This document shows positions 1-64,000 of a stretch of 64,000 bases of DNA, piece by piece (the stretch's first letter is position 1; the number at the start of each line of letters is the position of its first letter). Made by a program: the position numbers and the translations under genes. The notes under the pieces are model-generated. The model saw nothing but the letters and a program-made list of their open reading frames with translations. It was not told where the DNA came from and ran no database searches. This DNA is from a virus (taxonomy: Duplodnaviria > Caudoviricetes): IMG/VR virus record IMGVR_UViG_3300044620_001883, positions 64,001-128,000 of that record; one strand, given 5' to 3'.

Positions 1-495
1 TTGACCAACTATCGGAGTAGCGACGGCAAAGTTGCGAATTATCGGCTGCAGGTGCATCCCGCGCATTTCTATCCGTCTCTGATCAACCAGACTATCGCCA
101 TGTTACAGCGAGTCGCGGAGGAAACAGAGCAGAAGGCTGAGTGTCCAGCCCCGGCGGTCATGCAGGCTGCCGCGACGCGATTGCTGGGCACGTTACAGCA
201 GCGGCAGGCCGCCTTTGAGGAGCAGCAGAAATCTGCTGCGGGTATGCCACCCGAGAACCCCAATCTGCAGTTGCAGCCAGACGCGACGCTCATGCTGCGC
301 AACGTGGAGGTACTCGAGACTGTCGTGGTTGAAGAACCAGCAATGAAGGCAGGCAAACGCGCCACCGCCGCAAAGGTGTACACACCGGATGAACAAGCGG
401 AGCGTTGGCTACGGGCCAACTGGCCGTTAAAGCGTTACGGGGCGTCTTTCAAACTTGTCCCTGGAAAGTTTAGTTCAATCGTACCAACCGCTTAA
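1..495 (+). CDS. hypothetical protein (5' end probably truncated by the window)
   Basis: Open frame from base 1, stop just before the MazG-like gene. Confidence 0.6.
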   Translation: MTNYRSSDGKVANYRLQVHPAHFYPSLINQTIAMLQRVAEETEQKAECPAPAVMQAAATRLLGTLQQRQAAFEEQQKSAAGMPPENPNLQLQPDATLMLRNVEVLETVVVEEPAMKAGKRATAAKVYTPDEQAERWLRANWPLKRYGASFKLVPGKFSSIVPTA

Positions 496-502
496 AACAC
501 AC

Positions 503-1117
503 ATGGAATTCTACTCAAAACACAACAGGCTTACGCCAGAACTCTGGCATGATTACAGCGTCAACGCCTACAGGACGACGCCGGATGTCGGAAAACTGCT
601 AACGCAATGGGGAGTTATTCAACCTGGTCAAGACCCTGCAATGGTGGTGTGGGATCTGGCAAATGTCAGGCGTGTCGAGGATCTCAAGCACGGCGCCCAC
701 GGACTGGCCACGGAGTTGTATGAATACGCCTGCGCTCCGGATGAGGAAAACCGCAACGAGGAACTTGGGGATATCTGCTGGTACTTGGCTGTGATCGTAC
801 GTGGCCTTGACTTGTGCCTCGATGATATCTGCCCACCAACCGATGACGGCACCATGTTTGCAATGACATTCCCGGCGTGTGCACATGAGGTTGTGGGAGA
901 CCTCAAACGCCTGGCCTACTATGATCGCCAAGAAATACGGGACAGGTTAATCACCAACATCAGATCCACATTGATCTGTATTCAGGGACTTGCATCCTGC
1001 AGCATGGCCGAGTTGCTAGATCAGAACAGTCATAAACTTCTCAAGAAACGTTACCCTGATGGATTCAGCAACGAAGCAGCTACGGCTCGCCGCGATAAAC
1101 CGGGCGAGAGCGATTGA
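503..1117 (+). CDS. MazG-like nucleoside triphosphate pyrophosphohydrolase
   Basis: HGLATELYE...EELGDICWYLAV and C-terminal NSHKLLKKRYPDGFS match the phage MazG-like family. In-frame ATG at 503 chosen as start. Confidence 0.8.
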   Translation: MEFYSKHNRLTPELWHDYSVNAYRTTPDVGKLLTQWGVIQPGQDPAMVVWDLANVRRVEDLKHGAHGLATELYEYACAPDEENRNEELGDICWYLAVIVRGLDLCLDDICPPTDDGTMFAMTFPACAHEVVGDLKRLAYYDRQEIRDRLITNIRSTLICIQGLASCSMAELLDQNSHKLLKKRYPDGFSNEAATARRDKPGESD

Positions 1118-1481
1118 TGCAGAATGGCATCGAGCGGGGGAGTTGATGCGGACCACCCAGGACTTTCGTTCGGACGTGGCCTGGTATTGGGCAGGACCAG
1201 AGGACGACTTCACACGTGCTGCTTTTTGGCAGATCGTGGTGCAGGCACGCTGCATTGTGTTGGAGTTCCTCAATGACGCGATCATTGGATTGGTCTGGGA
1301 TCGAGGCCAACCCGCAGTAGCCTACGACGCCTCGCTGGCGCTGGCGATCTTGCGGCGTAAATGGCTGTTGGGGGACACGTCAACAAAGTTGCAGCGCGAG
1401 ATAGAGGCCAGGGAACTTGAGAAGTTCGAGGCAATGCTGCACACAGACTTTGGAAAGACAACGCCTTGGTTTTTGATGTAG
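1059..1481 (+). CDS. hypothetical protein
   Basis: ORF tiles the region; start uncertain. Confidence 0.55.
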   Translation: MDSATKQLRLAAINRARAIDAEWHRAGELMRTTQDFRSDVAWYWAGPEDDFTRAAFWQIVVQARCIVLEFLNDAIIGLVWDRGQPAVAYDASLALAILRRKWLLGDTSTKLQREIEARELEKFEAMLHTDFGKTTPWFLM

Positions 1482-1706
1482 ATGGTTATAAGAGTATCCA
1501 GTATAATACACTGAAGAATGTGCGAAATGGGCAATTTCCTGAACGTGTTTTGGAATAAGTTGAACAAACTGTTCAGCGTGATACATGTATGCTAAGTATT
1601 GATTATCAATTATTTAGCTGCGTTTTAGGTTTCACCAGAAATGGTGCGCTTAAAATGTTGTTCAGCGTTTTAAGTTATTGCTACACAGTGCTTTACAACA
1701 CTCAAT
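1482..1706. promoter_or_regulatory. AT-rich intergenic region with palindromes (promoter/operator or origin candidate)
   Basis: Markedly AT-rich against a GC-rich background; TATAAT near 1502; palindromes ATACATGTAT and ATTGAT-T-ATCAAT; hairpin CACCA-GAAA-TGGTG. Confidence 0.5.
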
Positions 1707-2147
1707 TTGCTGATGGCTACAATGTACAGTTTCGCGTGTATTGACACGAATGGTGGTCATCGCAATTACTACCGGACCGCGAGCAAGGAGTCTATGTGCG
1801 TGCTGGGCGCTGACGGCAAAACCGTGCTGCAGTGTCCCGAAGACATTGATCACACGGACACGATTGTGTTGCCTGGCGGTGTGCACCTCAGCATCCGAGA
1901 GATCGCACTTTCGGGTCTAGCAGGTTGGGTGACAGCACCCCCCACGTCCTATCGTTGGTGGTTGGAGTTCACGGACGGTACACGCGCCTCTTACTTGTTG
2001 CGTGAGCCTGACAGCACAGTTTATCAGTTTTTTCCTGAGCAGGAAAACGGAGCATGGGTGCCTGCGCGCACCGTGCAGGAGCAGGCAATCTTGTGGCACC
2101 CACGTGCGAACAAGTACGGGTTAGTTGTTAAAGTACATCCTGTTTAG
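1707..2147 (+). CDS. hypothetical protein
   Basis: ORF following the AT-rich gap. Confidence 0.6.
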   Translation: MLMATMYSFACIDTNGGHRNYYRTASKESMCVLGADGKTVLQCPEDIDHTDTIVLPGGVHLSIREIALSGLAGWVTAPPTSYRWWLEFTDGTRASYLLREPDSTVYQFFPEQENGAWVPARTVQEQAILWHPRANKYGLVVKVHPV

Positions 2148-2188
2148 ATTGTACTTGCCGTCGTTGATTATCTTGCCAGTTCTACATC

Positions 2189-2755
2189 ATGGTTAAAAAA
2201 GCATCATCTAAAGGGGGCACCGCATCTGCGAGTGCCGGTATCGAAGTCGTCTATCGCGTCGGTGGGCAGGAGTTCACTGACAAGGCCGCTGCGGAAACGC
2301 ATGCTGCGAAGCATTCCGTGGAAGCAAAAGTAGCGTCCGCTGTGTCGGCTGTCATGCAACGCACCGCAGCGCGCAAGCGTCAGGACGTGCATGAGGGTGT
2401 CAAACATGTGTGCACACTGCTGCTCACCAATCCGGAGCTCGCGGCAAGGCTGCAGGAACTCATCAGCGGCGGAGGCGTGGACGCGAAAGCAGCAACGCGT
2501 GCCGTCGCAAAGACCCCCAAGACAAAGAAACCCACGGCGGAAGCCAAGGCACCAAGGGCCAAGAAACCCGCAGCGCCCGAGAGCAAGCCCGAGAAACCTG
2601 CGGAGTCGGAAAACAAGCCCGAGAAGCAGACCAGGACCAAGAAAGCTGCCGCGGTCAAACCTGCAGCAACCCCACCGGCTGCGGCGGAGGCTCCACCCAA
2701 GATCGACTTCTCCAAGTTTCCACCGCCACCCCCGCCACCACCACCTGGTAAGTAA
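2189..2755 (+). CDS. Lys/Ala/Pro-rich histone H1-like protein with C-terminal polyproline
   Basis: KTPKTKKPTAEAKAPRAKKPAA...TKKAAAVKPAA low-complexity tail, ending in FPPPPPPPPPGK. Confidence 0.55.
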   Translation: MVKKASSKGGTASASAGIEVVYRVGGQEFTDKAAAETHAAKHSVEAKVASAVSAVMQRTAARKRQDVHEGVKHVCTLLLTNPELAARLQELISGGGVDAKAATRAVAKTPKTKKPTAEAKAPRAKKPAAPESKPEKPAESENKPEKQTRTKKAAAVKPAATPPAAAEAPPKIDFSKFPPPPPPPPPGK

Positions 2756-2791
2756 GCACAGGAACTGATCTCCTCTAACGACGTACTTGCC

Positions 2792-3343
2792 ATGGACCCT
2801 CACATCATCATTTCCGGTTCGAATCCCCAGCCTACTGAACCCCCATCTCCGACTGGAGGTGTGGCGTTCCGGCAGGCGGATTTTGACCAGCAGGTGCGAG
2901 GGCTCCATGCAAGTGCACGTGTGCGTCCAGAGGACGTACTTGTCGGTAATCCGGAGCATCGGCCCTTTGTGACGGTGATCCCGATTCTACCCCATCCCTT
3001 CAGTGTTGATCTGCAGCATGTGATCATTTTCACACGCGCGCCGAATCTGACAGAGGCGCTGGGCCGCACACCCATCATCTGGGAGAAGTTCATCAAACCG
3101 ATACACTTCCCACCACAGTCGGACTTCACAGGTGTTCCAATGGCGAAAGCCTTGGACGAAGAGGATTGGGTCGAGTACCTGAAATCCTGCCTGCGGGCGC
3201 AAAGAGACCAACCGCACAAGTACAAACTTGTGGCGCTGGGCCGCGGTTCATTCCCGCACACATTTTGTCCCTTGTGGTTGCTGGAGGACTTCAAGGATAT
3301 GTGCAGCTTCGAAGTGGACAACCGCAAGGATGTGGTCGCGTGA
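2792..3343 (+). CDS. hypothetical protein
   Basis: ORF tiling; GTGA overlap with next ORF. Confidence 0.6.
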   Translation: MDPHIIISGSNPQPTEPPSPTGGVAFRQADFDQQVRGLHASARVRPEDVLVGNPEHRPFVTVIPILPHPFSVDLQHVIIFTRAPNLTEALGRTPIIWEKFIKPIHFPPQSDFTGVPMAKALDEEDWVEYLKSCLRAQRDQPHKYKLVALGRGSFPHTFCPLWLLEDFKDMCSFEVDNRKDVVA

Positions 3344-3579
3344 CCAAACACGCACCAGTCGAAATGGAATTGCGCCGGTTGACGGCGGCTCATCGTTACG
3401 GTGAGTTGAAAAATGTACGACGCCTTTCACCAGGGTTAGCGGCAGGAGTGGTCCAAACCGGCTGTAGGACACTCATTTGTCGGCGCCTGAGAACAGGGGA
3501 ATGCGTTTTGTTGTGGTCCGCATCATGGCTGCCTTTGCGGCAGCTTCTGAGGCTCCAACATGCCGGCTATCAAACATAA
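3340..3579 (+). CDS. hypothetical protein
   Basis: GTG start overlapping the previous stop. Confidence 0.45.
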   Translation: MTKHAPVEMELRRLTAAHRYGELKNVRRLSPGLAAGVVQTGCRTLICRRLRTGECVLLWSASWLPLRQLLRLQHAGYQT

Positions 3580-4375
3580 CAGAGTTACAGGCAGTGCGCG
3601 CAAGAGCACTGCGGGACGTTGGAAACAGAAACAGCTGCAGAAGCAGCCCACAGGTGCGCTGCTAAAGTTCAGTCGTGACAATGCCAAGCTGGGAAGTCAC
3701 ATCCTGACGTTTTCCCTGCCATCCGGCCACACATGCCCCGGAGCTTGCACCTGTTTGGCCAAGGTGGATTTCAACACTAACCGGCTTGTGGACGGACCGC
3801 AGCAGGACACACGATGCTTTTCTGCCTCGCAGGAAGTGGCGTTCAAGAACTTGCGTGAAGCCAGGCGCTTCAACTTCGCATTGCTCCGTCGGCTCAAGAA
3901 AGCCACAGACATGCGGGATCTGATTTTGCGATCTCTGCCTGATGTGGGTGGTATCATTCGGATACACATCGGAGGTGACTTCTTTTCGCAGACATACTTT
4001 GACGCCTGGCAAATGGTGGCGCAGGCGCGTCCATATCAAAAGTTTTACGCGTACACGAAGTCCATACCGTTCTGGCGCAACTGGCTCAACAGGCACAAGG
4101 CGCTGGCCAAGAACTGTTTTCTGACGGCCAGCCTTGGTGGTAAGTTCGACGACCTAATTCTCCCGGGCTGGGTCACAGCCCAGATTGTAAAACATCCCGA
4201 CGTGGCCGAGGCGTTGGAACTGGAGATCGACCATGATGACTCCCATGCCTACAACCCGCGTGGGTCCTTTGCACTGCTGATCCATGGTCCACAACGCCCA
4301 GGTACAGAGGCTGCTGCCTCGCTCAAAACGCTGCGTGAAGAAGGTGTGCAGTACAGCTATTCACGAAAAAAATGA
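3560..4375 (+). CDS. Gp88-family phage protein (Cys-rich, radical-SAM-like)
   Basis: FSLPSGHTCPGACTC, RCFSASQE, IRIHIGGDFFSQTYFDAW, FYAYTKS. Confidence 0.7.
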   Translation: MPAIKHNRVTGSARKSTAGRWKQKQLQKQPTGALLKFSRDNAKLGSHILTFSLPSGHTCPGACTCLAKVDFNTNRLVDGPQQDTRCFSASQEVAFKNLREARRFNFALLRRLKKATDMRDLILRSLPDVGGIIRIHIGGDFFSQTYFDAWQMVAQARPYQKFYAYTKSIPFWRNWLNRHKALAKNCFLTASLGGKFDDLILPGWVTAQIVKHPDVAEALELEIDHDDSHAYNPRGSFALLIHGPQRPGTEAAASLKTLREEGVQYSYSRKK

Positions 4376-4578
4376 ACGAGCAACGAATTCTGAAGCGTCT
4401 GGCTCAAGCCCGTCGAGGGCTGTGCATTGCTTTGTGGTGTGCTGTACTTCTGCCATTACCAGCTGCCTTGATTTCTCCCTCCGTGGCTTTTATGACGTCT
4501 GGAATTGTGCTTGCAGTTGCAGCGCTTTTATGGTGGTATCGGGCGCATTTGTTTAGCAGCCTCATAGATCATGACTGA
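4372..4578 (+). CDS. small membrane protein
   Basis: Two hydrophobic segments; ATGA overlap. Confidence 0.55.
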   Translation: MNEQRILKRLAQARRGLCIALWCAVLLPLPAALISPSVAFMTSGIVLAVAALLWWYRAHLFSSLIDHD

Positions 4579-4939
4579 AACACCCAGCAAACCCACGCCC
4601 TATGATGGGCTTCCGCTAGAAGCCAAAGAACTGGCAGCCTTTGCGCTCTTCAAGGCGCTGCTGCAGCCGGTGGACGCAAAAGACTCACGGCCGCTGGGGG
4701 CTGTGATAAGCCTGAAGTCTTGGGAGACGTGCGCCGAGGCGGACCAAGCTGAGCTGCACTGGCGCGACGACAAGAACCTGCGCTTCATTTTCCGCAGCTT
4801 CGGCCGGGTTGTGGTTGAGGAGTTGCTGCAACAGGGCTTCACGATCAGACCGCCACGTGAAAAACAAATGCTCGACCAGCTCGATGCGGTCGTGACAGTA
4901 CCGTCACACCCTGCCTACCAACTGACGGACGACATCTGA
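4571..4939 (+). CDS. hypothetical protein
   Basis: ORF tiling. Confidence 0.6.
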   Translation: MTETPSKPTPYDGLPLEAKELAAFALFKALLQPVDAKDSRPLGAVISLKSWETCAEADQAELHWRDDKNLRFIFRSFGRVVVEELLQQGFTIRPPREKQMLDQLDAVVTVPSHPAYQLTDDI

Positions 4940-4944
4940 TACTT

Positions 4945-5406
4945 ATGCATGTCGCGCGACTACTCCAGATGGCTGATTACCTTGATCGTCTGGATCCGTC
5001 GCGTTTCACCATGCAGGCCTGGGTGCGCGTACCGCAGGCTCCGCGTTCGCACTTGATCAACCAACTCCCACCGGACAGCCGAGCTTGCCCGGTGGGATGG
5101 CTTCCTGACTTGGATCCTGAAAACTGGTGTTGGGTGGCCGTGCCTGAATCCTCTGAAGGGAAAGTGGAGTTGACCATCTACCCCGTGTGCAAGGTAGCCG
5201 CGGTATGGTGTGGGGAGGGACTGCAACCACATAACCTTGACCTCAATCCGGTGGTGTGTCGGGTGTGGCAGCAGGTGCGAGAATGGTTCGAGCTGGATTC
5301 GTTACAGCTGACGGGGCGGCTATTTGAGAGCAGTGGGTATGGTAATGGCGAGCCGGAACCGGGTCAAGTGGCGCGACGCATACGCGAGACAGTTTGTGTG
5401 CAATAA
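4945..5406 (+). CDS. hypothetical protein
   Basis: ORF tiling. Confidence 0.6.
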   Translation: MHVARLLQMADYLDRLDPSRFTMQAWVRVPQAPRSHLINQLPPDSRACPVGWLPDLDPENWCWVAVPESSEGKVELTIYPVCKVAAVWCGEGLQPHNLDLNPVVCRVWQQVREWFELDSLQLTGRLFESSGYGNGEPEPGQVARRIRETVCVQ

Positions 5407-5431
5407 CACACACCAACGCGTTATAGAAATT

Positions 5432-5745
5432 TGAGGACGGCTACGCTTGGTGGCGCCTCACCCATCTCCCGAAAGGGCACGAACTGGGGACCTTCGGGTC
5501 CCCGCCTGCGTACTGGCTCGCTACCAGCACGCAGGTTTGTTCGGCTTCGGGCTTTGCAGTGACTTCATCGGGTCATGCATTTGGGGAAATCAAACAGGTC
5601 ATGGGTGACCTGTACGATGGTTCGTGTTCACGAGACCCCACAGGGGCGGGAATCAATATGGGGCGGCATACGCCCCCACAGGGCCCAACTGGCCCGACCG
5701 CTGACCTGGCAGTTACTACCAGGATCGTTCCGGCGAAATCCGGTT
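5432..5745 (+). ncRNA. putative highly structured ncRNA or structured 5' leader (unassigned family)
   Basis: About 13 near-contiguous hairpins, e.g. CCC-GAAA-GGG, GGGGACC-TTCG-GGTCCCC, ACAGGTCA-TGGG-TGACCTGT, GGGGCG-GCATA-CGCCCC, plus long-range helix 5478-5484/5620-5626. No credible ORF; tetraloop identity favours the + strand. Confidence 0.6.
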
Positions 5746-5752
5746 CCACACC

Positions 5753-7060
5753 ATGCAGAACAAAAGCAAACAGATGAGTCTCTCCAACATGTTCGCCCAA
5801 GGACTCACATCTATGGGCGCTCTCCTGGAGAGCAATGAGCAGTTCGCGAACCTCGCGGCGGCAAGACCGCCGCGCTGCCGCTTGACCAGCAGCTACGCAG
5901 GCCCCAACGATTTCACGTTGGAGGTCATCGGGGAACAGATGCCGGCACCGGCGAAGGTGGATGAGGCGACGGTGCGCCTCATGAAGGGATGGCTGGCCAG
6001 TCGCCAGGTCATCACGGGAATCCTTCAGGGGGATAACCTCCTGGAGGACATGTCAGTCGAGGAGGCGATCGATCTCCTCGACCAGCACCGTATCATTAAG
6101 CCCCGTGACAAGAAGTCGCTGGGCATGACCGTGTGGGAACATGCAGTTCCGCACTGCTTGTTCCGTCAGTCCCTGGAGTTCCTCCAGAAAGCAGGACCTG
6201 GCCTCCCGGCAGCCTGGGACGTGGTGGAACTCCTCGAGGATGACGACGGCACCCAAGTGGGTGTCAGCCGCGCGGATCTCGAGGACTTGATCAAGAAGAT
6301 CAAGGCCGTCGAGGCCATCGTGACGAACCTGCCCAAGATCGCAGGTCCGTTCATCCCGCTTGGGGCCGCGACACCGCGCCCCTCGCTGGACACCTCGGAT
6401 ATCCAGCGCAACACCCGCTGGGTGCCGCTGAGCCGCTGGGGTGGTACGACGGCGTTCAAGTTGCGGATTGAGGTCCGCAACGGTCGTATGACGGCCATGT
6501 CGGCCGTTCCTGAACTGGAGGGCGGTACTCGGGAGAAACCCGAGGTCGTCCAACAGGCGCGCAACCCCGACCGCCACGGGCGTCCACAGCTGACGCCCCT
6601 GCCGTCTCTTCCGCCCCTGGCGGAAGACTGCCGGTTCCTCACGGACACTTTCGCACGCCGGGAGGAGATCCTCCAGGCAGCGCCAGAGTTCGCGAAATGG
6701 GCAGGAGCGGCAGGGCTACCGCTCTTCCTGCTTCAGCAGATCAACCTGACAAAGTCGGGGAAGGTCTGGCTGCAGGACGTGATGGATCAGCAGCAGCAGG
6801 CCAAGGAGGACTTGGCCGCTGCAAAGGCTGAGGCGGCCGCCGCTGTGGCCGTTGCAATGGGTGTTCAGAACGGAGAGGTCGGCGACGATTTCTCGATTCT
6901 GGAGAATGCGATTTCGTCCGCACCGATTGCGGATGAAATCGAGATCGAGCCTGAGGTGATTTCGTCCGCACCGATTGCGGATGAGATCGAGATCGAGCCT
7001 GAGGTCGAGGCAACACCAGCTGAGGCCGAAACGACACCCGCCGAGATGGCAGTTGTTTAA
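5753..7060 (+). CDS. hypothetical protein with acidic repetitive C-terminal tail
   Basis: 435 aa ORF with strongly C/G-ending codons; tail ISSAPIADEIEIEPEV x2. Confidence 0.75.
   Translation: MQNKSKQMSLSNMFAQGLTSMGALLESNEQFANLAAARPPRCRLTSSYAGPNDFTLEVIGEQMPAPAKVDEATVRLMKGWLASRQVITGILQGDNLLEDMSVEEAIDLLDQHRIIKPRDKKSLGMTVWEHAVPHCLFRQSLEFLQKAGPGLPAAWDVVELLEDDDGTQVGVSRADLEDLIKKIKAVEAIVTNLPKIAGPFIPLGAATPRPSLDTSDIQRNTRWVPLSRWGGTTAFKLRIEVRNGRMTAMSAVPELEGGTREKPEVVQQARNPDRHGRPQLTPLPSLPPLAEDCRFLTDTFARREEILQAAPEFAKWAGAAGLPLFLLQQINLTKSGKVWLQDVMDQQQQAKEDLAAAKAEAAAAVAVAMGVQNGEVGDDFSILENAISSAPIADEIEIEPEVISSAPIADEIEIEPEVEATPAEAETTPAEMAVV
6910..7005 (+). repeat. 48-bp tandem duplication (in frame)
   Basis: gatttcgtccgcaccgattgcggatga(a/g)atcgagatcgagcctgaggt twice, one mismatch. 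Confidence 0.9.
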
Positions 7061-7068
7061 GTGACCAC

Positions 7069-7120
7069 GGCGTGGGCCGGCTCAGGGGGTAACACCCCTG
7101 GGCCGGTTCCCGCCATCATT
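7069..7120 (+). terminator. long GC-rich hairpin after the 5753-7060 stop codon
   Basis: CCGGCTCAGGGG-GTAACA-CCCCTGGGCCGG (12 bp) extended by GGCG/CGCC, followed by ATCATTTT. Confidence 0.6.
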
Positions 7121-7174
7121 TTAGCTATTGCGTCTTGCTGTGTACTGCTTAGATGTAAGCATCATATAGTACAC

Positions 7175-7582
7175 ATGCACTTCGATCCTCCGGAACTCGC
7201 CGTCATTGCCGACCTAATCTTGTGGTTACTCCAGGACGGTAACATCGCCGACCAAGTGACGCAGCATGGCATCAGCCTCCCGGATTTGAAGCTCAAGCTC
7301 CTGCAGGTACAAGAGACCAGTCATGACAGTGAACCCCTGTTGTTGGATGAACCAAGCAGTGATTACGAGGAGCGCAGACGCCGCAAGCCAGCCACCGTGA
7401 AGGAGAAATCACGGAACATAGCCACGCTGGTAAATTGCTACAGCAAGAAGTCGCTGACAGGTATGCAGCTACAGGAGGCTTTCTTGGAGTCCCCGAAGCA
7501 GGACCTCGTTGATTTTATCATGCTTTCACTTTTAGGATGGGCACCCCCACAGCAGCGGAAGAAATTCCCAGCGGTCAATTAG
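7175..7582 (+). CDS. hypothetical protein
   Basis: In-frame ATG at 7175 after the hairpin region. Confidence 0.55.
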   Translation: MHFDPPELAVIADLILWLLQDGNIADQVTQHGISLPDLKLKLLQVQETSHDSEPLLLDEPSSDYEERRRRKPATVKEKSRNIATLVNCYSKKSLTGMQLQEAFLESPKQDLVDFIMLSLLGWAPPQQRKKFPAVN

Positions 7583-8037
7583 TACCGGAAGCCACGACAG
7601 TGTCAGGGCAGGAAGTAGCCAGGTTGGTATTTGACCACGCAGAGGCAAAAGGCACAGTGGAGTTGCGACGGGAAGGCTACGGCGCGTCACTGTGGGTAGA
7701 CGGTGTTGAGCTCGCCTATGTGGATCTGTTTTACCGTTCTCCAGAAGGTCAACGCGCAATCGCCGACAGTTTGGTGCAGCGCAACACCGCTCTACTGAGC
7801 GCGCCTGACAGTCTGGTGCGGCGTAACGCCGTTTTACTGGGATCACATGCCGATGAATTTGGAGAGCAGGGGCTCCTGCAGTACATTCGAGCCGAGGATG
7901 GTAGGATCGTCAGTCGCACGTATGACGAAATAGGGCTGCCCATTGTGCGCAGTCGCTGGCGTCCTATCCAAGACACGGATCCCACTCACGTGCTGTGTGA
8001 CAAGGTTCCAGCCACCTGGGAGGCAAGCAGCATATGA
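7537..8037 (+). CDS. hypothetical protein
   Basis: ORF tiling; start uncertain. Confidence 0.55.
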   Translation: MGTPTAAEEIPSGQLVPEATTVSGQEVARLVFDHAEAKGTVELRREGYGASLWVDGVELAYVDLFYRSPEGQRAIADSLVQRNTALLSAPDSLVRRNAVLLGSHADEFGEQGLLQYIRAEDGRIVSRTYDEIGLPIVRSRWRPIQDTDPTHVLCDKVPATWEASSI

Positions 8038-8288
8038 CACCCCGGCAGCAAATCCGACTTAATCAAACCTTTGCGCGTGTGAAGGGTGAGTCCATTGAGG
8101 TGCTGGAGCGCGCCGAGGAAGTCTTGAAGGAAGCACTAAAACTGCTGCGGACAGATGATGTCGAACTGCCACGGTATCTGCATTCTCAAATGCAGCTAGT
8201 CACATCTGCGCTTAACAAGGTGCTTTCCGGACAGCAGCGAGTACGCGGTATCCGGGAAGCTTGCCGGATCATGGAGGGTAAGCCGTGA
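8034..8288 (+). CDS. hypothetical protein
   Basis: ATGA coupling. Confidence 0.55.
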   Translation: MTPRQQIRLNQTFARVKGESIEVLERAEEVLKEALKLLRTDDVELPRYLHSQMQLVTSALNKVLSGQQRVRGIREACRIMEGKP

Positions 8289-8509
8289 AGCAACCTGATG
8301 TAATCATCTTTGTCGAAGGGGGTCTGGTGCAGGCAGTTCGTTCGACGGTACCGCTTACGGTGCAGGTGTTCGACAAGGACAACTACGACGCAGGGGGCAG
8401 GGCTGAGCGGGAGGACATGAGGCGTCGCTTTATCATTCTGGGTGACATGGACATTGATGACTGGTGGTCTGACGTCGTCAGAGAAACACATCCGCATGGA
8501 GCCTTCTGA
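8285..8509 (+). CDS. hypothetical protein
   Basis: GTGA coupling; VIIFVEGGLVQAV...VFDKD motif typical of small phage proteins. Confidence 0.6.
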   Translation: MKQPDVIIFVEGGLVQAVRSTVPLTVQVFDKDNYDAGGRAEREDMRRRFIILGDMDIDDWWSDVVRETHPHGAF

Positions 8510-8999
8510 AAATCAATCTTTGAAGCTGCCCAGGTTGATGGTGCAGCCGGATGGAACTGCCAAGTTGTACTTGCTGGCAGCGGATACGCATAAAGGAGGT
8601 ACGACTGTGGAATGCTTCACGGAGGAGTTGAGTATTCCACGTGCAATAGCACGCTTGCTGGACGAGTCGGAAGAGGCGGCCGTTGCTGCGTACAATGATG
8701 AGGATGAAAGTGGAGACTTCTGGGACTGGATTGAAGATGTGAGGGGTAACACCCTGGATACCTTCCAGACAGATGAGGCCACGTACTTGGTCGATCCAAC
8801 GCCACGCGTGCAGCGTCTGGAGGATCTGCTCCTCAAGGCTTTTGACCATCTGTGTTACATGGCCAATATCTTACCAGCAGGTATCATGATCGACATGGCG
8901 CGGAGTGGCCAAGATGAGGCGGCACAGCAGATCGTGAAAGAAGTAGATCGCATCCGAGCGTACCGGAAACAACATGGAAGCAATCCCAATCCCGTTTGA
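8496..8999 (+). CDS. hypothetical protein
   Basis: ORF tiling. Confidence 0.6.
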   Translation: MEPSENQSLKLPRLMVQPDGTAKLYLLAADTHKGGTTVECFTEELSIPRAIARLLDESEEAAVAAYNDEDESGDFWDWIEDVRGNTLDTFQTDEATYLVDPTPRVQRLEDLLLKAFDHLCYMANILPAGIMIDMARSGQDEAAQQIVKEVDRIRAYRKQHGSNPNPV

Positions 9000-9207
9000 A
9001 CAAGAGGACCCCGTGTTGGGGAACCTGGTGGCCCGCTGGATTCTTCGTCGTCATGGTGCGTCGCCGTTTGCTGCACGGATGCTGGACATGAAGTCAGACC
9101 GCATGTTTGAAGAGATACGACGTGAAACACGCGCCCAACCCCGGAACGCTCCTTGTGGTTGCGGTTCTGGACAGAAGGCCAAGAAGTGCTGTAGTGCCCT
9201 GGTATGA
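8974..9207 (+). CDS. SEC-C motif protein
   Basis: RNAPCGCGSGQKAKKCC matches the SEC-C zinc-binding motif. Confidence 0.75.
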   Translation: MEAIPIPFEQEDPVLGNLVARWILRRHGASPFAARMLDMKSDRMFEEIRRETRAQPRNAPCGCGSGQKAKKCCSALV

Positions 9208-9632
9208 CAAACCCCCTATCTCTTTCCGATTTTTTTGAGGCACTCGGCGGTATCGCTGCCTCTGTTTTAACCTGGCTCGATACTCCTGCTGCCTCCCCGT
9301 TCGAATCTCACAGTTTCGACATAGAGGATGACACCTTCAAAGGCTGGTTTACACCCGCGGTTTGCCAAGGCGCATCACTACGCGTGCGGCCGTTGGAAGG
9401 CCCGACGGGGCATGGGGTGGAGCTGTTGTTTTCCGTGAACGCTCCTGCAAATCCATTTCTGCATGGCAGCAAGCGTATGCAGACTCAATGGGTCGCTCCA
9501 ACTTTCAAGGCGTTGGGGTTGGATATTGATATCCTCGTTCCTCAGTCGAGTCACACGGTGTACATTACGCTCGTCCACACAGACTCACGCAGGAGTTGCG
9601 TACTGAGCGTCGTGTACTACCCACGCAAATAG
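9204..9632 (+). CDS. hypothetical protein
   Basis: ATGA coupling. Confidence 0.55.
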   Translation: MTNPLSLSDFFEALGGIAASVLTWLDTPAASPFESHSFDIEDDTFKGWFTPAVCQGASLRVRPLEGPTGHGVELLFSVNAPANPFLHGSKRMQTQWVAPTFKALGLDIDILVPQSSHTVYITLVHTDSRRSCVLSVVYYPRK

Positions 9633-9635
9633 CGG

Positions 9636-9947
9636 TTGACAGTACCGTATGCGCGGGAACCATCTAGCATGGACGAGACCATGCACAGCTACGATGTACT
9701 GCACCTTGCCGACTTGCTGGAGCGAGTCTGGCAGGAGCGTAGCATCGCGGCCTCGTTGGTTGAGCGCCAATCCTGGGATGTTGTTGAAGGGATGGTGCTG
9801 CACGCAACCTCGATAACGGCACTGGAGAGCAAGCTGCGCACCTGTATTAAGTTCGCGGCAAAAGGAGGTTACCGGAGAGTACTGAGGCTCGCTTTGACGC
9901 ACATGGAAGAAACCATCCTGAACATCTCGGCCTGTGTGGGAGTTTGA
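9636..9947 (+). CDS. hypothetical protein
   Basis: ORF tiling. Confidence 0.5.
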   Translation: MTVPYAREPSSMDETMHSYDVLHLADLLERVWQERSIAASLVERQSWDVVEGMVLHATSITALESKLRTCIKFAAKGGYRRVLRLALTHMEETILNISACVGV

Positions 9948-10134
9948 GTGTACGCTAGCGCGTGTGCTCACCCGCACAGGCCGCTTCACTGTAATGGCGG
10001 AGCGGAAAGAAGACGCGGAGGAGCAAGCGCTCAAGATATTGGCGGACCCGAAAAATCCGGCTGTCCAGTGGGATGCAGAAGCTGCCTGTCAGTCATCCAT
10101 GGTCGTATCCATTGAAAAAGTGGAGAAGGCCTGA
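9934..10134 (+). CDS. hypothetical protein
   Basis: ORF tiling. Confidence 0.5.
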   Translation: MWEFECTLARVLTRTGRFTVMAERKEDAEEQALKILADPKNPAVQWDAEAACQSSMVVSIEKVEKA

Positions 10135-10150
10135 TTGGGATCTGTTCTAA

Positions 10151-10627
10151 ATGTCCAACACACTCACTTCAAATCTGCGCAGCCGGCGCAATCAACTCAT
10201 TGAATCCTTCGAGCAGGGATTCAGTTCTTCCGATATCCAGAGCGTCAACATCCTCGCGCATGCCCGGAGGCATTGGCCCGTACAGTTCACCTGGACCTAC
10301 CTGCTGGAGCGCCTGACGGTTATTCAGGGAGACACCATCACGGTGCCTGAGTTGTGGGAACTGCGCATGATTACCGATGCCGGACAGCACCCGGATTTCA
10401 ATCCGCTTGCCTGCCATCCCTGGTCTGGGTACAATCAACCCCACCCAGCTGATCGCACTTTGCAGCGCTTGAGCCGGGTTTTCGCAGGCTGCTGTGCGCG
10501 TCTGATGATAGACCGCGGGAGCGCGGTCACCCGTCAGTACTACATCCGGAGACTCCGGGCTGTGCTCGTGCGTGTCACAAATCTGTGTAACGCAGCCCAG
10601 CAGGAATACGACGACAACTGTCTCTAA
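10151..10627 (+). CDS. hypothetical protein
   Basis: ORF tiling. Confidence 0.55.
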   Translation: MSNTLTSNLRSRRNQLIESFEQGFSSSDIQSVNILAHARRHWPVQFTWTYLLERLTVIQGDTITVPELWELRMITDAGQHPDFNPLACHPWSGYNQPHPADRTLQRLSRVFAGCCARLMIDRGSAVTRQYYIRRLRAVLVRVTNLCNAAQQEYDDNCL

Positions 10628-10938
10628 TGTCTTTAACGGCCCAGCAACGCCATAACCGTACGGTGTGTAAATGCTGCCCTCAGTGTAATCTTCCCTCGGA
10701 TCGTTTGCTCCCAAGCGGACGCGCGGGGCTCTGCAGTGTGTGTCGCGTCCACCTGCGCGGTGTGCGGGATGTTTGGCGCGCTGACCGTCACGACCGGGGG
10801 CTGTGTCTGGACTGCGGTGGTCCTAAGGGGGTTAACAGGCAGGCACGTACTACCTGCCAGGGGTGTGCGGACTGCAAAGCGGCAAAGCGGCGAAATAGTT
10901 TGCAGGGCAACAGTCTCGTATGGACTATACCCCAATGA
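10627..10938 (+). CDS. Cys-rich, basic putative zinc-finger protein
   Basis: Four CxxC pairs (CPQC, CSVC, CLDC, CQGC/CADC), Arg-rich. Confidence 0.55.
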   Translation: MSLTAQQRHNRTVCKCCPQCNLPSDRLLPSGRAGLCSVCRVHLRGVRDVWRADRHDRGLCLDCGGPKGVNRQARTTCQGCADCKAAKRRNSLQGNSLVWTIPQ

Positions 10939-11480
10939 CACCCACCATCATCGCTTACAGCACCGCAGACTTGTTGTTTGGCAAGATCGATCGCGAGGCC
11001 ATGCAACGCTCCGTCGAGCAGGCAGTCACCGAATGGAATCGTGTACTTGCAGGGCTTGTGGTGTTTCAGCCCTGGGTGAAAGGCTGCACGGACCCTTTGG
11101 TGTTGATCACGTTTGGACACCAGTTCAAACCACGGCCAACGACAACAGAGACCTGGGCAACCTGTACACAGTTCCCAGGCAAGCTGGCACCGCGTTGGGT
11201 TATTGAGCTCAAGGACAACCCCAGGTTGAACTGGAAACCCCTGCCGGTAACCCGGTTCGGTATCTGGTGGCGCAGGGTAAACGGGCTTGCCGTTGGTAGT
11301 ATCTCGATTGTGGCGGTGCTGCTCCATGAATTGGGGCATGTGCTGCAGCTACCCCATGAGGAAGTTGAAGACTTGATCATGAGCGAGTCTTGCGCGCAGC
11401 GGGAAACCATCCGACCGATGGAAGCCAAACGGTACCGGACATGGTTTGAGAAATACATCGCGGCGCAGCAGCATGACTGA
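10935..11480 (+). CDS. matrixin-like (M10/metzincin) metalloprotease
   Basis: VLLHELGHVLQLPH plus downstream Met-turn (LIM); N-terminal AVTEWN strand-helix. Confidence 0.75.
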   Translation: MTPTIIAYSTADLLFGKIDREAMQRSVEQAVTEWNRVLAGLVVFQPWVKGCTDPLVLITFGHQFKPRPTTTETWATCTQFPGKLAPRWVIELKDNPRLNWKPLPVTRFGIWWRRVNGLAVGSISIVAVLLHELGHVLQLPHEEVEDLIMSESCAQRETIRPMEAKRYRTWFEKYIAAQQHD

Positions 11481-11605
11481 GCGTCCCAAGTTCGCAGATG
11501 GTTCGGGCAATACCTGAGGTACGCGCTCCGGTTGTGGGAAGGTGAATGGCGCAAAGCGTAAATCTTACCCGTGACAATGGAGGGACCGGTGGTTAAACTT
11601 CTCCT

Positions 11606-13411
11606 ATGGCAACCCGTGCGGAATTCGACCAGCTCCTAAACAGTATCTACCAGGACAACCCCACCTGGTGGCCTCACGGCCTCAAACGCGCCCAGCTCGA
11701 CGAGGCGTTCGCGATCCGAGACCCTGCGACGCGCAAGCTGGCTGGTTTCACAGGCTGGCAGTTCCGCAACGATCAGACAGGCAAGAAGGCTGGCTACTAC
11801 GCTGTGGGACTCCTGCCGGAGTTCCGGCGCCAGGGGCTTGCGAAGCGTGCCCTGCAGGAAATGTTCCAGGAGCACAAGCCGGCGGATGTCCAGGATGTCC
11901 GGGCCTACATTGTGCCCGGTAATGAGCCGAGCCTGAAGCTCGCCGACAAGCTCGGGGTGCCTGTGCAGCATAAGATGGCACGCTTGCGCTCCCAACCGCT
12001 TCCCTCTATGTTGACCAAAATGGCACGCCGACCTTCCTACGTTCCAGGCTCCTACGGGGGTGTTTCTCTCCAGCAGTACATGCCGCTGGCACCCCGCCGT
12101 GCTGTGCTGAACCCAGAGGAACAGGCCAACGTCGAGGAAGGACAGAGTCAATGGTTCCCAAAACTTTTCAGGTCTATGGCTGACAGTCCTGCTGTGGACA
12201 TGTCCTCCCCTGCCAAGGCATCCTTGATGACAGCCTTGGTTGGTGGTGGAGCAGTCGGCGCAGGTGCCCACTTCCTAGGAGCCAAGCCAGAACACACGGC
12301 AATGGCCGGCGGCGGTGCGGCGTTGCTGTCTGGGTTGCTCGGTTACCACAGCCGCAAGGCCAACAACGAGGGGATCATTGAGATGATGCGCCGCCTACCC
12401 CCAGGTGGGACCCGTCGCGACATGCTGGCTGACCCGGTGCTGCAGCAGGAACTCAACCGCGAGAGTCAGACCGGTGCCTCCGAGGAAGCCCTCCGGACGG
12501 CCCAACTTCTGGCCGTCTTGAAAGCCACGTCCAAGACGGCGGCGGTGAAGCAAGCCGGTTGGCCCGAGGTTGCCAAGGCGTTGTGGACAGGCACCAAATA
12601 CATGGCGGCACCAACAGCAGGTGCGGTCGGCATGGACGCGTTATACAACGCCCCCAGTGGACGGTTTCTCACGACTGAACATTGGAAGGAACGCCTGGCG
12701 GACGGTTTGCTGAACACTACCATGTTCGGGATTGGCAAAGGTACGGGACGGTTGCCTGGTGTTTCCGCACTCGCGAAGGCCGAAGCGGCAAAGCGGCCCG
12801 TACAATTGACCATCGACGCCGCCAAGAGGTTAAAGATGATGGGCGGAGCAACAGGTATGGCGGTAGCTATTCCCGGTGTGTTCGCGAAGGATTTAATGCG
12901 GCGTAACATGAACACGGGTTCTGATTTGGTGGCCGCCTTGTCCAAGGAGCGTGGGACCAACGTCAACGTCACGGCTCCCGCCAATACCTCTGTCAACGTC
13001 ACGTCCCCGAGCATCTTTGATCAGGCTTCTCAGTACATAGACAAGAATCCGGGAACAGCCATCGCGGGTGGGCTTCTGGGCGCCGGGCTGCTGGGTGGTG
13101 TCGGTTATCTGGGCCTCAAGGGCATCAATGCCCTGCAGGGTGTCGCGGACCGTGCGGAGCGCCCTGAGTCTGGACGTATCCGGGTGACACTACCAACCAA
13201 GAACAAGGGTGACGCGGAAACGCAGCTTGATCTGCCTGTGCAGGAGATGGCACTCTCGGATGCTCTGGTGGGCAAGATTCGCCGCGATGTTCGTGGTCGC
13301 CTCCGGCACGAAACTAACGAGCGTACCAAACGCGTGATCCTCTCCCCGGAAGAGCGCCAGCGTCGAGCTGAGTTGTTGGCAAGCTACCGTAATAACGCTG
13401 TGAACGTATGA
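11606..13411 (+). CDS. GNAT N-acetyltransferase domain fused to glycine-zipper (putative virion) domains
   Basis: YAVGLLPEFRRQGLAKRAL (acetyl-CoA motif A) and IVPGNEPSLKLADKLG (motif B), then GxxxG-rich hydrophobic segments. Confidence 0.7.
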   Translation: MATRAEFDQLLNSIYQDNPTWWPHGLKRAQLDEAFAIRDPATRKLAGFTGWQFRNDQTGKKAGYYAVGLLPEFRRQGLAKRALQEMFQEHKPADVQDVRAYIVPGNEPSLKLADKLGVPVQHKMARLRSQPLPSMLTKMARRPSYVPGSYGGVSLQQYMPLAPRRAVLNPEEQANVEEGQSQWFPKLFRSMADSPAVDMSSPAKASLMTALVGGGAVGAGAHFLGAKPEHTAMAGGGAALLSGLLGYHSRKANNEGIIEMMRRLPPGGTRRDMLADPVLQQELNRESQTGASEEALRTAQLLAVLKATSKTAAVKQAGWPEVAKALWTGTKYMAAPTAGAVGMDALYNAPSGRFLTTEHWKERLADGLLNTTMFGIGKGTGRLPGVSALAKAEAAKRPVQLTIDAAKRLKMMGGATGMAVAIPGVFAKDLMRRNMNTGSDLVAALSKERGTNVNVTAPANTSVNVTSPSIFDQASQYIDKNPGTAIAGGLLGAGLLGGVGYLGLKGINALQGVADRAERPESGRIRVTLPTKNKGDAETQLDLPVQEMALSDALVGKIRRDVRGRLRHETNERTKRVILSPEERQRRAELLASYRNNAVNV

Positions 13412-14856
13412 CCACTCTTTCGCCCTTCATCAAGCTCGCACTCCTGCAGGACGGCGTCTCACCCAAGAGCGCCCCGGGTCCTGTGCGGCCTGCGGATCAA
13501 ACCAACGGCATCAAGCCAATCGTGATCCCGAACCATGCGGCTGAGGATCCGAACGCAGTCTCCCCTGAACAGACCAAGGCCGAGCAGGGACAGGTCAAGG
13601 CTGAGCAAACAGCCCAGCAGGCGCAGATGAAGGCCTTGGAAGCAGGCCATCAGCAGAAGCTGCAGCAGCAACAGATCCTGCACACCAAGGCCATGTCCAA
13701 CGCGGCAAACAACATGGGCGCTGGTTATTTCGGTAAGCGCTTCTCGACGACCATGGGGAACATCAGCAAGCTCACCCAGCAGGCAAGCATGTCCCGGTTG
13801 AACCATGGGCTCTATGGTCTCAAAACAGCGGCAGATGCTCCGAGTGCGCCCACCCTGACCCGCTCTGGCAAACCCTGGCCAACCGGGCGGGCCGCACCAA
13901 CAGGCGTGCTGAAGGGACCGCATATTGCGGATCTGTACCGCGACAACGGAATCAATTACAAAGCCCTGCAGGCTGGGCACTACGGTGATCCTGCGGCGCC
14001 TGTGCCAGGTGTCATGGACACGCTCTGGAATGGGATTAAGGAGCCCAGCAAGGCCCTGCCGATTGCACGTGCCGGTATCAGTACAGTTCCGGGTCTTAAC
14101 TGGTTTGCAGGTGACAAACCGGTCACGCCTTTCGGAGAGACACCGTGGCAACCCTTTTCGAACTCGGCCAAACCAGGTACGGTGGGAGCGTTGATGCCTA
14201 CCAGCTTACTCAACGGCGTAGCTAACGCGACGCAGTGGATGGGCAATAAAGCGCTCAACTTACCACGTGTACTGGGCAACGCCGGCTTGGCTGTAGGTGC
14301 AACAGGACTAGGGGCAGCCTCCCACACTGGCCAGGCTTACGCAGCAGCGCCCGATGCCTACAAGGAACTCTCGGCAGCTCATGCAACCCCGGAGGGAATC
14401 TGGAATACCCCGACCGACAAGCTGACTAAAACCAAGGCGATGCTTGGTCAACTTGGTTCGGGTGCACTGGATACTGCTAACACGGCTTTCACGGTTACTC
14501 CCTGGAAAGGGGTCGGACTGGCGGCGAAACCAATTGCGAAACTGCTGGGCCTCTCGTTTCCGCTCATGGAGGGGCCGATGGCCAACATGGGGCATGACGC
14601 GACTGTCGCACAGGCGACTGCCCAACAGCAGGCGCTGCGCGAGGCGGCGGCCAAGGCAGGACAACCATTGACCACCCCCAGCGGCTCAGGTGAATGGTTG
14701 CAAGGGCTGCTTGGACAGCTCGGCACCTACCTGAAGAATCGCACAGGCTCCATGGTAGCAGGTGGACAACCACAGACGCTGCCCTCCACAGTAGGGGCGC
14801 AAGGGCTGCCTGTGCGCTCCATGACGGGATTCTTGCGGGAAGCACTCGGAACCTAA
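13408..14856 (+). CDS. Ala/Gly/Gln-rich putative virion protein
   Basis: 482 aa low-complexity ORF coupled to neighbours; K-x-A motifs. Confidence 0.55.
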   Translation: MTTLSPFIKLALLQDGVSPKSAPGPVRPADQTNGIKPIVIPNHAAEDPNAVSPEQTKAEQGQVKAEQTAQQAQMKALEAGHQQKLQQQQILHTKAMSNAANNMGAGYFGKRFSTTMGNISKLTQQASMSRLNHGLYGLKTAADAPSAPTLTRSGKPWPTGRAAPTGVLKGPHIADLYRDNGINYKALQAGHYGDPAAPVPGVMDTLWNGIKEPSKALPIARAGISTVPGLNWFAGDKPVTPFGETPWQPFSNSAKPGTVGALMPTSLLNGVANATQWMGNKALNLPRVLGNAGLAVGATGLGAASHTGQAYAAAPDAYKELSAAHATPEGIWNTPTDKLTKTKAMLGQLGSGALDTANTAFTVTPWKGVGLAAKPIAKLLGLSFPLMEGPMANMGHDATVAQATAQQQALREAAAKAGQPLTTPSGSGEWLQGLLGQLGTYLKNRTGSMVAGGQPQTLPSTVGAQGLPVRSMTGFLREALGT

Positions 14857-14868
14857 AGTCCACGCCTC

Positions 14869-15309
14869 ATGTTCAAAGCACCTCTCATCAACGCCGCCGC
14901 CAACACAAGCCCGAGCGCGCACATCAGACTCAACTACGGCACCCCAAGTGGGGAGGCCCTGCCGAGTCTGACATCCAGCCCAATGGCGGATGCGCTGCTG
15001 CGCTTTGGTCGGGCGGCTCTAATGCCCGCAGGGCGTGCTGAGACGTTTGAACCTTCAACATACCGCCTGCCGAATCTCATAGGGCGCATGAACGGCAGTT
15101 ACGGGGTGGGTGGTGAGTTCTACGCAAAGGCGCTCGGCAACGTGGAGGCAGCGCAACAGCTTGCAGCGCAGTCTCAGGCTGGTCTCATGGCCGCCGTGCA
15201 GGGCACCGGTGCCGCCCCCTACGCGCTACCGCTGTATGAAACCTTGCAGGACCCACGTTGGGGACCTGAGGCCAGCAATCTCCGCAACGCGCTTTTCCAT
15301 GCATCGTGA
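14869..15309 (+). CDS. hypothetical protein
   Basis: ORF tiling, overlaps the RNAP start. Confidence 0.55.
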   Translation: MFKAPLINAAANTSPSAHIRLNYGTPSGEALPSLTSSPMADALLRFGRAALMPAGRAETFEPSTYRLPNLIGRMNGSYGVGGEFYAKALGNVEAAQQLAAQSQAGLMAAVQGTGAAPYALPLYETLQDPRWGPEASNLRNALFHAS

Positions 15310-17203
15310 AGTCGTTAACGCCCAGTATGAATTGGATCGGCGCCCTGAAGAGGACGTCGATTTCGAGTTCATGTCTCCCAATCAATTCGTCGGTCCCAAT
15401 GTCGGGCTGATCCCGCTGCAGAATGCCGTCCAACCTACCCGGTTGTTCTACGGTGCCCGTTTCGCCAACCAGGCACAACCACTGGTAAAACCAGAGGCAC
15501 CATGGATCCAGACCAGCATGGATGACACGCCGGACACGTCATTTGACGACATGCTTGGCGGTACGGCCGGCGCTATCCGCTCTGACGGGGACGCCACGGT
15601 TGAGGATGTGGCGGACACACAAATCAAACTGCGACTGGCAGATGGAACTCCCAAGGTGATCGGGCTGTATCGCAACATGCCCTTCAACCGGTACAGCGGA
15701 ATCACACAGACCCCGACGGTCACGAAGGGACAGACTGTCAAAGCCAAGGACCTGCTGGCCCGTTCCAACTTCACAGACGAGAAGGGTTCCCTGGCGTTAG
15801 GCCTCAACGCCCGTGTGGGGGTTGTTCCCTTCAAGGGGTTCTCGATGGATGATGCCATGGTGGTCTCGGACAAGTTCGCAAAGCGGGCCACCAGCCTCCA
15901 TCTGGATTCCATCGACAAGGACTTTTCAGGGGGCAACCTGAAGAGCGGCCAAGACCACTTCAAGTCACTGTTCCCTGACATGTACACCAAAGATCAGCTC
16001 ACGCTGCTGGACGAGCACGGCATCGTGCGTCCAGGTCAGGTTGTACAACCGGGCGACCCTCTGATCCTGGCCACCCGTCCGCGCAACTTCAATTCAGCCC
16101 AGTCACAAAGCCTGGGGCGCTTGGGCAAGGTAGCGAGACAGCTCCGCGCGGATGCCTCTGTGCAGTGGGACAGCGCAGTGCCAGGTACCGTCACGGACGT
16201 GGTGCGCAAGAATGACGGATCTGTGAAGGTGCTGGTCGAGAGTCATCGCCCCATGCAGAAGGGCGACAAGCTTGTCCTGCGCTCGGGCCAGAAGGGGATC
16301 GTCTCAGCGGTCATCCCCGAGCATGAGATGCTCCGCACAGCGTCGGGTGAACCGCTGGAGATGCTGCTCAACCAACAGGGTCTCCCATCGCGTGCCAACC
16401 CCTCGCTGTTACTTGAGATCCTTCTTGGAAAAGTTGCAGCCAAGTCAGGCACCCCAATGAAGCTCCCGGCGTTCAATCCGAACGAGGACAGTTGGATAGA
16501 CTTTGTGGCGGCCAAGCTCAAGGAAGCAGGCATGACCGACAAGGAGACTGTGTTCGATCCCAAGGACAACCGCAAGCTGGACAGGCCGATCACAACCGGC
16601 AATGCCTACGTGTTGAAGCTGCACCACATCGCAGAGCACAAATACGACGCACGTGGGCAAGGGGGGTATGACCAGGACGGACAACCTTCGAAGGGGTCTG
16701 GCCTTGGTGGCGGCGCCAAACGTCGCTCAGGTCTCGAGACTACCGTGATGCTCAGCAGCGGCGCGTACAACAACCTCCGGGAGTCCAGCACATTGACGGG
16801 GCAGCAGAACGATGATTTCTGGCGCACCTTCAGGTCAGGGCAAACCCCCAAAGCTCCAGGCTCTCCTTTTGTGTTCCAAAAGTTCAGGGCACTTCTGAAC
16901 GGTGCTGGCATGCACGCGCGCGAAATGGGCGGCGGCAAACTTCGGTTGGGTCTCCTGACTGACAAACAGCTCGAGCAATTCAAACCCCTGAAAGTACATT
17001 CCGGTGAGACCATTGACTTCCGCACCTTGGCTCCCAAGGCAGGCGGTCTCTTCGACCCGGCATTGGTGGCCAACAAGAACTGGGGTTACATTGACCTCCC
17101 GGAGCCTATGCCGAACCCAGCCGCAGAGGACACCATTCGCCAGCTGCTTGGGATCACTCGCAAGGACTTCGAGGAAGTTCTTGCCGGTACTCGGCCGCTG
17201 TGA
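15299..17203 (+). CDS. multi-subunit RNA polymerase polypeptide: beta C-terminal half with beta'-N-like tail
   Basis: GLIPLQNAVQPTRLFYGARFANQAQPL, GFSMDDAMVVS, GDKLVLRSGQKGIVS, NQQGLPSRAN, AYVLKLHHIAEHKYDARG match conserved RpoB blocks; ETIDFRTLAPKAGGLFD...WGYIDLPEP matches the RpoC N-terminus. Confidence 0.9.
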   Translation: MHREVVNAQYELDRRPEEDVDFEFMSPNQFVGPNVGLIPLQNAVQPTRLFYGARFANQAQPLVKPEAPWIQTSMDDTPDTSFDDMLGGTAGAIRSDGDATVEDVADTQIKLRLADGTPKVIGLYRNMPFNRYSGITQTPTVTKGQTVKAKDLLARSNFTDEKGSLALGLNARVGVVPFKGFSMDDAMVVSDKFAKRATSLHLDSIDKDFSGGNLKSGQDHFKSLFPDMYTKDQLTLLDEHGIVRPGQVVQPGDPLILATRPRNFNSAQSQSLGRLGKVARQLRADASVQWDSAVPGTVTDVVRKNDGSVKVLVESHRPMQKGDKLVLRSGQKGIVSAVIPEHEMLRTASGEPLEMLLNQQGLPSRANPSLLLEILLGKVAAKSGTPMKLPAFNPNEDSWIDFVAAKLKEAGMTDKETVFDPKDNRKLDRPITTGNAYVLKLHHIAEHKYDARGQGGYDQDGQPSKGSGLGGGAKRRSGLETTVMLSSGAYNNLRESSTLTGQQNDDFWRTFRSGQTPKAPGSPFVFQKFRALLNGAGMHAREMGGGKLRLGLLTDKQLEQFKPLKVHSGETIDFRTLAPKAGGLFDPALVANKNWGYIDLPEPMPNPAAEDTIRQLLGITRKDFEEVLAGTRPL

Positions 17204-17850
17204 AACATTTACTCATTCCTATGAACCTGCCATTCCGTATCAATCTCACGACTTTCATCATCAAGCGCGCTGCGGGTGAACCAGCCCAAGCGCCAATTAA
17301 CCCCCGCATCCTGGCCGCCATCCTTGGTGGTGGAGCCGGGGCGCTCGGGGGTGGCGCCATTCAGGGTGTCCGTAAGCTCATGCAGAGCAAACGGGATGAG
17401 GAGGAGAACGGTTCTCCCTCGATCCTGAAAGGTATGCTGCTCGGGGGTCTTGGTGGTGCTGGGGTTGGTGCGGGCTTGGAACACTGGCGTGGGCAGGGTG
17501 GTTCCGATGAATCATCGATACCAGCGTTTGCAGATCACTCCAGTCAGCTTGCAGGAGCAGCAGGGCTAACCCCAACTAAACCCATCACCGGTTCCGTCAG
17601 GGAAATGGAGGAGGGCGCGGGTTACCCGACACGCCCAACTAACTGGGGAGCACAGAGCAAGGCAGATCCATTACAGACGAATCTGCTCCGTACACCCGCT
17701 AGGTTTGGCGGAGTACCGAATGAGAACGAGCAAGCAATGTTATCGTCAGCTATGTTCAAAAAAATTCTGATGGGGGCTCCGTCTCCAAGTTCGCTACTTT
17801 CAGGAACAATACCAGCTCCGTCTCTCCCGCCGTACGCAGGAGGCGCATAG
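17200..17850 (+). CDS. glycine-zipper protein (putative virion/membrane)
   Basis: LAAILGGGAGALGGGAI and GMLLGGLGGAGVGAGL segments; IIKRAAG motif. Confidence 0.6.
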   Translation: MKHLLIPMNLPFRINLTTFIIKRAAGEPAQAPINPRILAAILGGGAGALGGGAIQGVRKLMQSKRDEEENGSPSILKGMLLGGLGGAGVGAGLEHWRGQGGSDESSIPAFADHSSQLAGAAGLTPTKPITGSVREMEEGAGYPTRPTNWGAQSKADPLQTNLLRTPARFGGVPNENEQAMLSSAMFKKILMGAPSPSSLLSGTIPAPSLPPYAGGA

Positions 17851-17870
17851 CGCAGTAAAATCAGCACTTA

Positions 17871-18221
17871 GTGTCCACCAAGGCCTATCACGAGTACAGG
17901 GGGCAACAGCAGTTTGTCCGGTTTGATTTCGGCGTCACAGAAGCGTTCCCGCAAGGTACAAACTACATTGAAGTGCAGGTGGTAGGCTCCCATACGGAGC
18001 GCACCCCGGTGACAATCTCGTCGGATCTTACAATTGAGAAGGAGGACGATGACTGGTACTGGGATCGGCGCGATGAGTGGAACATCGCAGTAGATCAGCT
18101 CCTCAGTACACTGTTGACCGTGCTCACGCACAACCCGCAGCTGTTGGATCTGGAGCGTCCCGACTCCTCGACCGCAGACATGTTCACGGATTTATTCGAC
18201 ACGCTTGGAAACCAGTTTTGA
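17871..18221 (+). CDS. acidic hypothetical protein
   Basis: ORF tiling. Confidence 0.55.
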   Translation: MSTKAYHEYRGQQQFVRFDFGVTEAFPQGTNYIEVQVVGSHTERTPVTISSDLTIEKEDDDWYWDRRDEWNIAVDQLLSTLLTVLTHNPQLLDLERPDSSTADMFTDLFDTLGNQF

Positions 18222-18742
18222 ACAAACTACGAAATCTTATCCTCAAGTGCCACACTGCGTGGTACTGGCTCTCAGAAGGTACCTACGATGTGTACGTGGC
18301 CTTGACAGACTGGCGACCGGTCCTGACTGATCTGACCAGCATTTGGGTCGGTGTCATGCTGTGTGGTTGTCTCAATGCCTTGGTGACGATTCCGGACCAT
18401 CCGTTGTTGGGTTGTGTGTTTCTGCTGTGCTGTGCGAGCAGCATAAAGATCTCGCTGGCGACCAGTGACAACACGTACGCGCGTGCCTACGGGACGTTGG
18501 AGGCGCGGCAAAACATGCTGAAGAGCATGGAGGTTGCGGTGATAAATTTGCAGCAACAGGCACGGGATCCGAAGCAACTCGAATGGCGTGTCTTACAGCA
18601 AGCCGTGCAGGACTTGTACCTCAGCAACCTGACGGCGATGAAACGTCATGAGCAGTACAGGCAGGGTATGCGGTTTCGTGCGCAGCAGTGGTGTTATGAG
18701 AAGTACCAATTCCTGACAGGATGTCACAGAAGATCTCATTGA
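18218..18742 (+). CDS. membrane protein with coiled-coil C-terminus
   Basis: TTG start overlapping the previous stop; two hydrophobic segments. Confidence 0.5.
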   Translation: MNKLRNLILKCHTAWYWLSEGTYDVYVALTDWRPVLTDLTSIWVGVMLCGCLNALVTIPDHPLLGCVFLLCCASSIKISLATSDNTYARAYGTLEARQNMLKSMEVAVINLQQQARDPKQLEWRVLQQAVQDLYLSNLTAMKRHEQYRQGMRFRAQQWCYEKYQFLTGCHRRSH

Positions 18743-19101
18743 ACGCCCAAGCGGATCACGTGATTCTGATATCACGCGAGGGTGAACCGAGCACGAAGCT
18801 GGAGTTTAGGTGCAGTACAATAACCGCCATGACCATGGAGGAAGTGCTGAGCAGAGTGCAGTCTGCCGTGACGGATTGGATTATTGAGACGGACGAGGGC
18901 AAGCGTGCCTGGCAGGATTCTGTGGAGGACTTTAATGTCGGAGACCTGAGTCTGGAATTATGCGCCCAGCTCCATGAGCATCTCCGTAGCTGGGGTATCT
19001 TGAATGTCTCAGTCTCGTCACCGGACCACGACGTCTGTCCGGCGTGGAACTATGACACCGTGTTGGCTGAACGGTCGCGGTTGGAGGGCCTCGCCTCGTG
19101 A
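18721..19101 (+). CDS. hypothetical protein
   Basis: ORF tiling. Confidence 0.55.
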   Translation: MSQKISLNAQADHVILISREGEPSTKLEFRCSTITAMTMEEVLSRVQSAVTDWIIETDEGKRAWQDSVEDFNVGDLSLELCAQLHEHLRSWGILNVSVSSPDHDVCPAWNYDTVLAERSRLEGLAS

Positions 19102-19775
19102 GCGGTACTGTCGAGTACCCCTTCCTGTACGAGGCCACAGATGCTCAGCTGCAACGATTCTTCATGTTGACGGCCTTTGTGGCGGGTAAACATGCTGGCG
19201 TTCAGCAACGCAAGTTGGACGCCCTGCTGGGTGACTGGCGGGAGCTGTACGGACTGCGCTGTCCCTTCGACTGTTTGTCCATGTTATGGGCCGACGCGCG
19301 AAAGTGTGTTCCGGACAGCGGAGCGGAAGCGCAGCGTGTGGTGAAAGAGGAGCCGGCATTGGTGATCTGGCTACAGCAACACAAGGTTGGTCAGTACGTG
19401 CGCTTGTCGCGGTTGCTGTTCCATGTGGCAGCCAGGCACTATGAGGGGTTGCTGAATCTCCGCACCTGCACACGCGAGGACCTCGTAACGCTTCCCGGTT
19501 ACGGCCTCAAGAGCGCCTCTATGCTCATGCTATTCACACGCCCCGGATTGCAGTTGGCCTGCCTGGATACCCACATCTTACAGTACATGCAGCGCAAACG
19601 CCTGTGTGCTGGGATTCCCAAAACAACTCCTTCCGGTAATGAGTATTTGCGGTTGGAGAAGGCGTTCTTGCATCATTGTGATGAGCTGGGCCGCGTACCG
19701 GCAGAACTGGACTTCGAGATCTGGAAAGAAAACTCAGTGACGATGCGTGGACAAAAGTTCCTGACAGAGCTATGA
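19098..19775 (+). CDS. HhH DNA glycosylase (8-oxoguanine glycosylase/AP lyase-like)
   Basis: Helix-hairpin-helix LVTLPGYGLKSASMLM with Lys, LACLDTHIL with Asp, YLRLEKAF...ELDFEIW. Confidence 0.75.
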   Translation: MSGTVEYPFLYEATDAQLQRFFMLTAFVAGKHAGVQQRKLDALLGDWRELYGLRCPFDCLSMLWADARKCVPDSGAEAQRVVKEEPALVIWLQQHKVGQYVRLSRLLFHVAARHYEGLLNLRTCTREDLVTLPGYGLKSASMLMLFTRPGLQLACLDTHILQYMQRKRLCAGIPKTTPSGNEYLRLEKAFLHHCDELGRVPAELDFEIWKENSVTMRGQKFLTEL

Positions 19776-20293
19776 GCAGGCGTAGCACCAAAGCAACGCG
19801 GGACAAGTTCGTACAAGATTTCGTAAAATCCTGGGCAAGGGGGAGGGCACGCTTCGAAGCCATGCGCCGTCGTTTTGCGGCGGAGGCTGGGTGCGAAGTG
19901 ACGATTCATCCTAGACCTGAAAAGTACTATTGGAACTTTGTGATAATCCAGCAAGGGCTTGCTCCAGCCCTGCGTAAACTTCTTGGTCCCGAGGCGGCCG
20001 TGCTAGGTCCAATGGGGTTGTACTGTGATCTTACAGTCGTGGCGAATCTAATGCGTACGCGCAGTCCGTCCTTGGAGTTGAGATTCACGAACTACAACAA
20101 AGCGTCACTGCACTTTGTGTTACCGTCCGTAGCGAGACAAGCCAAATTCGCCCCCGGTTCCCTCGGCGCCATCAATGGGGGTAATCGTAAAAGCATCCCG
20201 ATCCCAGATGACTTTACCGTCGGGCAGCTCGTCGACCTCCTGTTAGCCGGGCGGCGCGCCCAGCGGAAGTTTTTCAAGACACTGTTGTCATGA
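19772..20293 (+). CDS. basic hypothetical protein
   Basis: ATGA coupling. Confidence 0.55.
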   Translation: MSRRSTKATRDKFVQDFVKSWARGRARFEAMRRRFAAEAGCEVTIHPRPEKYYWNFVIIQQGLAPALRKLLGPEAAVLGPMGLYCDLTVVANLMRTRSPSLELRFTNYNKASLHFVLPSVARQAKFAPGSLGAINGGNRKSIPIPDDFTVGQLVDLLLAGRRAQRKFFKTLLS

Positions 20294-20757
20294 CCTCCCC
20301 ACCTATTCCCGCAGGGCTTCCTCCCGAGGAAGCCATTAAACGAGTGCTGACGGATCAACTCGATCAGCCGGAGTGCTGGGCCAAAGCCCTCGTGAATCTT
20401 TCGGAGTTAGACAGAGAGTGCCAAGTGGACGCCCTGGTTATGCTGCAGCTGGCGCAGCCCATAAGACAGTTTCTGCATCAGGTCGCGGGGGGCAATTCGG
20501 AAATCAATCAGACGATGCGGCGAGCTCGTATGTTCTTGTACGCGCTGAGCCTCAAACCTGGTACGGTTACTCTGGGTATGCATCCGGACAAACAAGGGCA
20601 TGTGTTGACCCTCAAACTGGACTTGGGTGCGGTTCCTCTGCTGGAGGAGTTCTATGAGGAGGAAGACAAGGCGCAGGCGCTTGACGAATACGCGCTACTG
20701 ACGGAACTGAGAATGCCGGCCAATGCCTTGCACACCACGCACGACAAGGACGCATGA
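20290..20757 (+). CDS. hypothetical protein
   Basis: ATGA coupling. Confidence 0.55.
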   Translation: MTSPPIPAGLPPEEAIKRVLTDQLDQPECWAKALVNLSELDRECQVDALVMLQLAQPIRQFLHQVAGGNSEINQTMRRARMFLYALSLKPGTVTLGMHPDKQGHVLTLKLDLGAVPLLEEFYEEEDKAQALDEYALLTELRMPANALHTTHDKDA

Positions 20758-22808
20758 GCACACCCACTACACCCGCACAAGTACGAGACCGCATTGAGGT
20801 TCTCAGGAAGCAGATTGAAGATGCCGCTAACTGGTACTACCAGGTGGGGCGGCCCGTGATATCAGACCAGGAATACGACAAGCTGTTCCGAGAACTGCAG
20901 ATCTACGAAGCGAGCTATCCGGAACTCCTGACGCCGGCGTCCCCAACGCAGCGCATCCTGCAGCAACCCCTGAAGGGCTTTGCTTCCTGCATGCGCCAGA
21001 TCCCAATGCTCAGCCTCGCGAATGCCTACGAGGACAAGGATATCAAGACATTCTTGGAGCGTTGCGTGAAAACAATCGGGACGCAGGACACGCCAGCCTA
21101 CTTGGTGGAGCCGAAGGTGGATGGTCTCTCCGTGGAGCTGTACTACAACCATGGTATTTTGACGCGCGCCCTGACCCGTGGTGACGGTATCACGGGTGAT
21201 GATGTGACGGCCCAGGTCAGGACGATTCGTAGCGTCCCGCTGCAACTCAAGAGCACTACCGGCTTCCTGCACCCGGATGAGATGGTGTTTCGTGGGGAAG
21301 TGTACATGTCGCGGGATACATTCCAGCTGCTCAATGCACAGCGTGTCGCCGCCGGGGAAGAGGAATGGGCAAACCCCCGCAATGCTGCCGTGGGAGCCCT
21401 CAAGCAGCTGGACCCGCGTGAGACCTCCAAGCGGCGTCTGGACTGTGTCATCTACGAGTTGCTGGAATGTGACAGCTGGGTCTGTCAGACAACCCTCCAT
21501 GATCAGTTCCGCTGCATGGGCCTGCCGACCTTTCCTCCGCATGTCCTGTACCGCACACGCCAACCCACCGTCGAGCAGACCTTGGTGTCTCTGAAGGATG
21601 CGCTGGCGCAGCTGCAGAGTGAGCGTGGTACGTTGCCCTTCGACATCGATGGCGCGGTGATCAAGCTTGATCAGCGGAATCTCCGCCGACTGCTTGGCAC
21701 CAACAAGACAGCCCCGCTCTGGGCCGCGGCCTTCAAGTACCCACCCGAGGAAGCCAAGACCGTCCTGAATTCCGTGACGGTCCAGATGGGCAAGAACGGT
21801 GTCCTGACGCCCGTGGCGGAACTCCGTGCCGTGAAGCTTGCTGGTTCCACGATTCGGCGCGCGACCCTCCACAACTATGTGGATGTCGCCGCGAAGGACA
21901 TCCGGGTCGGGGACCATGTGATCATTGCAAAAGCAGCAGAAATCATACCGCAGGTCTTACGGCCGATTCTGGACAAGCGCACAGGCGACTGTTCCAAGAT
22001 CTTCGCCCCAACGGAGTGTCCGTTCTGCGGCTCCCCCACAGGCAAGTCTGAGGAAGAGGCGGTGGCAATCCGTTGCACCAACTATGATTGCCCGGAGTGG
22101 TTCAAGCAACGTCTCTGCTACTTTGTATCCAAGGCCGCTTTGGATGTTGAGGGAATGGGACCGTCCACTATTGAGGCGATTTTGACGCATCTGCCGCGCG
22201 TGAAACGGTACGCAGATCTGTTCCTGCTTGGCATCCCCGAGTTGGATCGGTGCGGGCTAGGGGAGAAGCAGGCCAGCAATACCGTCAAGGCACTCGCGAC
22301 GGCACGTCAACGCGCAGCCCAGGAGCAAGACCGGGTTATCCGGGGACTCTGTATCCCGCAGGTTGGCAACACGGCATCGAGGGCGCTCGTGACACACTTT
22401 GGCAGTATCCCAGCAATCCTGGCCGCCGCCGACCAGGATATCCTGTCCTGTCCGGATATGCTCCCTGTGGCTGCCGCAGCCTTCCTGGCCTGGCGGCAAG
22501 ACACCGAGAAGGTGCGGGACATTGATCTGCTGGGTTTGGTCGGCTTCGAGTTCCCGGAAGCCACGCGGGAGATCAAAGGTAACACCTTGGAGGGTGAAAT
22601 CTGGGTCATCACCGGCACCCTGACGGTCCCACGTGAGATCGCAGCGGCGATGATCAGGGCCCACGGAGGCAAGGTGGCATCGGGGGTGACCAAGAACACG
22701 ACCCGGTTGCTCGCCGGTGACAAGGCAGGCTCGAAACTCGACAAGGCCGCGAAGCTGGGTGTCATGGTGGTAACCGAAGAAGAGTTCCGGACGCGCATTG
22801 GAGCTTGA
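20754..22808 (+). CDS. ligA: NAD-dependent DNA ligase
   Basis: MLSL, EPKVDGLS, TRGDGITG, RGEVY, NPRNAAVG, DIDGAVIK, AFKYP, RATLHN, Cys4 zinc finger, HhH repeats, C-terminal BRCT. Confidence 0.97.
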   Translation: MSTPTTPAQVRDRIEVLRKQIEDAANWYYQVGRPVISDQEYDKLFRELQIYEASYPELLTPASPTQRILQQPLKGFASCMRQIPMLSLANAYEDKDIKTFLERCVKTIGTQDTPAYLVEPKVDGLSVELYYNHGILTRALTRGDGITGDDVTAQVRTIRSVPLQLKSTTGFLHPDEMVFRGEVYMSRDTFQLLNAQRVAAGEEEWANPRNAAVGALKQLDPRETSKRRLDCVIYELLECDSWVCQTTLHDQFRCMGLPTFPPHVLYRTRQPTVEQTLVSLKDALAQLQSERGTLPFDIDGAVIKLDQRNLRRLLGTNKTAPLWAAAFKYPPEEAKTVLNSVTVQMGKNGVLTPVAELRAVKLAGSTIRRATLHNYVDVAAKDIRVGDHVIIAKAAEIIPQVLRPILDKRTGDCSKIFAPTECPFCGSPTGKSEEEAVAIRCTNYDCPEWFKQRLCYFVSKAALDVEGMGPSTIEAILTHLPRVKRYADLFLLGIPELDRCGLGEKQASNTVKALATARQRAAQEQDRVIRGLCIPQVGNTASRALVTHFGSIPAILAAADQDILSCPDMLPVAAAAFLAWRQDTEKVRDIDLLGLVGFEFPEATREIKGNTLEGEIWVITGTLTVPREIAAAMIRAHGGKVASGVTKNTTRLLAGDKAGSKLDKAAKLGVMVVTEEEFRTRIGA

Positions 22809-22811
22809 TTG

Positions 22812-23055
22812 GATACGCACGTCGTGTCATTCTCATTTTATCTGCGGCTAGTGCTCCCCTAGCTGCAGATGCACCACCAGCAGGTGTGCAGTGTCGGAAG
22901 CGTTTTCCTGCAACCTTTCCCTGAGTGGTTACAGGGTTTCACGTATTGTCCCTGCACGCGCAATAAACCGCGGCAGGGTTTCCGATCAGAACAGCTGGCG
23001 TTTATTAAACAGGACTGGCAGGTGCTCCCTCACACCTGCCAGTCCATTTTTCATA
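22812..23055 (+). ncRNA. putative structured ncRNA / 3' UTR element
   Basis: Six to seven hairpins, long-range TCGGAA/TTCCGA helix, two loops sharing GTGCTCCC, ends in a terminator. Confidence 0.45.
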
Positions 23056-23056
23056 T
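23012..23056 (+). terminator. Rho-independent terminator
   Basis: Perfect 13-bp stem GGACTGGCAGGTG/CACCTGCCAGTCC followed by ATTTTTCATATTT. Confidence 0.8.
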
Positions 23057-23075
23057 TTACATGGGCAGAACTAGA

Positions 23076-23303
23076 ATGAGCAGAGACGTCCGGTACTTTG
23101 TGCTGGGTTGGGTGTGCGTGTTGGTTGGTATGGTTCCTTGGGCGGTGCTGCTGGCCGACTCTTCCGGCGCCGTGTTTGGCATGTTGTGCGTCGTGGGGCA
23201 GATCGCAGGGGCCTGTGTGGGTTTTTGGCTCATCTACAAAGCGCACACGTGGCGTGAACCAGAACCGAAGAAAGAACGTCCAAACAACGAAAAATGGTCA
23301 TGA
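23076..23303 (+). CDS. small two-TM membrane protein
   Basis: Two hydrophobic helices; in-frame ATG after the terminator. Confidence 0.6.
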   Translation: MSRDVRYFVLGWVCVLVGMVPWAVLLADSSGAVFGMLCVVGQIAGACVGFWLIYKAHTWREPEPKKERPNNEKWS

Positions 23304-24061
23304 CTTATCGCATTGAACAGATCACTAAATTTGTGGACCGCATGCATGCGATCCTGGCAGACGATTCAGTTGAACGCATTGAGCTCACCAAAGAGGAGTA
23401 CACGGCGCAGGAACTCTCCGTTATCCTTAACACCTACCTGGCTGAGGCGCAGACATCCCAGCAGCGGGCTGCGATGCTTGAGGAGCTGGCGGAGCTGGCC
23501 ACGCAAGCAGCGGCATCAATCACGCTGACGGCAAAAACTGCGGCGCTGTTGTTTGCGATCAACCACACCGTCACGACTTGTTCAACCATGGTAGATGCCA
23601 TAGATCAAGCATTGAAGCTCGGTGTGCATGCCCGCCGCGCCGCCCTGGAGCTGACAGCACAGGGGATCGCAACAGAGCTGCGGAATATTCACGCGGACCT
23701 CTCGGTAATCGCGAAGGATGGTGAACTGTCGGCTGCGCGTCAACCTGAGGAAGTCACGTGGGTGCCGCTAGCACGCGTGCTGGCAGTCCTGAACCACCCG
23801 AACTTCTACTGGGGCAACACCAACATGGCGGCGACAGCCAAGTACCTGGAACTCCGGATCGACACCCGGGACAACCACTGCGTGGTCATGGACGCAAAGC
23901 ATAAGCTCCTGGACATCAAGCACCTCGAGGAGGCCTGCCTGAAGTTCTATGTGCCGAACATGAACGAGAATGTGTGTCCCCGTGAAAAGGGACCCAAGGC
24001 GTTGATCTCAGACACGCAAACCGAACCAGCATCGGACCATGGACCTGATCCAGTCACGTAA
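23294..24061 (+). CDS. hypothetical protein
   Basis: ORF tiling; helical N-half. Confidence 0.6.
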   Translation: MVMTYRIEQITKFVDRMHAILADDSVERIELTKEEYTAQELSVILNTYLAEAQTSQQRAAMLEELAELATQAAASITLTAKTAALLFAINHTVTTCSTMVDAIDQALKLGVHARRAALELTAQGIATELRNIHADLSVIAKDGELSAARQPEEVTWVPLARVLAVLNHPNFYWGNTNMAATAKYLELRIDTRDNHCVVMDAKHKLLDIKHLEEACLKFYVPNMNENVCPREKGPKALISDTQTEPASDHGPDPVT

Positions 24062-24482
24062 GCAATTCCGTCAGGATATCACGCAGATATTTGAATCTCT
24101 GCGACATCAGCGAGGTGAGGCTATTGATGTAGCCTGGGACGATCTCATTCAGTACTACGTCATGGGGTTCAATGGTTTCAATCCCATGACGACCACGGCC
24201 AGGCTCCTGGAGGTAGCCAAGCATATCCCCTATCTGGAGCTACCCGACATACACGGGGTGCACTTTCAATTCAACGTGCTGTACAGTGACCCTGCATATC
24301 CGCAAGAGTCATCGACGCGGGTGGTTGTGCAGATGGTACGCAAAGTGCGTGTGGTTTATCGAATGGAGTGTGAAGCCAAGGTTCCTCTGGGGCATCCTCA
24401 CATCAAATACAATCCCGACTTCCCGGTGCCTGCGCCTGAGTTTGGAGAGTTCCTGGATTACGAGATCATTGACGAATCATGA
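24039..24482 (+). CDS. hypothetical protein
   Basis: ORF tiling. Confidence 0.55.
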   Translation: MDLIQSRKQFRQDITQIFESLRHQRGEAIDVAWDDLIQYYVMGFNGFNPMTTTARLLEVAKHIPYLELPDIHGVHFQFNVLYSDPAYPQESSTRVVVQMVRKVRVVYRMECEAKVPLGHPHIKYNPDFPVPAPEFGEFLDYEIIDES

Positions 24483-25186
24483 GTACAACTCTAACTGCTG
24501 TTGACTGGATTGTGACGCCCTGGCAACCGACCGGGCTGGCCGTGGGGGATTTCGTGGAAGCTGCAGCGCGTGCCGACGACGCCTGGTTCGGCGTGATTCG
24601 CGGTGAGATCTCGTACATCTTGCGTGGTCCGGAATGCTACGCTGCCGTCGAAGTAGACGACGGTGTAGTCTGGGACGTGGATATCAGTCAGATCAAGGTT
24701 CTCAGTGGGAAGCGCAAAGTGTCCATATACCTGAGCGAGAACACCAAGCTTGACCCTCTGCACAGCTCACACAAGAGCGCCGCGTATAACACCATGCCGG
24801 TGAGCTTGTTCGGGTTGCGGTTGGGTCTCCTGACCGTGCAGGTCTATCGTTGTGACCAGGACAGGCCGGCAATAGCAGACACCCAGCTGCACCTGCACAC
24901 CGCTGTATTGGAGTTCAATGAGGAAGAAGACGAAATCACCTGGGAGGCAGTCTTGCCGTTGTTCCAGGAGCTCCCGATTTCAACCATAGGCAGGAAAGAG
25001 AAACCCACGGAGGCTCTCGTGTCCTTGACGCATTCCGGCAAAGAGGATTGGGGTTGGGAACAATCCTTCCCGCTCCAGTTCTGTCATGCCAACCGCAAGG
25101 TGTACGTCTGCGTTGGGGACCTTGATTCCATCCCGGATGTAGAGGACATGACAAACCTCGAAGACGACATATGCCAATGGGATTAG
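24479..25186 (+). CDS. hypothetical protein
   Basis: ATGA coupling. Confidence 0.6.
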   Translation: MSTTLTAVDWIVTPWQPTGLAVGDFVEAAARADDAWFGVIRGEISYILRGPECYAAVEVDDGVVWDVDISQIKVLSGKRKVSIYLSENTKLDPLHSSHKSAAYNTMPVSLFGLRLGLLTVQVYRCDQDRPAIADTQLHLHTAVLEFNEEEDEITWEAVLPLFQELPISTIGRKEKPTEALVSLTHSGKEDWGWEQSFPLQFCHANRKVYVCVGDLDSIPDVEDMTNLEDDICQWD

Positions 25187-25614
25187 GAGACCTCGGTTTC
25201 GTCCCAGTAATCCTGACAGAGGATGATTATAAGGCTGCTGCCAAGCTGGTAGAACATGCTGAAACGTACGTGCTGTCCCATCAGGACATGAAGCGTATTC
25301 AAACAGGCTTCGATCCTCCCGCTGGTGCGGACCCGGCTAGGCAGATTATCATGGGAGGCGTGATACGCTGTGTGTTCACCCACGAGTACCAACCCTGCGG
25401 ATTATGTCGACACCTTTCACTGAGTGTCATCGAAGAGGTCGGTACCAAAATAGTACCTAGCCGGCTGGTAGCTTACATTGCGGCGAAGTTCTTCGGGTTC
25501 GACATTAAGGACAAGGGCGCCGTTGATGTACTGACGGTCTACCTGGAAGCAAATGAGGAACCTGCGGCGCCTCCGGTCTTTAATCTAATCCAGAGAATTC
25601 ATGAACCAGAATGA
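25171..25614 (+). CDS. hypothetical protein
   Basis: ORF tiling. Confidence 0.55.
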   Translation: MPMGLGDLGFVPVILTEDDYKAAAKLVEHAETYVLSHQDMKRIQTGFDPPAGADPARQIIMGGVIRCVFTHEYQPCGLCRHLSLSVIEEVGTKIVPSRLVAYIAAKFFGFDIKDKGAVDVLTVYLEANEEPAAPPVFNLIQRIHEPE

Positions 25615-26089
25615 AATCAAGGCGCTCGGACGCCGACGCGAACTGGAGAGGCTGTTCGCAGGTAAGAAGGTGTGGCTCAGGAATCCTCAAGGGATGTACA
25701 TGTGCCATCCAGATGGTAAGCAGGGTGTAGGAGCGAGCTGGCACCCAGAGAACACACATGCGCGGATCTTTGACTTTGATCAGGCCCGCGTCGCTGATCA
25801 GTTGTTCGATATCCAGATGGAGCAAGGTGATGAATGGGAAGTCGAGGAGGCGAGTCGTCCCTACTCGGTGCTGTTGCTGTATCCCGACTACCTGGCGGAC
25901 ACGTATGGGCAGGACACGTTCTTGACCACCGTGCAGGCCATCAATCCCATCCAGGCTGTGGCGTTGGCACGTAGTCAAATGGCGGTGGCCCAACACTTAG
26001 TACCTGAAGCAACGGAGGACCCATATTTGCTTCTGGTCTGTGAAGGTGCGATCCGCAACCTGGTCTACAAGGGAGAACTGCTATGCTGA
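25601..26089 (+). CDS. hypothetical protein
   Basis: ORF tiling. Confidence 0.6.
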   Translation: MNQNEIKALGRRRELERLFAGKKVWLRNPQGMYMCHPDGKQGVGASWHPENTHARIFDFDQARVADQLFDIQMEQGDEWEVEEASRPYSVLLLYPDYLADTYGQDTFLTTVQAINPIQAVALARSQMAVAQHLVPEATEDPYLLLVCEGAIRNLVYKGELLC

Positions 26090-27576
26090 TAGGCCACACC
26101 GCTACAGGCAGCATTGCTGTCATGGTGGATGAGGGGCGCAAGTACACCCTGTATCAGCAGAGCGGCGGATGGCATCTGCGCGCGTATGCTGACTTTTCAA
26201 ACAGAATCGTGGAGGAGCGCGTTCCTGTCACGGAGGTGGAATGGCTGGCATGGCACAAAGTCAATGAGGCCGAGCAGGAGTTGCGGAACATCTGTATCAG
26301 GTTCAAGGAGGACCAAGCTTTCGCAGTAGAGCTGCTGCGCATGCGTGATCGTACCATGCAGACCGTAGAGGTCCTGGATGCAGTTGTCCGCAAGCGGATC
26401 AAAGACGCCACGATGGGTGACGTGCGCAAGAGCATGACGGCGCGGCAGTGGGACGTCATTGTACGTCATGGCAAATACCCTACAGGGTTTGATCGGGTCG
26501 TGTACGCGACTCTGACCAAGCGCCTTCAAGCACTGAGGTATGCCGCGCAGAAGCGCCGCCCAGGTCGCGGCTGGGTCGCCCCCACCCCACGTCCAAGCTC
26601 ACTCTACCTGGCGACACTAAGATCGCAGTTGAACCAGAAACGTGAGATCGCGCGCGCCAAGCGAGATGCAGCGGCCAGGAAACGGCTCGAGCCCCTCAAT
26701 AAGTTCCTGCTCCATGTAGCGCACCGATTCGACAAGTCCGTTTATGCCCTGCATAACCAGAGTCAGATCCGCGTGGGCATGGGTGTTACTGGTCACTCCC
26801 AATTCAACCGAGGGCGTTGGCGCTCCACTCCCGGCGCTGCTGGGGTGCAGCTTATCCGGGGACGCGTGGTCCTCACAACCGTACAGCGTGGTGGTAAGTG
26901 CTTCGCATTCAAGATGCCTGCCAACTGGCGCAAGGCAGCTGTGGGGGTGGCACACCCACGTGGTCTGTTCTGCGTAGCCTCCAAGGAGTATCCAGGCTTC
27001 TATGAGAACTGGGGGTTCGATGTACCAGACAAGATCACAGCCGTGCCGATCTCTAAGCGCCCCCTCAAGGACATGCCGCATCATGCACGAATGCTGCCCT
27101 CCTGTTGGCGTATCCTCGGGTACAGCTATAAGGGTGTGCGCGTGCCTGAAAACGTGATGCGGCGCGAGTACGCACCCGAGGATATCCTGGAAGAGGATAA
27201 CCAGGAAGTTCGGCGCATCATGATCGAGCTGCTGGCGCCGGAGATTCTGGAGGCCAGTGGAATCCTGAAGGTGCTCCATCGTGACGACTTCGGAACATTG
27301 TTTGTGGCCGGGCTGCCAGCCGATGCGTATGACCTGAGCCAGCCGCGGCTTGGTGAAATTGAATACCGGCGTACTTGCGACACCGTGCGGCGCTTCGGCG
27401 CCACCAAGCACAGTCTGACGTTGTTCGTCAAAGTCGTGAACTCTACGGCTGAACCGGACGGTACCTTCAAGGACTACTACCTGCAGGTGCCGCCGCATAT
27501 AAGCTCTTCGAAAGAAGCCGTGGCCTGGACGTTTGGTCTGCGAGCAGATCACTACAACCCCACCTTTGAATCATGA
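26083..27576 (+). CDS. DUF6745-like domain protein
   Basis: ILEEDNQEVRRIMIE...VKVVNSTAEPDGTFKDYYLQVPP...KEAVAWTFGL...YNP C-terminus. Confidence 0.7.
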   Translation: MLIGHTATGSIAVMVDEGRKYTLYQQSGGWHLRAYADFSNRIVEERVPVTEVEWLAWHKVNEAEQELRNICIRFKEDQAFAVELLRMRDRTMQTVEVLDAVVRKRIKDATMGDVRKSMTARQWDVIVRHGKYPTGFDRVVYATLTKRLQALRYAAQKRRPGRGWVAPTPRPSSLYLATLRSQLNQKREIARAKRDAAARKRLEPLNKFLLHVAHRFDKSVYALHNQSQIRVGMGVTGHSQFNRGRWRSTPGAAGVQLIRGRVVLTTVQRGGKCFAFKMPANWRKAAVGVAHPRGLFCVASKEYPGFYENWGFDVPDKITAVPISKRPLKDMPHHARMLPSCWRILGYSYKGVRVPENVMRREYAPEDILEEDNQEVRRIMIELLAPEILEASGILKVLHRDDFGTLFVAGLPADAYDLSQPRLGEIEYRRTCDTVRRFGATKHSLTLFVKVVNSTAEPDGTFKDYYLQVPPHISSSKEAVAWTFGLRADHYNPTFES

Positions 27577-27932
27577 ACACCACCGCAATCCCAGCAATTG
27601 TCAGGCAGGGCGATGTCCTGCTTGTGCCAGTCGAGATGCCCGAAGCGGCAGCTCAGAAGAAGATGAAACGAAGCAGAAGCGAAGCCGGTCGGTTTGTGCT
27701 CGCGCACGGGGAAGCCACTGGACACGCCCATACCGTATCTGTGAATGATTGCCTGATGTTGCAGAACACCATCAACCGTCTGTTGATCGTCAATAAGCCG
27801 ACGCAGTTGACACACCAGGAGCACGCGCCGCTTTGGCTCCAAGAGAACACCTGTTACAGGGTCATTCGTCAGCGCGAGTTTGTGAGATCAGAACCAGGCA
27901 TGCCCTTGGAGGACCGGTATGTCCGAGACTGA
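27573..27932 (+). CDS. conserved hypothetical protein (RQGDVLL / GEATGHAH family)
   Basis: RQGDVLL, LAHGEATGHAH, LTHQEH, YRVIRQREF; usual partner of DUF6745-like genes. Confidence 0.7.
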   Translation: MNTTAIPAIVRQGDVLLVPVEMPEAAAQKKMKRSRSEAGRFVLAHGEATGHAHTVSVNDCLMLQNTINRLLIVNKPTQLTHQEHAPLWLQENTCYRVIRQREFVRSEPGMPLEDRYVRD

Positions 27933-28914
27933 TCCGTATCGTGAGAATATCTTGTACGGGTTGGCCTGCGGGTTCTGCACTGCTCTGAGGTTGGGGTTAA
28001 ATGATGCGCAGCTGTGCGCTTTGATCAGCGGCAAAGACGGGCTCGGTGCGAATGATTATTGTGATGCAAATGTGCTGATGGCTGCCGCATGGGATGCTGT
28101 GATGTTGCAGAAGATATTTGATCCGGACAACGCACAGGATGCGGCATTATGGAACGACGCCTGGAACCTGGCTGTGCGGCAGCGGTACGACATGAGCAAA
28201 TACAGGCTGGAGCAGGCGCTCAAAACTCCAGAACAACCGGCTGAGGCGCCAGATGCTGCAGCGGAATTTGCAATTGCCAAAGGTCTGTACGACTACTTTG
28301 CAAACAAGCAGAGCTACGACATCTCCGAGATCTACAACGGCGCGGATGAATTCATGCGAAGGTGCGCACACCTCGGCCGGCTGTTCGAGGCATGGAGTTG
28401 TGACCATGTGGACTTCAACGCCATGCAGGATGTTTGGCCGTACTATTTGGAAGACCACGTAGGACCTGCGGTAGAATCCATGTTCTGGGAGCAGAACTGT
28501 GAGATCCCGGTGCGTTGGGGTGAAGATGAACTCCTGTCTCTGGCGACCAAACTGCGGTTGCCAGTGCGTATCCAAAACACACCCAACTGCAGCATGAACG
28601 TGGAGTGGGCTGCCGCGCCCGCGCAGCAGGGACGTTATCAGCGTTACCAGGTGCGCACAGTGCGGCACAGTGAGGACGGCTGGGCGATGGAACACTACAC
28701 CGTCGAGGATGCGCAGGAGCGCCACGCGGCTGACAACGATCACCCCGTCCTGTTTGCCCTGTATGGCTCGCTGGAGAGCTCAGGTGAATGGGAGTTCATC
28801 TGCGAAGCTCCCAGCTATGATGTCTTGCGCACGTCTATGCTGCGCATGCTTGGTCCGGAGAATATCGAGGGACTGCTAGAGTGTCCGGTCATGCAGTACC
28901 CGAACAAGGTATGA
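27919..28914 (+). CDS. hypothetical multi-module protein
   Basis: 331 aa ORF. Confidence 0.6.
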   Translation: MSETDPYRENILYGLACGFCTALRLGLNDAQLCALISGKDGLGANDYCDANVLMAAAWDAVMLQKIFDPDNAQDAALWNDAWNLAVRQRYDMSKYRLEQALKTPEQPAEAPDAAAEFAIAKGLYDYFANKQSYDISEIYNGADEFMRRCAHLGRLFEAWSCDHVDFNAMQDVWPYYLEDHVGPAVESMFWEQNCEIPVRWGEDELLSLATKLRLPVRIQNTPNCSMNVEWAAAPAQQGRYQRYQVRTVRHSEDGWAMEHYTVEDAQERHAADNDHPVLFALYGSLESSGEWEFICEAPSYDVLRTSMLRMLGPENIEGLLECPVMQYPNKV

Positions 28915-29183
28915 GCGCCAGACACGGAAGCAGAGTCCCGCTGCCCAAAGTGCCCAAAGTGCTGCAGCGTGTCGGCGATGGTAAGTTTTTGGAGTTGTGG
29001 GGGTGGGGAATAGAGTGGGCTGAAAAGCAGTCTGCCGCGTGTCCAAAGTTCACGACCAGCAACATGGGCAAGCAGCGTCAAGATGACTTTCACAAAAACC
29101 TGTACCAGCGTTTCTCCAGCCGCAAAGCCAAGCAGGCTGGGGTGTTTTGCAAGCTCGTTCCCTATGACGAATCCAACGGTTAA
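28911..29183 (+). CDS. hypothetical protein
   Basis: ATGA coupling. Confidence 0.5.
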   Translation: MSARHGSRVPLPKVPKVLQRVGDGKFLELWGWGIEWAEKQSAACPKFTTSNMGKQRQDDFHKNLYQRFSSRKAKQAGVFCKLVPYDESNG

Positions 29184-29676
29184 ATTCAAGTTTAAGCACT
29201 TCGACACGACGTTGTCAGGGCGGTTGTCTGTGACCACTTACGCTCTGGGTGGGCTGGCTGTGTCCCTCACCACCGAAATGGAGGAAGCACCTGGGCAGTA
29301 CGAGCCGTATTGTCATGTCAGTGTACGCCTGCCTGAGACAGATCACCTGCCTTCCGATGTCTTCTATGCCAAGCACTGGAGCGAGAACGAGGGAATAGTG
29401 GAGACGCTGGTTGAGCTGCGTATCATTGAGCTAGCCCCGGACTTTCCTCCGGTAGCCAGTGGTTTTGTGCGGAACATCCGGGCGTACCGGTTGGTGTCCT
29501 GTGTTCAGTGTCCGGACGAGCCGCGGTTTGAGGGTGACCTTGTTGGTTGCGGCTTCGTCTGCGCAGAGCCTCCCGATTCCGAGGGGTTGTATGACTGTCT
29601 GAATTGTGGTCTGTTCTTCTCCAAGGAAGATGACCAGCGCGGTATTCCCCATATCGTACATGACAATATCCAATGA
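29164..29676 (+). CDS. DUF4313-like protein with C-terminal Zn-ribbon module
   Basis: YCHVSVRL...FYAKHWSENEGIVETL...SGFV; CVQC...CLNC. Confidence 0.55.
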   Translation: MTNPTVKFKFKHFDTTLSGRLSVTTYALGGLAVSLTTEMEEAPGQYEPYCHVSVRLPETDHLPSDVFYAKHWSENEGIVETLVELRIIELAPDFPPVASGFVRNIRAYRLVSCVQCPDEPRFEGDLVGCGFVCAEPPDSEGLYDCLNCGLFFSKEDDQRGIPHIVHDNIQ

Positions 29677-29730
29677 GAACTCATCAAGAACCTCCGGTAT
29701 GAGCTTCGGAATACAGGGATCAAATGACCT

Positions 29731-30387
29731 ATGACAGCTAAAAAAAAGAAAACCGAAATACCCCAACAACCAGCTGGGGTGGTGGACGAAGTACAAAAGG
29801 TTAAACGGCGCGGGCTCGTACCGTCCAACGGTGAGAACCGGGTCATGACACCCGCGCCATTGGCCCAGCAGCTCGTGGATCATTTTGCTGCGCAGATGAC
29901 CGGCGGATACATTCTTGACCCGGCTCGCGGACAGGGCGCATTCCTGGAGGCATTGAAGACGCGATGTGCTGTAACCAGTTTGAAGTGGGCTGAAGTGGAC
30001 GCCGGGATCGATTTCTTCGACACCAAGAACTGGTGGGGTTGTGTGATGAAACGCGACACCCTCAAGGACACCAAGCTGGACCATGTAGACAAGTTCAGTT
30101 TCATCATCACCAACCCGCCTTGGGAGAAACTCCTGAACTGGTGGATTCGTGGGATGGAGCTGGCCGACAATGTTGTGTACTTGTGTCTGGTCCCCAACGT
30201 GTTCCAGAAGGCCAAACGCAACGCCATCCGGAATGCTGGCTTCGGTATCAAGGAGATCGCGTACGTGAAGACCCCACCGCCCAAGACTCCCTGGCCCCAG
30301 GCTGGGTTCTGTCTTGGGGCTGTGCATGTACAGCGCGGCTACAAAGGTGGCATCAAGGAAACGTTCCTGCCCGACTACGACGCATGA
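29731..30387 (+). CDS. DNA N6-adenine methyltransferase
   Basis: MTPAPLA, ILDPARGQGAF (motif I), IITNPPW (motif IV). Confidence 0.8.
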   Translation: MTAKKKKTEIPQQPAGVVDEVQKVKRRGLVPSNGENRVMTPAPLAQQLVDHFAAQMTGGYILDPARGQGAFLEALKTRCAVTSLKWAEVDAGIDFFDTKNWWGCVMKRDTLKDTKLDHVDKFSFIITNPPWEKLLNWWIRGMELADNVVYLCLVPNVFQKAKRNAIRNAGFGIKEIAYVKTPPPKTPWPQAGFCLGAVHVQRGYKGGIKETFLPDYDA

Positions 30388-31121
30388 AAGCCGTCACGCT
30401 GATCCAAGTATGTTCTGCAGAAGATGAGCACGACAGTGCTTCTCTAATGCGCCGCGTGCAGGAGATGAACTGCATCCTACAGGGTGTACAGGCCCACTAT
30501 GCTGAGTCTGACGTGTACGTGGTGACAGACCAGCTGTACGCAGGTCTGAATGGTAACACGCGGGAGTTCCGGTCACATTTTAATCGCGTCTGGGACTCAA
30601 ATGCACATCCGTGCACTGAGAAAGTGTTTAGAACGTGGTGGCTCAGCTGGGTCGAGATGCTGCAGTTCGAGCTCAACTACATTGTTGGGTTGGAACAGTC
30701 ATGCGACAAGGCGGATCGTGAATCCTCTGAAAATGCTCACAGAACCTGGGACTCGTACCTGAAGGGGCTGAGGGTGCAGGTCGACAATACTGTGCGGATC
30801 ATGCAGGAAGTCAGGCATGAGGTGCTCAAGATCATTCCAACATTGGACCTGCCGGGATTCCCGGACGTTCCCAAGGCAGCCGAGTTGACCCCGGACGACA
30901 AGCGTTGGATCAAAACCGCTGCAGAGGTTGTCGCCGATGTTGAGATGGAGCGGGGGCGGCATGAGGCTATCAGGGAGCTGGCCAGGCAATACCATCAGAA
31001 AGATGGTGAGCTCGAGTTCGACCCGGACGCGAAGGTGTCTGAGGGTGAAGAAAACGGCGCCTATGTGCAGGGTTGGAAGTGGGTCAGCTTTCGCGATACC
31101 GCCCTGGATAAAGTGTCATGA
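30384..31121 (+). CDS. hypothetical protein
   Basis: ATGA coupling. Confidence 0.6.
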   Translation: MKAVTLIQVCSAEDEHDSASLMRRVQEMNCILQGVQAHYAESDVYVVTDQLYAGLNGNTREFRSHFNRVWDSNAHPCTEKVFRTWWLSWVEMLQFELNYIVGLEQSCDKADRESSENAHRTWDSYLKGLRVQVDNTVRIMQEVRHEVLKIIPTLDLPGFPDVPKAAELTPDDKRWIKTAAEVVADVEMERGRHEAIRELARQYHQKDGELEFDPDAKVSEGEENGAYVQGWKWVSFRDTALDKVS

Positions 31122-31456
31122 AATCCGATCTATCCGAGGACATCATTGCCTGCATGGTGGCGGGTGGTTTGATCATCGCGGCTTTGCTGTGGGTTAAGTC
31201 CGCAGACAGTCCTGAGCCTAAGAAACCAGCAATGCCAGTTCAAGACGCTCCATTTACAGCAACCCTAGATACCCTCAAGGAGTTGTCACTCCCAGGAACA
31301 GCGCCGTTGTTGATTGTCACAGATAACACCTGGATGACGCTCACGTTTGGTCCTGAGGGTCCCAGCACCGCGAAGGGGGCTGTCATGACCTTGAAGGCGG
31401 AGCCCATTGTGGAGCGGCTAGGGACGACGTGGAGAGTCACTTTCAAGGTGCCATGA
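31118..31456 (+). CDS. hypothetical protein with N-terminal TM helix
   Basis: IIACMVAGGLIIAALLWV. Confidence 0.6.
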   Translation: MKSDLSEDIIACMVAGGLIIAALLWVKSADSPEPKKPAMPVQDAPFTATLDTLKELSLPGTAPLLIVTDNTWMTLTFGPEGPSTAKGAVMTLKAEPIVERLGTTWRVTFKVP

Positions 31457-31731
31457 CAAGTCAAACAACCGACCGACGGGACAGGCTACACCAGGAGTAC
31501 TGGGAGGTGTTTACCCGATGGGCCTGGCGGGTGCTGGGTCCACAGCAGCTCAACTGGTATTGGACTATGAACAATACCCCGGCAGGTCAGCGCTTCAGCG
31601 CCGCCCTCTGCCGGTTCGGGTTGCAGGAATCATTCATGTACCGGCGCCAGAATTACGAACGCGGGCTGCGGGGTTCCATCATGGAACCTCCGCCCCGTCT
31701 CATGATCCGTACCATTGATGCATCAGCATAA
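31453..31731 (+). CDS. hypothetical protein
   Basis: ATGA coupling. Confidence 0.5.
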   Translation: MTSQTTDRRDRLHQEYWEVFTRWAWRVLGPQQLNWYWTMNNTPAGQRFSAALCRFGLQESFMYRRQNYERGLRGSIMEPPPRLMIRTIDASA

Positions 31732-31957
31732 GCATTTCGTCCGCACCCCTGTCATCCATGATGTGCTGCACCTGCAGTGCTATCAGCGGGGACAGTGGGT
31801 GCAGCTCGCTTGGTGTGATCGACCAAGCAGGTATTGGGGCACAAAGCCAGGAGCAGGCAGGGTCGTGATAGCCTTTCACTACCCCCATGCGCACCGCAGT
31901 TTCGTTCAGTACAACCAGATGTTAAAACAAAGAGCAGCATGCCCGTCTACGACGTAA
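31715..31957 (+). CDS. hypothetical protein
   Basis: Fills the gap between coupled genes. Confidence 0.45.
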   Translation: MMHQHKHFVRTPVIHDVLHLQCYQRGQWVQLAWCDRPSRYWGTKPGAGRVVIAFHYPHAHRSFVQYNQMLKQRAACPSTT

Positions 31958-32550
31958 CGATTCAGGCCACGGTCCGCAAGGCAGTCCGTGTGGAAGCAGA
32001 CAACCAGCAGGCTGCGGAGGAGCAGGCCCACCAGGGCTTCACGATTCAGTGCGACAGTGATGAGTTCTACAGGCAGGATACGGTGGACACCATTGAAGTA
32101 CAGCCTGACACTTCCGCATCCGTCCCTCAGGATATGGTTCAGCGCGTCAAAGCCCTGGCAGCGGCGGCGGAGCGGCGAGCGGCAATCCTCGAGACCAATA
32201 CCAAGCGCAACGAGATGCTGTATGCCCAGGCCAAGGCAGCTGCGGACCAGTTCTGTGATGCTGTGGTGCGCAAGTTGCTGGAGCTGCGTTCACATGGGCT
32301 TGCCGTCAAGGAACAGTTTACCCATGTAAACCACGAAGCTTCCGGCTCTGTCATGTGTTTCTTGTCATATCACGTTGAAGGTCATTTCGAATGCGGGCGG
32401 CATGTCCTTGCAAGCTACCCAGCCTACGACACTGTGGAGGTGAAGAATTACGCAAATGAAAAAGCGTCATTCAAATTCAGGGTTACCCAGAGCGCCGAGG
32501 TGGCCGCGCGGGACTACGTGGAGCGGATTCTGGCCAGCGTGGAGAGGTGA
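31939..32550 (+). CDS. hypothetical protein
   Basis: In-frame ATG; coiled-coil middle. Confidence 0.6.
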   Translation: MPVYDVTIQATVRKAVRVEADNQQAAEEQAHQGFTIQCDSDEFYRQDTVDTIEVQPDTSASVPQDMVQRVKALAAAAERRAAILETNTKRNEMLYAQAKAAADQFCDAVVRKLLELRSHGLAVKEQFTHVNHEASGSVMCFLSYHVEGHFECGRHVLASYPAYDTVEVKNYANEKASFKFRVTQSAEVAARDYVERILASVER

Positions 32551-32553
32551 CCA

Positions 32554-32715
32554 ATGAGCCCTATGCGGAATGATCAACTGCTCCACCAGGTCAAAACCTG
32601 GTGGGCACACCGCGACGGCAAGCCTGAGTGGGCACAGCTGACCAGTGACGACAAAAAGCACCTGGTAGCGCAATGGAAGCGCGAGCAGGACAAACACAAG
32701 GCCCGGAAAAAATGA
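32554..32715 (+). CDS. small hypothetical protein (53 aa, below track cut-off)
   Basis: Fills gap, ATGA overlap with next gene. Confidence 0.5.
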   Translation: MSPMRNDQLLHQVKTWWAHRDGKPEWAQLTSDDKKHLVAQWKREQDKHKARKK

Positions 32716-33182
32716 GTGAAGCTCGCACAAAATTAACAGCAGCCTTTGCAGGCTATCTGGGGGCTCTGTCCATCAGTGACGATGATCTGTGCCGCGCCTG
32801 TCAGCACCTTGACTATGCTCCAGGTATGCTGTCCCGCTGTTCAATCGGCTGGCCTGGTTTGTTTGACCTGGACAATTATTGCAAGGAGTGCCCCAAGTTC
32901 ATGAAGACCGATGAAGAGTGTGACCAGACCGAGCAAGGTCCGCTGATCAGTGCGCTGGTCGTGGCTTGCGAGAAACTTGTGTCGACCATTAGTGCGACTG
33001 GTGGGTTGATCAGACTTGAATCCGGCTGTGTGCGCCCCGTCGGTGATCCTGAGTGGGAGGACCTGGCAGACGCAGCCGAGTGTGCGGATGCGGCGCTAGA
33101 GCGCTACTATGCGGCAGGAAATCCACCAGTCCTGGGTGAACATGAGCAGCCCCGGCTACAAATCATGGAACGCAATGAGTGA
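32712..33182 (+). CDS. hypothetical protein
   Basis: ATGA coupling. Confidence 0.55.
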   Translation: MSEARTKLTAAFAGYLGALSISDDDLCRACQHLDYAPGMLSRCSIGWPGLFDLDNYCKECPKFMKTDEECDQTEQGPLISALVVACEKLVSTISATGGLIRLESGCVRPVGDPEWEDLADAAECADAALERYYAAGNPPVLGEHEQPRLQIMERNE

Positions 33183-33489
33183 CATACCTCAACCTCAGTG
33201 GGTACCACCATCCTGGATGTGTACAAGGGATCAGGACGATCTCAGGCGGGACACAATCGTGGGTGCCTGTAACTGCGGCACAAAAACACCGGAGGTTGTC
33301 TACCATGCACCAGGGTGCAAGTACCGGTTGATCTGTGAGCGTGACGATGCCCGTGAGTTAGCCGAAGCCATCAAGGTGGAATTAAACGCACGCCTGATGG
33401 AGCGCACCCAAGGGCTGTTGACCAAGTTGATTGAGGTTGAAGGACAGTTGAGGAAACTACAAAGCAGACTCCGCGCCACGCGGTCCTGA
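33175..33489 (+). CDS. hypothetical protein
   Basis: CNCG...HAPGC motif plus coiled coil. Confidence 0.55.
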   Translation: MSDIPQPQWVPPSWMCTRDQDDLRRDTIVGACNCGTKTPEVVYHAPGCKYRLICERDDARELAEAIKVELNARLMERTQGLLTKLIEVEGQLRKLQSRLRATRS

Positions 33490-33534
33490 GTGTGGGCCGT
33501 TTCGCGGCCGGACCAGCACTGGGAAGGATGAGGT

Positions 33535-33954
33535 GTGGTGGGATACTTTGTTCTATGTTTTCAAAATACACCACACACGCTTCGTGAAGTGGGCCCAGGA
33601 CTGCATATGCAAATAACACGCATTGATCAGCAAACACACGACGAGCTCAAGCGGCTCTTCGAGGATAATCCGGAGTTACGACTACAGAACAGGGGTTACG
33701 AGTACATCGGATGCGCTGTACGCGAAGCCAAGGCACCACAGCTTGCCCGGATCGCCGAGATCCTAAAGCAGCACATCACGGGGTTCCATGAGTTTCACAA
33801 CTTCAGGACCGGCAAAGAAGGGGAGATCGTACTGCGCTTCGACTATGATTGGGGTGCCGAGGACAAAACCTTGCGCTTCTGCGGTGTCGGGTACCTGCCC
33901 CTGGATCACCTGCGGGATGGTTTCTTGAATGGTGACCGCACGAGCAGCTCATGA
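33535..33954 (+). CDS. conserved phage hypothetical protein
   Basis: GYEYIG...FHNFR...LRFDYDWG...FCGVGY. Confidence 0.6.
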   Translation: MVGYFVLCFQNTPHTLREVGPGLHMQITRIDQQTHDELKRLFEDNPELRLQNRGYEYIGCAVREAKAPQLARIAEILKQHITGFHEFHNFRTGKEGEIVLRFDYDWGAEDKTLRFCGVGYLPLDHLRDGFLNGDRTSSS

Positions 33955-34136
33955 ACTATTTCCTGGTACGTGATCGCAAAGGGCAGGCTGTAGCCTTGTG
34001 CTTCATGGCGGGCGCACGCCCGCTTGTTGCACTGCAGGAGCCGCGAACCATGAGTTACTGGGATGACAAAATTGTCCAACCTGTGACCCGTGCGGATTTT
34101 TTCAAACTGCACCCAGAGCAACCAAATGACGCATGA
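33951..34136 (+). CDS. hypothetical protein
   Basis: ATGA coupling. Confidence 0.5.
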   Translation: MNYFLVRDRKGQAVALCFMAGARPLVALQEPRTMSYWDDKIVQPVTRADFFKLHPEQPNDA

Positions 34137-34527
34137 AGTCATAGTCAGTAACATCGGTCGCGCCTATACGGGCGACTCGGCAGACCAGGCACTTATCACA
34201 TTCAAGGAATACGAAGCGCAGTCCAAGGAGGGCGGCGGACGTGCGGCCGGCGAGCAAGTCACCTGGTTGGCGGACGGTGAAATCCTCAAAGAGTACCGAC
34301 CACCGGACTCCGACGGACCAACTCCCGGCACGTACTTCAAGGTTTGGGTTGAGCTGGAAATGGTCAATGACGACTTGGACCAATATGAGAATATGGATCT
34401 TGGTTTCTCAGCCACCGCTGCGTTCAAATATGAGGCGGATGCGCTAAAATTTGCCCACGCCCTGCACGCATGTGGGGAAGAGGGGTTGAAGCGTCTGATG
34501 CCCGCGGAGGTGTTCTATGATCAGTGA
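34126..34527 (+). CDS. hypothetical protein
   Basis: HEVIVSNIGRAY motif. Confidence 0.6.
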   Translation: MTHEVIVSNIGRAYTGDSADQALITFKEYEAQSKEGGGRAAGEQVTWLADGEILKEYRPPDSDGPTPGTYFKVWVELEMVNDDLDQYENMDLGFSATAAFKYEADALKFAHALHACGEEGLKRLMPAEVFYDQ

Positions 34528-35494
34528 GCCTCAGACAGCCACGTTGGTATTCGAGTTTGCCCCGCACGCGGCCCTGCTGACCCGATACGATCTGCATGAT
34601 CGGGAGCACCATGAGGTTGGACACCACATGGGCGAGTACGCCAGGGAGACCAGTGACGGCGCTGAGTACCGGTGTCTCGGGGTGGAGAAGTACGATGCGA
34701 AGAAACAGGAGCACATCATTACCCACGGGAGTGACCTTGGCTGTGGTGCCTTCTATCCATCGACGCTGTTCCTGACCGGGGAGGACCACGAGGGAGAATC
34801 ACTCCCCCATGCACTCTTGGATGTGATTGCCCGGCGATTCTGGAACATGGAACCAAGCAGGATCGAGCCTGTCATCCTGCCGCGTGGGTGGGACAAGAAC
34901 CACTGGACCTGGTGGAAGGGGATTCAGTTTGTGCGAGCTGGAGAGTGGCGGCACATGCGCAAGACCTTCCTGACCACGCTCTTCCAGGCACCCCTGTGTG
35001 AGATTCTCTCGAATCGTGAATCCCCCACAGGTACCAATGCCTACACGGAGATCTTCATTGAGGACATACGAGAGTTCATGGGACAAGGACATATCACACA
35101 GGGAAACCCAACACCCAACCTCAACTGGATCGGGTACGCACCCAAACACGGTGAGGTGATTCGCAACAAGGAGACCGGCAAGACGTTGGGGGTCGTGTCC
35201 CATCTGGATGGTAATCTGGTCATGGATTTCCTGGGTGAAATCCTGATCATCTGGCGGTTCCACGATGGTCTCAATAATCTACACACCTGGGACTCGAAAC
35301 GGGATGGACCCGAAGCACCACGAGGAGCAGTCAAGCATGAGGACCGGTTCTGCGTGCGTTGCGGCGCAGAGCTGTTTGACGACCAGAAGCCTGGGTTGTG
35401 TGATACCTGCGTAGGAGAAGCGCAACGTGGTGCGCATGACATGCTTCAGTGGCTGGCCCAACATCCCGAGTATGCACACCAAATTAAACCCTAA
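34517..35494 (+). CDS. hypothetical multi-module protein with C-terminal Zn ribbon
   Basis: 325 aa; CVRC...CDTC. Confidence 0.6.
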   Translation: MISEPQTATLVFEFAPHAALLTRYDLHDREHHEVGHHMGEYARETSDGAEYRCLGVEKYDAKKQEHIITHGSDLGCGAFYPSTLFLTGEDHEGESLPHALLDVIARRFWNMEPSRIEPVILPRGWDKNHWTWWKGIQFVRAGEWRHMRKTFLTTLFQAPLCEILSNRESPTGTNAYTEIFIEDIREFMGQGHITQGNPTPNLNWIGYAPKHGEVIRNKETGKTLGVVSHLDGNLVMDFLGEILIIWRFHDGLNNLHTWDSKRDGPEAPRGAVKHEDRFCVRCGAELFDDQKPGLCDTCVGEAQRGAHDMLQWLAQHPEYAHQIKP

Positions 35495-35496
35495 CC

Positions 35497-35778
35497 ATGT
35501 CCGCTGAATTAAGCGCAGCCTTGCTGGCCTTGAATGAGGGTAACGCAGAGCAGTGGCGTGTTAGGTGGGCAAAGTCGGACAGGTCAGACGGTCGCAAGTG
35601 CTGGCGCCTCGAAAACGAGCAAGGACACCTGCGTGCTGAGATCCATCAGGGAGGAGACGTCCTGGAGGATATCTATTACGTCCACAACTGCAGTTGCGGA
35701 CTTGATGTACCGCTGCAGTTGCGGCTGGAGGTGTTGGCGCGTGTCCTTTGGACCGAGGCAGTGGAACAAACTACATGA
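35497..35778 (+). CDS. hypothetical protein
   Basis: ORF tiling. Confidence 0.55.
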   Translation: MSAELSAALLALNEGNAEQWRVRWAKSDRSDGRKCWRLENEQGHLRAEIHQGGDVLEDIYYVHNCSCGLDVPLQLRLEVLARVLWTEAVEQTT

Positions 35779-36035
35779 GTCTTGTACTACACATAGGATC
35801 AGAGGTGAGCCGTACCGTGGCTAACCTGGAAGAAGCGTCTGCCGCTTGGTGTTGGTACCGTGACGCAAACGGTCTCGGAGCTCGCGACATGCCAGAAGTC
35901 TATGTACAGGACGGCGACCGTAAGGTAGCGCGGATTAGCTACAATGGACGCTGTTGGTCGCCGGATATACCGCATCGTGAAATTGTGCTCAATGCGTACC
36001 GGTCCGTGGAAGCAGAAATCAAGGCGGGTTGGTGA
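35775..36035 (+). CDS. conserved phage hypothetical protein
   Basis: YRDANGLGARD...VARISYNGRCW. Confidence 0.6.
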   Translation: MSLVLHIGSEVSRTVANLEEASAAWCWYRDANGLGARDMPEVYVQDGDRKVARISYNGRCWSPDIPHREIVLNAYRSVEAEIKAGW

Positions 36036-36038
36036 TAC

Positions 36039-36230
36039 ATGCCAGCTGACTTCGAACCTGAACGGGTTTTCATTACCCCCACCGTGATTGTGACCAGTGC
36101 TGATGTTCCAGAGGTCGAGGAGGTGCCATTACATTTCTTCCTGCGTGGTTTCTTCCGCCATCGTGAGAAGCTGTTGAGCGGGCTGGCAGGCGACGTAAAG
36201 GACAACAAGCATGGTCGAAACAAAAAGTGA
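36039..36230 (+). CDS. hypothetical protein
   Basis: ORF tiling. Confidence 0.45.
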   Translation: MPADFEPERVFITPTVIVTSADVPEVEEVPLHFFLRGFFRHREKLLSGLAGDVKDNKHGRNKK

Positions 36231-36681
36231 CTTCGAAGGGTGGTGCCTTGAGTACTATCCGGAAACGGCTGATGAATTGCTGCGGCGCAGCAGTGATCAC
36301 ATGCACTACATAGATCACTCCATCTTGAAATGGGAAGGACTCCAACCAGAGGCACTGGCCAAGTATGGGTTGGAGTTGCAGATGACGGACATCATGACAA
36401 AGGAAGGGGAGGAGGTCATGCAAATCAGCGGAGCCAACTGTGCGCTGTGTCTGGCGGTTTGGCCGCCAACCAAGGGTCACAACTGTGTGGGTTGTCCCCT
36501 GTACCAGTTCCGTGATGATGTTCCTTGTTATGAAGACAAGCAGGGCACGCCTGACTCGCTAAAATCTCCCTGGCATGTAGCCATGTACAAAGGTAACACT
36601 GCACCGATGCTCGCGGAACTGAAGGCCACCAAGGCTTGGATGGAAGCCTCAACCACAAGCAACAATGATACCATTACCTAA
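36211..36681 (+). CDS. Cys-containing hypothetical protein
   Basis: NCALC...CVGCPL...PC. Confidence 0.6.
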   Translation: MVETKSDFEGWCLEYYPETADELLRRSSDHMHYIDHSILKWEGLQPEALAKYGLELQMTDIMTKEGEEVMQISGANCALCLAVWPPTKGHNCVGCPLYQFRDDVPCYEDKQGTPDSLKSPWHVAMYKGNTAPMLAELKATKAWMEASTTSNNDTIT

Positions 36682-37111
36682 ACCGAAAATGAGCGCCGTC
36701 GACGTGGTCGATTTCGTGGTTGAATACTTTGGGAGCGACCCTTCCAGGAGATCCCTGAATCCGCACTACACAGGCCAAGAGCATGAAACAAGATGTCTCT
36801 ACCGTGGACCAGAGGGTAGACGCTGTGCCTTTGCGATCTTCGTGGCAGAGGATGAGGTGGAAGCACTCAGGGAGGGCAGGCAAGCCTCAGACAATCTGCA
36901 CGGTAGTGGGCGGCTGCGACCTGAGGTGGAGCATCTTGCCAGAAAGACGGAGTTCTGGGATCGGCTGCAGTGTCTGCACGACACGAAATCGTATTGGAAC
37001 GCTGAGGGCTTTACAGATCACGGTAAGCTAGAATGTGAAATGCTACGCGCCTATGCGGCTTCCACATTCTGTCAGGTTGACGAAACCACCAAGCAAGATG
37101 CCATCCATTAA
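36665..37111 (+). CDS. hypothetical protein
   Basis: CLYRGPEGRRCAFAI...LQCLHD motif. Confidence 0.6.
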   Translation: MIPLPKPKMSAVDVVDFVVEYFGSDPSRRSLNPHYTGQEHETRCLYRGPEGRRCAFAIFVAEDEVEALREGRQASDNLHGSGRLRPEVEHLARKTEFWDRLQCLHDTKSYWNAEGFTDHGKLECEMLRAYAASTFCQVDETTKQDAIH

Positions 37112-37592
37112 AGAACTGCGGGAGCATCTCAGCTCCTACCCTGATGACATGGCCTGTGCGTGGGCCCTGTGGACGCCCCCGGATGTCGTGACGGTGATGC
37201 GACAGCACCGTGATACGCAAGCTGATCGTGGTGAACGCCTGCAGCCAACCCTCGATGACGAGGAGATCGGGTACATCCTGGAGCGTGCTAATCACAACCA
37301 GGACGCGTCATATGGGATAACCTGGTATTCGCTGGAGAGTGAATTACCCGCAGCTGACCAACGGGACGAGCGGGTCATAGCACGGTTGAAACCTGGAGTT
37401 CGGGTCAAGTGGTATGACCCTGACGTCATGGATGGTATCGAGAATGCCTGTCACAAGGAGGGTATCATCAAGACCGTACAGGTTGCTGATCACCTTGTAC
37501 TGCTGTCCCTGGAAGACGGTTGGACCAGTGAGGTTCTAGCCAGCGAGCTAGAGATCATTGAGGAAGAAGCCTGCCGGGATGCTGATGAGTAA
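37098..37592 (+). CDS. hypothetical protein
   Basis: ORF tiling. Confidence 0.6.
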   Translation: MPSIKELREHLSSYPDDMACAWALWTPPDVVTVMRQHRDTQADRGERLQPTLDDEEIGYILERANHNQDASYGITWYSLESELPAADQRDERVIARLKPGVRVKWYDPDVMDGIENACHKEGIIKTVQVADHLVLLSLEDGWTSEVLASELEIIEEEACRDADE

Positions 37593-37752
37593 CCGCGTCC
37601 TGACAATCCAGCTGGAGAACAACACCAATGAAGGTGAGGAGCATGACGACGAAACGATCGTCGCCGAAGTGTTACGGCTGATGCGTACTGGATGTACGAG
37701 TGGGTTCTACCCGACGTGGAACATTGTCGACAAAAGCGAAACAACAGCATGA
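37585..37752 (+). CDS. small hypothetical protein
   Basis: ORF tiling. Confidence 0.5.
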   Translation: MSNRVLTIQLENNTNEGEEHDDETIVAEVLRLMRTGCTSGFYPTWNIVDKSETTA

Positions 37753-37925
37753 CAGGCATTCAGCCTCTACCAGCAAACACCCCGACGTTCCGGCGTGTGG
37801 TCTATGAAGCGGCCGAGCGTGTGACGCTTGTACAATCCGCGGCGGGCAAATGGGTGGACGTACTGGCCCATCGCGGGGCTGATCTGGTGTACATCACAAC
37901 TTTCCGGAATGAAAAAGAAGTTTAA
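37749..37925 (+). CDS. small hypothetical protein
   Basis: ATGA coupling. Confidence 0.45.
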   Translation: MTGIQPLPANTPTFRRVVYEAAERVTLVQSAAGKWVDVLAHRGADLVYITTFRNEKEV

Positions 37926-38334
37926 CCCGCGTCAGCCTGTGTCCATCTACAATGAATGGCCGGCAGACAAGTACCCGATCCGCAAAGGACGGGCGGTTTG
38001 GTTTGTTTGGAACACACTCCAGCTCGAATGCGGACATATTGCCTGGTACCATCCGGCACGTCACCGTGACCGCAGCTTCGTCATCAGCCCCGGCGCCGAT
38101 TTCTATAAAGTGAAGATTCGTGGGGATAATGAGGCCGTACATGTCTCGGCTAAGTGGGTACAACCCAAGACCCAAGCTGGCAGGAAGAATCTGCTACGTG
38201 CCTGCATAGTGCGCGCACGTTTGCGTCTGGAGGATGAGAAGGTCGCATTTGAGGAGCGAAAGTGGAGACTCGAAAGTGAGATCACAGCCTTGGAACGTCT
38301 GTTAGGACCAACCACCAAGAAAACCAGAAAATGA
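37909..38334 (+). CDS. hypothetical protein
   Basis: ORF tiling; coiled-coil end. Confidence 0.55.
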   Translation: MKKKFNPRQPVSIYNEWPADKYPIRKGRAVWFVWNTLQLECGHIAWYHPARHRDRSFVISPGADFYKVKIRGDNEAVHVSAKWVQPKTQAGRKNLLRACIVRARLRLEDEKVAFEERKWRLESEITALERLLGPTTKKTRK

Positions 38335-38726
38335 AACTTGTACTACAGATCAACGACAAGGCCATCAATGACACTGGCCGGGCACTAGCGGATCGTGGCT
38401 TCTCGATCACACCACCCCTCAATGAGGACTTCTGGCTATTTCGCGTGGCGGTATCGGAGGACCAGGCAATCGTCGGGTTCCCGAAGTTCATGCAGATTGG
38501 CATTGGGTTCCAGAAGGAAGCAGCGGATTGGAACACCAACCTGCCCAGCACCTGTGATGCCAAGATGATCTATGAGCACATTGAGGTTAACAAAGGTCAA
38601 GAACCCAAACGCCAGGATTGCATTAAGGCCATCGAGATGATCAAGGATTTCGTAGCTCAGATGGACAGGGCTGCCGCTGCGAAAGCAGAGGCAGAGGCTA
38701 CGCTGGAGGTACCAGCAAGAGCATGA
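38331..38726 (+). CDS. conserved phage hypothetical protein
   Basis: TPPLNEDFWLFRV...QAIVGFPKF..IGIGF...DWNTNLP. Confidence 0.65.
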   Translation: MKLVLQINDKAINDTGRALADRGFSITPPLNEDFWLFRVAVSEDQAIVGFPKFMQIGIGFQKEAADWNTNLPSTCDAKMIYEHIEVNKGQEPKRQDCIKAIEMIKDFVAQMDRAAAAKAEAEATLEVPARA

Positions 38727-39415
38727 ACGTACCCGTCAAAGGCACACCGTACCTGGGGCCTTGTCCTGGTTGTGGGGCAGAGCTGGACCCAGGTTGGGTT
38801 CGTGGTTGGCGTGGTTGGAAGTGTGGCAGCTTCAATGCCGCACATGCCTGGATGCCAGTCGATTTCAAACAGAGTATACCTTGCGCGGTATCGGTGTGGT
38901 GCCGTCGTGCTGAGATTGCAGAAGCCAAGCTAGAGGTGCTGACCAGCAAGAGCCCCACGCCCATCACGAAGCCATTGACCCGGCGAGACATGGATGAGGA
39001 TGGGTGGGTCTCAGGCATTGTTTCCGTCCACCTCAGTGATGCCGTCGACAACGACCTTGAGGGTTGGCTGGACCTGCTCAGCGAAGCACTGGTGGATGAT
39101 TCGCTCCTGATGGACATCACCTACAAGGTTGTGGGGCTAGGCGGCGGGGAGGATGAGTTGCTTGTCGAAGTCCGCGGGGATGCCTCGATGTCCTTCAAGG
39201 AAGAAGAGGAACCCGAGGACAAGCAGGAACCTGTGAATCCCTATGTCTGCGACAACTGCGGGTACACGGCTGCCGCGGACGATCTACCAGAAGCAAAGGA
39301 CCTCTGGCAACGGCTGACCCCAGGCGGGATCTACACGGACAAGGAATGTCCTGAATGCGGAGCCTTGTGCTTCCCGAAGAGCTGCGGATTGGAGAACACA
39401 GTTGCACTACAATGA
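38723..39415 (+). CDS. hypothetical multi-module protein with Zn ribbons
   Basis: CPGC at N-terminus; CDNC...CPEC at C-terminus. Confidence 0.6.
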   Translation: MNVPVKGTPYLGPCPGCGAELDPGWVRGWRGWKCGSFNAAHAWMPVDFKQSIPCAVSVWCRRAEIAEAKLEVLTSKSPTPITKPLTRRDMDEDGWVSGIVSVHLSDAVDNDLEGWLDLLSEALVDDSLLMDITYKVVGLGGGEDELLVEVRGDASMSFKEEEEPEDKQEPVNPYVCDNCGYTAAADDLPEAKDLWQRLTPGGIYTDKECPECGALCFPKSCGLENTVALQ

Positions 39416-40110
39416 CCCCGGAACAAAAGATGGATGATCTATCACGCAGGCTTGATGAAGCCCTGCAGGAAAGATTAGGCAAGGAACACGGCGTGCCTGG
39501 TGGGGATGGTATCCTCAAACTGGACATGAATATCCTGATGTGTCCGCCTCGGCGCAGTCAGCCGACGCTGCTCATGGAGCAGTTTATGCAGACCGCGCAG
39601 GAGTCCACGGGACTGCCTAGATCGTGGATCGCAAACACGGAGCTGGCGGAAGCCGATGCGCTCGTGCGGGCTGCCGGTGCTCCACTACTCCATCAGCAGG
39701 TCACGAATGCTCTTAAAGATGAGATCTCCCGAAAGTTCTCAGCAACCGTACAGAGCATCGCAGCCTCAATGCGGCACCAGTTCAGGTTCCCTAGGAGTAA
39801 GCGCCGGCGCATCCGGAAGAAGTGGGCCAAGAACCCGGCGAACTACCGGACAGGTAGCCACCCGGCTTTGAAGTTCTGGGAGCAGCCTGGACTCTACAGC
39901 TTCCTTGATAACTGTATCGTCGAGTCAGACTACCACGACAACCCCGGTGGAGAGGCAGACGTGGAACGGATCATTGATGGGCGTGATCCCTACCTGGACA
40001 AGGCCGCGAAGATATTCGGGGTAGCGCCTGAAGATGTCACGGAGGTGCAGCGGCATCTGGGCAAAACCCAGTATCTCTTGGACCACTACAGCCAACCTCC
40101 GAAGCCATGA
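39412..40110 (+). CDS. hypothetical protein with PolA-like C-terminal fragment
   Basis: HQFRFPRSKRRRIRKKWAK, then IVESDY...GRDPY..KAAKIFGVAPEDVTEVQRHLGK. Confidence 0.55.
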   Translation: MTPEQKMDDLSRRLDEALQERLGKEHGVPGGDGILKLDMNILMCPPRRSQPTLLMEQFMQTAQESTGLPRSWIANTELAEADALVRAAGAPLLHQQVTNALKDEISRKFSATVQSIAASMRHQFRFPRSKRRRIRKKWAKNPANYRTGSHPALKFWEQPGLYSFLDNCIVESDYHDNPGGEADVERIIDGRDPYLDKAAKIFGVAPEDVTEVQRHLGKTQYLLDHYSQPPKP

Positions 40111-40322
40111 GCACAAATCTGCACTGGTACATATGGGGTGCGAACGATCACCCCAGAAGAGTCGCCAGGTTTGCCGTTGAGGCTGAATCGGAGGAAGAAG
40201 CCAAGACGCGAGTCTGGAAACTCTACGATGATCACGACCACCGCCGTGAGACACAGCACCCCGCCAAGGTAGCTGATTCCCCGGATGCGCTGTTCGCGTG
40301 TGTACTGCACCACAGACCATGA
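40107..40322 (+). CDS. hypothetical protein
   Basis: ATGA coupling. Confidence 0.5.
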   Translation: MSTNLHWYIWGANDHPRRVARFAVEAESEEEAKTRVWKLYDDHDHRRETQHPAKVADSPDALFACVLHHRP

Positions 40323-42337
40323 AGACTAATTACATTCACCCAGGTGTCACGACTCGGCGTCGTGAACAGGTCGTCGTACACTTTGCCGGCGGTGGGGGTT
40401 CCTGTACTGGAATCGCGAATGCATTGGGGCGCTCCCCCAACCATGCCGTCAATCACGACAGCGCCGCGCTGGGGATGCACCGGGCCAACCATCCCGGCAC
40501 GCGACACCACATCGAGGATGTCTTTGATGTGGATCCGGCGCCGATCATCCAACAGGACGGGCCTGTGGGGTTGGCATGGTTCAGTCCATCCTGTACGCAC
40601 TTCAGCAAGGCCAAGGGTGGTCAGCCCCTGGATGCCCGCATTCGTGGGCTGACGCTCGTGATGCTGCGCTGGGCCAAGGCGGGTACGCGGTTGATGTTCA
40701 TGGAGAACGTCGAGGAGATCCGAACCTGGGGACCCTTGGTCAAGATGGTTAAGAACAAGATTCCCGGATGGTATCCGGACCCGCAGGCACGCGGGCGCAC
40801 CTGGCAGGCTTTCCTGGACTGCATGGGGGACGGGATATCACCCGACCATCCTGACTTACCGTTCTTCGCGGAGGTGCTGGCTGGGCAGGTGCATGTCGAC
40901 GAGATGATCAAGGGCTTCGGGTACAAGTTCGAGGCCCGTGAGTTGAGGGCTTGTGACTACGGAACCCCCACGATCCGTAAGCGTCTTTACGCTGTGTTCC
41001 GGAATGACGGGCGCCCAATCGTGTGGCCCAACCCCACGCATGCGGACCCTGCAACCCTACAGCCTGGGGACACCCGCAGGCCGTGGCATACCATGGCCGA
41101 ATGCGTCGACTGGGAGCGTCCCTGTCCTTCCATCTTCCTGCGCGGACAGGCGGCCAAGAAGGCACGGTGCAAGCGCCCTCTTGCGGACGCGACACTGGCC
41201 CGCATTGCCCGCGGGATCGACAAGTACGTGCTGAACAATACCAGACCATTCATTGTCTCGCTGACCCACCAGGGTGGTGACAGGGTCGAGAGCATCGACC
41301 TCCCGGCAAACACCATCACGGCAGCGCACCGGGGCGAGAAGGCTCTCGTGAGTGCAGTCGTGACCGAGTGTGCCAATGCCAGCTCAAAGCGGAACATGCC
41401 CGTAGATGAGCCAATGCGGACAGCCTGTGCGCATGTCAAGGGCGGACACTTCGCCCTGGTAACTGCCAGCGTGATGACAAACACGACAGGGCACAGCGGT
41501 GCGGATGCCCAAGCACCGTTACCCACAATCGCCACTGGCGGGCATCATGCCCTCGTTGCAACCAGTATGGTCAAACTGAGGGGTACCAACACCGGCGACG
41601 CCGTGGACACCCCCATGCACACCGCCAGCGCCGGGGGCACCCATCACGGACTCGTGGCGGCCTCCCTGGTCCAGACTGGCTACGGTGAGCGGGAAGGGCA
41701 GGAGCCTCGTGCTCTGGACATCGAGAAGCCACTGGGGACCGTGGTAGCTGGCGGCGGCAAGCATGCTCTCGTAGCCGCCTACGTGGCCCAGCACAACGGT
41801 GGCTTCAATGTCGTGGACGGGAAGCCGCTGGACAGCCCGGTATCTACCATCAACACCACCGGCAGCCAGCAAACCCTCGTGGCTGCCTCCGTGATGGCCT
41901 ACTACGGCACCGAAGCCGACGGGCAACATGTCAATGATCCCGCCCGCACCGTCACGACCAAATCCAGGATGGGGTTGGTCAACAGCGAGTTGGTGCCGAC
42001 CATGACTGAAGCGACCCGCCGGGACGCGCTTCGGGTAGCCAAGTTCCTCCGGTCCTACGGGGTTGAGTTCGAGGGTGAGTTCGCGACTGTCCAAGGTCTG
42101 GCCATCGTGGATATCGGACTCAGGATGTTTACACCCCGCGAGCTCTTCCGTGCATCTGGTTTTCCCGAGGGGTACATTATCAACCAGGCGATCTACCGGG
42201 AACCCACAACAGGTATGACGGTCGTCCGGGAGCTGACCAAGGAAGAGCAGATCCGGATGTGTGGTAACGCTGTGTGCCCTCCGGTCGCGGAGGCGCTTGT
42301 GCGCAGCAACGCTCCCGAGATGGTACACGCAGGATGA
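40319..42337 (+). CDS. DNA cytosine-5 methyltransferase
   Basis: FAGGGG (motif I), FSPSC (motif IV), MENVEE (motif VI), RKRLY (motif VIII), repeated P..T...G.H.LV units, RMCGNAVCPPVAEAL (motif X). Confidence 0.92.
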   Translation: MKTNYIHPGVTTRRREQVVVHFAGGGGSCTGIANALGRSPNHAVNHDSAALGMHRANHPGTRHHIEDVFDVDPAPIIQQDGPVGLAWFSPSCTHFSKAKGGQPLDARIRGLTLVMLRWAKAGTRLMFMENVEEIRTWGPLVKMVKNKIPGWYPDPQARGRTWQAFLDCMGDGISPDHPDLPFFAEVLAGQVHVDEMIKGFGYKFEARELRACDYGTPTIRKRLYAVFRNDGRPIVWPNPTHADPATLQPGDTRRPWHTMAECVDWERPCPSIFLRGQAAKKARCKRPLADATLARIARGIDKYVLNNTRPFIVSLTHQGGDRVESIDLPANTITAAHRGEKALVSAVVTECANASSKRNMPVDEPMRTACAHVKGGHFALVTASVMTNTTGHSGADAQAPLPTIATGGHHALVATSMVKLRGTNTGDAVDTPMHTASAGGTHHGLVAASLVQTGYGEREGQEPRALDIEKPLGTVVAGGGKHALVAAYVAQHNGGFNVVDGKPLDSPVSTINTTGSQQTLVAASVMAYYGTEADGQHVNDPARTVTTKSRMGLVNSELVPTMTEATRRDALRVAKFLRSYGVEFEGEFATVQGLAIVDIGLRMFTPRELFRASGFPEGYIINQAIYREPTTGMTVVRELTKEEQIRMCGNAVCPPVAEALVRSNAPEMVHAG

Positions 42338-42588
42338 GTGCAAAAAGCAAACACAACAGTACGGAGCTCGACGGAGTGTGTCGTGCGTGTCGTCGATCCA
42401 TCTCTTACCGAGATGGTGTGTGGTCACATGAGCATCGCACGTTTGACCTCCACCATGCAGCTGAACCAAGATCAAATCCGGAAGGTCCTGAGTGTTCAGG
42501 CCGGGTGGCCGTGCGTGAGCAAGGTGAACAATGGAGGCGCATGCTAGATGCAGCCGGATTCCCGGCAATTAGACAATGGACCCAATAA
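42334..42588 (+). CDS. hypothetical protein
   Basis: ATGA coupling. Confidence 0.5.
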   Translation: MSAKSKHNSTELDGVCRACRRSISYRDGVWSHEHRTFDLHHAAEPRSNPEGPECSGRVAVREQGEQWRRMLDAAGFPAIRQWTQ

Positions 42589-42992
42589 CCTTTGATGATT
42601 TTGAAACCTTCTACGAGGCCATGGTGGAAGCGGCGCTGTACACCAGCACAGACGAGCACTACAATATCGGTCTTGGTATGGCGAGGGACCGCTCCCTGCA
42701 GGCCTGTGGTTTTGACTTCAAGGACCTGACAGAGCGCGCACATCTGATCCTGCGTGCCCATGCGTTGAGCTTCTGGTCCAGGATGTGGTACTACCTTGAC
42801 CACGAGAAGCCAGTCGACAAACATCAGGTCAACCGCGCAGGGCGGCACTTCTGGTGCACCAGCCAAGGGGAAGGTGACGGTTTCTGGGATGGCGACTGGC
42901 CGGTTTACGGTGATATGTTCACAAGTCTGTCCAAGTGCTACCCAGCTGAGCTGAACTTGGAAGTAACAGCGGAGGGCGTTGATCTCACATGA
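42576..42992 (+). CDS. conserved phage hypothetical protein
   Basis: AGRHFWCTSQGEGDGFWDGDW. Confidence 0.65.
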   Translation: MDPITFDDFETFYEAMVEAALYTSTDEHYNIGLGMARDRSLQACGFDFKDLTERAHLILRAHALSFWSRMWYYLDHEKPVDKHQVNRAGRHFWCTSQGEGDGFWDGDWPVYGDMFTSLSKCYPAELNLEVTAEGVDLT

Positions 42993-43360
42993 GAACACCA
43001 AAATGGTTACGTGATAGATTACGCAAGTATCTACCTAGGCTGCTGAGTACACGCGTTACTGACACTGTGTACTTGGATGCTCTACCGCTTGCGTGGGATG
43101 TGGAGGAAATCCGGTGTCCGCAAGCGACACCCGGCAGCGTGTGGTGCCGACGCTACCTCAGGGAAGTAACGAGCCTTGAGATGCAGATTGGCTTTGAGTA
43201 CCTGCGGATCGGCGACACACACAGGTACCATGAAACCGAGCTGTGGTGTACTGTTGGCACGCCTGGCGCTTTTGATAATTACTACCGCACTCCATCAGGA
43301 CGTACTGTATGGCGGCGGCACCGCCCCACAGACTTGACTCGTAAATTGAGACTACCATGA
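42989..43360 (+). CDS. hypothetical protein
   Basis: ATGA coupling. Confidence 0.5.
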   Translation: MRTPKWLRDRLRKYLPRLLSTRVTDTVYLDALPLAWDVEEIRCPQATPGSVWCRRYLREVTSLEMQIGFEYLRIGDTHRYHETELWCTVGTPGAFDNYYRTPSGRTVWRRHRPTDLTRKLRLP

Positions 43361-43662
43361 AACAAAAACCCATACCCTGGTATCAAGTGCAGCGTGGTAA
43401 GCGCTACGAGCTGCAAAGTGTCACGTCACAGACCGAGGCACTGCAGGACCGAATAGGTGAACCTTTTGTACGCCAAATAGAAGACGAGTACTTTCAAGTG
43501 ACGGCGCTGCAGCGTCTGATGTTCAATGCCGCTAGAGCGGACAAACATCCGTTCACGGTGTGCAGCCGTTTCGCCACCGTGGAACCCGCTACTGCCGAGA
43601 ACCCGGAACATGTGAAGATCAGGTTTTGTCAGAACTACATTGTACTACGCGAAGTCCCATGA
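43357..43662 (+). CDS. hypothetical protein
   Basis: ATGA coupling. Confidence 0.55.
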   Translation: MKQKPIPWYQVQRGKRYELQSVTSQTEALQDRIGEPFVRQIEDEYFQVTALQRLMFNAARADKHPFTVCSRFATVEPATAENPEHVKIRFCQNYIVLREVP

Positions 43663-44120
43663 GCATGAAAAGCATCACAAATGGTGTGCCGGGCGAATAT
43701 GCCGAGCACTGGTTGGAGAAAATCACAAGCATCACTTGGATGTTGAATGGCAGACTGCACACTTGGGCACCGGGTCTGGACACCTTGGCGTTCCTGACCG
43801 AGTTCCCGGATCATGTCCGGATATCCGGGCTCTTGGAGTCGTCGGGATCGAGCTGGTGTGACAAGGCCTTCGTGTTCTGCTGCGCTGACTGCTTCGACCC
43901 ACCCCTGTACGTGCAGTTCGGTTCCAGCTTTGAAGACGCTCATGAGAGCTATCTGGACAACGACGAGTCACTCCTGATCACCGAGGAGGACCAGAAGGAC
44001 TACGTCATTGAAGGGGATAACCCGACCTGTGACTTCAACAGCGACGGGGAACCTGTGGACGCGGACAACGTGAAGGGTTCTGGACCTCTGACGCTCGTGA
44101 CCCTGAGGTTCAAGGTATGA
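43659..44120 (+). CDS. hypothetical protein
   Basis: ATGA coupling. Confidence 0.6.
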   Translation: MSMKSITNGVPGEYAEHWLEKITSITWMLNGRLHTWAPGLDTLAFLTEFPDHVRISGLLESSGSSWCDKAFVFCCADCFDPPLYVQFGSSFEDAHESYLDNDESLLITEEDQKDYVIEGDNPTCDFNSDGEPVDADNVKGSGPLTLVTLRFKV

Positions 44121-44386
44121 CCAGAGCGAATATGCAGTGCGTCCTTCAAGGACTCAACAACGTGACTGCGATCACATTGTGGATCGAGACACCGCTCAAG
44201 AAAGCCACACATGCCTGTATCTGCCGGTTCTACTACCAGCTGGATCCGTGGCGCAAAGGAGAAGCACCACACATCATCACCTGGGAAGACGGACCGGATA
44301 GCCTCAAGGCTCTGTTGGGACTACTGCGGCGTGTAAAGGTCAGGTATTCACTGGAGGTCAAGTATGAGCAAGATCATGACAGCTGA
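44117..44386 (+). CDS. hypothetical protein
   Basis: ATGA coupling. Confidence 0.5.
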   Translation: MTRANMQCVLQGLNNVTAITLWIETPLKKATHACICRFYYQLDPWRKGEAPHIITWEDGPDSLKALLGLLRRVKVRYSLEVKYEQDHDS

Positions 44387-44963
44387 CAAATTGTATGAGA
44401 TCATGTACAGCCACACCGAGGCAGTACGGGATTTGACGTATCAGTACATGCTGGACAACGGTGACAAAGAAACGGAGTGTCAACGCATTGGGATGATCAA
44501 CCGCATAAATGCGTTGGAGGCGCAGATGCGAGGGATCGACGATGCAGATTTGAAACCTGATGCGGAGGATGAAATACCCCTTACACGCCCGGAACCGTCA
44601 GTGACGTTGAAGCATATCGATGCCTGCTTCGCCTCTGAGGTACTGGCGGGCATGCAGGCTGCGTCGGCCAAAGACTACAAGGCGGCGAACCAACACCAAC
44701 TGCAGGCCGCCGCCATCAAGTACACGAGGAGCATCATAACCATGAGCCGCCCCACACCATTTGAGATCCAACATCTTGCCCAGTTTGAAGGTAAGACGGT
44801 AGCCAGAACCTATTTTGACGTTTCAGATGAGTTTGTACTGCCTGTGCTTGAGTTCACGGACGGGACATCTGCAATCATCTGGCGGGACCCCGAAAACAAT
44901 GGGCCTGGTCACATTGCTCTCTATGCTGAGAATGGTAACACCCTCCATCCTGAAGCGGCATGA
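44364..44963 (+). CDS. hypothetical protein
   Basis: C-terminal WRDPENNGPG motif. Confidence 0.6.
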   Translation: MSKIMTADKLYEIMYSHTEAVRDLTYQYMLDNGDKETECQRIGMINRINALEAQMRGIDDADLKPDAEDEIPLTRPEPSVTLKHIDACFASEVLAGMQAASAKDYKAANQHQLQAAAIKYTRSIITMSRPTPFEIQHLAQFEGKTVARTYFDVSDEFVLPVLEFTDGTSAIIWRDPENNGPGHIALYAENGNTLHPEAA

Positions 44964-45106
44964 GTACGGTAAAAGTTGAGTCAGGCTGCACTTACGTTCC
45001 AAACAGCAATGAACCCTGTACGACATGTCCGAGCCTGATTACATGTCTTTACATGTGCAAGCTCTTACAGGAAGTAACCAAGGAGACAGATGAGCCGGGA
45101 GAATAA
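44960..45106 (+). CDS. small Cys-rich peptide (48 aa, below track cut-off)
   Basis: ATGA coupling; five Cys. Confidence 0.4.
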   Translation: MSTVKVESGCTYVPNSNEPCTTCPSLITCLYMCKLLQEVTKETDEPGE

Positions 45107-45287
45107 ACGTCCACAGCACAGGGGCATCCCCATGGGGCGCATGGAACGACCAATCGACCCGCGTCCGATTGTCCACCAACCCACGCCCCGCGAAGTAGAT
45201 GAACACACACCTATTGAGGTGCGTAGAAGCGAAGTGGGGATGATCAACCTGCTGGAATCCAGGGGATACCGGATACGTCATGATTGA
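45090..45287 (+). CDS. small hypothetical protein
   Basis: ORF tiling. Confidence 0.45.
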   Translation: MSRENKRPQHRGIPMGRMERPIDPRPIVHQPTPREVDEHTPIEVRRSEVGMINLLESRGYRIRHD

Positions 45288-46089
45288 CCACATGCCTGAC
45301 CTGGCCTGCTATGACTGGATCGTGGTAAACAGCAGCGGGGGCAAGGACAGCCAGACGGCCCTGGAGGGCATTGTCCGGGCGGCGGACCGGCAGAGTGTGG
45401 ACCGATCCAGGATCGTCGTGAACCACCAGTGTCTCGGTGCCCAAGAGTGGCCCGGGACGCTGGATCTGGTGCGGCGCCAGGCAGCCCACTACGGACTGCG
45501 GGTCGAGGTGGCTTCCTACCGGGACAAGGACGGTGCAGCCCCCACGCTCCTGGACTACGTTCGGAAGCGGGGCAAGTGGCCCTCCAGCAAGCAGCGATTC
45601 TGCACCAGCGAGTTCAAGCGCGGCCCTGGTGGTCGTGTCCTGACCAAGCTGGCACGTGAAGTGCAAGGACCGTGCAAGATCCTGAGTGTCTTCGGGTTCC
45701 GGGCCGAGGAGTCTGCGGCGCGGGCCAAGCGGCAGCGCTTCTCTCTCAACACCCGCCACTCGACGAATACCCGGCAGGTCTGGGATTACCTGCCCATCCA
45801 TGACTGGACTGAGGAGCAGGTCTGGCAGGATATAAAAACTTCTGGCGTCCCTTATCATACAGTGTACGATCAGGGTATGAAGCGGCTGAGCTGTACGTAC
45901 TGCATCTTCGCACCCCGCAATGCACTCCTGACTGCCGCGTACTTGCGACCGGACATGTTGCAAGAGTACGTGGACTTGGAGCGGGAGATCGGGCATGATT
46001 TCCAGCACAACAAACCGATACGGTTGATCCAGGAGGCTATGTTGGCCGGCGAGAAACCCAAAGAGGACACAGAAAAATGGCGTATGTAG
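45280..46089 (+). CDS. PAPS reductase-family (PP-loop) protein
   Basis: VVNSSGGKDSQ PP-loop; FCTSEFKRGP; GFRAEESAAR; YLPIHDW; RLSCTYCIF. Confidence 0.85.
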   Translation: MIDHMPDLACYDWIVVNSSGGKDSQTALEGIVRAADRQSVDRSRIVVNHQCLGAQEWPGTLDLVRRQAAHYGLRVEVASYRDKDGAAPTLLDYVRKRGKWPSSKQRFCTSEFKRGPGGRVLTKLAREVQGPCKILSVFGFRAEESAARAKRQRFSLNTRHSTNTRQVWDYLPIHDWTEEQVWQDIKTSGVPYHTVYDQGMKRLSCTYCIFAPRNALLTAAYLRPDMLQEYVDLEREIGHDFQHNKPIRLIQEAMLAGEKPKEDTEKWRM

Positions 46090-46385
46090 AACCCGAACAA
46101 GCACCCCTGGAGACTGATTCGGGGGTGGTGTTACCACCAGAACCCGCGAGACGCCCCAGACTCTCAGGGATGTCAAGTATGCTGGGAATCGCGGCAATGA
46201 TGGGGGCACACATGTACTACCCAGGCTTCGGGCCCTGCGATCCCTTTGGGGGTGGTTCCTCGAGCCCGAAGCGGTACCGCCGCGGGCCCTGTCGGGTCTG
46301 TGGTAAACCGGATGTCGCGGCTGGTCGGCAGCGTGGTGTGTACTTGTGTGGTGAACATCTGCACCTGGAGCATGAAGCTCACTGA
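46077..46385 (+). CDS. hypothetical protein with Zn ribbon
   Basis: CRVC...YLCGEH. Confidence 0.5.
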   Translation: MAYVEPEQAPLETDSGVVLPPEPARRPRLSGMSSMLGIAAMMGAHMYYPGFGPCDPFGGGSSSPKRYRRGPCRVCGKPDVAAGRQRGVYLCGEHLHLEHEAH

Positions 46386-46605
46386 CTTACCTAAGCTAGG
46401 CCCTGGTTGGCATGCTGCTCTGGAGAGAGCCAGACTCCGGGAAGAGGTCCGGCGTGCCCGGTGGGAGAGACATCACAAACAGGAGATGACCTACGACGAG
46501 TTCGTGTTCCGGGAGGGTCTACAACGGGAAGTCGAGGAGAACCGCATGACACCTGAGCGTGCCCGCGAAGCACTGAAGAAATACTATGCCAGAAAGCATC
46601 AATGA
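46372..46605 (+). CDS. hypothetical protein
   Basis: ORF tiling. Confidence 0.5.
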   Translation: MKLTDLPKLGPGWHAALERARLREEVRRARWERHHKQEMTYDEFVFREGLQREVEENRMTPERAREALKKYYARKHQ

Positions 46606-46804
46606 AATCGCAGTCAAACTTCGTGGGGAGCACCGCGTAGTGGAAGGGCATATCGAACAACTCATTCGTCGGGCTGTAGCGATGGAGGCAGCGTTGGTGC
46701 AGATATCGGAATGTGACTTCAACGAGGACAACTGTGCGAGCTTTGATGTGGCGAACAGACGCCTCCACAACGTAGCGCGAGCGGGACTGAATCCTGGACC
46801 ATGA
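46586..46804 (+). CDS. hypothetical protein
   Basis: ORF tiling. Confidence 0.5.
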   Translation: MPESINEIAVKLRGEHRVVEGHIEQLIRRAVAMEAALVQISECDFNEDNCASFDVANRRLHNVARAGLNPGP

Positions 46805-47556
46805 GCAGCAAGAACAGCGAATCAGACGGGATAGCCACCTACATCGCGAAGGTTGGCGGAAAGTATCCGGAAGGCGCAGTCGTCTTCAATGCCAAGACCC
46901 AGACCTTCTACCCCATGGGTGGTGGTCCAGTCTATCGCGCCGGTCCAGACTTCCTGGAACGCTTCCGCGTTGTGACGGCTGAGGAAATGAAACCGACATG
47001 GCAGCCGGCGATGTTTGAGCTGGCTGGTGTCGGCAGATTCCGCGGCTACACCTGCGGGCAGGTTTGGAATGGGTGGGCCTGCCCCGTTTTTGACTATAAG
47101 ACTGCACGTTCCGTGCTGGAGAAGATGGGCGCTGCAGATCATGACTGTGGTACCATGAAATTCACGTGGGGCTTTAATCTCACGGAGGACGCCTTCTACC
47201 ATCACAGCCTGGATGATGGGATGACGGAATCAGCAGAGTGTCGCGAAGTGGGACAATTCATCCAGGTGAATGAGGGGACCCTGCTGGTGTACCCGATCGG
47301 CGCTCAGCAATGGTGTTGGGAGATTGTCGATCCAGACTGTCCCGGAGACTTCTGTGTGAAGTGCGGTGAAGTGATGTTGAGTGCCAGCCCCGTTGATGAA
47401 GATGATGGCTCTTGGCAGGGGTTGATTCAGATCCGGCAATCGGATGGACGTTTTGCCTGCGGATACCTGACCGAGTCCGAGATGCTGGAATTGAGCGAGC
47501 AGTTACTGGAGCTGGCGAGACAGATTCGCTGCAAACGAGGAGAACAAGGACCATGA
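46801..47556 (+). CDS. conserved phage hypothetical protein
   Basis: GYTCGQVWNGWACPVF...YPIGAQQWCWE. Confidence 0.65.
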   Translation: MSSKNSESDGIATYIAKVGGKYPEGAVVFNAKTQTFYPMGGGPVYRAGPDFLERFRVVTAEEMKPTWQPAMFELAGVGRFRGYTCGQVWNGWACPVFDYKTARSVLEKMGAADHDCGTMKFTWGFNLTEDAFYHHSLDDGMTESAECREVGQFIQVNEGTLLVYPIGAQQWCWEIVDPDCPGDFCVKCGEVMLSASPVDEDDGSWQGLIQIRQSDGRFACGYLTESEMLELSEQLLELARQIRCKRGEQGP

Positions 47557-47876
47557 TCTTCGAAATTGACGTAGATACCCTGAGGTACGTCGATCAGCAG
47601 CTGAATACCGTGGGGCCGTTCGTGCTTGAGAAAGTCATACAAAAGTACGTAGATCAGATGAAGGCTAAACACCACGCGGCTCTCGCGAAGGAGATCGCGG
47701 AGTTCTTCCAAGCCATCACCGTGAAGGCAGCCTTGGTGTCGTCCGACACCACTTCAGCACACCCTGGGAATGTTCTGCCAGTCATCAGGCTGCGGATTGA
47801 GATCCCGGATGAGATCGCGAAGCGCATTCAGGAGCCTGAGAACGATAAGGATCAGGCACAAAATGGGCGGGCTTGA
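47553..47876 (+). CDS. hypothetical protein
   Basis: ATGA coupling. Confidence 0.55.
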   Translation: MIFEIDVDTLRYVDQQLNTVGPFVLEKVIQKYVDQMKAKHHAALAKEIAEFFQAITVKAALVSSDTTSAHPGNVLPVIRLRIEIPDEIAKRIQEPENDKDQAQNGRA

Positions 47877-47898
47877 TGCCGCCTCGTTAATCTGGGAC

Positions 47899-47931
47899 TC
47901 ACAAACATGAAAATCACAAACATGAAAATCA
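47899..47931 (+). repeat. 15-bp tandem duplication spanning a start codon
   Basis: TCACAAACATGAAAA twice followed by TCA. Confidence 0.85.
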
Positions 47932-48896
47932 GCATCAAGACTCTAGCTAAGCTCAACGTCACCACCATCGCCGCCGCTATCGAGGCCATCGCGGCTGAGC
48001 ATGACAACATCGCCTCTGGCGTGATTGGATCGTCATTTTCCACCAGCGGCCCTGGGTCTGGCTGGAGCAAGCAGCACGATGTGAGCGACTTTGCTCGCCG
48101 TGCTCTGGATGATGGCTATGGGGCGGGAAGCTACATCGATAGCAGCGATGGTCGCGAGGCTACGCTGGACGAAGATGGCGACTTGGTGTGGGCGGATGAG
48201 AGTGTGGTGGAAATCGAGCTGCCGACGGTGGAAGAGGCTCTGGACAACCCTGCCGAGTGGCAGGCGATCAAGGGGGATGCTGCTAGCTATGGCATCGATC
48301 AAGACGACATCGACGAAATCACCGAAGCGATTGAAAATCCTGACAAGTCTGAGGCTGGCAACTGGTCCACCGAGGCCACCTATGGAGTGCTCTGCTCGAC
48401 TGGGGACGGTGAAGACCTCGTCACTGTCGAGGTCCAAGTGGGCGAATGGAATGGGCGCTACTTTATCCGCACCACAGACGACGCTGGTGGCAGCGATGAT
48501 TGCGATAATACACTCTACGCCGACATCGACGAAGCCATTGCCGCCGCGAAAGAGTGGGCAGAAGATCACGACGAAACACCCGACAAAAACGACCTCGCTG
48601 AAGAGATCGCCAAAGACGGGTGGTGGGGCTGTGAGATGACCGCCGACGAAATCTTAGAGATCGCCAATGCCGCAGAAGGTCGCCAATCGGGTTCTCGCCT
48701 CTGGATCAGCAACAAAGGCGGCACCCATTGGGATACCGGCAACACCATCCGAGTGGAAGGCTGGGAAGACTACATCACGATCAGCGCCAACCATGACAGC
48801 ATCGAGGCCGCTTTGATGTCGCTTCAATCCGCAATCAACACCTCCTGGGATGACGCCCACCCTGTCGAGATTCGTGTGACCGCCGCGGTACAATGA
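47907..48896 (+). CDS. very acidic hypothetical protein
   Basis: 329 aa, Asp/Glu-rich, not coupled to either neighbour. Confidence 0.7.
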   Translation: MKITNMKISIKTLAKLNVTTIAAAIEAIAAEHDNIASGVIGSSFSTSGPGSGWSKQHDVSDFARRALDDGYGAGSYIDSSDGREATLDEDGDLVWADESVVEIELPTVEEALDNPAEWQAIKGDAASYGIDQDDIDEITEAIENPDKSEAGNWSTEATYGVLCSTGDGEDLVTVEVQVGEWNGRYFIRTTDDAGGSDDCDNTLYADIDEAIAAAKEWAEDHDETPDKNDLAEEIAKDGWWGCEMTADEILEIANAAEGRQSGSRLWISNKGGTHWDTGNTIRVEGWEDYITISANHDSIEAALMSLQSAINTSWDDAHPVEIRVTAAVQ

Positions 48897-48933
48897 AACT
48901 GCCGTCCCATCCCCACAGGATATCCGGCGTTGA

Positions 48934-49368
48934 ATGGCATGGACTCGGCGGGTGTTCAAACCCCCTGCTGTTTCGGAGACAGGTCAGAGGAACCTGGCAC
49001 TACTACAAGGCATGAAGTCACCGCATATCAAACTGAAGCAGTTCAGAAATGGGCACACCTTTTGGCGTGCTCCGGATAGTAATCGCATTGTCATTTCGGA
49101 CCAATCAGGTGACACACCTGAGCAGACCGACGACGGCGTCCTGTACATTGATGAGAGTCGCGACATGATGGTGCAGTTGCTGGAGGGCAAGATCATCCAG
49201 GCCAACATCCCGGTGGAGCTCAGTAATGGTGCAAAGTCCCGCACGCCAGCCAGCCTCGAAGAGCTCCTGTACTGTCAGGGTGTATGCAACATCATGACGA
49301 CCATATCTGAGCCGGTCATGAACCTCGTTGCTGCATTGGAGAAGCTGGGAATACCTGTACCCGCATGA
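48934..49368 (+). CDS. hypothetical protein
   Basis: ORF tiling; start uncertain. Confidence 0.55.
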   Translation: MAWTRRVFKPPAVSETGQRNLALLQGMKSPHIKLKQFRNGHTFWRAPDSNRIVISDQSGDTPEQTDDGVLYIDESRDMMVQLLEGKIIQANIPVELSNGAKSRTPASLEELLYCQGVCNIMTTISEPVMNLVAALEKLGIPVPA

Positions 49369-49625
49369 GTGCCATTACTGAATCACAAGTCCGAGGAGCC
49401 GTAGGTCGTACTTATTTTACCCTACAGGATGAAGGAGATTACTTCCTCTACGATACCCGGGACAATGGGAGCGTAGGAGATGAGGAAGCAGGAGAGGAAG
49501 ACATCCAGGCCGGACTGAAGTTATCCAAGATCCTCGAGGCTGCGTTCCCGAACCACAAGGTACGGTTTGAAGTCGTGGACGAGTGGGTGCTTGTGAGCAT
49601 CAACAAGGAACCAAAACAAGCATGA
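49365..49625 (+). CDS. hypothetical protein
   Basis: ATGA coupling. Confidence 0.55.
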   Translation: MSAITESQVRGAVGRTYFTLQDEGDYFLYDTRDNGSVGDEEAGEEDIQAGLKLSKILEAAFPNHKVRFEVVDEWVLVSINKEPKQA

Positions 49626-50041
49626 GCGGGACCCCAACCCTTACACCCGAGCAACGCCGTGAAGCTTTGCAGGCGGCCCTGGAGAATTTCCACGGCAGTG
49701 ATCAGTTCCATGAATTCGATCCGTTGATCTGTCGGAACATCTACACCACCGAGGGTGGTCTGTACTTGGCCAAGGAGGCAGGAGCTTTCTGGTTGCTGGA
49801 GTACATCGGCCTGCGCTGTCGTTCGAGTGAATTCCCGAAGATCAAAGCTGAGGAGTTCCAGGTGTGGAAGCTGGTCGTCGACCTGGATATGCACACGGCG
49901 CGCATCTCCTGTGAAGACGGTAACCACAATGAGGTCTTCCATGACGTCATCGAGTACACAAGTTTCCCCTTGCCCACAATTGAGCTGTGGTGCGAGCCCA
50001 ACGAATTCGGCATGACCATCTACCTTCCCGGAGAGCGATGA
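49622..50041 (+). CDS. DUF6876-like protein
   Basis: TEGGLYLAKEAGAFWLL...EEFQVWKL...CEDGN...IEYTSFPL...IYLPGE. Confidence 0.7.
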   Translation: MSGTPTLTPEQRREALQAALENFHGSDQFHEFDPLICRNIYTTEGGLYLAKEAGAFWLLEYIGLRCRSSEFPKIKAEEFQVWKLVVDLDMHTARISCEDGNHNEVFHDVIEYTSFPLPTIELWCEPNEFGMTIYLPGER

Positions 50042-50337
50042 GACAGCTAAAAGAAACGGAGTTCCTGGATCTGTTCGACCCGGGGATCCACAACGCCATT
50101 CTGGCTTCCGCCTCCAGGTACCCTGATTGTGAGGCGGTTGTCTGCTTTGAGAATCAACAGATGGATTCCAGTCAGTTCGGCAAACGCGCAGCCTTGGTGG
50201 TAGGTCCCAGCAACTCCTACACGCTCGCGGATTGCCTGAAGGAGGGTGCACGGCTTGGGGATGTTCCGAGCCGGTTCCAGTATCCGGTCGCGTACGTGGA
50301 CTACCGCAAACCTTCACATGAAGCTACAGCATCTTAA
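50038..50337 (+). CDS. hypothetical protein
   Basis: ATGA coupling; FENQQMDSSQFG. Confidence 0.6.
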   Translation: MRQLKETEFLDLFDPGIHNAILASASRYPDCEAVVCFENQQMDSSQFGKRAALVVGPSNSYTLADCLKEGARLGDVPSRFQYPVAYVDYRKPSHEATAS

Positions 50338-50677
50338 AGATACAGCGTGTCCCTCTTGTGGGGCGCGGGTGACTGGCGAGACTCAGGAGAACCAGCATTG
50401 TAATGGTCAGTGGTTTGAAGCGCAGATATTCAAGTGTGGTTACGTACAAGAATGGGTACCGAACTTTAGCGCAATGCGGGTCACACGCGCGTGCCCGAAA
50501 AGCGCAGAAGAAGTAGAGGACCAGCTGCAACGGGACGCTCTCGACCAGGAACTCTTGGAGGTGTTGCGGGCCAGCAAGGCACCGCCGAAATGGGTAGTGG
50601 GACGCATGAAGGCACTGGGGTTCTACGACCAAGCCGCCGCATGGTATGAAAAGAACCACAATGGGCAGTATCAGTAA
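50318..50677 (+). CDS. hypothetical protein with Zn ribbon
   Basis: CPSCG...HCNG...FKCG. Confidence 0.6.
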   Translation: MKLQHLKDTACPSCGARVTGETQENQHCNGQWFEAQIFKCGYVQEWVPNFSAMRVTRACPKSAEEVEDQLQRDALDQELLEVLRASKAPPKWVVGRMKALGFYDQAAAWYEKNHNGQYQ

Positions 50678-50925
50678 TGCACCAACCCATCAAAATCCTC
50701 TCCATCTGCGGCAAGACCTCAGACATGTGTAGCATCCAGGCGAAGACACAGGACGGGAAGGTAATCACGGAATACAGTGGTTACGTGCCAGACTTCTTCC
50801 CGGGGGAACACTACGGGGATTACTTGATGTTCGACATTGATGTCAAGACAGGCCAAATCCTGAACTGGCCTAAGGGGCTGACACAGGCTGTGCTCAAGCG
50901 CCAGTTGGTTGATCTTGAAGATTAG
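50677..50925 (+). CDS. conserved phage hypothetical protein
   Basis: GYVPDFFPGEHYGDYLMFDIDVKTGQILNW. Confidence 0.65.
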   Translation: MHQPIKILSICGKTSDMCSIQAKTQDGKVITEYSGYVPDFFPGEHYGDYLMFDIDVKTGQILNWPKGLTQAVLKRQLVDLED

Positions 50926-51226
50926 AACCATGACAAGCATTGAGGAAAAAATTGCAAACAAGTTACTACGCCGTGGTAACTGGCACGGGCTGCTCGAACT
51001 GCAGGTTGTACAGGTTGTCTACAAGGGCTGGTGGTGGAACCGCCGGCAGGTTGGGTACCAGGCAGTGGTGACCAACTGGGAACTGATGTATGAACGCTCC
51101 GGTGTACATGCAACTCCGCTGGAGGCCGTTACGGCGGTTGTGGGGCAGATCATCAGTGAAGACGACATGGACATCTGCCTGGAATTTGAGCAGGAAATTG
51201 ACCAGGAGGATACTGCCAGATCATGA
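50909..51226 (+). CDS. hypothetical protein
   Basis: ORF tiling. Confidence 0.5.
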
Positions 51227-51720
51227 CGCTCGAGACCACGACACTCTACACATTACGGTTACATCTGCGGCCGTTCTACGCCGCAGGGCTGACGTTTGAG
51301 CAGGTCGCCAGCCTGATCACCAATATCGAGATCGAAGGCAAGAGACTGACTTGCACGCGTGTGGCACATGGCCCTTTCGTGGATGTCCCATTTTCTCCGC
51401 ACAGTCTTGAGCGGGCAATAACGTGGCGAATCGGTGACGCTCTGAATGGTGCCCTTGCTGATCGCATGGCGTCCGCGCGGATACCGAACCTGCGGGAAAG
51501 AGTCTACGCGATCATTGCAGAGCAGCTGGCACTCGACGTTGTACTGGGGGACACACCAGTCAAGGATCTGGGGGCTGACTCGCTGGACGTCGTTGAACTG
51601 GAGATGGCCTTCGAGGAAGAATTCGGTGTCGAGATCCCCACCTACCAGTTCAGTATTACAAGCACCCCACAGGACTTCGCAAGGTGGTTACGGGTGAACG
51701 CGCCGGAGGACTACGCATGA
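51223..51720 (+). CDS. acyl carrier protein domain fused to unknown N-terminal domain
   Basis: [25 protein letters not shown] is a canonical ACP phosphopantetheine site. Confidence 0.85.
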
Positions 51721-52391
51721 TACACTACCGGTACCGAATTGAAGTCGATGGAGACGCCGAGAGTCCTCGCAAGGCTTTCGACAATGTGGGGACCATGGTC
51801 TGCTGGCACCACCGCTACCAGCTGGGGGACGAGCAGCCCTCCTGCACTCCAGAGGAATACGTGGAGGGGTTGTTTGACAAATGTGTGGACCCGAAGTTCC
51901 CAGCAAATCTGCGCAGGCTTCGCAGCCCTGGGATCCTCAGCAGCCACTACGCCCGGTTGCCCCTTTATCTCTATGACCACTCGGGCATTACCATGAACAC
52001 CACAGGCTTCTCGTGTCCTTGGGATTCAGGCCAGGTGGGGTTCATCTACTGCTCCTTGGAGACGGCCCAGAAGGAGTTCGGGACAGTCGGGGACAAGCGA
52101 GGTTTCAAGGCCATGGTCGAATACGATGGCAAGACCATGACACTCGAGGAGCGTGCTGAGCTGTGTCTCAAACAGGAGGTCGAGACCTACGACCAGTTCA
52201 TCTCCGGGGAGGTGTACTGGTGGTGCGTGGAATCCTGCGAGACCGAGGACGGGCAACCACCAAGCGACATCGACGATGCTGACTGGGAAACCGTGGAGTC
52301 CTGCGGGGGCTGCTACGGTCGAGACTACGCGGAACAGGAGGCCAAGGAGACCTTGGAAGCATGCAAGAAACGCGGACCTGTACTGACATGA
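51717..52391 (+). CDS. conserved phage/MGE hypothetical protein
   Basis: [13 protein letters not shown]...[12 protein letters not shown]...[14 protein letters not shown]...ESCGGCYG. Confidence 0.7.
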
Positions 52392-52564
52392 CGGCCGTAC
52401 TGCGCACCTATCAGGGTGAAGACAAGATCGCGGACAAGCTGGTTGAGATCTCGGATGACCACAACTTTGCCGATGGGCCCTACGGGGATACCGTCCCGTT
52501 TGCGGTTGGGAGCAATCAGGCAATCCTGCCTGAGGATGAAGGTTTTTATTTCTTTGAAACATGA
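52388..52564 (+). CDS. small hypothetical protein
   Basis: ATGA coupling. Confidence 0.45.
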   Translation: MTAVLRTYQGEDKIADKLVEISDDHNFADGPYGDTVPFAVGSNQAILPEDEGFYFFET

Positions 52565-52818
52565 GTGCCCTCTATACCTGCAAGTCCTGCCTGAACCCGC
52601 AGGAACTCGTGCCGCCACTCAGCCGGCGCACTGGACCCGATGGTCAACCGATGACCAAAGCCCATGCTCTGTTTCTCTTCTGTCATGATGGGGAATGCGT
52701 GGACTGCTACCTGCAGCGCCGGGACCATGGACCGCCGCCGGTCAGAAGAACGTGGCCGTCACTGTGCTTCCCTGACCTGCCTAACCCACGGAACTGGGTC
52801 ACCCTCAGGACTGCATGA
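52561..52818 (+). CDS. Cys-containing hypothetical protein
   Basis: ATGA coupling; CKSC, CHDGECVDC. Confidence 0.5.
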   Translation: MSALYTCKSCLNPQELVPPLSRRTGPDGQPMTKAHALFLFCHDGECVDCYLQRRDHGPPPVRRTWPSLCFPDLPNPRNWVTLRTA

Positions 52819-53273
52819 GCATCCTCCACTCACTGTTTCCCGGTGGTGCTCCTGAGTTCATGCGTAAGCACAAGACATTCGTCAAAGAGCTGAAGGACAC
52901 CCAGGCTGAGCGGATCTGCAAAGGAACCGTAGAGGGTTGCGAGGTTGTGACTGAACCGTACTACACGGACCGTCGCCACGACCGAGCACACCTGAAGATT
53001 GACGGGGAATCAGCAGGTATTGAGTGGACCAGTATTCCGTGGAGTTGCTTCAAGCCAATCACGGTCTCGTACTGGATGTACATTGACTACTTGGCACGTG
53101 ACCACGCCCTGGCTCTGCTGAAACGTGCCGGTGTTGAGGATGGGTGGGTCCAGGAGGACCCGTATGCAGATCCGGTGCGCTGGGGTGTCCACACGGAATC
53201 AATCGAGAGTGCCGTCAAAGTCTGGAAAGAGTACAAAACATGTTCCAAGAAGGACTCTCAAGCGCAGGAATGA
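52815..53273 (+). CDS. hypothetical protein
   Basis: ATGA coupling. Confidence 0.55.
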   Translation: MSILHSLFPGGAPEFMRKHKTFVKELKDTQAERICKGTVEGCEVVTEPYYTDRRHDRAHLKIDGESAGIEWTSIPWSCFKPITVSYWMYIDYLARDHALALLKRAGVEDGWVQEDPYADPVRWGVHTESIESAVKVWKEYKTCSKKDSQAQE

Positions 53274-54037
53274 GCATAGGCTCGGCGTAACCAATCCAGG
53301 AAGTCTGCTACAGACAGGCTGGCTTTAGCCACGTTGCACGTGCGACAGCAGGTCACCGCATTTTCTACGTTGTAGCCATTCGCATTGTCGCGTCGGTCTA
53401 CGCCATTATAGTAACCATGGGCTAGTGAGGGGTCATCTATGATTTTGCCGGAGGCACAACCAGGCAACCAGCCGCAGTACGCGCATGGTGCTTGTACTAG
53501 TTTCATGAATGTCGTCTTGTCTAAATCGAATGGTAATCCCCGACGTACAGCGTTGCCTTTATAGCGATGCAACAGGATGTTACCGGCCAATACCGGTACG
53601 TCTCGATTTTTGCGTCTTCGCTTTGCTGTTTTTTCTTGCGTTCGTTTCGTACTCTCAATCATTAGACAACCGCAGCTGCGTACAGGCTGAAGTGTCGAAC
53701 GTAGCTTGGTTCCGAATTTCGTAACGGTCTTTCCGCAACTGCAGGAGCAAACCCAACGACGCGCTTTGGGTTTGTTCTTTCCTTCCGGTTGGCTATCAGC
53801 TGCTGCGATAACGGTCAGTCGTCCGAATACTTTGCCGAGCATATCCGCACCTGTGGACCTTTTTCTACAGCCACAACTGCCATGCAGGCCTAGCTGCCTA
53901 GTCTGAATTAGCTGCACGTTTGTACGTGTGAATGTTTTACCGCAGACACATCGGCAATTCCATACGTGATTGCCGATGTGTTTCAGTACAGTGGAATGCC
54001 CAATCTCTATGTTTGTGAAATCTATAAGCTTGCTCAT
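53258..54037 (-). mobile_element. free-standing HNH (His-Me finger) homing endonuclease-like gene
   Basis: Two WxCxCxCG...SCGC modules (FGRLTV), then CAYCG...GVDRRDNANGYNVENAVTCCRTCNVAK. Only convincing minus-strand gene; lower GC than neighbours. Confidence 0.8.
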
Positions 54038-54115
54038 ATGGCGTAAACTTACGCTGCGGTTGTTGACTTTCAATAGTGGGTATTTGATTTGTGGTCTATA
54101 CAGCTTTAGCATCCC

Positions 54116-54472
54116 ATGTTCTCTGTAGGTCAGAAGGTTGTATGTATTTCGGATCAGTTCGCGGCGTGGGTATTTGATCTGTACAAAGCACTCCCCAAGA
54201 AGGACAGCGTGTACACGATCAGGGCAGTAAGATCTGGACGCTCCAATCCCAACTTCGTCGTCAATGACGATGCGGAGATCAAGATGGCAGGAGCCGAGTT
54301 CGACATCCTGGTCCTCCTCCAGGAACTACGCAACCCGGACGATCCGCACTCCTCTGTGAAGCAGGAGCTGGGCTTCCGGGCTGAGCGCTTTGCCGAAATG
54401 CTGGAAGAGTCCGAGGAATGGAAGGATTCCGTTGAAGTGGGGAATGGTGAACTGGTGCCCCTGAACCGATGA
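54116..54472 (+). CDS. conserved hypothetical protein
   Basis: GQKVVCISD...LPKKDSVYTIR...LLQELRNP...ELGFRAERF. Confidence 0.65.
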   Translation: MFSVGQKVVCISDQFAAWVFDLYKALPKKDSVYTIRAVRSGRSNPNFVVNDDAEIKMAGAEFDILVLLQELRNPDDPHSSVKQELGFRAERFAEMLEESEEWKDSVEVGNGELVPLNR

Positions 54473-54828
54473 AATTCCAGGACCTGTGCCAAGCTGGACA
54501 GCGCAAGATCCAGTACGCAATTGGACTCGCGGACGAATCCTGGGAGAACTGCGCAGGCTGGTGGAAGCCTGAAGGCAAAACCGGCAGCGCTGTGGAGGAT
54601 ATGCGCCGTTGGTTCGCAGCCTGGGAAAAGTTCAAGGAATCGATCCAGACACAGGACTTTGAAGACGCGTTCATGCAGTGGTTGGCTGACGCCTTTCCTG
54701 GCAAGGAACTGTTGTCCCCCTTATTCAGTGAAGCAAAGTTTCATGGAGGTCCGAGTCATCTTCGCCTACATGATGCCTATGAGATTGCGAAGCGCCTGAC
54801 ATCAACCCAGGAAGAAGATGACGCCTAG
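54469..54828 (+). CDS. hypothetical protein
   Basis: ATGA coupling. Confidence 0.55.
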   Translation: MKFQDLCQAGQRKIQYAIGLADESWENCAGWWKPEGKTGSAVEDMRRWFAAWEKFKESIQTQDFEDAFMQWLADAFPGKELLSPLFSEAKFHGGPSHLRLHDAYEIAKRLTSTQEEDDA

Positions 54829-55117
54829 ACCCGCCCCACCTCCTCCAGTTCCAGACCCAGCCGCGGAAGCACGCCGCGACGGTGCGACACACATCAATGG
54901 TCACAAGATTCTGGGCCGGCAGCCACCCTGCCGCCGTGACACCCACGAGTGGTCCCAGCTGACCAAGGCCGCGCTAGAATGGCGGGAAGCCGGCAAGACC
55001 GAGCGATTCGGCCCGGGACACCAACGCATTTGCCGCCACGCCGCCGAAGAAATTGAGATCCTCCGGGACTACGGGTTTGAGATCCAGATCGAACCACGTT
55101 GTGTAAAGAAAGCATGA
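54818..55117 (+). CDS. hypothetical protein
   Basis: ORF tiling. Confidence 0.5.
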   Translation: MTPRPAPPPPVPDPAAEARRDGATHINGHKILGRQPPCRRDTHEWSQLTKAALEWREAGKTERFGPGHQRICRHAAEEIEILRDYGFEIQIEPRCVKKA

Positions 55118-55296
55118 TCGAGGCAACAACAACGACCAAGACGACCGTACATCTGACGATGGACGAGGACACAGCAGACTGGCTCCTCAGATACCTGCAG
55201 AATAACGTGCCCGACGAGTCACCCAGCGACGCTGAGATGCGCAGGCTTACCTGGTCTGCTTTGAATACGGCACTCGGCGGTTCGGACCTGGAGTGA
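55114..55296 (+). CDS. small hypothetical protein
   Basis: ATGA coupling. Confidence 0.5.
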   Translation: MIEATTTTKTTVHLTMDEDTADWLLRYLQNNVPDESPSDAEMRRLTWSALNTALGGSDLE

Positions 55297-55823
55297 GTAT
55301 GCACATATCAGCTACCCCCAAGTGGTTTTGGATGATGGAGGCTTGGCGCCGGCCCAGCAAACCAGTTGGGAGTGCGCCAACGCAGTATGGGGAAACGCAG
55401 CTCAATCCAGTCGTGGCAGAACCAACACTATCCAGCACCAAGGCCCTTGAGATCATCAAGGATCGGGCAGAAGCGCGAAAGCAAAAGGAAGAACAGGAAC
55501 GCGTGACCAAGCAGGCTCAGGACGAGGCCGCATTGGCAACACGGCTGAAGCTCTGGGAACCCATCCTGGATATCCTGGCGGCCTTCAAGCAGGAGTACCC
55601 GTACAAGATCACCATTCATGGGGTTGATAAATTGCACATACCGATCAGCTTCGCACTTCACAGACCGCAGTACGTCAATAGCTACGCGTGTCATGTATTC
55701 CCTGCGGGTGGATTTATAATCCAATGTAATGACTTCAGACAGCCATTTGGTCCCGACGGCAGAGCCAACACGGTCGCCGAATTTATCCCACCTTTGATCG
55801 ACCTGTTGTCTGACCTCCTATGA
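55293..55823 (+). CDS. hypothetical protein
   Basis: GTGA coupling. Confidence 0.55.
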   Translation: MSMHISATPKWFWMMEAWRRPSKPVGSAPTQYGETQLNPVVAEPTLSSTKALEIIKDRAEARKQKEEQERVTKQAQDEAALATRLKLWEPILDILAAFKQEYPYKITIHGVDKLHIPISFALHRPQYVNSYACHVFPAGGFIIQCNDFRQPFGPDGRANTVAEFIPPLIDLLSDLL

Positions 55824-56299
55824 ACGACGCGCACGAAAAAATGCCTTTGAACAAGCGTAGCCACGCAGAGTTGAGCCGTTACAAGCAGCAGTTGGAGACA
55901 CAGGTGTCGGCTATCAACCGCGCGCTGCGGGTGAGGCTTCCGAACCATGAGGCGCGCAGGCTCAAGGGAGACAAGCAGCGGCTGCTGCTTGATATCGCTG
56001 CCGTTGAGTCAGCCATCTTGGATCTTCGGGTCATCAACGGCGGGCAGGACACCGCACCTGCCTGGTTGCTGCTGATGCAGTGGGATGAGCGTTGGTTCTA
56101 TTTTGCGACCCGCGAAAACCTGACAGAGATGACGATCGACATGCTGGTGGAAATTGGGCCCGATGCTCCCTGTGTCATGGCGCAGACGCGCCTGACGGAG
56201 GCGCAAGCGGAGCGACTGCCAGCCTGGGTGTGGTTGTTACCCACGGAGCGTGAAGACCTGGACTTCGATGACGCGGATCCCGAAGGCGATGATGAGTGA
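55820..56299 (+). CDS. hypothetical protein
   Basis: ATGA coupling; coiled-coil N-half. Confidence 0.55.
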   Translation: MNDAHEKMPLNKRSHAELSRYKQQLETQVSAINRALRVRLPNHEARRLKGDKQRLLLDIAAVESAILDLRVINGGQDTAPAWLLLMQWDERWFYFATRENLTEMTIDMLVEIGPDAPCVMAQTRLTEAQAERLPAWVWLLPTEREDLDFDDADPEGDDE

Positions 56300-56675
56300 G
56301 GTTGTTCCAGTTCTGCCGTTCAAGATTCTCAGCTCCGAGGTGGTTCCAGGTAAGAATAGCCATGTTACTTGTCTGCGTACGGTTCTACAGGACGCAGCGG
56401 ACAACCAGTGGGTCTTTGACCCGTCGGTGTTGAACATCGAGCTGAAACCATACGTGGAACCGCGTGGGCGTTACTGGCTATTGGACGCTGGTGACGAACA
56501 TCAGGGTCCTGTGTACAGGTCTGTCGAAGATGGGCAACGGCATCCAGGTTGCTACAACTGTGGACTACCCCTGCGTGAGCATCGCGAGAGCAGTACAGGT
56601 AAACGTCGTGGTTGTCCTCCTGACTATGAAGCCATCCTGAAAGAAATCTTGGTTGACCCGCCAGTGCATGAGTAA
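56289..56675 (+). CDS. hypothetical protein
   Basis: ORF tiling; CYNCG..LREH. Confidence 0.55.
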   Translation: MMSEVVPVLPFKILSSEVVPGKNSHVTCLRTVLQDAADNQWVFDPSVLNIELKPYVEPRGRYWLLDAGDEHQGPVYRSVEDGQRHPGCYNCGLPLREHRESSTGKRRGCPPDYEAILKEILVDPPVHE

Positions 56676-58434
56676 AACAAACACCACAGAACGGCGTAGC
56701 CTCAAGGCTCACGCGGATTTGATCCTGCAGGTAATCAAACGACAGGCTGGAACGTTGGCCAAGGCCGTCATGGAGGGTGTCATGAATGCCATCGATGCCG
56801 GTGCGACCACCATCCAGATTCAGCTCAAGCCAGACCGATTGATCATCACTGACAATGGCAAGGGCTTCGATTCGGCGGATCACATCAAGGATGTCTTTGA
56901 GGTGTTCGGCTCCCCACATGAGATGAACGAGGAAGGTATCTCGGTCGATGCCAAGTTCGGCACGTACCGGATCGGGCGTGGGCAGCTGTTTGCCTTTGGG
57001 GTGAACGAGTGGAAGTCCAACACGTTCAAAATGACGACGGACATCAATGGTCTGGGGTTGGCGTATGACCTGTCAGTCGGACAGTCCCCGCGGCTCGGGT
57101 GCGAGATCACGGTGCAGCTTTACGAAAAGCTGTCCATGCGGGACGTCCAGCAAACCACCGACGAGGTGACGAAGCTGTGTCGTTATGTCATCCCCACCCT
57201 GACCGTCAACGGTGTCAACATCGCCAGGGATCCGGCAGGCATGAAGTGGGACGTCGTCACCGACGACGCCTACATCAGCAAGAAGGTCAGCGAATCCCGC
57301 TGGCGTTACGGTTCCGGCCTGGATGTGTACCAGCAGGGGGTGTTTGTGGAGACCATCCCGGCATCCGAGTATGGCCTGGAGGGGACGATTGTGATCAAGC
57401 AGGCCGTGCAGGTGAACTTTGCCCGCAACCAGGTCATCCGCAGCTGCAAGCGCTGGAAGAAGATTGCCGCGTTGCTTCGTGACACAGGCACCAAGGATGC
57501 CGTCCAGAAGGTCAAGCTGGACGTGCATAAGGCCCGCAGCTTCATCCAGAACTTCGTCAGCAAGGATATCGATTACCAGACATTCAGGAATGTTCAGTGC
57601 CTGCCGGATGTACGGGGGCGCATGTGGTCGATGGATCAGCTGGACAAGTTGTCGCGTTCCAAGTCCTCTACGAGTCCCGTGTACGCGAATGCGCTGGGGC
57701 ATATCCCAGTGGGGTTCGGGCCCAGGAATTGTCGAGACGGGGACCGCGTCATCCAGAATGGTAAAGCGCTCGTGCTGGATGCGGTGTTGTTCCAGTACTT
57801 GGGGTTGTCCGACCAGCTTAGCGCGGCAGAATGCGGCGCGGCGGCTCTGGACATCATCCAGGGTGGCGGAACCAAGATCTTGACCTGGGTGGCTTATCAA
57901 ACCCTGGTAGAGGACAGCTCGGGTGACTATGAGCTGGTCCAGCAGAACAAGCTGACACCACAGGAGCAGGATATCATCAGTTCGTCGGCACACATTCTGG
58001 GTAACATGGCACGAACGCTCGGTGTCAGGAACCGCAAGCTCTGTCTGGGAAACAAGGCGAATGCTGAGGGTTGGACGGACGGCGCCACCTATGTGGCGAT
58101 ATCCAGGACCTGGCTGAAGGGTCTGCGCCTGGGCTACGAGCGGGATTGGCATGCGTTGACTCTGCTGCTCGCCCACGAGATGTGTCACGACGGTCAGGAC
58201 ACTGACACGCACAATCACACACCACAGTTCTATGAGGACTACCATGAGCTTACCCGGCGGGTACCTGTCTGGGCGCGCTGGGGGTACCAGCTGTATCGGA
58301 AGTACATGAACTCACGGCTTAGAAAACTGCCCAAGCAGATACAGGATCAGTTATTCATCGAGTCAGAAGCGGTCGTGTTGGCTGAGCTAGCGTACATCCA
58401 AGAACCAGTACCAGTGACAAAGAAAGCAGCATGA
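56668..58434 (+). CDS. GHKL (Hsp90/MutL/MORC-like) ATPase with C-terminal HExxH metallopeptidase-like module
   Basis: EGVMNAIDAGA (N box), ITDNGKGF (G1), FGTYRIGRGQ (G2-like); LLLAHEMCH...HNHTPQFY. Confidence 0.8.
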   Translation: MSKTNTTERRSLKAHADLILQVIKRQAGTLAKAVMEGVMNAIDAGATTIQIQLKPDRLIITDNGKGFDSADHIKDVFEVFGSPHEMNEEGISVDAKFGTYRIGRGQLFAFGVNEWKSNTFKMTTDINGLGLAYDLSVGQSPRLGCEITVQLYEKLSMRDVQQTTDEVTKLCRYVIPTLTVNGVNIARDPAGMKWDVVTDDAYISKKVSESRWRYGSGLDVYQQGVFVETIPASEYGLEGTIVIKQAVQVNFARNQVIRSCKRWKKIAALLRDTGTKDAVQKVKLDVHKARSFIQNFVSKDIDYQTFRNVQCLPDVRGRMWSMDQLDKLSRSKSSTSPVYANALGHIPVGFGPRNCRDGDRVIQNGKALVLDAVLFQYLGLSDQLSAAECGAAALDIIQGGGTKILTWVAYQTLVEDSSGDYELVQQNKLTPQEQDIISSSAHILGNMARTLGVRNRKLCLGNKANAEGWTDGATYVAISRTWLKGLRLGYERDWHALTLLLAHEMCHDGQDTDTHNHTPQFYEDYHELTRRVPVWARWGYQLYRKYMNSRLRKLPKQIQDQLFIESEAVVLAELAYIQEPVPVTKKAA

Positions 58435-58832
58435 TCAACAGTACAAAGTACAAGATAGCAAAGACCATCCGGGAGTACCGGGTGAACTACAATGGGTGGG
58501 ATTTACTCATTCCGGTTGGTTCCACGGTCGCGAACAAGACAGCCGGCGGGAACAATGACGCGTACCGGTTCCTGCAGGGTACTAATGAGTTTGCAAAGCT
58601 GGTGACGGGATACCCAAACTCCATTCTGGCCCATGACCTGACCCACTGCGGGCTGAACATCCCGGCTGAGTACTGCGAACCCTGGCCTGAGGAAGTCATG
58701 CCTGTGACACCGGATGAAGATGCTACCCAGTCCCTGGTACGGGACTGGCAGTACGAGGTTGCCAATGGTGACACCGTGCTAGGACTGGTTGAGTGGCGTA
58801 AGCACAAACAAGAGAGTGAAGACCGTGAGTGA
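58431..58832 (+). CDS. hypothetical protein
   Basis: ATGA coupling. Confidence 0.6.
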   Translation: MINSTKYKIAKTIREYRVNYNGWDLLIPVGSTVANKTAGGNNDAYRFLQGTNEFAKLVTGYPNSILAHDLTHCGLNIPAEYCEPWPEEVMPVTPDEDATQSLVRDWQYEVANGDTVLGLVEWRKHKQESEDRE

Positions 58833-60006
58833 AACGATCATCATACCCGCGCCGGAAGCTCCGTCGCCTTTAATGCTCGCCTACGGGCTTGGCGTGGATT
58901 CGACGGCCGTCCTAGTCGGACTACAGCAACAGGGCATCCGCCCCGACGCGATCCTGTTTGCCGACACGAAATCGGAGAAGCGCGAAACTTACGCGTACCT
59001 GCCCGTCATCCAGGAGTGGTTGAAGAAGGTGGACTTCCCACCTGTGACGGTCGTGGAATACCGGGTCAAGAACTTCAAGCACTGGCCCCCGTATCGAGGG
59101 CTGGGCGAGAACTGCCTGACCAATGGGACACTGCCGAGCTTGGCCTTTGGGTTCAAGTCGTGCTCGCTCAAGTGGAAGGTGCAACCCCAGAATGCATGGA
59201 CGGACGAATGGCAGCCCGCCATCGACTGCTGGGCCGCCGGTGGTCGCGTCCGGAAGATGATCGGGTACGACAACGGCGCCAAGGACCGGAAGCGGTACAG
59301 CCACGCCGTGGGGGTTGAGGATCCCAAGTACGACTACTGGTATCCCCTGATCGACTGGGGTCTGGACCGCGAAGGCTGCAAGGAATTGATCCGGTCAGCG
59401 GGACTCCCGGTGCCACCCAAGAGTGCCTGCTACTTCTGTCCTGCGACTCAGCCGGCGGAATTGCACGAGCACCGCAAGGAATACCTGCGAAACATTGTCA
59501 TCATGGAGGCCAGGGCCAAGCCCCGCCTCGACGGGTGCAAGACCCAGGAGTTGCTCGACCAGGAATGGCGTGAGCGTGAAGACAAGTGGTTCGCGAAAGC
59601 GGAAGCGGATTACGCGCTGGCACGAGACATCCTGGACCTTGCTCGTACTTCGGTGTTTCTGCCGCCTGCGTTTGCGGACATGGACGCCTTTGAGGCGTTT
59701 CTGAAGACCAGACCCAAGCGGCGCCTGGCAGGTTCCGGGACGGCCGGGCTGTGGCGTAGTGCCACCAAGACTCGGCCGGCCATGATGACGGACTACATCC
59801 GCGATCACAACCTCCTGCCTGCAGATGAGATCAAGACGCTGCAGGGCCGCGCACCTCAGGAGATCGTGGACACCATCCAGGCCTTCGCGAACGGGGAGGA
59901 CATCCTGAACTGGCACGACTTCCTGGAACAGTTCTCACCCGAGGATGCTCTGGACGAACTGCCCGGTGGTTGTGCTGGGTGTGATGCTATTGACCGATCT
60001 GTATGA
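58825..60006 (+). CDS. PAPS reductase-like / adenine nucleotide alpha-hydrolase (PP-loop) protein
   Basis: AYGLGVDSTA PP-loop variant, LFADTKSE, CSLKWK..P, YPLIDWG..REGC, PPKSACYFCP. Confidence 0.75.
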   Translation: MSETIIIPAPEAPSPLMLAYGLGVDSTAVLVGLQQQGIRPDAILFADTKSEKRETYAYLPVIQEWLKKVDFPPVTVVEYRVKNFKHWPPYRGLGENCLTNGTLPSLAFGFKSCSLKWKVQPQNAWTDEWQPAIDCWAAGGRVRKMIGYDNGAKDRKRYSHAVGVEDPKYDYWYPLIDWGLDREGCKELIRSAGLPVPPKSACYFCPATQPAELHEHRKEYLRNIVIMEARAKPRLDGCKTQELLDQEWREREDKWFAKAEADYALARDILDLARTSVFLPPAFADMDAFEAFLKTRPKRRLAGSGTAGLWRSATKTRPAMMTDYIRDHNLLPADEIKTLQGRAPQEIVDTIQAFANGEDILNWHDFLEQFSPEDALDELPGGCAGCDAIDRSV

Positions 60007-60458
60007 ATCCTGAGACATCTGAGGCACCTCAAGCCCCAACAGTAGACACAACCCCCGCGGCTGTGCCGGTCTTCCTGTACCTGCTGTATTCACATGGTGT
60101 GGGTGCTCTTGTGAACGTACCGCGCGATCTTAGTGCAGACAACTGGGGACGCATGCAGGACTTCTTCTGCCAATGCGCGCGTGTACCGCGCCCCCACAAG
60201 GGTGGCTATGTTGAGTGTTACCATCTCTACGAAAACCAACGGATGGGCGACGTGTACTGGGTTGAGGAGCTGGCCAGCTCGCAGGGTATGCGGTTTACGT
60301 TGTTACCACTCGCGACTGCGACCAACAAGGAAGTCATGCAGGTCAAATCCAACCTCAGACACAACCGGGATGTTGTGGGTCTGTCGATCCTGCGGGTGAA
60401 GCGCTGGATTCAGTTCCCGCCTGTTCGCGGAGACGCCCAACCCACACAAGCAGCATGA
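60003..60458 (+). CDS. hypothetical protein
   Basis: ATGA coupling. Confidence 0.5.
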   Translation: MNPETSEAPQAPTVDTTPAAVPVFLYLLYSHGVGALVNVPRDLSADNWGRMQDFFCQCARVPRPHKGGYVECYHLYENQRMGDVYWVEELASSQGMRFTLLPLATATNKEVMQVKSNLRHNRDVVGLSILRVKRWIQFPPVRGDAQPTQAA

Positions 60459-60658
60459 GCCCGAACTACCACACGCACTCCGAGATTGGACGTGCCAGGC
60501 ACGTCGTGACGTATCACGACGGGGTTAAACAACACCCGGATGGAAGTCCCTTCTATGACATCCACATATGCAGAACTGCAAGAAAGCTGGACACCTTCGT
60601 CAAAGAGCTGGAGAAGAAAGGTTATAGACCAACCAGAGTGCACGATGGCCTGTCCTAA
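60455..60658 (+). CDS. conserved phage hypothetical protein
   Basis: IGRARHVVTYHDGVKQHPDGSPFYDI. Confidence 0.65.
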   Translation: MSPNYHTHSEIGRARHVVTYHDGVKQHPDGSPFYDIHICRTARKLDTFVKELEKKGYRPTRVHDGLS

Positions 60659-60878
60659 CTGCGGTTCCAAATCCACCTGGGACGACTGCTCGTGCTGGGG
60701 CTGCAACAAGTGTGGTTGGTGTTCCCTCCAGGGTTTGAATCGAACCCCCACGGCCTCCTATCCTCGCTCCCCCCATGATGTGGCGGAGCGGGCCAGGACC
60801 TGGGGACACGATGAGGATCAGGAGTACCGGAAGCGTATGGGTCTCACATCCCACGAAGCCTTGGACGATGAAGATTGA
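60645..60878 (+). CDS. Zn-ribbon protein
   Basis: CPNCGS...CSCWGCNKCGWC. Confidence 0.55.
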   Translation: MACPNCGSKSTWDDCSCWGCNKCGWCSLQGLNRTPTASYPRSPHDVAERARTWGHDEDQEYRKRMGLTSHEALDDED

Positions 60879-61107
60879 TAAGAAACTCACACCCCAGGAG
60901 ATTGCCAAGGCTGTCATTGCCCACGCGGAAGCCAACTACAACACATCAGGCTGGGACGTCATCTGCGAGTGTTGGTCAAAGGATGAAGTCATTGCCTGGG
61001 TGCTGAAGTACCGTCTCAACACCGTGGAGAAAGCCATCAGGGAGTTCAAAAACATTGCCGAGGGTAATGATGAACAACGTCGAAGCCAGCTTGCCGAGGT
61101 CTGGTGA
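60868..61107 (+). CDS. conserved phage hypothetical protein
   Basis: AHAEANYNTSGWDVICECW. Confidence 0.6.
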   Translation: MKIDKKLTPQEIAKAVIAHAEANYNTSGWDVICECWSKDEVIAWVLKYRLNTVEKAIREFKNIAEGNDEQRRSQLAEVW

Positions 61108-61484
61108 CAGCCCCTACCATGCTAGACATCAAGATTACAGCACCTGATATCAGCGAAGGCTGGCATCAATATCCTGCGCCTATCCAGGCCAAGGCGGGTG
61201 TACATGACATCCTGGATCAGGAGGATAACACGATTCTATTCGTGCCTCTTTCCCGGCCTGCAGGTCATGGCGAAGAAAACGGCCGGTTCGTCCGGCAGGC
61301 TCCTACCATGGCCAAGCACCTGGTGGAGATGCTGGAGGCCCACTCCGTGTACTTTCCCTGCGAGAGTCCGCCCAGGAAGCAGGCGCGCTGCTGGGCGGGC
61401 GAGGACGCCTGTCCATCCTGTCAGATGTTTTACGAGATCGTAGAGACCCTCCGGCAGGCTGGATACAAGATTGAGCTGTCATGA
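61104..61484 (+). CDS. hypothetical protein
   Basis: GTGA coupling. Confidence 0.55.
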   Translation: MTAPTMLDIKITAPDISEGWHQYPAPIQAKAGVHDILDQEDNTILFVPLSRPAGHGEENGRFVRQAPTMAKHLVEMLEAHSVYFPCESPPRKQARCWAGEDACPSCQMFYEIVETLRQAGYKIELS

Positions 61485-61657
61485 GAGCACTCTCTGTCGT
61501 TATGCGTGATCTCATTGCGGTCCTGTTTTTAATCGGGTGGTTGGCTGGCATCGTCATCGCCAAGGGGTTCTGGTCTGTGCTGTTCGCCTGCGTGTGTCCG
61601 GCATGGGCCTGGTACTTGCTGGTGGAGCGGCTGCTCCAGCTTTGTAAGATTGTTTGA
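61481..61657 (+). CDS. small membrane protein (58 aa, below track cut-off)
   Basis: ATGA coupling; hydrophobic LIAVLFLIGWLAGIVIAKGFWSVLFA. Confidence 0.6.
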   Translation: MRALSVVMRDLIAVLFLIGWLAGIVIAKGFWSVLFACVCPAWAWYLLVERLLQLCKIV

Positions 61658-61673
61658 AAGTACAAGACAAAAT

Positions 61674-62012
61674 ATGGCTACGAAAAACATGTTACCTTTG
61701 AATCGAACCCTAGCCGTCAAGGCATGGGTGGACGCGCGCGCCGATAAAGAAACGTTCCTGCAAAACACGACCGACGCCGCTGCGGCTGCGGCGATCTCGG
61801 AAGGTGTGGGATTCGTCGTCACCGCCTCCAACGTCATGGGTCTCAGGAACGCCCTGGGAATCCGTAAGCACGCGGCGGTCAAGGAAGACAAGGCCAAGAC
61901 CGGAAAGGTCACCCGCCAGGAATTCGAGGCACTGTCAGCGACGGTCACCCGCCTGGAGGGTGACCTGAAAGCCGTGCAGGCCCATCTCAAAGGGCAGCTG
62001 CCCCTGAAGTAA
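61674..62012 (+). CDS. hypothetical protein with C-terminal coiled coil
   Basis: Biased codon usage; VTRQEFEAL...LEGDL. Confidence 0.65.
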   Translation: MATKNMLPLNRTLAVKAWVDARADKETFLQNTTDAAAAAAISEGVGFVVTASNVMGLRNALGIRKHAAVKEDKAKTGKVTRQEFEALSATVTRLEGDLKAVQAHLKGQLPLK

Positions 62013-62023
62013 AACCTGGGAAC

Positions 62024-62221
62024 ATGACACTCGAACAACTTGAAGTCCTAGGGTTTGACCGGTCTTACAAGACTGAGGATGGTGCAGTACGGGTGGGTTG
62101 TTCGCGCTGCGCCTCGATGGTGATTCAGGGTGTTCCCTGTCACGAGAACAGCTGCCCCAATGAAGCACGCGCGAGACGCAGGTTGGTAGGCTGCGGCGAC
62201 TTCGATGAAACCGATGAGTGA
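62024..62221 (+). CDS. small hypothetical protein
   Basis: CSRCASMVIQGVPCHENSCPN. Confidence 0.6.
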   Translation: MTLEQLEVLGFDRSYKTEDGAVRVGCSRCASMVIQGVPCHENSCPNEARARRRLVGCGDFDETDE

Positions 62222-62546
62222 CCTGCCAGTAAACACGAGCATCAATGCTGCTGGGTTCACCTGGCAACAGTCCGGAGTGAATGGTTGGTGTACCAAGTCG
62301 GGACCGCTGCTTATCAAGCTGCGGTATGCGCCGCCGCATGCCAATCCGTATCATCGGCCGCCAGGGTGGTACGTGACCTGCATGCACATGAACATTCACG
62401 GGCACAGCCTCCGCCTGGACGTCACTGACGCACTCCCGGTCGCATGCCGGTATGCGATTGAGCATCTGAAGGAGACGCTCCAGGAAACGCTGGATCTTCT
62501 TGAGGGTGACCCCAAGCTGGTCTGCGATGAGGAGGACGGCGAATGA
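62205..62546 (+). CDS. hypothetical protein
   Basis: ORF tiling. Confidence 0.5.
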   Translation: MKPMSDLPVNTSINAAGFTWQQSGVNGWCTKSGPLLIKLRYAPPHANPYHRPPGWYVTCMHMNIHGHSLRLDVTDALPVACRYAIEHLKETLQETLDLLEGDPKLVCDEEDGE

Positions 62547-62782
62547 CCTTCGCAGATCTGTACGTTATTGAGCACAGTGATTGGGTTCCAGATCCCGTCA
62601 CGAGGAAACCCCTCAAGCTCTTTTGGAGCAACGATCAGGGCTGGGTCGGTCCTGATTGCCCGGATGTACTTGTCCTACATGAAACGGAACGGCAGGAGTT
62701 CGGACGCATCTACGGACTCCCTATTGCAGGTGAGTTCTTGCGGCTGGACAAATGGTTGCAGAGCTTAAAGTTGACCCCATGA
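62543..62782 (+). CDS. hypothetical protein
   Basis: ATGA coupling; LFWSNDQGWV. Confidence 0.55.
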   Translation: MTFADLYVIEHSDWVPDPVTRKPLKLFWSNDQGWVGPDCPDVLVLHETERQEFGRIYGLPIAGEFLRLDKWLQSLKLTP

Positions 62783-63393
62783 CCAAAGCCAAAACGACCG
62801 ACAACACCACAGACTCCAAGGAGGAAGAGTACTTTATCTGGTACCTGGAGGAACTCATGGAAGCTGACTACATCACCAAGTGGAGCAGGGCCGAGACGAT
62901 CACGTTGTCCGAGAATGTACCAGTCTGGTACGTGAAGCCGATGAAGAAGGGACCAGACAAACCAGTGTCCAGGATCCTCATGCAGGACGCCAAGTACACA
63001 CCGGACTTCGAGGTCACCTGGCATCCCCGCGCCTGTGGGATCTTCTACGAGCGTCCGGGTCTGCACCCGACAACCGCGAAAGGGCTCAGGCCAGCACCCT
63101 TCACAGTACTGGATGACAAAGGGAAGAGTCTGCTGGAGATCAAGGGTGGTTTCATCCAGCACAGTCAGGGCCTCCAGTACAGCATCCTGGCCAAGTGGAC
63201 CTACGCAGTCACGGGACGGTATGTCCAGCGTGTCCAGGTTTCCAGCAAGTCAGGCTCGATCTTCGACAAGACGTTCTGCCCGGCGCGCTTCCAGCTGACG
63301 GATAAGACCTGTAAGTCAAGGGCCATGGGATTCCGTCCCAAGACTCTCAAGCAGTTTGTGAACACCCAAGCGGTGCTCATGCATGAATTATGA
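62779..63393 (+). CDS. PD-(D/E)xK-like nuclease
   Basis: YTPDFEV...LLEIKG spacing typical of restriction-endonuclease-fold phage nucleases. Confidence 0.6.
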   Translation: MTKAKTTDNTTDSKEEEYFIWYLEELMEADYITKWSRAETITLSENVPVWYVKPMKKGPDKPVSRILMQDAKYTPDFEVTWHPRACGIFYERPGLHPTTAKGLRPAPFTVLDDKGKSLLEIKGGFIQHSQGLQYSILAKWTYAVTGRYVQRVQVSSKSGSIFDKTFCPARFQLTDKTCKSRAMGFRPKTLKQFVNTQAVLMHEL

Positions 63394-63578
63394 CACATCC
63401 CGAATTTTCAACAGGGCTCGTCGTTCTCAGGGACGTCGCGGCGTATGCAGGCTGGATGAGCTTTCAAGTACAGGTCATGCGGAACAAGGTACAGTCTAAC
63501 CTGGTGCATGAGATCGCCCAGATGGTGTTCCTCGTTTCAATTCTCGTGGAGTTCCTTTCCTGGTTGAAGGCACCATGA
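63390..63578 (+). CDS. small hypothetical protein
   Basis: ATGA coupling. Confidence 0.45.
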   Translation: MTHPEFSTGLVVLRDVAAYAGWMSFQVQVMRNKVQSNLVHEIAQMVFLVSILVEFLSWLKAP

Positions 63579-63865
63579 ACACCATGCGGTCACCAAAACA
63601 GCTCACATTTCTGTTCCAGGACACGGTCACCAACACCATGAACACCTTGGAGTGGGAGACGCGTGATCGTACTATCGAGGACGCTTGGGACAATGTCGTG
63701 ATCTTCTTGTGTCGCCGCCACAATGTAGTACATGAGCTTCTCCAAGTGAGCCGGTTCGCGAAAATCATGACCTTCGAGGGGCTCTGCAAGGTGCTGGATG
63801 AGAGCAAGCCCCTGCGCCGTGCAACCCCACAGGAGGTCAGAGAACTGGAACGCAACAATGGCTAA
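63575..63865 (+). CDS. hypothetical protein
   Basis: ATGA coupling. Confidence 0.5.
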   Translation: MNTMRSPKQLTFLFQDTVTNTMNTLEWETRDRTIEDAWDNVVIFLCRRHNVVHELLQVSRFAKIMTFEGLCKVLDESKPLRRATPQEVRELERNNG

Positions 63866-64000
63866 CATGTCATACTGCCGATTCCAGAACACTCTCGTGG
63901 ACCTGCGAGACTGTGAGGAGCATATGAATCAACGTACGGAAACCAAGGAAGAGAGCGAGGCCCGGGACAAACTGCTGGAGCTGTGCGCCAGGATCGCCCG
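63858..64000 (+). CDS. conserved small phage protein (MANMSYCRFQNT family), 3' truncated
   Basis: ATG GCT AAC ATG TCA TAC TGC CGA TTC CAG AAC ACT; runs off the window end. Confidence 0.65.
   Translation, partial: MANMSYCRFQNTLVDLRDCEEHMNQRTETKEESEARDKLLELCARIA

Follow-up and report, generated by a model that had tools for sequence, protein, structure and literature searches.

A candidate structured 5' leader conserved with its orphan gene in an uncultured freshwater jumbo-type phage

Background

The mRNA of T4 gene 32 is subject to autogenous translational control and has a long structured leader, an open start-codon region and a very stable message. Phage single-strand-binding proteins that regulate their own synthesis carry a disordered, acidic C-terminal tail. 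The put sites of phage HK022 are RNAs that act in cis to bring about processive antitermination.

The early promoters of jumbo phages have conserved AT-rich motifs of about 10 nt near position -10 (PMC7598289, a review). Small RNAs from 5'UTRs of jumbo phages were identified by their transcript ends and result from premature termination; sRNA005 of 201phi2-1, located upstream of gp277, is also present in phiKZ, EL and PA3 (PMC11512511). The PeSL (promoter-early stem-loop) cassettes of T4-type phages are short, occur many times per genome and consist of a sigma-70-type promoter, one terminator stem-loop and a Shine-Dalgarno sequence (PMC2839356). Here these systems are compared with a hairpin-rich intergenic region of an uncultured phage, for which an earlier note had proposed a large structured RNA.

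Results and Discussion

The locus and its phage

The region is a 346-nt gap (positions 5407-5752) in a window of 64,000 nucleotides, the whole stretch of DNA that was analysed, which is part of a 121-kb IMG/VR virus contig with an estimated completeness of 59%. The source of the phage is lake-water metagenomes only, and none of the 10 sequencing runs listed for the stretch is recorded as RNA. It is classed as a jumbo-type phage because the contig carries genes for a split multisubunit RNA polymerase, the beta subunit of which is 31% identical to its best cultured match, so that the phage is only distantly related to cultured ones; blastn and tblastn comparisons of the locus and of the downstream protein with cultured phages returned nothing. 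The gap lies between a 153-codon ORF (4945-5406) and a 435-codon ORF (5753-7060), both of which are orphans on the + strand, in the same sense as all neighbouring genes. An exact copy of the product of the 153-codon ORF (145 residues, from an internal start) is encoded on a contig of 137,688 bases in the NCBI assembly GCA_041447055.1 and again on a contig of about 200 kb. Public data probably include a more complete genome of this phage. The features of the locus are collected in Table 1.

Table 1. Positions of the features discussed in the text, in window coordinates.
Feature	Position	Strand	Remarks
AT-rich promoter-like motif TTATAGAAATTTG	5421-5433	+	candidate promoter for phage RNA polymerase
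H1 hairpin	5432-5460	+	starts at the motif's last bases (TG); -13 kcal/mol; candidate 5'-terminal stem-loop of the transcript
Invariant 18-nt strand TCCCGAAAGGGCAYGAAC	5467-5484	+	same in all four homologs; includes H2 and the 5' arm of Pa
H2	5468-5477	+	CCC-GAAA-GGG; invariant stem
Three-way junction	5480-5543	+	closing helix Pa with H3 and H4
Pa closing helix	5480-5484 with 5539-5543	+	
H3	5486-5503	+	UUCG loop
H4	5505-5535	+	12 bp; 7-nt loop CUNNNUA
Variable middle module	5555-5650	+	dispensable; absent from L003 and L008
H5	5555-5579	+	middle module
H6	5580-5594	+	middle module
H7	5594-5613	+	middle module
Far GTTCGTG	5620-5626	+	middle module
H8	5636-5646	+	middle module
3' hairpin set	5660-5743	+	H9 to H12
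H9	5660-5676	+	3' hairpin set
H10	5681-5695	+	3' hairpin set
H11	5705-5723	+	3' hairpin set
H12	5730-5743	+	3' hairpin set
Open start-codon window	5744-5790	+	A/C-rich; ATG at 5753; no Shine-Dalgarno sequence
Orphan ORF, 435 codons	5753-7060	+	mRNA more structured than the leader; homologs in 13 protein clusters
Terminator-like end	7069-7124	+	about 20-bp hairpin (7069-7114), about -42 kcal/mol, then ATCATTTTAG T-run, directly after the stop of the 435-codon ORF
Polymerase beta fragment	15110-17203		in the window

The 435-residue protein has three close relatives (91, 82 and 62% identity), to which a profile search of 1.8 billion proteins added ten more distant clusters of full-length homologs; the 13 clusters share one gene neighbourhood, with a gene for a GP88-domain protein a few genes upstream. 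An AlphaFold model (pLDDT 74) has a mixed alpha/beta core at residues 40-370, approximately, and a tail that is disordered, acidic and internally duplicated. The protein has no match in Pfam or PHROG and none, by sequence, among solved structures, and its fold has no clear match in Foldseek searches of PDB and BFVD, VIA-align wide, AlphaFold DB clusters or the ESM Atlas. In BFVD, the fold search listed a few phage single-strand-binding proteins at E of about 1, which is not evidence for the identity of the orphan protein.

The promoter-like motif

The earlier note had read a TATAGA ahead of the hairpins as -10-like. The sequence is promoter-like, but it is part of a 13-nt motif, TTATAGANNTTTG, rather than a lone -10 box. 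Three copies of this motif occur on the + strand of the 121 kb and none on the - strand; about 0.06 copies would be expected by chance. The copies are at window coordinates -30401, -12304 and 5421, each just past a stop codon and ahead of a leader of 250-370 nt and a large orphan gene, and each heads a run of co-directional genes after its long leader. No sigma-70-like site was found on the + strand from 4800 to 7400. Eight related loci (L003, L004, L005, L009, L012, L013, L069 and L073) have a close variant of the motif upstream of the homologous gene. When the copies of the window genome and its relatives are taken together, about 8 of 11 have a minimum-energy hairpin that begins with either the first or the second base of the motif's final TG, with different arms, although such single hairpins are not individually significant against shuffles. 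A comparison of the three leaders of this genome for a further common motif was set aside, the promoter being all that they have in common apart from a few short strings that look like chance.

At the second copy (L016:2646-2968, - strand; about -12304 to -11974), a stretch of 323 nt folds at z -7.1, and the structure around it spans approximately 1.1 kb. The third copy (L015:2908-3165, - strand; about -30401 to -30137) stands ahead of an orphan gene of 596 codons. Its 258-nt leader is weakly structured (z -1.9), and the motif is therefore not always accompanied by a hairpin array.

Like the early promoters described for jumbo phages (PMC7598289), this is a conserved AT-rich word of about 10-13 nt in a GC-richer genome; a small number of copies stand before operons, and the phage has its own split multisubunit polymerases. 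Its sequence departs from the published consensus motifs, and a hairpin starting from the motif's final bases does not figure in the promoter descriptions of that review. PeSL cassettes (PMC2839356) resemble the locus more loosely, in that a promoter and an adjacent stem-loop are intergenic, beside orphan genes, where relatives gain or lose genes, as in the related locus L005, which has an insertion after the motif-end hairpin. They differ in that the motif here is a single AT-rich 13-mer that is not sigma-70-like, present in three copies only, with its hairpin downstream and then about 300 nt of multi-helix RNA. From its sequence and placement, the motif is predicted to function as a promoter, with a start site at or near its end and early timing.

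The presence of a structured RNA right after a special motif, in only three copies that each precede a long leader and co-directional genes, also recalls the put sites of HK022, by analogy with which the hairpins would be a cis-acting processive antitermination RNA for the phage polymerase. Against this, the leaders of this genome share, besides the promoter, only those few chance-like strings. Furthermore, a strong terminator-like hairpin ends the unit directly after one gene, and in L005 a whole gene parts the conserved domain from the promoter, the domain remaining with the orphan gene. An antitermination role is thus very improbable.

Hairpins of the gap

All 12 local stems that the earlier note had placed between 5432 and 5745 fold as described and where described, and together they account for 224 of the 314 nt (71%). 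Comparison of the fold energy of the gap with that of dinucleotide shuffles, a check named beforehand, also bore out the note, with z on the + strand from about -2.7 to -3.6. Over 5407-5752, z is -3.54 on the + strand and -4.72 on the - strand; over 5433-5752, the + strand gives -2.70, or -3.6 in a second set of shuffles. The - strand folds as well as the + strand or better (z -4.5 to -4.7 versus -2.7 to -3.6) because most of the stems are perfect Watson-Crick pairs, and thermodynamics alone cannot tell one strand from the other in the leader.

The absence of a known RNA class from the gap was confirmed: covariance models of Rfam 15, including those of riboswitches, ribozymes, RNase P, SRP, 6S, tmRNA and GOLLD/ROOL/HEARO, gave no family at or above the gathering threshold in the 64-kb window or in 10 related loci. 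The best sub-threshold match between 5300 and 5900 was to sX13, at 21.3 bits versus a cut-off of 50. A GC hairpin within the 435-codon ORF (5843-5878, - strand) has a sub-threshold match to CRISPR-DR29 (22.7 bits versus a cut-off of 39, E 0.025), which is probably due to chance. ARAGORN found no tRNA or tmRNA gene in the window.

Three further possibilities were considered and rejected. Small ORFs within the gap are ruled out by indels in relatives that break every frame. A CsrA-type sponge was set aside, as only one loop contains GGA. The H4 loop, CUNNNUA, recalls an anticodon loop, but its stem has 12 bp, and ARAGORN did not detect it.

Conservation among relatives

The same non-coding element is found directly upstream of the same orphan gene in L003, L004 and L005, which with the window make up a comparison set of four distinct sequences, of which three are closely related; a further locus, L008, is identical to L003 in the aligned part of the gap. 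The leader of the window is identical to those of L003, L004 and L005 at 0.84, 0.74 and 0.57 of positions, respectively, whereas identity at third-codon positions of the adjacent ORF is 0.58, 0.53 and 0.48. By this measure the alignments show the leader to be under purifying selection, being more conserved than third-codon positions. It is not coding, because its indels take no account of codon length: L003 differs in length by 95 nt, and L004 has gaps of 1 and 2 nt.

The 5' domain, which consists of H2, Pa, H3 and H4, has 27 base pairs, and 98.1% of the cells of the alignment are paired across the four sequences. Compensatory change among homologs, as the earlier note had anticipated, is observed: 12 of the 27 pairs have changes in both partners, and in 500 column shuffles the domain was not equalled on any of five measures, although four sequences give little statistical depth for covariation. 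In slid controls, with the partner moved by 1-3 columns, pairing in the domain falls to 27-49%. Between the window and L005, 11 of the 12 pairs of H4 have changed, yet the stem still forms and the loop is kept. The 18-nt strand at the head of the domain is unchanged in the alignments, while neighbouring stems have changed almost every base.

Outside the 5' domain, where helices were delimited by eye, H5, H7, H8, H9 and H10 are kept as hairpins with different arm sequences, with compensatory changes in H9 and H10. In L004 and L005, H5, H7 and H8 are at the same places with other arms, and the H5 loop CUUCRUCRGG is kept. The stems of H11 and H12 are nearly invariant and give no information on pairing; the flanks of H11, CTGACCTGGCAG..CCAGGAYCG, are invariant. 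On this comparative evidence, the structure is real, selected and non-coding.

The element is modular. About 96 nt (5555-5650, from H5 to H8) are missing from L003 and L008, and in L005 a gene of 208 codons has been inserted after the promoter-like motif and the first hairpin, while the orphan gene is still immediately preceded by the junction and the 3' hairpins, ahead of which stands a different hairpin. The alignments thereby show that the leader goes with the gene and not with the promoter, and the single compact large structured RNA that the earlier note had envisaged does not fit such changes. In sequence, the L005 insertion (L005:2766-3669) consists of a different leader of 277 nt and the 208-codon gene, flanked on one side by the motif plus first hairpin and on the other by the conserved junction; the insertion ends in a 7-bp hairpin that replaces H1.

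The long-range helix that had been proposed between CACGAAC (5478-5484) and GTTCGTG (5620-5626) is present in the window, where it covaries in comparison with L005, but its 3' partner is deleted in L003 and unrecognisable in L004, and it is rivalled by the nearer GTTCG (5539-5543), which, as GTTCR, is the partner present in all four sequences.

The distribution of the element is narrow. A covariance model of the three-way junction found its four training sequences only, in the related loci and the contig. The contigs of more distant relatives have upstream gaps of 92-185 nt with unrelated hairpins, and retain only the AT-rich promoter-like motif, the hairpin that begins from its last bases, and short unrelated leaders. 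Further relatives were sought by pattern scans of IMG/VR viral contigs, which gave two chance matches only, by comparison of the 18-nt strand with metagenome contigs, which gave 52 matches, all due to chance, and by protein-guided scans of viral contigs, which gave nothing. Contigs of four lake metagenome runs contained low-depth pieces of the same phage only, with no informative variants and no joints. The element belongs to no curated RNA family, and is a structured phage leader that is real and of narrow distribution.

The structured ORF and the end of the unit

Structure was scanned over most of the contig in 1181 windows of 320 nt, with the folding energy adjusted for G+C. The leader ranks 49th of the 1181, and windows in the ORF (5833-7032) rank 1, 2, 4, 6, 7 and 9, which makes the ORF the most structured stretch scanned; most of the other top ranks are held by the surroundings of the second promoter copy. 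In comparison with dinucleotide shuffles, the ORF gives z of -6.05 (5993-6312) and -7.38 (6713-7032), and the homologous ORFs of six relatives have z mostly from -2 to -6. The dense hairpins of the gap are thus real but not peculiar to it, since the downstream ORF is more structured, and the array is one part of a hyper-structured unit composed of promoter, leader, ORF and terminator-like hairpin. At 6055-6082, VEEAIDLLD is encoded as a near-palindrome, and in L003 a Val-to-Ile change in one arm of this hairpin is accompanied by a matching synonymous change of an Asp codon in the other. Overall, the ORF hairpins have been rebuilt rather than conserved, the alifold covariation term being approximately 0 versus -3.25 for the leader.

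The hairpin that ends the unit was seen in the sequence and the fold, and was not called by a simple terminator scan. A second hairpin beyond it contains TATAG and abuts the next start codon (7175).

Level of the structure and its strand

That the structure acts as RNA, as had been proposed, is supported by the kinds of mismatch tolerated. On the + strand, the helices as delimited by eye contain 264 Watson-Crick, 10 G.U and 1 A.C pairs, an argument that amounts to about a dozen events; in the 5' domain, a count by program gives four G.U cells and two unpaired cells, both with A opposite C. The H3 loop is of UNCG type (UUCG, UGCG) in three of the four homologs. Together, the approximately tenfold excess of G.U over A.C and the H3 loop favour an RNA of the + strand.

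Hairpins of this kind could instead be a feature of the DNA with no role of their own in RNA, such as inverted repeats produced or perfected by template switching in replication or recombination, or structures of single-stranded DNA at an origin or a recombination hot spot. The stems are mostly perfect Watson-Crick helices, both strands fold about equally in the leader and most of the ORF, and the wealth of hairpins runs on across the border of non-coding and coding sequence, as would be expected of such a feature. Relatives differ by insertions and deletions at the locus, and the ORF hairpins are at similar places in relatives but often rebuilt, in keeping with their negligible alifold term. 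Arguing for RNA are the G.U intermediates, the retention of UNCG and GNRA loops, the conservation of the leader beyond that of third-codon positions, and the bounds of the unit, which on the + strand are a promoter-like motif and a terminator-like hairpin. The last ORF window also folds far better on the + strand (-160.6 kcal/mol versus -126.5 on the -, with 13 versus 5 G.U pairs). A purely DNA-level origin of the hairpins is accordingly rather improbable, and an element that is a real, conserved and undescribed structure at the RNA level is supported.

Proposed role as a 5' leader

The stretch is non-coding, extends on the coding strand from a promoter-like motif towards a start codon, and has been conserved along with the downstream gene. 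The best reading of these observations, with a probability of roughly 0.55, is that it is the cis-acting structured 5' leader of a very structured monocistronic phage mRNA. The earlier note had offered an undescribed ncRNA, a ribozyme and a translational leader, of which the last fits best; no terminator from which a separate RNA could be set free is present on the + strand. Observations that count against a leader include the equal or better folding of the - strand and the rank of 49 among 1181.

The region of the start codon is predicted to be accessible. From 0 to +20 at the start, the predicted unpaired probability is about 0.7, versus a transcript mean of 0.36, and L004 and L005 are alike in this respect; the last hairpin of the leader ends 9 nt before the ATG. 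Among the long ATG ORFs of the contig, 102 of 131 have no match of at least 4 nt to AGGAGG within 20 nt upstream. Judging from these sequences, translation in the host probably starts mostly without Shine-Dalgarno pairing, and starts so poor in Shine-Dalgarno sequences may be a hint at the host lineage.

A mechanism that would follow from the cis-acting leader can be outlined. The unit would consist of the promoter (5421-5433), the leader (about 5433-5752), the ORF (5753-7060) and the terminator-like hairpin (7069-7114). The phage RNA polymerase would start at or just past the AT-rich motif, so that H1, formed by the first bases transcribed, would cap the 5' end of an mRNA that is probably early. 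The three-way junction and a variable number of hairpins would keep the leader compact, the ORF would continue in the same manner, and the compact message would resist single-strand-specific nucleases. The A/C-rich window at the AUG would stay open, so that ribosomes could initiate there independently of Shine-Dalgarno pairing, in keeping with most other genes of this phage. The outcome would be a long-lived, nuclease-resistant and well-translated message, with the sequence-invariant strand of the junction as a possible docking site for a regulator. Transcription of the unit, its start site, its stabilising and translational role and any regulator are all predicted here; the existence of the hairpins, their maintenance by compensatory change and the unusual structure of the whole unit are observed.

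The leader of T4 gene 32 is comparable in being long and structured, with an open start region (predicted in the present case) and a protein with an acidic C-terminal tail. It differs in its known pseudoknot, and the 435-residue protein has no detectable OB fold or other match. In comparison with the small RNAs of jumbo-phage 5'UTRs (PMC11512511), the element is likewise a structured RNA directly upstream of a conserved jumbo-phage gene, with a structure conserved among related phages. It is much longer (about 320 nt, with 12 hairpins), belongs to a distantly related phage, and is known from sequence rather than from transcript ends, with no terminator-like site on the + strand of 5407-5752 in a terminator scan.

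The invariance of the 18-nt strand and the conservation of the H4 and H5 loops point to sequence-specific recognition, beyond what a role in stability alone would require. They are also the basis of a different reading, in which a sensor (a new riboswitch aptamer or a protein operator) is formed by the junction domain (5467-5552), with or without the 3' hairpins, or the leader is cut out as a trans-acting sRNA. The invariant strand and conserved loops adjoin stems that covary freely, as a binding site might, and CAYGAAC can pair either with the near GTTCR (5539-5543) or with the far GTTCRTG (5620-5626), both of which covary between the window and L005; alternative partners are the kind of pairing that switches use, and so count in favour of a sensor. 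The binder could possibly be the 435-residue product itself, by analogy with the autoregulation of T4 gene 32, its modelled tail being disordered and acidic. For the sRNA variant, small RNAs derived from 5'UTRs are documented in jumbo phage 201phi2-1 (PMC11512511).

Several observations are at odds with these proposals. No Rfam model matches, and the + strand of 5407-5752 has neither a terminator nor a platform that would sequester a Shine-Dalgarno sequence, so that this leader has no expression platform alternating with an aptamer as riboswitches do. L003 and L008 have lost the far partner, which is unrecognisable in L004; more distant relatives in which the gene is retained give no match to the junction model; and the downstream gene is not metabolic. 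The 435-residue protein also has no recognisable nucleic-acid-binding fold. A sensor, operator or excised sRNA is therefore unlikely, while retaining an appreciable share of the probability.

A self-cleaving or otherwise catalytic RNA is extremely improbable. Only the general look of the element, a multi-helix junction with invariant single-stranded bases, recalls a ribozyme; no ribozyme model of Rfam matched, even when E values up to 10 were admitted, the element can do without a third of its length, and the junction is confined to four close relatives, beyond which its model finds nothing. The earlier suggestion of a ribozyme is hence not sustained.

The preferred reading of a cis-acting leader may be extended to the unit as a whole, which may be an 'armoured' message: selection may keep leader and ORF almost fully paired, with one open window at the AUG and with amino-acid changes compensated by synonymous changes, and the purpose may be to survive an RNA-targeting nuclease of the host or of a rival. 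Within that unit, the invariant three-way junction may be a new class of sensor or operator specific to this clade of freshwater jumbo phages. Both proposals are speculative and unlikely.

Conclusions

At the RNA level, little is understood about jumbo phages that encode RNA polymerases of their own, and least about those from fresh water that are uncultured. The present locus offers a candidate promoter class, in which an AT-rich 13-mer is followed at once by a hairpin, on at least nine related phage contigs; an RNA motif that is supported by covariation and has no database match; and a rare case of an entire transcription unit, coding part included, that is far more structured than the rest of its genome. 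If a role in stability or nuclease evasion is true, the locus bears on how such phages guard their early transcripts, and a junction that acts as a sensor would be a new regulatory RNA. Should neither be true, the locus would still be a well-documented example of a modular, fast-evolving phage leader, and a warning against taking wall-to-wall hairpins as the mark of a giant functional RNA.

Follow-up and report, generated by a model that had tools for sequence, protein, structure and literature searches.

Stem-loops at the 5' end of a message stabilise it, the leaders of E. coli rpsA and rpsO act as structured enhancers of translation without an SD sequence, and gp32, the SSB of bacteriophage T4, has an acidic C-terminal tail. 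The closest known layout to the leader described here is that of T4 gene 32, which serves as the autogenous operator of gp32 and whose pseudoknot has been lost in the related phage RB49 (PMC535899, PMC3014915). RNase E cleaves the gene 32 message at position -71; a pseudoknot begins at -67, and no other T4 mRNA is as stable (PMC3014915). A 2010 review, which also mentions a pseudoknot in rpsO, regarded the gene 32 pseudoknot as possibly the only viral example of one acting in translational autoregulation (PMC3014915).

Here we describe a leader from an uncultured large phage that resembles these elements in parts of its architecture. The window, by which we mean the whole 64,000-nt stretch of DNA that was analysed, belongs to a 121-kb virus record estimated to be 59% complete. 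Comparison with related loci and structural modelling indicate that the leader is a real, uncatalogued RNA with a portable pentaloop-and-pseudoknot module, attached to a core gene whose predicted fold is unrecognised (Table 1). We hold with about even confidence that it acts in cis on a highly expressed mRNA, governing its stability and the initiation of its translation, with a layout like that of the gene 32 leader.

Table 1. Features of the 435-aa gene unit, in window coordinates; L numbers designate loci used for comparison.
Feature	Start	End	Strand	Details
Promoter-like motif	5399	5433	+	TGCAATA, 11 nt, CGCGTTATA, then TTG; overlaps the stop codon of the upstream gene
5'-terminal stem-loop	5432	5460	+	At the inferred transcript start; pair probability 0.99
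Short GAAA-tetraloop hairpin	5468	5477	+	Invariant in the 4 close loci
Three-way junction	5480	5543	+	P1 5480-84/5539-43; P2 5486-5503 (cUUCGg loop); P3 5505-5535
Variable, dispensable hairpins	5547	5653	+	About 95 nt deleted in L001; sequence differs in L002 and L003
Pentaloop module	5654	5679	+	A/U-rich flank; 6-bp stem 5660-65/5671-76; CG..CG closure; loop GCAUA; then CAC
Accessory hairpin	5681	5695	+	CAACU loop; in window, L001 and L002; same loop in L011; absent in L003
Predicted H-type pseudoknot 1	5700	5723	+	S1 5700-03/5710-13; L1 one A; S2 5705-09/5719-23
Predicted pseudoknot 2	5725	5743	+	S1 5725-27/5734-36; S2 5730-33/5740-43; ends 9 nt before AUG
ORF	5753	7060	+	435 aa, ATG start; unnamed clade-core family
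Tandem duplication in acidic tail	6910	7005	+	48 nt (16 aa), 47/48 identical
Terminator-like hairpin with trailing signal	7069	7126	+	Hairpin 7069-7114; short U run 7119-7122; conserved TTAGCT 7121-7126
Second hairpin	7140	7174	+	Abuts next start codon (7175); region z -6.25

The transcription unit and its core gene

Genes of the phage are closely packed, lie nearly all on the same strand and include those for an RNA polymerase beta-type subunit and an NAD-dependent ligase; a tRNA/tmRNA search found none. A beta-type subunit in a large uncultured phage recalls, in gene content, the mReC-type large phages with multi-subunit RNA polymerase (PMC7481178); the closest annotated polymerases from phages share about 30% identity with it. 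A PVC host is hinted at by a Verrucomicrobiaceae MAG, one contig of which has the promoter motif in surroundings that it shares with a phage-like contig; the phages of this clade probably infect Verrucomicrobia or relatives.

The TGCAATA/CGCGTTATA motif stands at fixed spacing ahead of 11 of the 12 homolog loci. We infer that it is a strong host-type promoter, with transcription starting near 5433-5434. Elsewhere in the 121 kb it scores strongly at one site only, where it heads a two-gene unit before another long gene, and that second unit ends in the same hairpin-plus-TTAGCTATTG signal as the unit described here. The motif was also found at 37 metagenome loci, nearly all ahead of genes outside the 435-aa family; some of these are probably chance matches. 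Two loci from motif scans, L006 and L007, were set aside as chance matches. A literature search on the host promoter turned up no paper. At the other end of the unit, a long hairpin follows the stop codon at all 12 loci (z -4.8 to -8.0), its arms changed yet paired, usually with a U run and TTAGCT behind it. The hairpin directly after the stop, reported in a preliminary sequence-only reading of the locus, was recovered in the window with 20-nt arms that are 80% complementary. Its U tract is weak, just four U after a 4-nt gap, and a terminator scan gave no call at 7069-7126 in the window; good U tracts follow the hairpin in L011, L012, L015 and L020. Two closing hairpins had been assigned to the unit and both exist, but the second is part of the downstream gene: it is kept in L001 and replaced by different folds in L002 and L003.

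Bounded by a conserved promoter motif and a terminator-like hairpin, the locus thus reads as a monocistronic promoter-leader-gene-terminator unit of a jumbo phage, and is probably highly expressed. That it forms a separate transcription unit, as had been proposed from the window, is upheld by comparison of promoter motif, leader and closing hairpin. Its insulated layout is real too but not unique, because the second unit shares both promoter motif and ending, so that the phage employs it at least twice.

The 435-aa gene had been taken for an orphan, but 14 homologs were found at 20-91% identity. All 11 homolog contigs examined show the same neighbourhood, with a GP88 gene upstream wherever the contig reaches and usually a GNAT gene downstream. 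Because the homolog loci share one neighbourhood, gene order places the 435-aa gene in the syntenic core of an uncultured clade of jumbo phages and shows that it is not a mobile cassette. In one close relative, L003, a 208-aa paralog of the beta domain lies just upstream of the gene (E 1.2e-5).

No usable match to the protein was obtained from Pfam, PHROGs, PDB sequences, INPHARED (tblastn), the ESM Atlas or Foldseek/VIA, none of the 15 family members matched Pfam or PHROG, and protein-based locus searches of viral and metagenome contigs were negative. An initial structural model built from 4 sequences (pLDDT 35) was discarded; a model from 15 sequences (mean pLDDT 73.8) predicts, besides a long helix and a disordered acidic tail, two domains, one beta-rich with a helical insertion and one small and helical. 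Structure prediction had been suggested as a way to place the protein, and while it yielded this model it yielded no fold match: the best of 48,161 chains reached Z 4.6 in a whole-chain query, which can miss a domain and barely covered residues 290-370. RT, RuvC/HNH, RAMP and recombinase domains likewise gave no profile match; a remote domain could escape, but no observation suggests one. Neither an OB-fold nor an SSB fold was matched in structure searches (three SSB rows in a BFVD list, with E ~1 and TM ~0.1, were not counted), and a search of the 121 kb for SSB/gp32 found no match in a genome 59% complete, where a gp32 control matched nowhere either.

The beta-rich core carries conserved Trp and Arg residues (W155, W316, R238, R303), and every homolog joins a roughly neutral core to an acidic tail, the tails being unalignable. 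The acidic duplicated tail noted from the window is confirmed, with a net charge of -18 over the last 70 aa; the copies of the repeat are more diverged in relatives. A strong bias to C/G-ending codons had also been noted. It is real but modest, since the gene ranks second of 70 for GC3s (0.74; median 0.645) and only 31st of 70 for overall codon deviation. A virion-cargo role by way of K-x-A sites was unsupported (0-3 motifs per homolog). We would guess that the protein is abundant and either binds nucleic acid or serves as a scaffold.

Structure and conservation of the leader

The gap at 5407-5752 folds better than shuffled sequence (z -3.2 on the plus strand, -5.4 on the minus strand). The minus strand folds at least as well as the plus; it is on the plus strand that the cUUCGg and GNRA-type loops are read. 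A genome-wide scan in 100-nt windows found 11 of 1614 below z -4, and the leader's only outlier, at 5443 (z -4.2), was among them; past its first ~110 nt the leader is unremarkable window by window. The structured region was said to reach to about 8 nt before the ATG, and the last stem indeed ends at 5743-5745, 7-9 nt upstream, with a pairing probability of 0.23 as a plain hairpin. The 9 nt that separate pseudoknot 2 from the ATG are C/A-rich and hold no SD, nor was one found elsewhere in the window's leader or in those of close relatives. Leader ORFs at 5431, 5447, 5559 and 5575 are not conserved in frame.

Rfam 15, which covers riboswitches, ribozymes and phage ncRNAs, gave no match in the window at the gathering threshold and none in L003; at an E-value threshold the best candidate in the window was sX13 (E 0.06, 21 bits versus 50 required). 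Likenesses seen by eye to SAM-I, c-di-GMP-I, HDV-like and hammerhead RNAs had no covariance match behind them and were abandoned; the hammerhead is further contradicted by the CC that comes after CUGA at 5701-5704 and by the lack of GAAA after the stem.

Leaders at the 12 loci range from 92 to about 350 nt. Most have a predicted hairpin at about the place of the window's 5'-terminal stem-loop, with a different sequence. The short GAAA hairpin is uninformative for covariation because its three pairs never vary, and the MFE fold favours a long-range alternative over it. Covariation could be assessed for the junction in four related sequences (window and L001-L003; 62-91% protein identity). The tested structure, taken whole, had 96% of cells paired and 13 pairs changed on both sides, a result reached by 0 of 500 shuffles and by slid controls to no more than 46%. 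We regard this as good but not strong evidence for the structure. A model of the junction (R1) matches only these four loci and nothing in the eight more distant ones, whose leaders (92 to ~185 nt) form unrelated hairpins; thus the junction is kept only at protein identities of at least 62%. A leader in another contig, L071, appears similar by eye in its 5' part, but it is not matched by R1, and the first gene there is not a homolog. In L003 the paralog sits between promoter and leader, yet the leader stays with the 435-aa gene. Since the L003 junction lies behind the paralog, away from the promoter, the junction travels with the gene and not with the transcript start. The paralog has a leader of its own, equally folded (z -4.0) and of unrelated sequence.

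The leader is modular, and its 3' part, which the preliminary reading had not picked out, has a wider distribution than the junction. A model of the last 100 nt matched the homolog locus L008 (36% protein identity, E 8e-4), weakly L014 (~25% identity), where the pattern match is exact, and an unrelated contig, L041 (E 6e-6). L071, the longer, 10-kb contig that contains L041, uses the same promoter motif and has three copies of the module, all intergenic and on the coding strand, each before a different small unrelated gene; two of them directly follow terminator-like hairpins. Module copies sit ~50-90 nt upstream of start codons. The nine instances (window, L001-L003, L008, L014 and three in L071) share a core of a 5-6-bp hairpin with CG..CG closure, a GNANA consensus loop, an A/U-rich 5' flank that is a short pyrimidine-rich run, and a 3' flank rich in A and C. 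All nine have the closing pairs and both flanks in common, and eight of the nine loops fit GNRNA. The stem is 94% paired across instances, with 4 of its 6 pairs changed on both sides and a covariation score of 0.58 against 0.15 when shuffled. A strict version of the pattern matched eight times in 948 kb, five of them in leaders of the 435-aa family. Matches in L075/L076 were discounted because they fall within a coding frame of a small phage that is unrelated, and one in L077 because its stem does not pair. A literature search on the pentaloop motif found no paper.

Downstream of each of the nine pentaloops an H-type pseudoknot can form. The stems of pseudoknot 1 are invariant in the four close loci while loop 3 varies, and the first L071 copy offers a compensated version of it. 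Pseudoknots predicted at the same position in L008, L014 and the other two L071 copies were equalled by 0-1 of 40 shuffles, and in two L071 copies the distal knot strand consists of purines resembling an SD, 14-15 nt ahead of the AUG. Pseudoknot 2 is predicted in all four close loci, among which it shows a single two-sided pair change and a single G-U change. The score used is a crude pair count: that of a single knot is reached upstream of 20 of 123 genes in the genome (16% background), that of the tandem by 0-3 of 100 shuffles and by 5 of the 123 upstream regions. The case for the pseudoknots therefore rests on position and conservation and not on score. Among loci without the pentaloop, L011 has a strong predicted knot ending at the AUG, and L012, L015, L018, L019 and L020 have neither a pentaloop nor a pseudoknot above shuffles.

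Collectively, the comparisons show, at the level of sequence, a leader structure under selection, composed of a 5' three-way junction and a separate 3' module, GNANA hairpin plus predicted pseudoknots, that is portable between genes. They also bear on the suggestion that protein and leader RNA form a dedicated pair. Homologs were asked whether they keep the RNA, and the answer is divided: the module persists down to ~25% identity and is present at 6 of the 12 loci, but it is missing from the other 6 and the full leader is confined to the 4 closest. The presence of the module before three unrelated L071 genes speaks further against a dedicated pair, and full RNA at 4 of 12 loci is not the constant linkage of one RNA to a protein gene expected of RNA-guided or retron-type systems.

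Competing explanations of the leader

Because part of the leader recurs before unrelated genes elsewhere, it most likely controls message stability and translation and does not serve a dedicated protein partner. The unit would be built for a stable, abundant mRNA on which the leader acts in cis. The 5' stem-loop and the junction may shield the message from 5'-end-dependent decay, and the A/U-rich flank is a possible site for a host endonuclease, whose cut would make the pentaloop hairpin the new, protected 5' end. The predicted pseudoknots lie in or beside the 30S footprint of an SD-less start, so initiation would depend on a general factor that attaches to the module and unfolds the knots; this would be host bS1 or a phage protein shared by several genes. 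Such a general reader is likelier than the encoded protein, given that half of the homologs lack the module and that unrelated genes carry it.

The closest competitor to this cis-acting reading has the 435-aa protein bind single-stranded nucleic acid and regulate itself as T4 gp32 does, excess protein nucleating on the pentaloop or pseudoknot of its own leader and blocking the start codon. This is the most plausible version of the RNA-protein system suggested from the window. A pseudoknot predicted near the start, an acidic tail in all homologs, conserved Trp and Arg in the beta-rich core, and a leader that follows its gene past the L003 paralog would all suit such an operator; so would the lack of an SSB/gp32 match in the 121 kb, to be read with the incompleteness of the genome and the silent control noted above. 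Loss from relatives is no obstacle in itself, as T4-type gene 32 operators diverge as well and RB49 has no knot (PMC535899). The module ahead of three unrelated L071 genes is harder to accommodate, and the protein has a nearly neutral, not basic, core and no OB-fold or SSB match, and we therefore consider autogenous control unlikely. In a more far-reaching reading the GNANA-hairpin-plus-pseudoknot module would be the operator of a new phage regulon, read by the 435-aa protein, whose predicted fold matches no solved structure, on its own and other mRNAs. The protein would then represent a novel fold for RNA binding, and T4 gene 32 would no longer be the only viral instance of autoregulation through a pseudoknot; we think this more doubtful still.

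The hairpin itself invites comparison with boxB, in which case an N-like phage protein would read the GNANA loop and let polymerase pass 7069-7122 into the downstream genes. GNRNA pentaloops adopt a GNRA-like fold and are often bound by protein (PMC9830547, PMC12550061), the window's U run at 7119 is weak, and two L071 copies come immediately after terminator-like hairpins. Yet the copies track start codons and not promoters, the 121 kb hold a single copy and no N-like protein was identified, nor was a conserved boxA-like element recognised; antitermination is accordingly rated very unlikely. We rate slightly lower again the release of the 5' part (~5433-5545) from the transcript as a stand-alone small RNA acting in trans. 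Its compact, covarying junction, its own promoter and a C-rich single strand at 5460-5467 with weak sX13 resemblance, far below the cut-off, point that way; against it, no terminator separates leader from gene, the L003 junction lies behind another gene, and the junction disappears below 62% protein identity. The least probable account dispenses with a specific reader and sees a generic GC-rich hairpin array, selected for general stability alone, in which the shared pentaloop reflects convergence on a stable loop. Leader length and content do vary freely, the L003 paralog's leader folds as well with an unrelated sequence, and a relaxed search counts 19 GNRNA hairpins in 242 kb of this genome. 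Convergence does not readily explain CG..CG pairs and both flanks in every instance, and with a strict background of 4 other matches per 242 kb, two matches in ~1 kb of distant leaders would, by our estimate, have a chance probability of ~1e-4, a figure to be read knowing that the motif was picked post hoc.

Comparison with known systems

Set beside lambda and P22 boxB (PMC9830547, PMC12550061), the module shares a covarying stem of 5-6 bp with a GNRNA-type loop. It differs in its G-C closing pair with invariant CG..CG and in being linked to start codons and pseudoknots instead of to boxA and an N protein, which was not found.

The likeness to the leaders of gene 32 in T4, T2 and RB69 extends further. 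It comprises a predicted compact H-type pseudoknot upstream of the start with a first loop of one A, an A/U-rich stretch immediately 5' of the structured region that is a candidate for cleavage, a gene whose product ends in an acidic tail, and an operator lost or altered in some relatives. T4, in contrast, has an unstructured UUAAA-repeat tract of more than 40 nt and an SD, neither of which occurs in the phage leader; the phage leader has instead two tandem predicted knots reaching to -10, a pentaloop and a three-way junction. Furthermore, its module also serves unrelated genes, and its protein matches neither gp32 nor an OB-fold. The leader may thus work like that of gene 32 but is not a member of its class, given the missing tract and SD and a protein not recognisably gp32. 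Binding of the 435-aa protein to the leader, if demonstrated, would add a second viral case of pseudoknot autoregulation to what is possibly the sole example (PMC3014915), and one that involved a protein of unrecognised fold.

Like known mRNA stabilisers and SD-less enhancers, the leader places a hairpin at the inferred transcript start and structure beside an A/C-rich, SD-less start codon; it differs from them in its unrelated sequence, in having no Rfam match, and in being phage-borne and portable between genes. What it would add to these systems is an uncatalogued, portable RNA module of ~90 nt, accompanied by a promoter and a terminator signal to match, from phages whose probable hosts have poorly known expression signals. 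It would also provide a small system in which to test how a message lacking an SD is kept stable and translated well.

Promoter motif outside the window unit

A second copy of the promoter motif in the genome record containing the window (G000) apparently feeds a leaderless 125-aa hydrophobic ORF together with a 277-aa ORF. This unit ends in a hairpin and TTAGCTATTG, immediately ahead of the next long gene. In three related contigs (L037, L042 and L044) the promoter occupies the syntenic position, but the genes behind it differ.

The motif also occurs in other phages. On the unrelated contig L071, the leader is followed by small unknown genes, with terminator-like hairpins and three pentaloop-pseudoknot modules lying between them. 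In a further phage (L022), which encodes a polymerase and in which a homolog search returned no match to the 435-aa protein family, roughly 765 nt lacking any ORF of at least 90 aa lie 3' of the motif. This stretch appears hairpin-rich by eye and is a candidate long structured RNA.

Features of the genome record and compared loci
Feature	Location	Strand	Detail
Second promoter motif copy and the unit behind it	G000:C1 about 93400 to 92150 (= L021 1900 to 650)	minus	~12.3 kb before window start
Promoter motif	L071 4737-7556		unrelated phage contig; motif as in window unit, then 330-nt folded leader, small genes and modules
Promoter motif	L022 8059-8850		IMGVR_UViG_3300028364_000018; motif as in window unit, then the ~765-nt stretch
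TTA(G/C)CTAT	window 7121-7130
TTA(G/C)CTAT	G000		~11.1 kb before window start
TTA(G/C)CTAT	G000		2.3 kb after window end
TTA(G/C)CTAT	L071 7500-7512
Strongly folded 100 nt	window 22993-23090		z -5.9; genome-wide scan
Strongly folded 100 nt	window 53893-53990		z -5.1; genome-wide scan
Strongly folded 100 nt	G000		~29.6 kb before window start; z -6.2; genome-wide scan
208-aa paralog of 435-aa family's beta domain, with its leader	L003 6720-7623		between promoter and main gene
MazG-like pyrophosphatase	window 455-1117		PHROG 229, E 3e-12
GP88-family gene	window 3560-4375		Pfam E 2e-30

Sequence following terminator-like hairpins

TTA(G/C)CTAT is found repeatedly 3' of terminator-like hairpins. 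Its conservation goes beyond a plain U tract, and it may serve the gene that follows, either as a promoter or as a signal for processing.

Other structured stretches and neighboring genes

Another gap, at window 22805-23303, contains pseudoknot-forming stretches (scores 26-27); it has no pentaloop, and the leader model gives no match there. Window positions 1480-1700, ORF-poor and AT-rich within a GC-rich genome and with TTAGCT at 1614, represent a possible promoter or origin region. At L003, a close homolog locus, the paralog has its own folded leader of 277 nt (z -4.0), unrelated in sequence. The constant marker upstream of the 435-aa gene unit is GP88.
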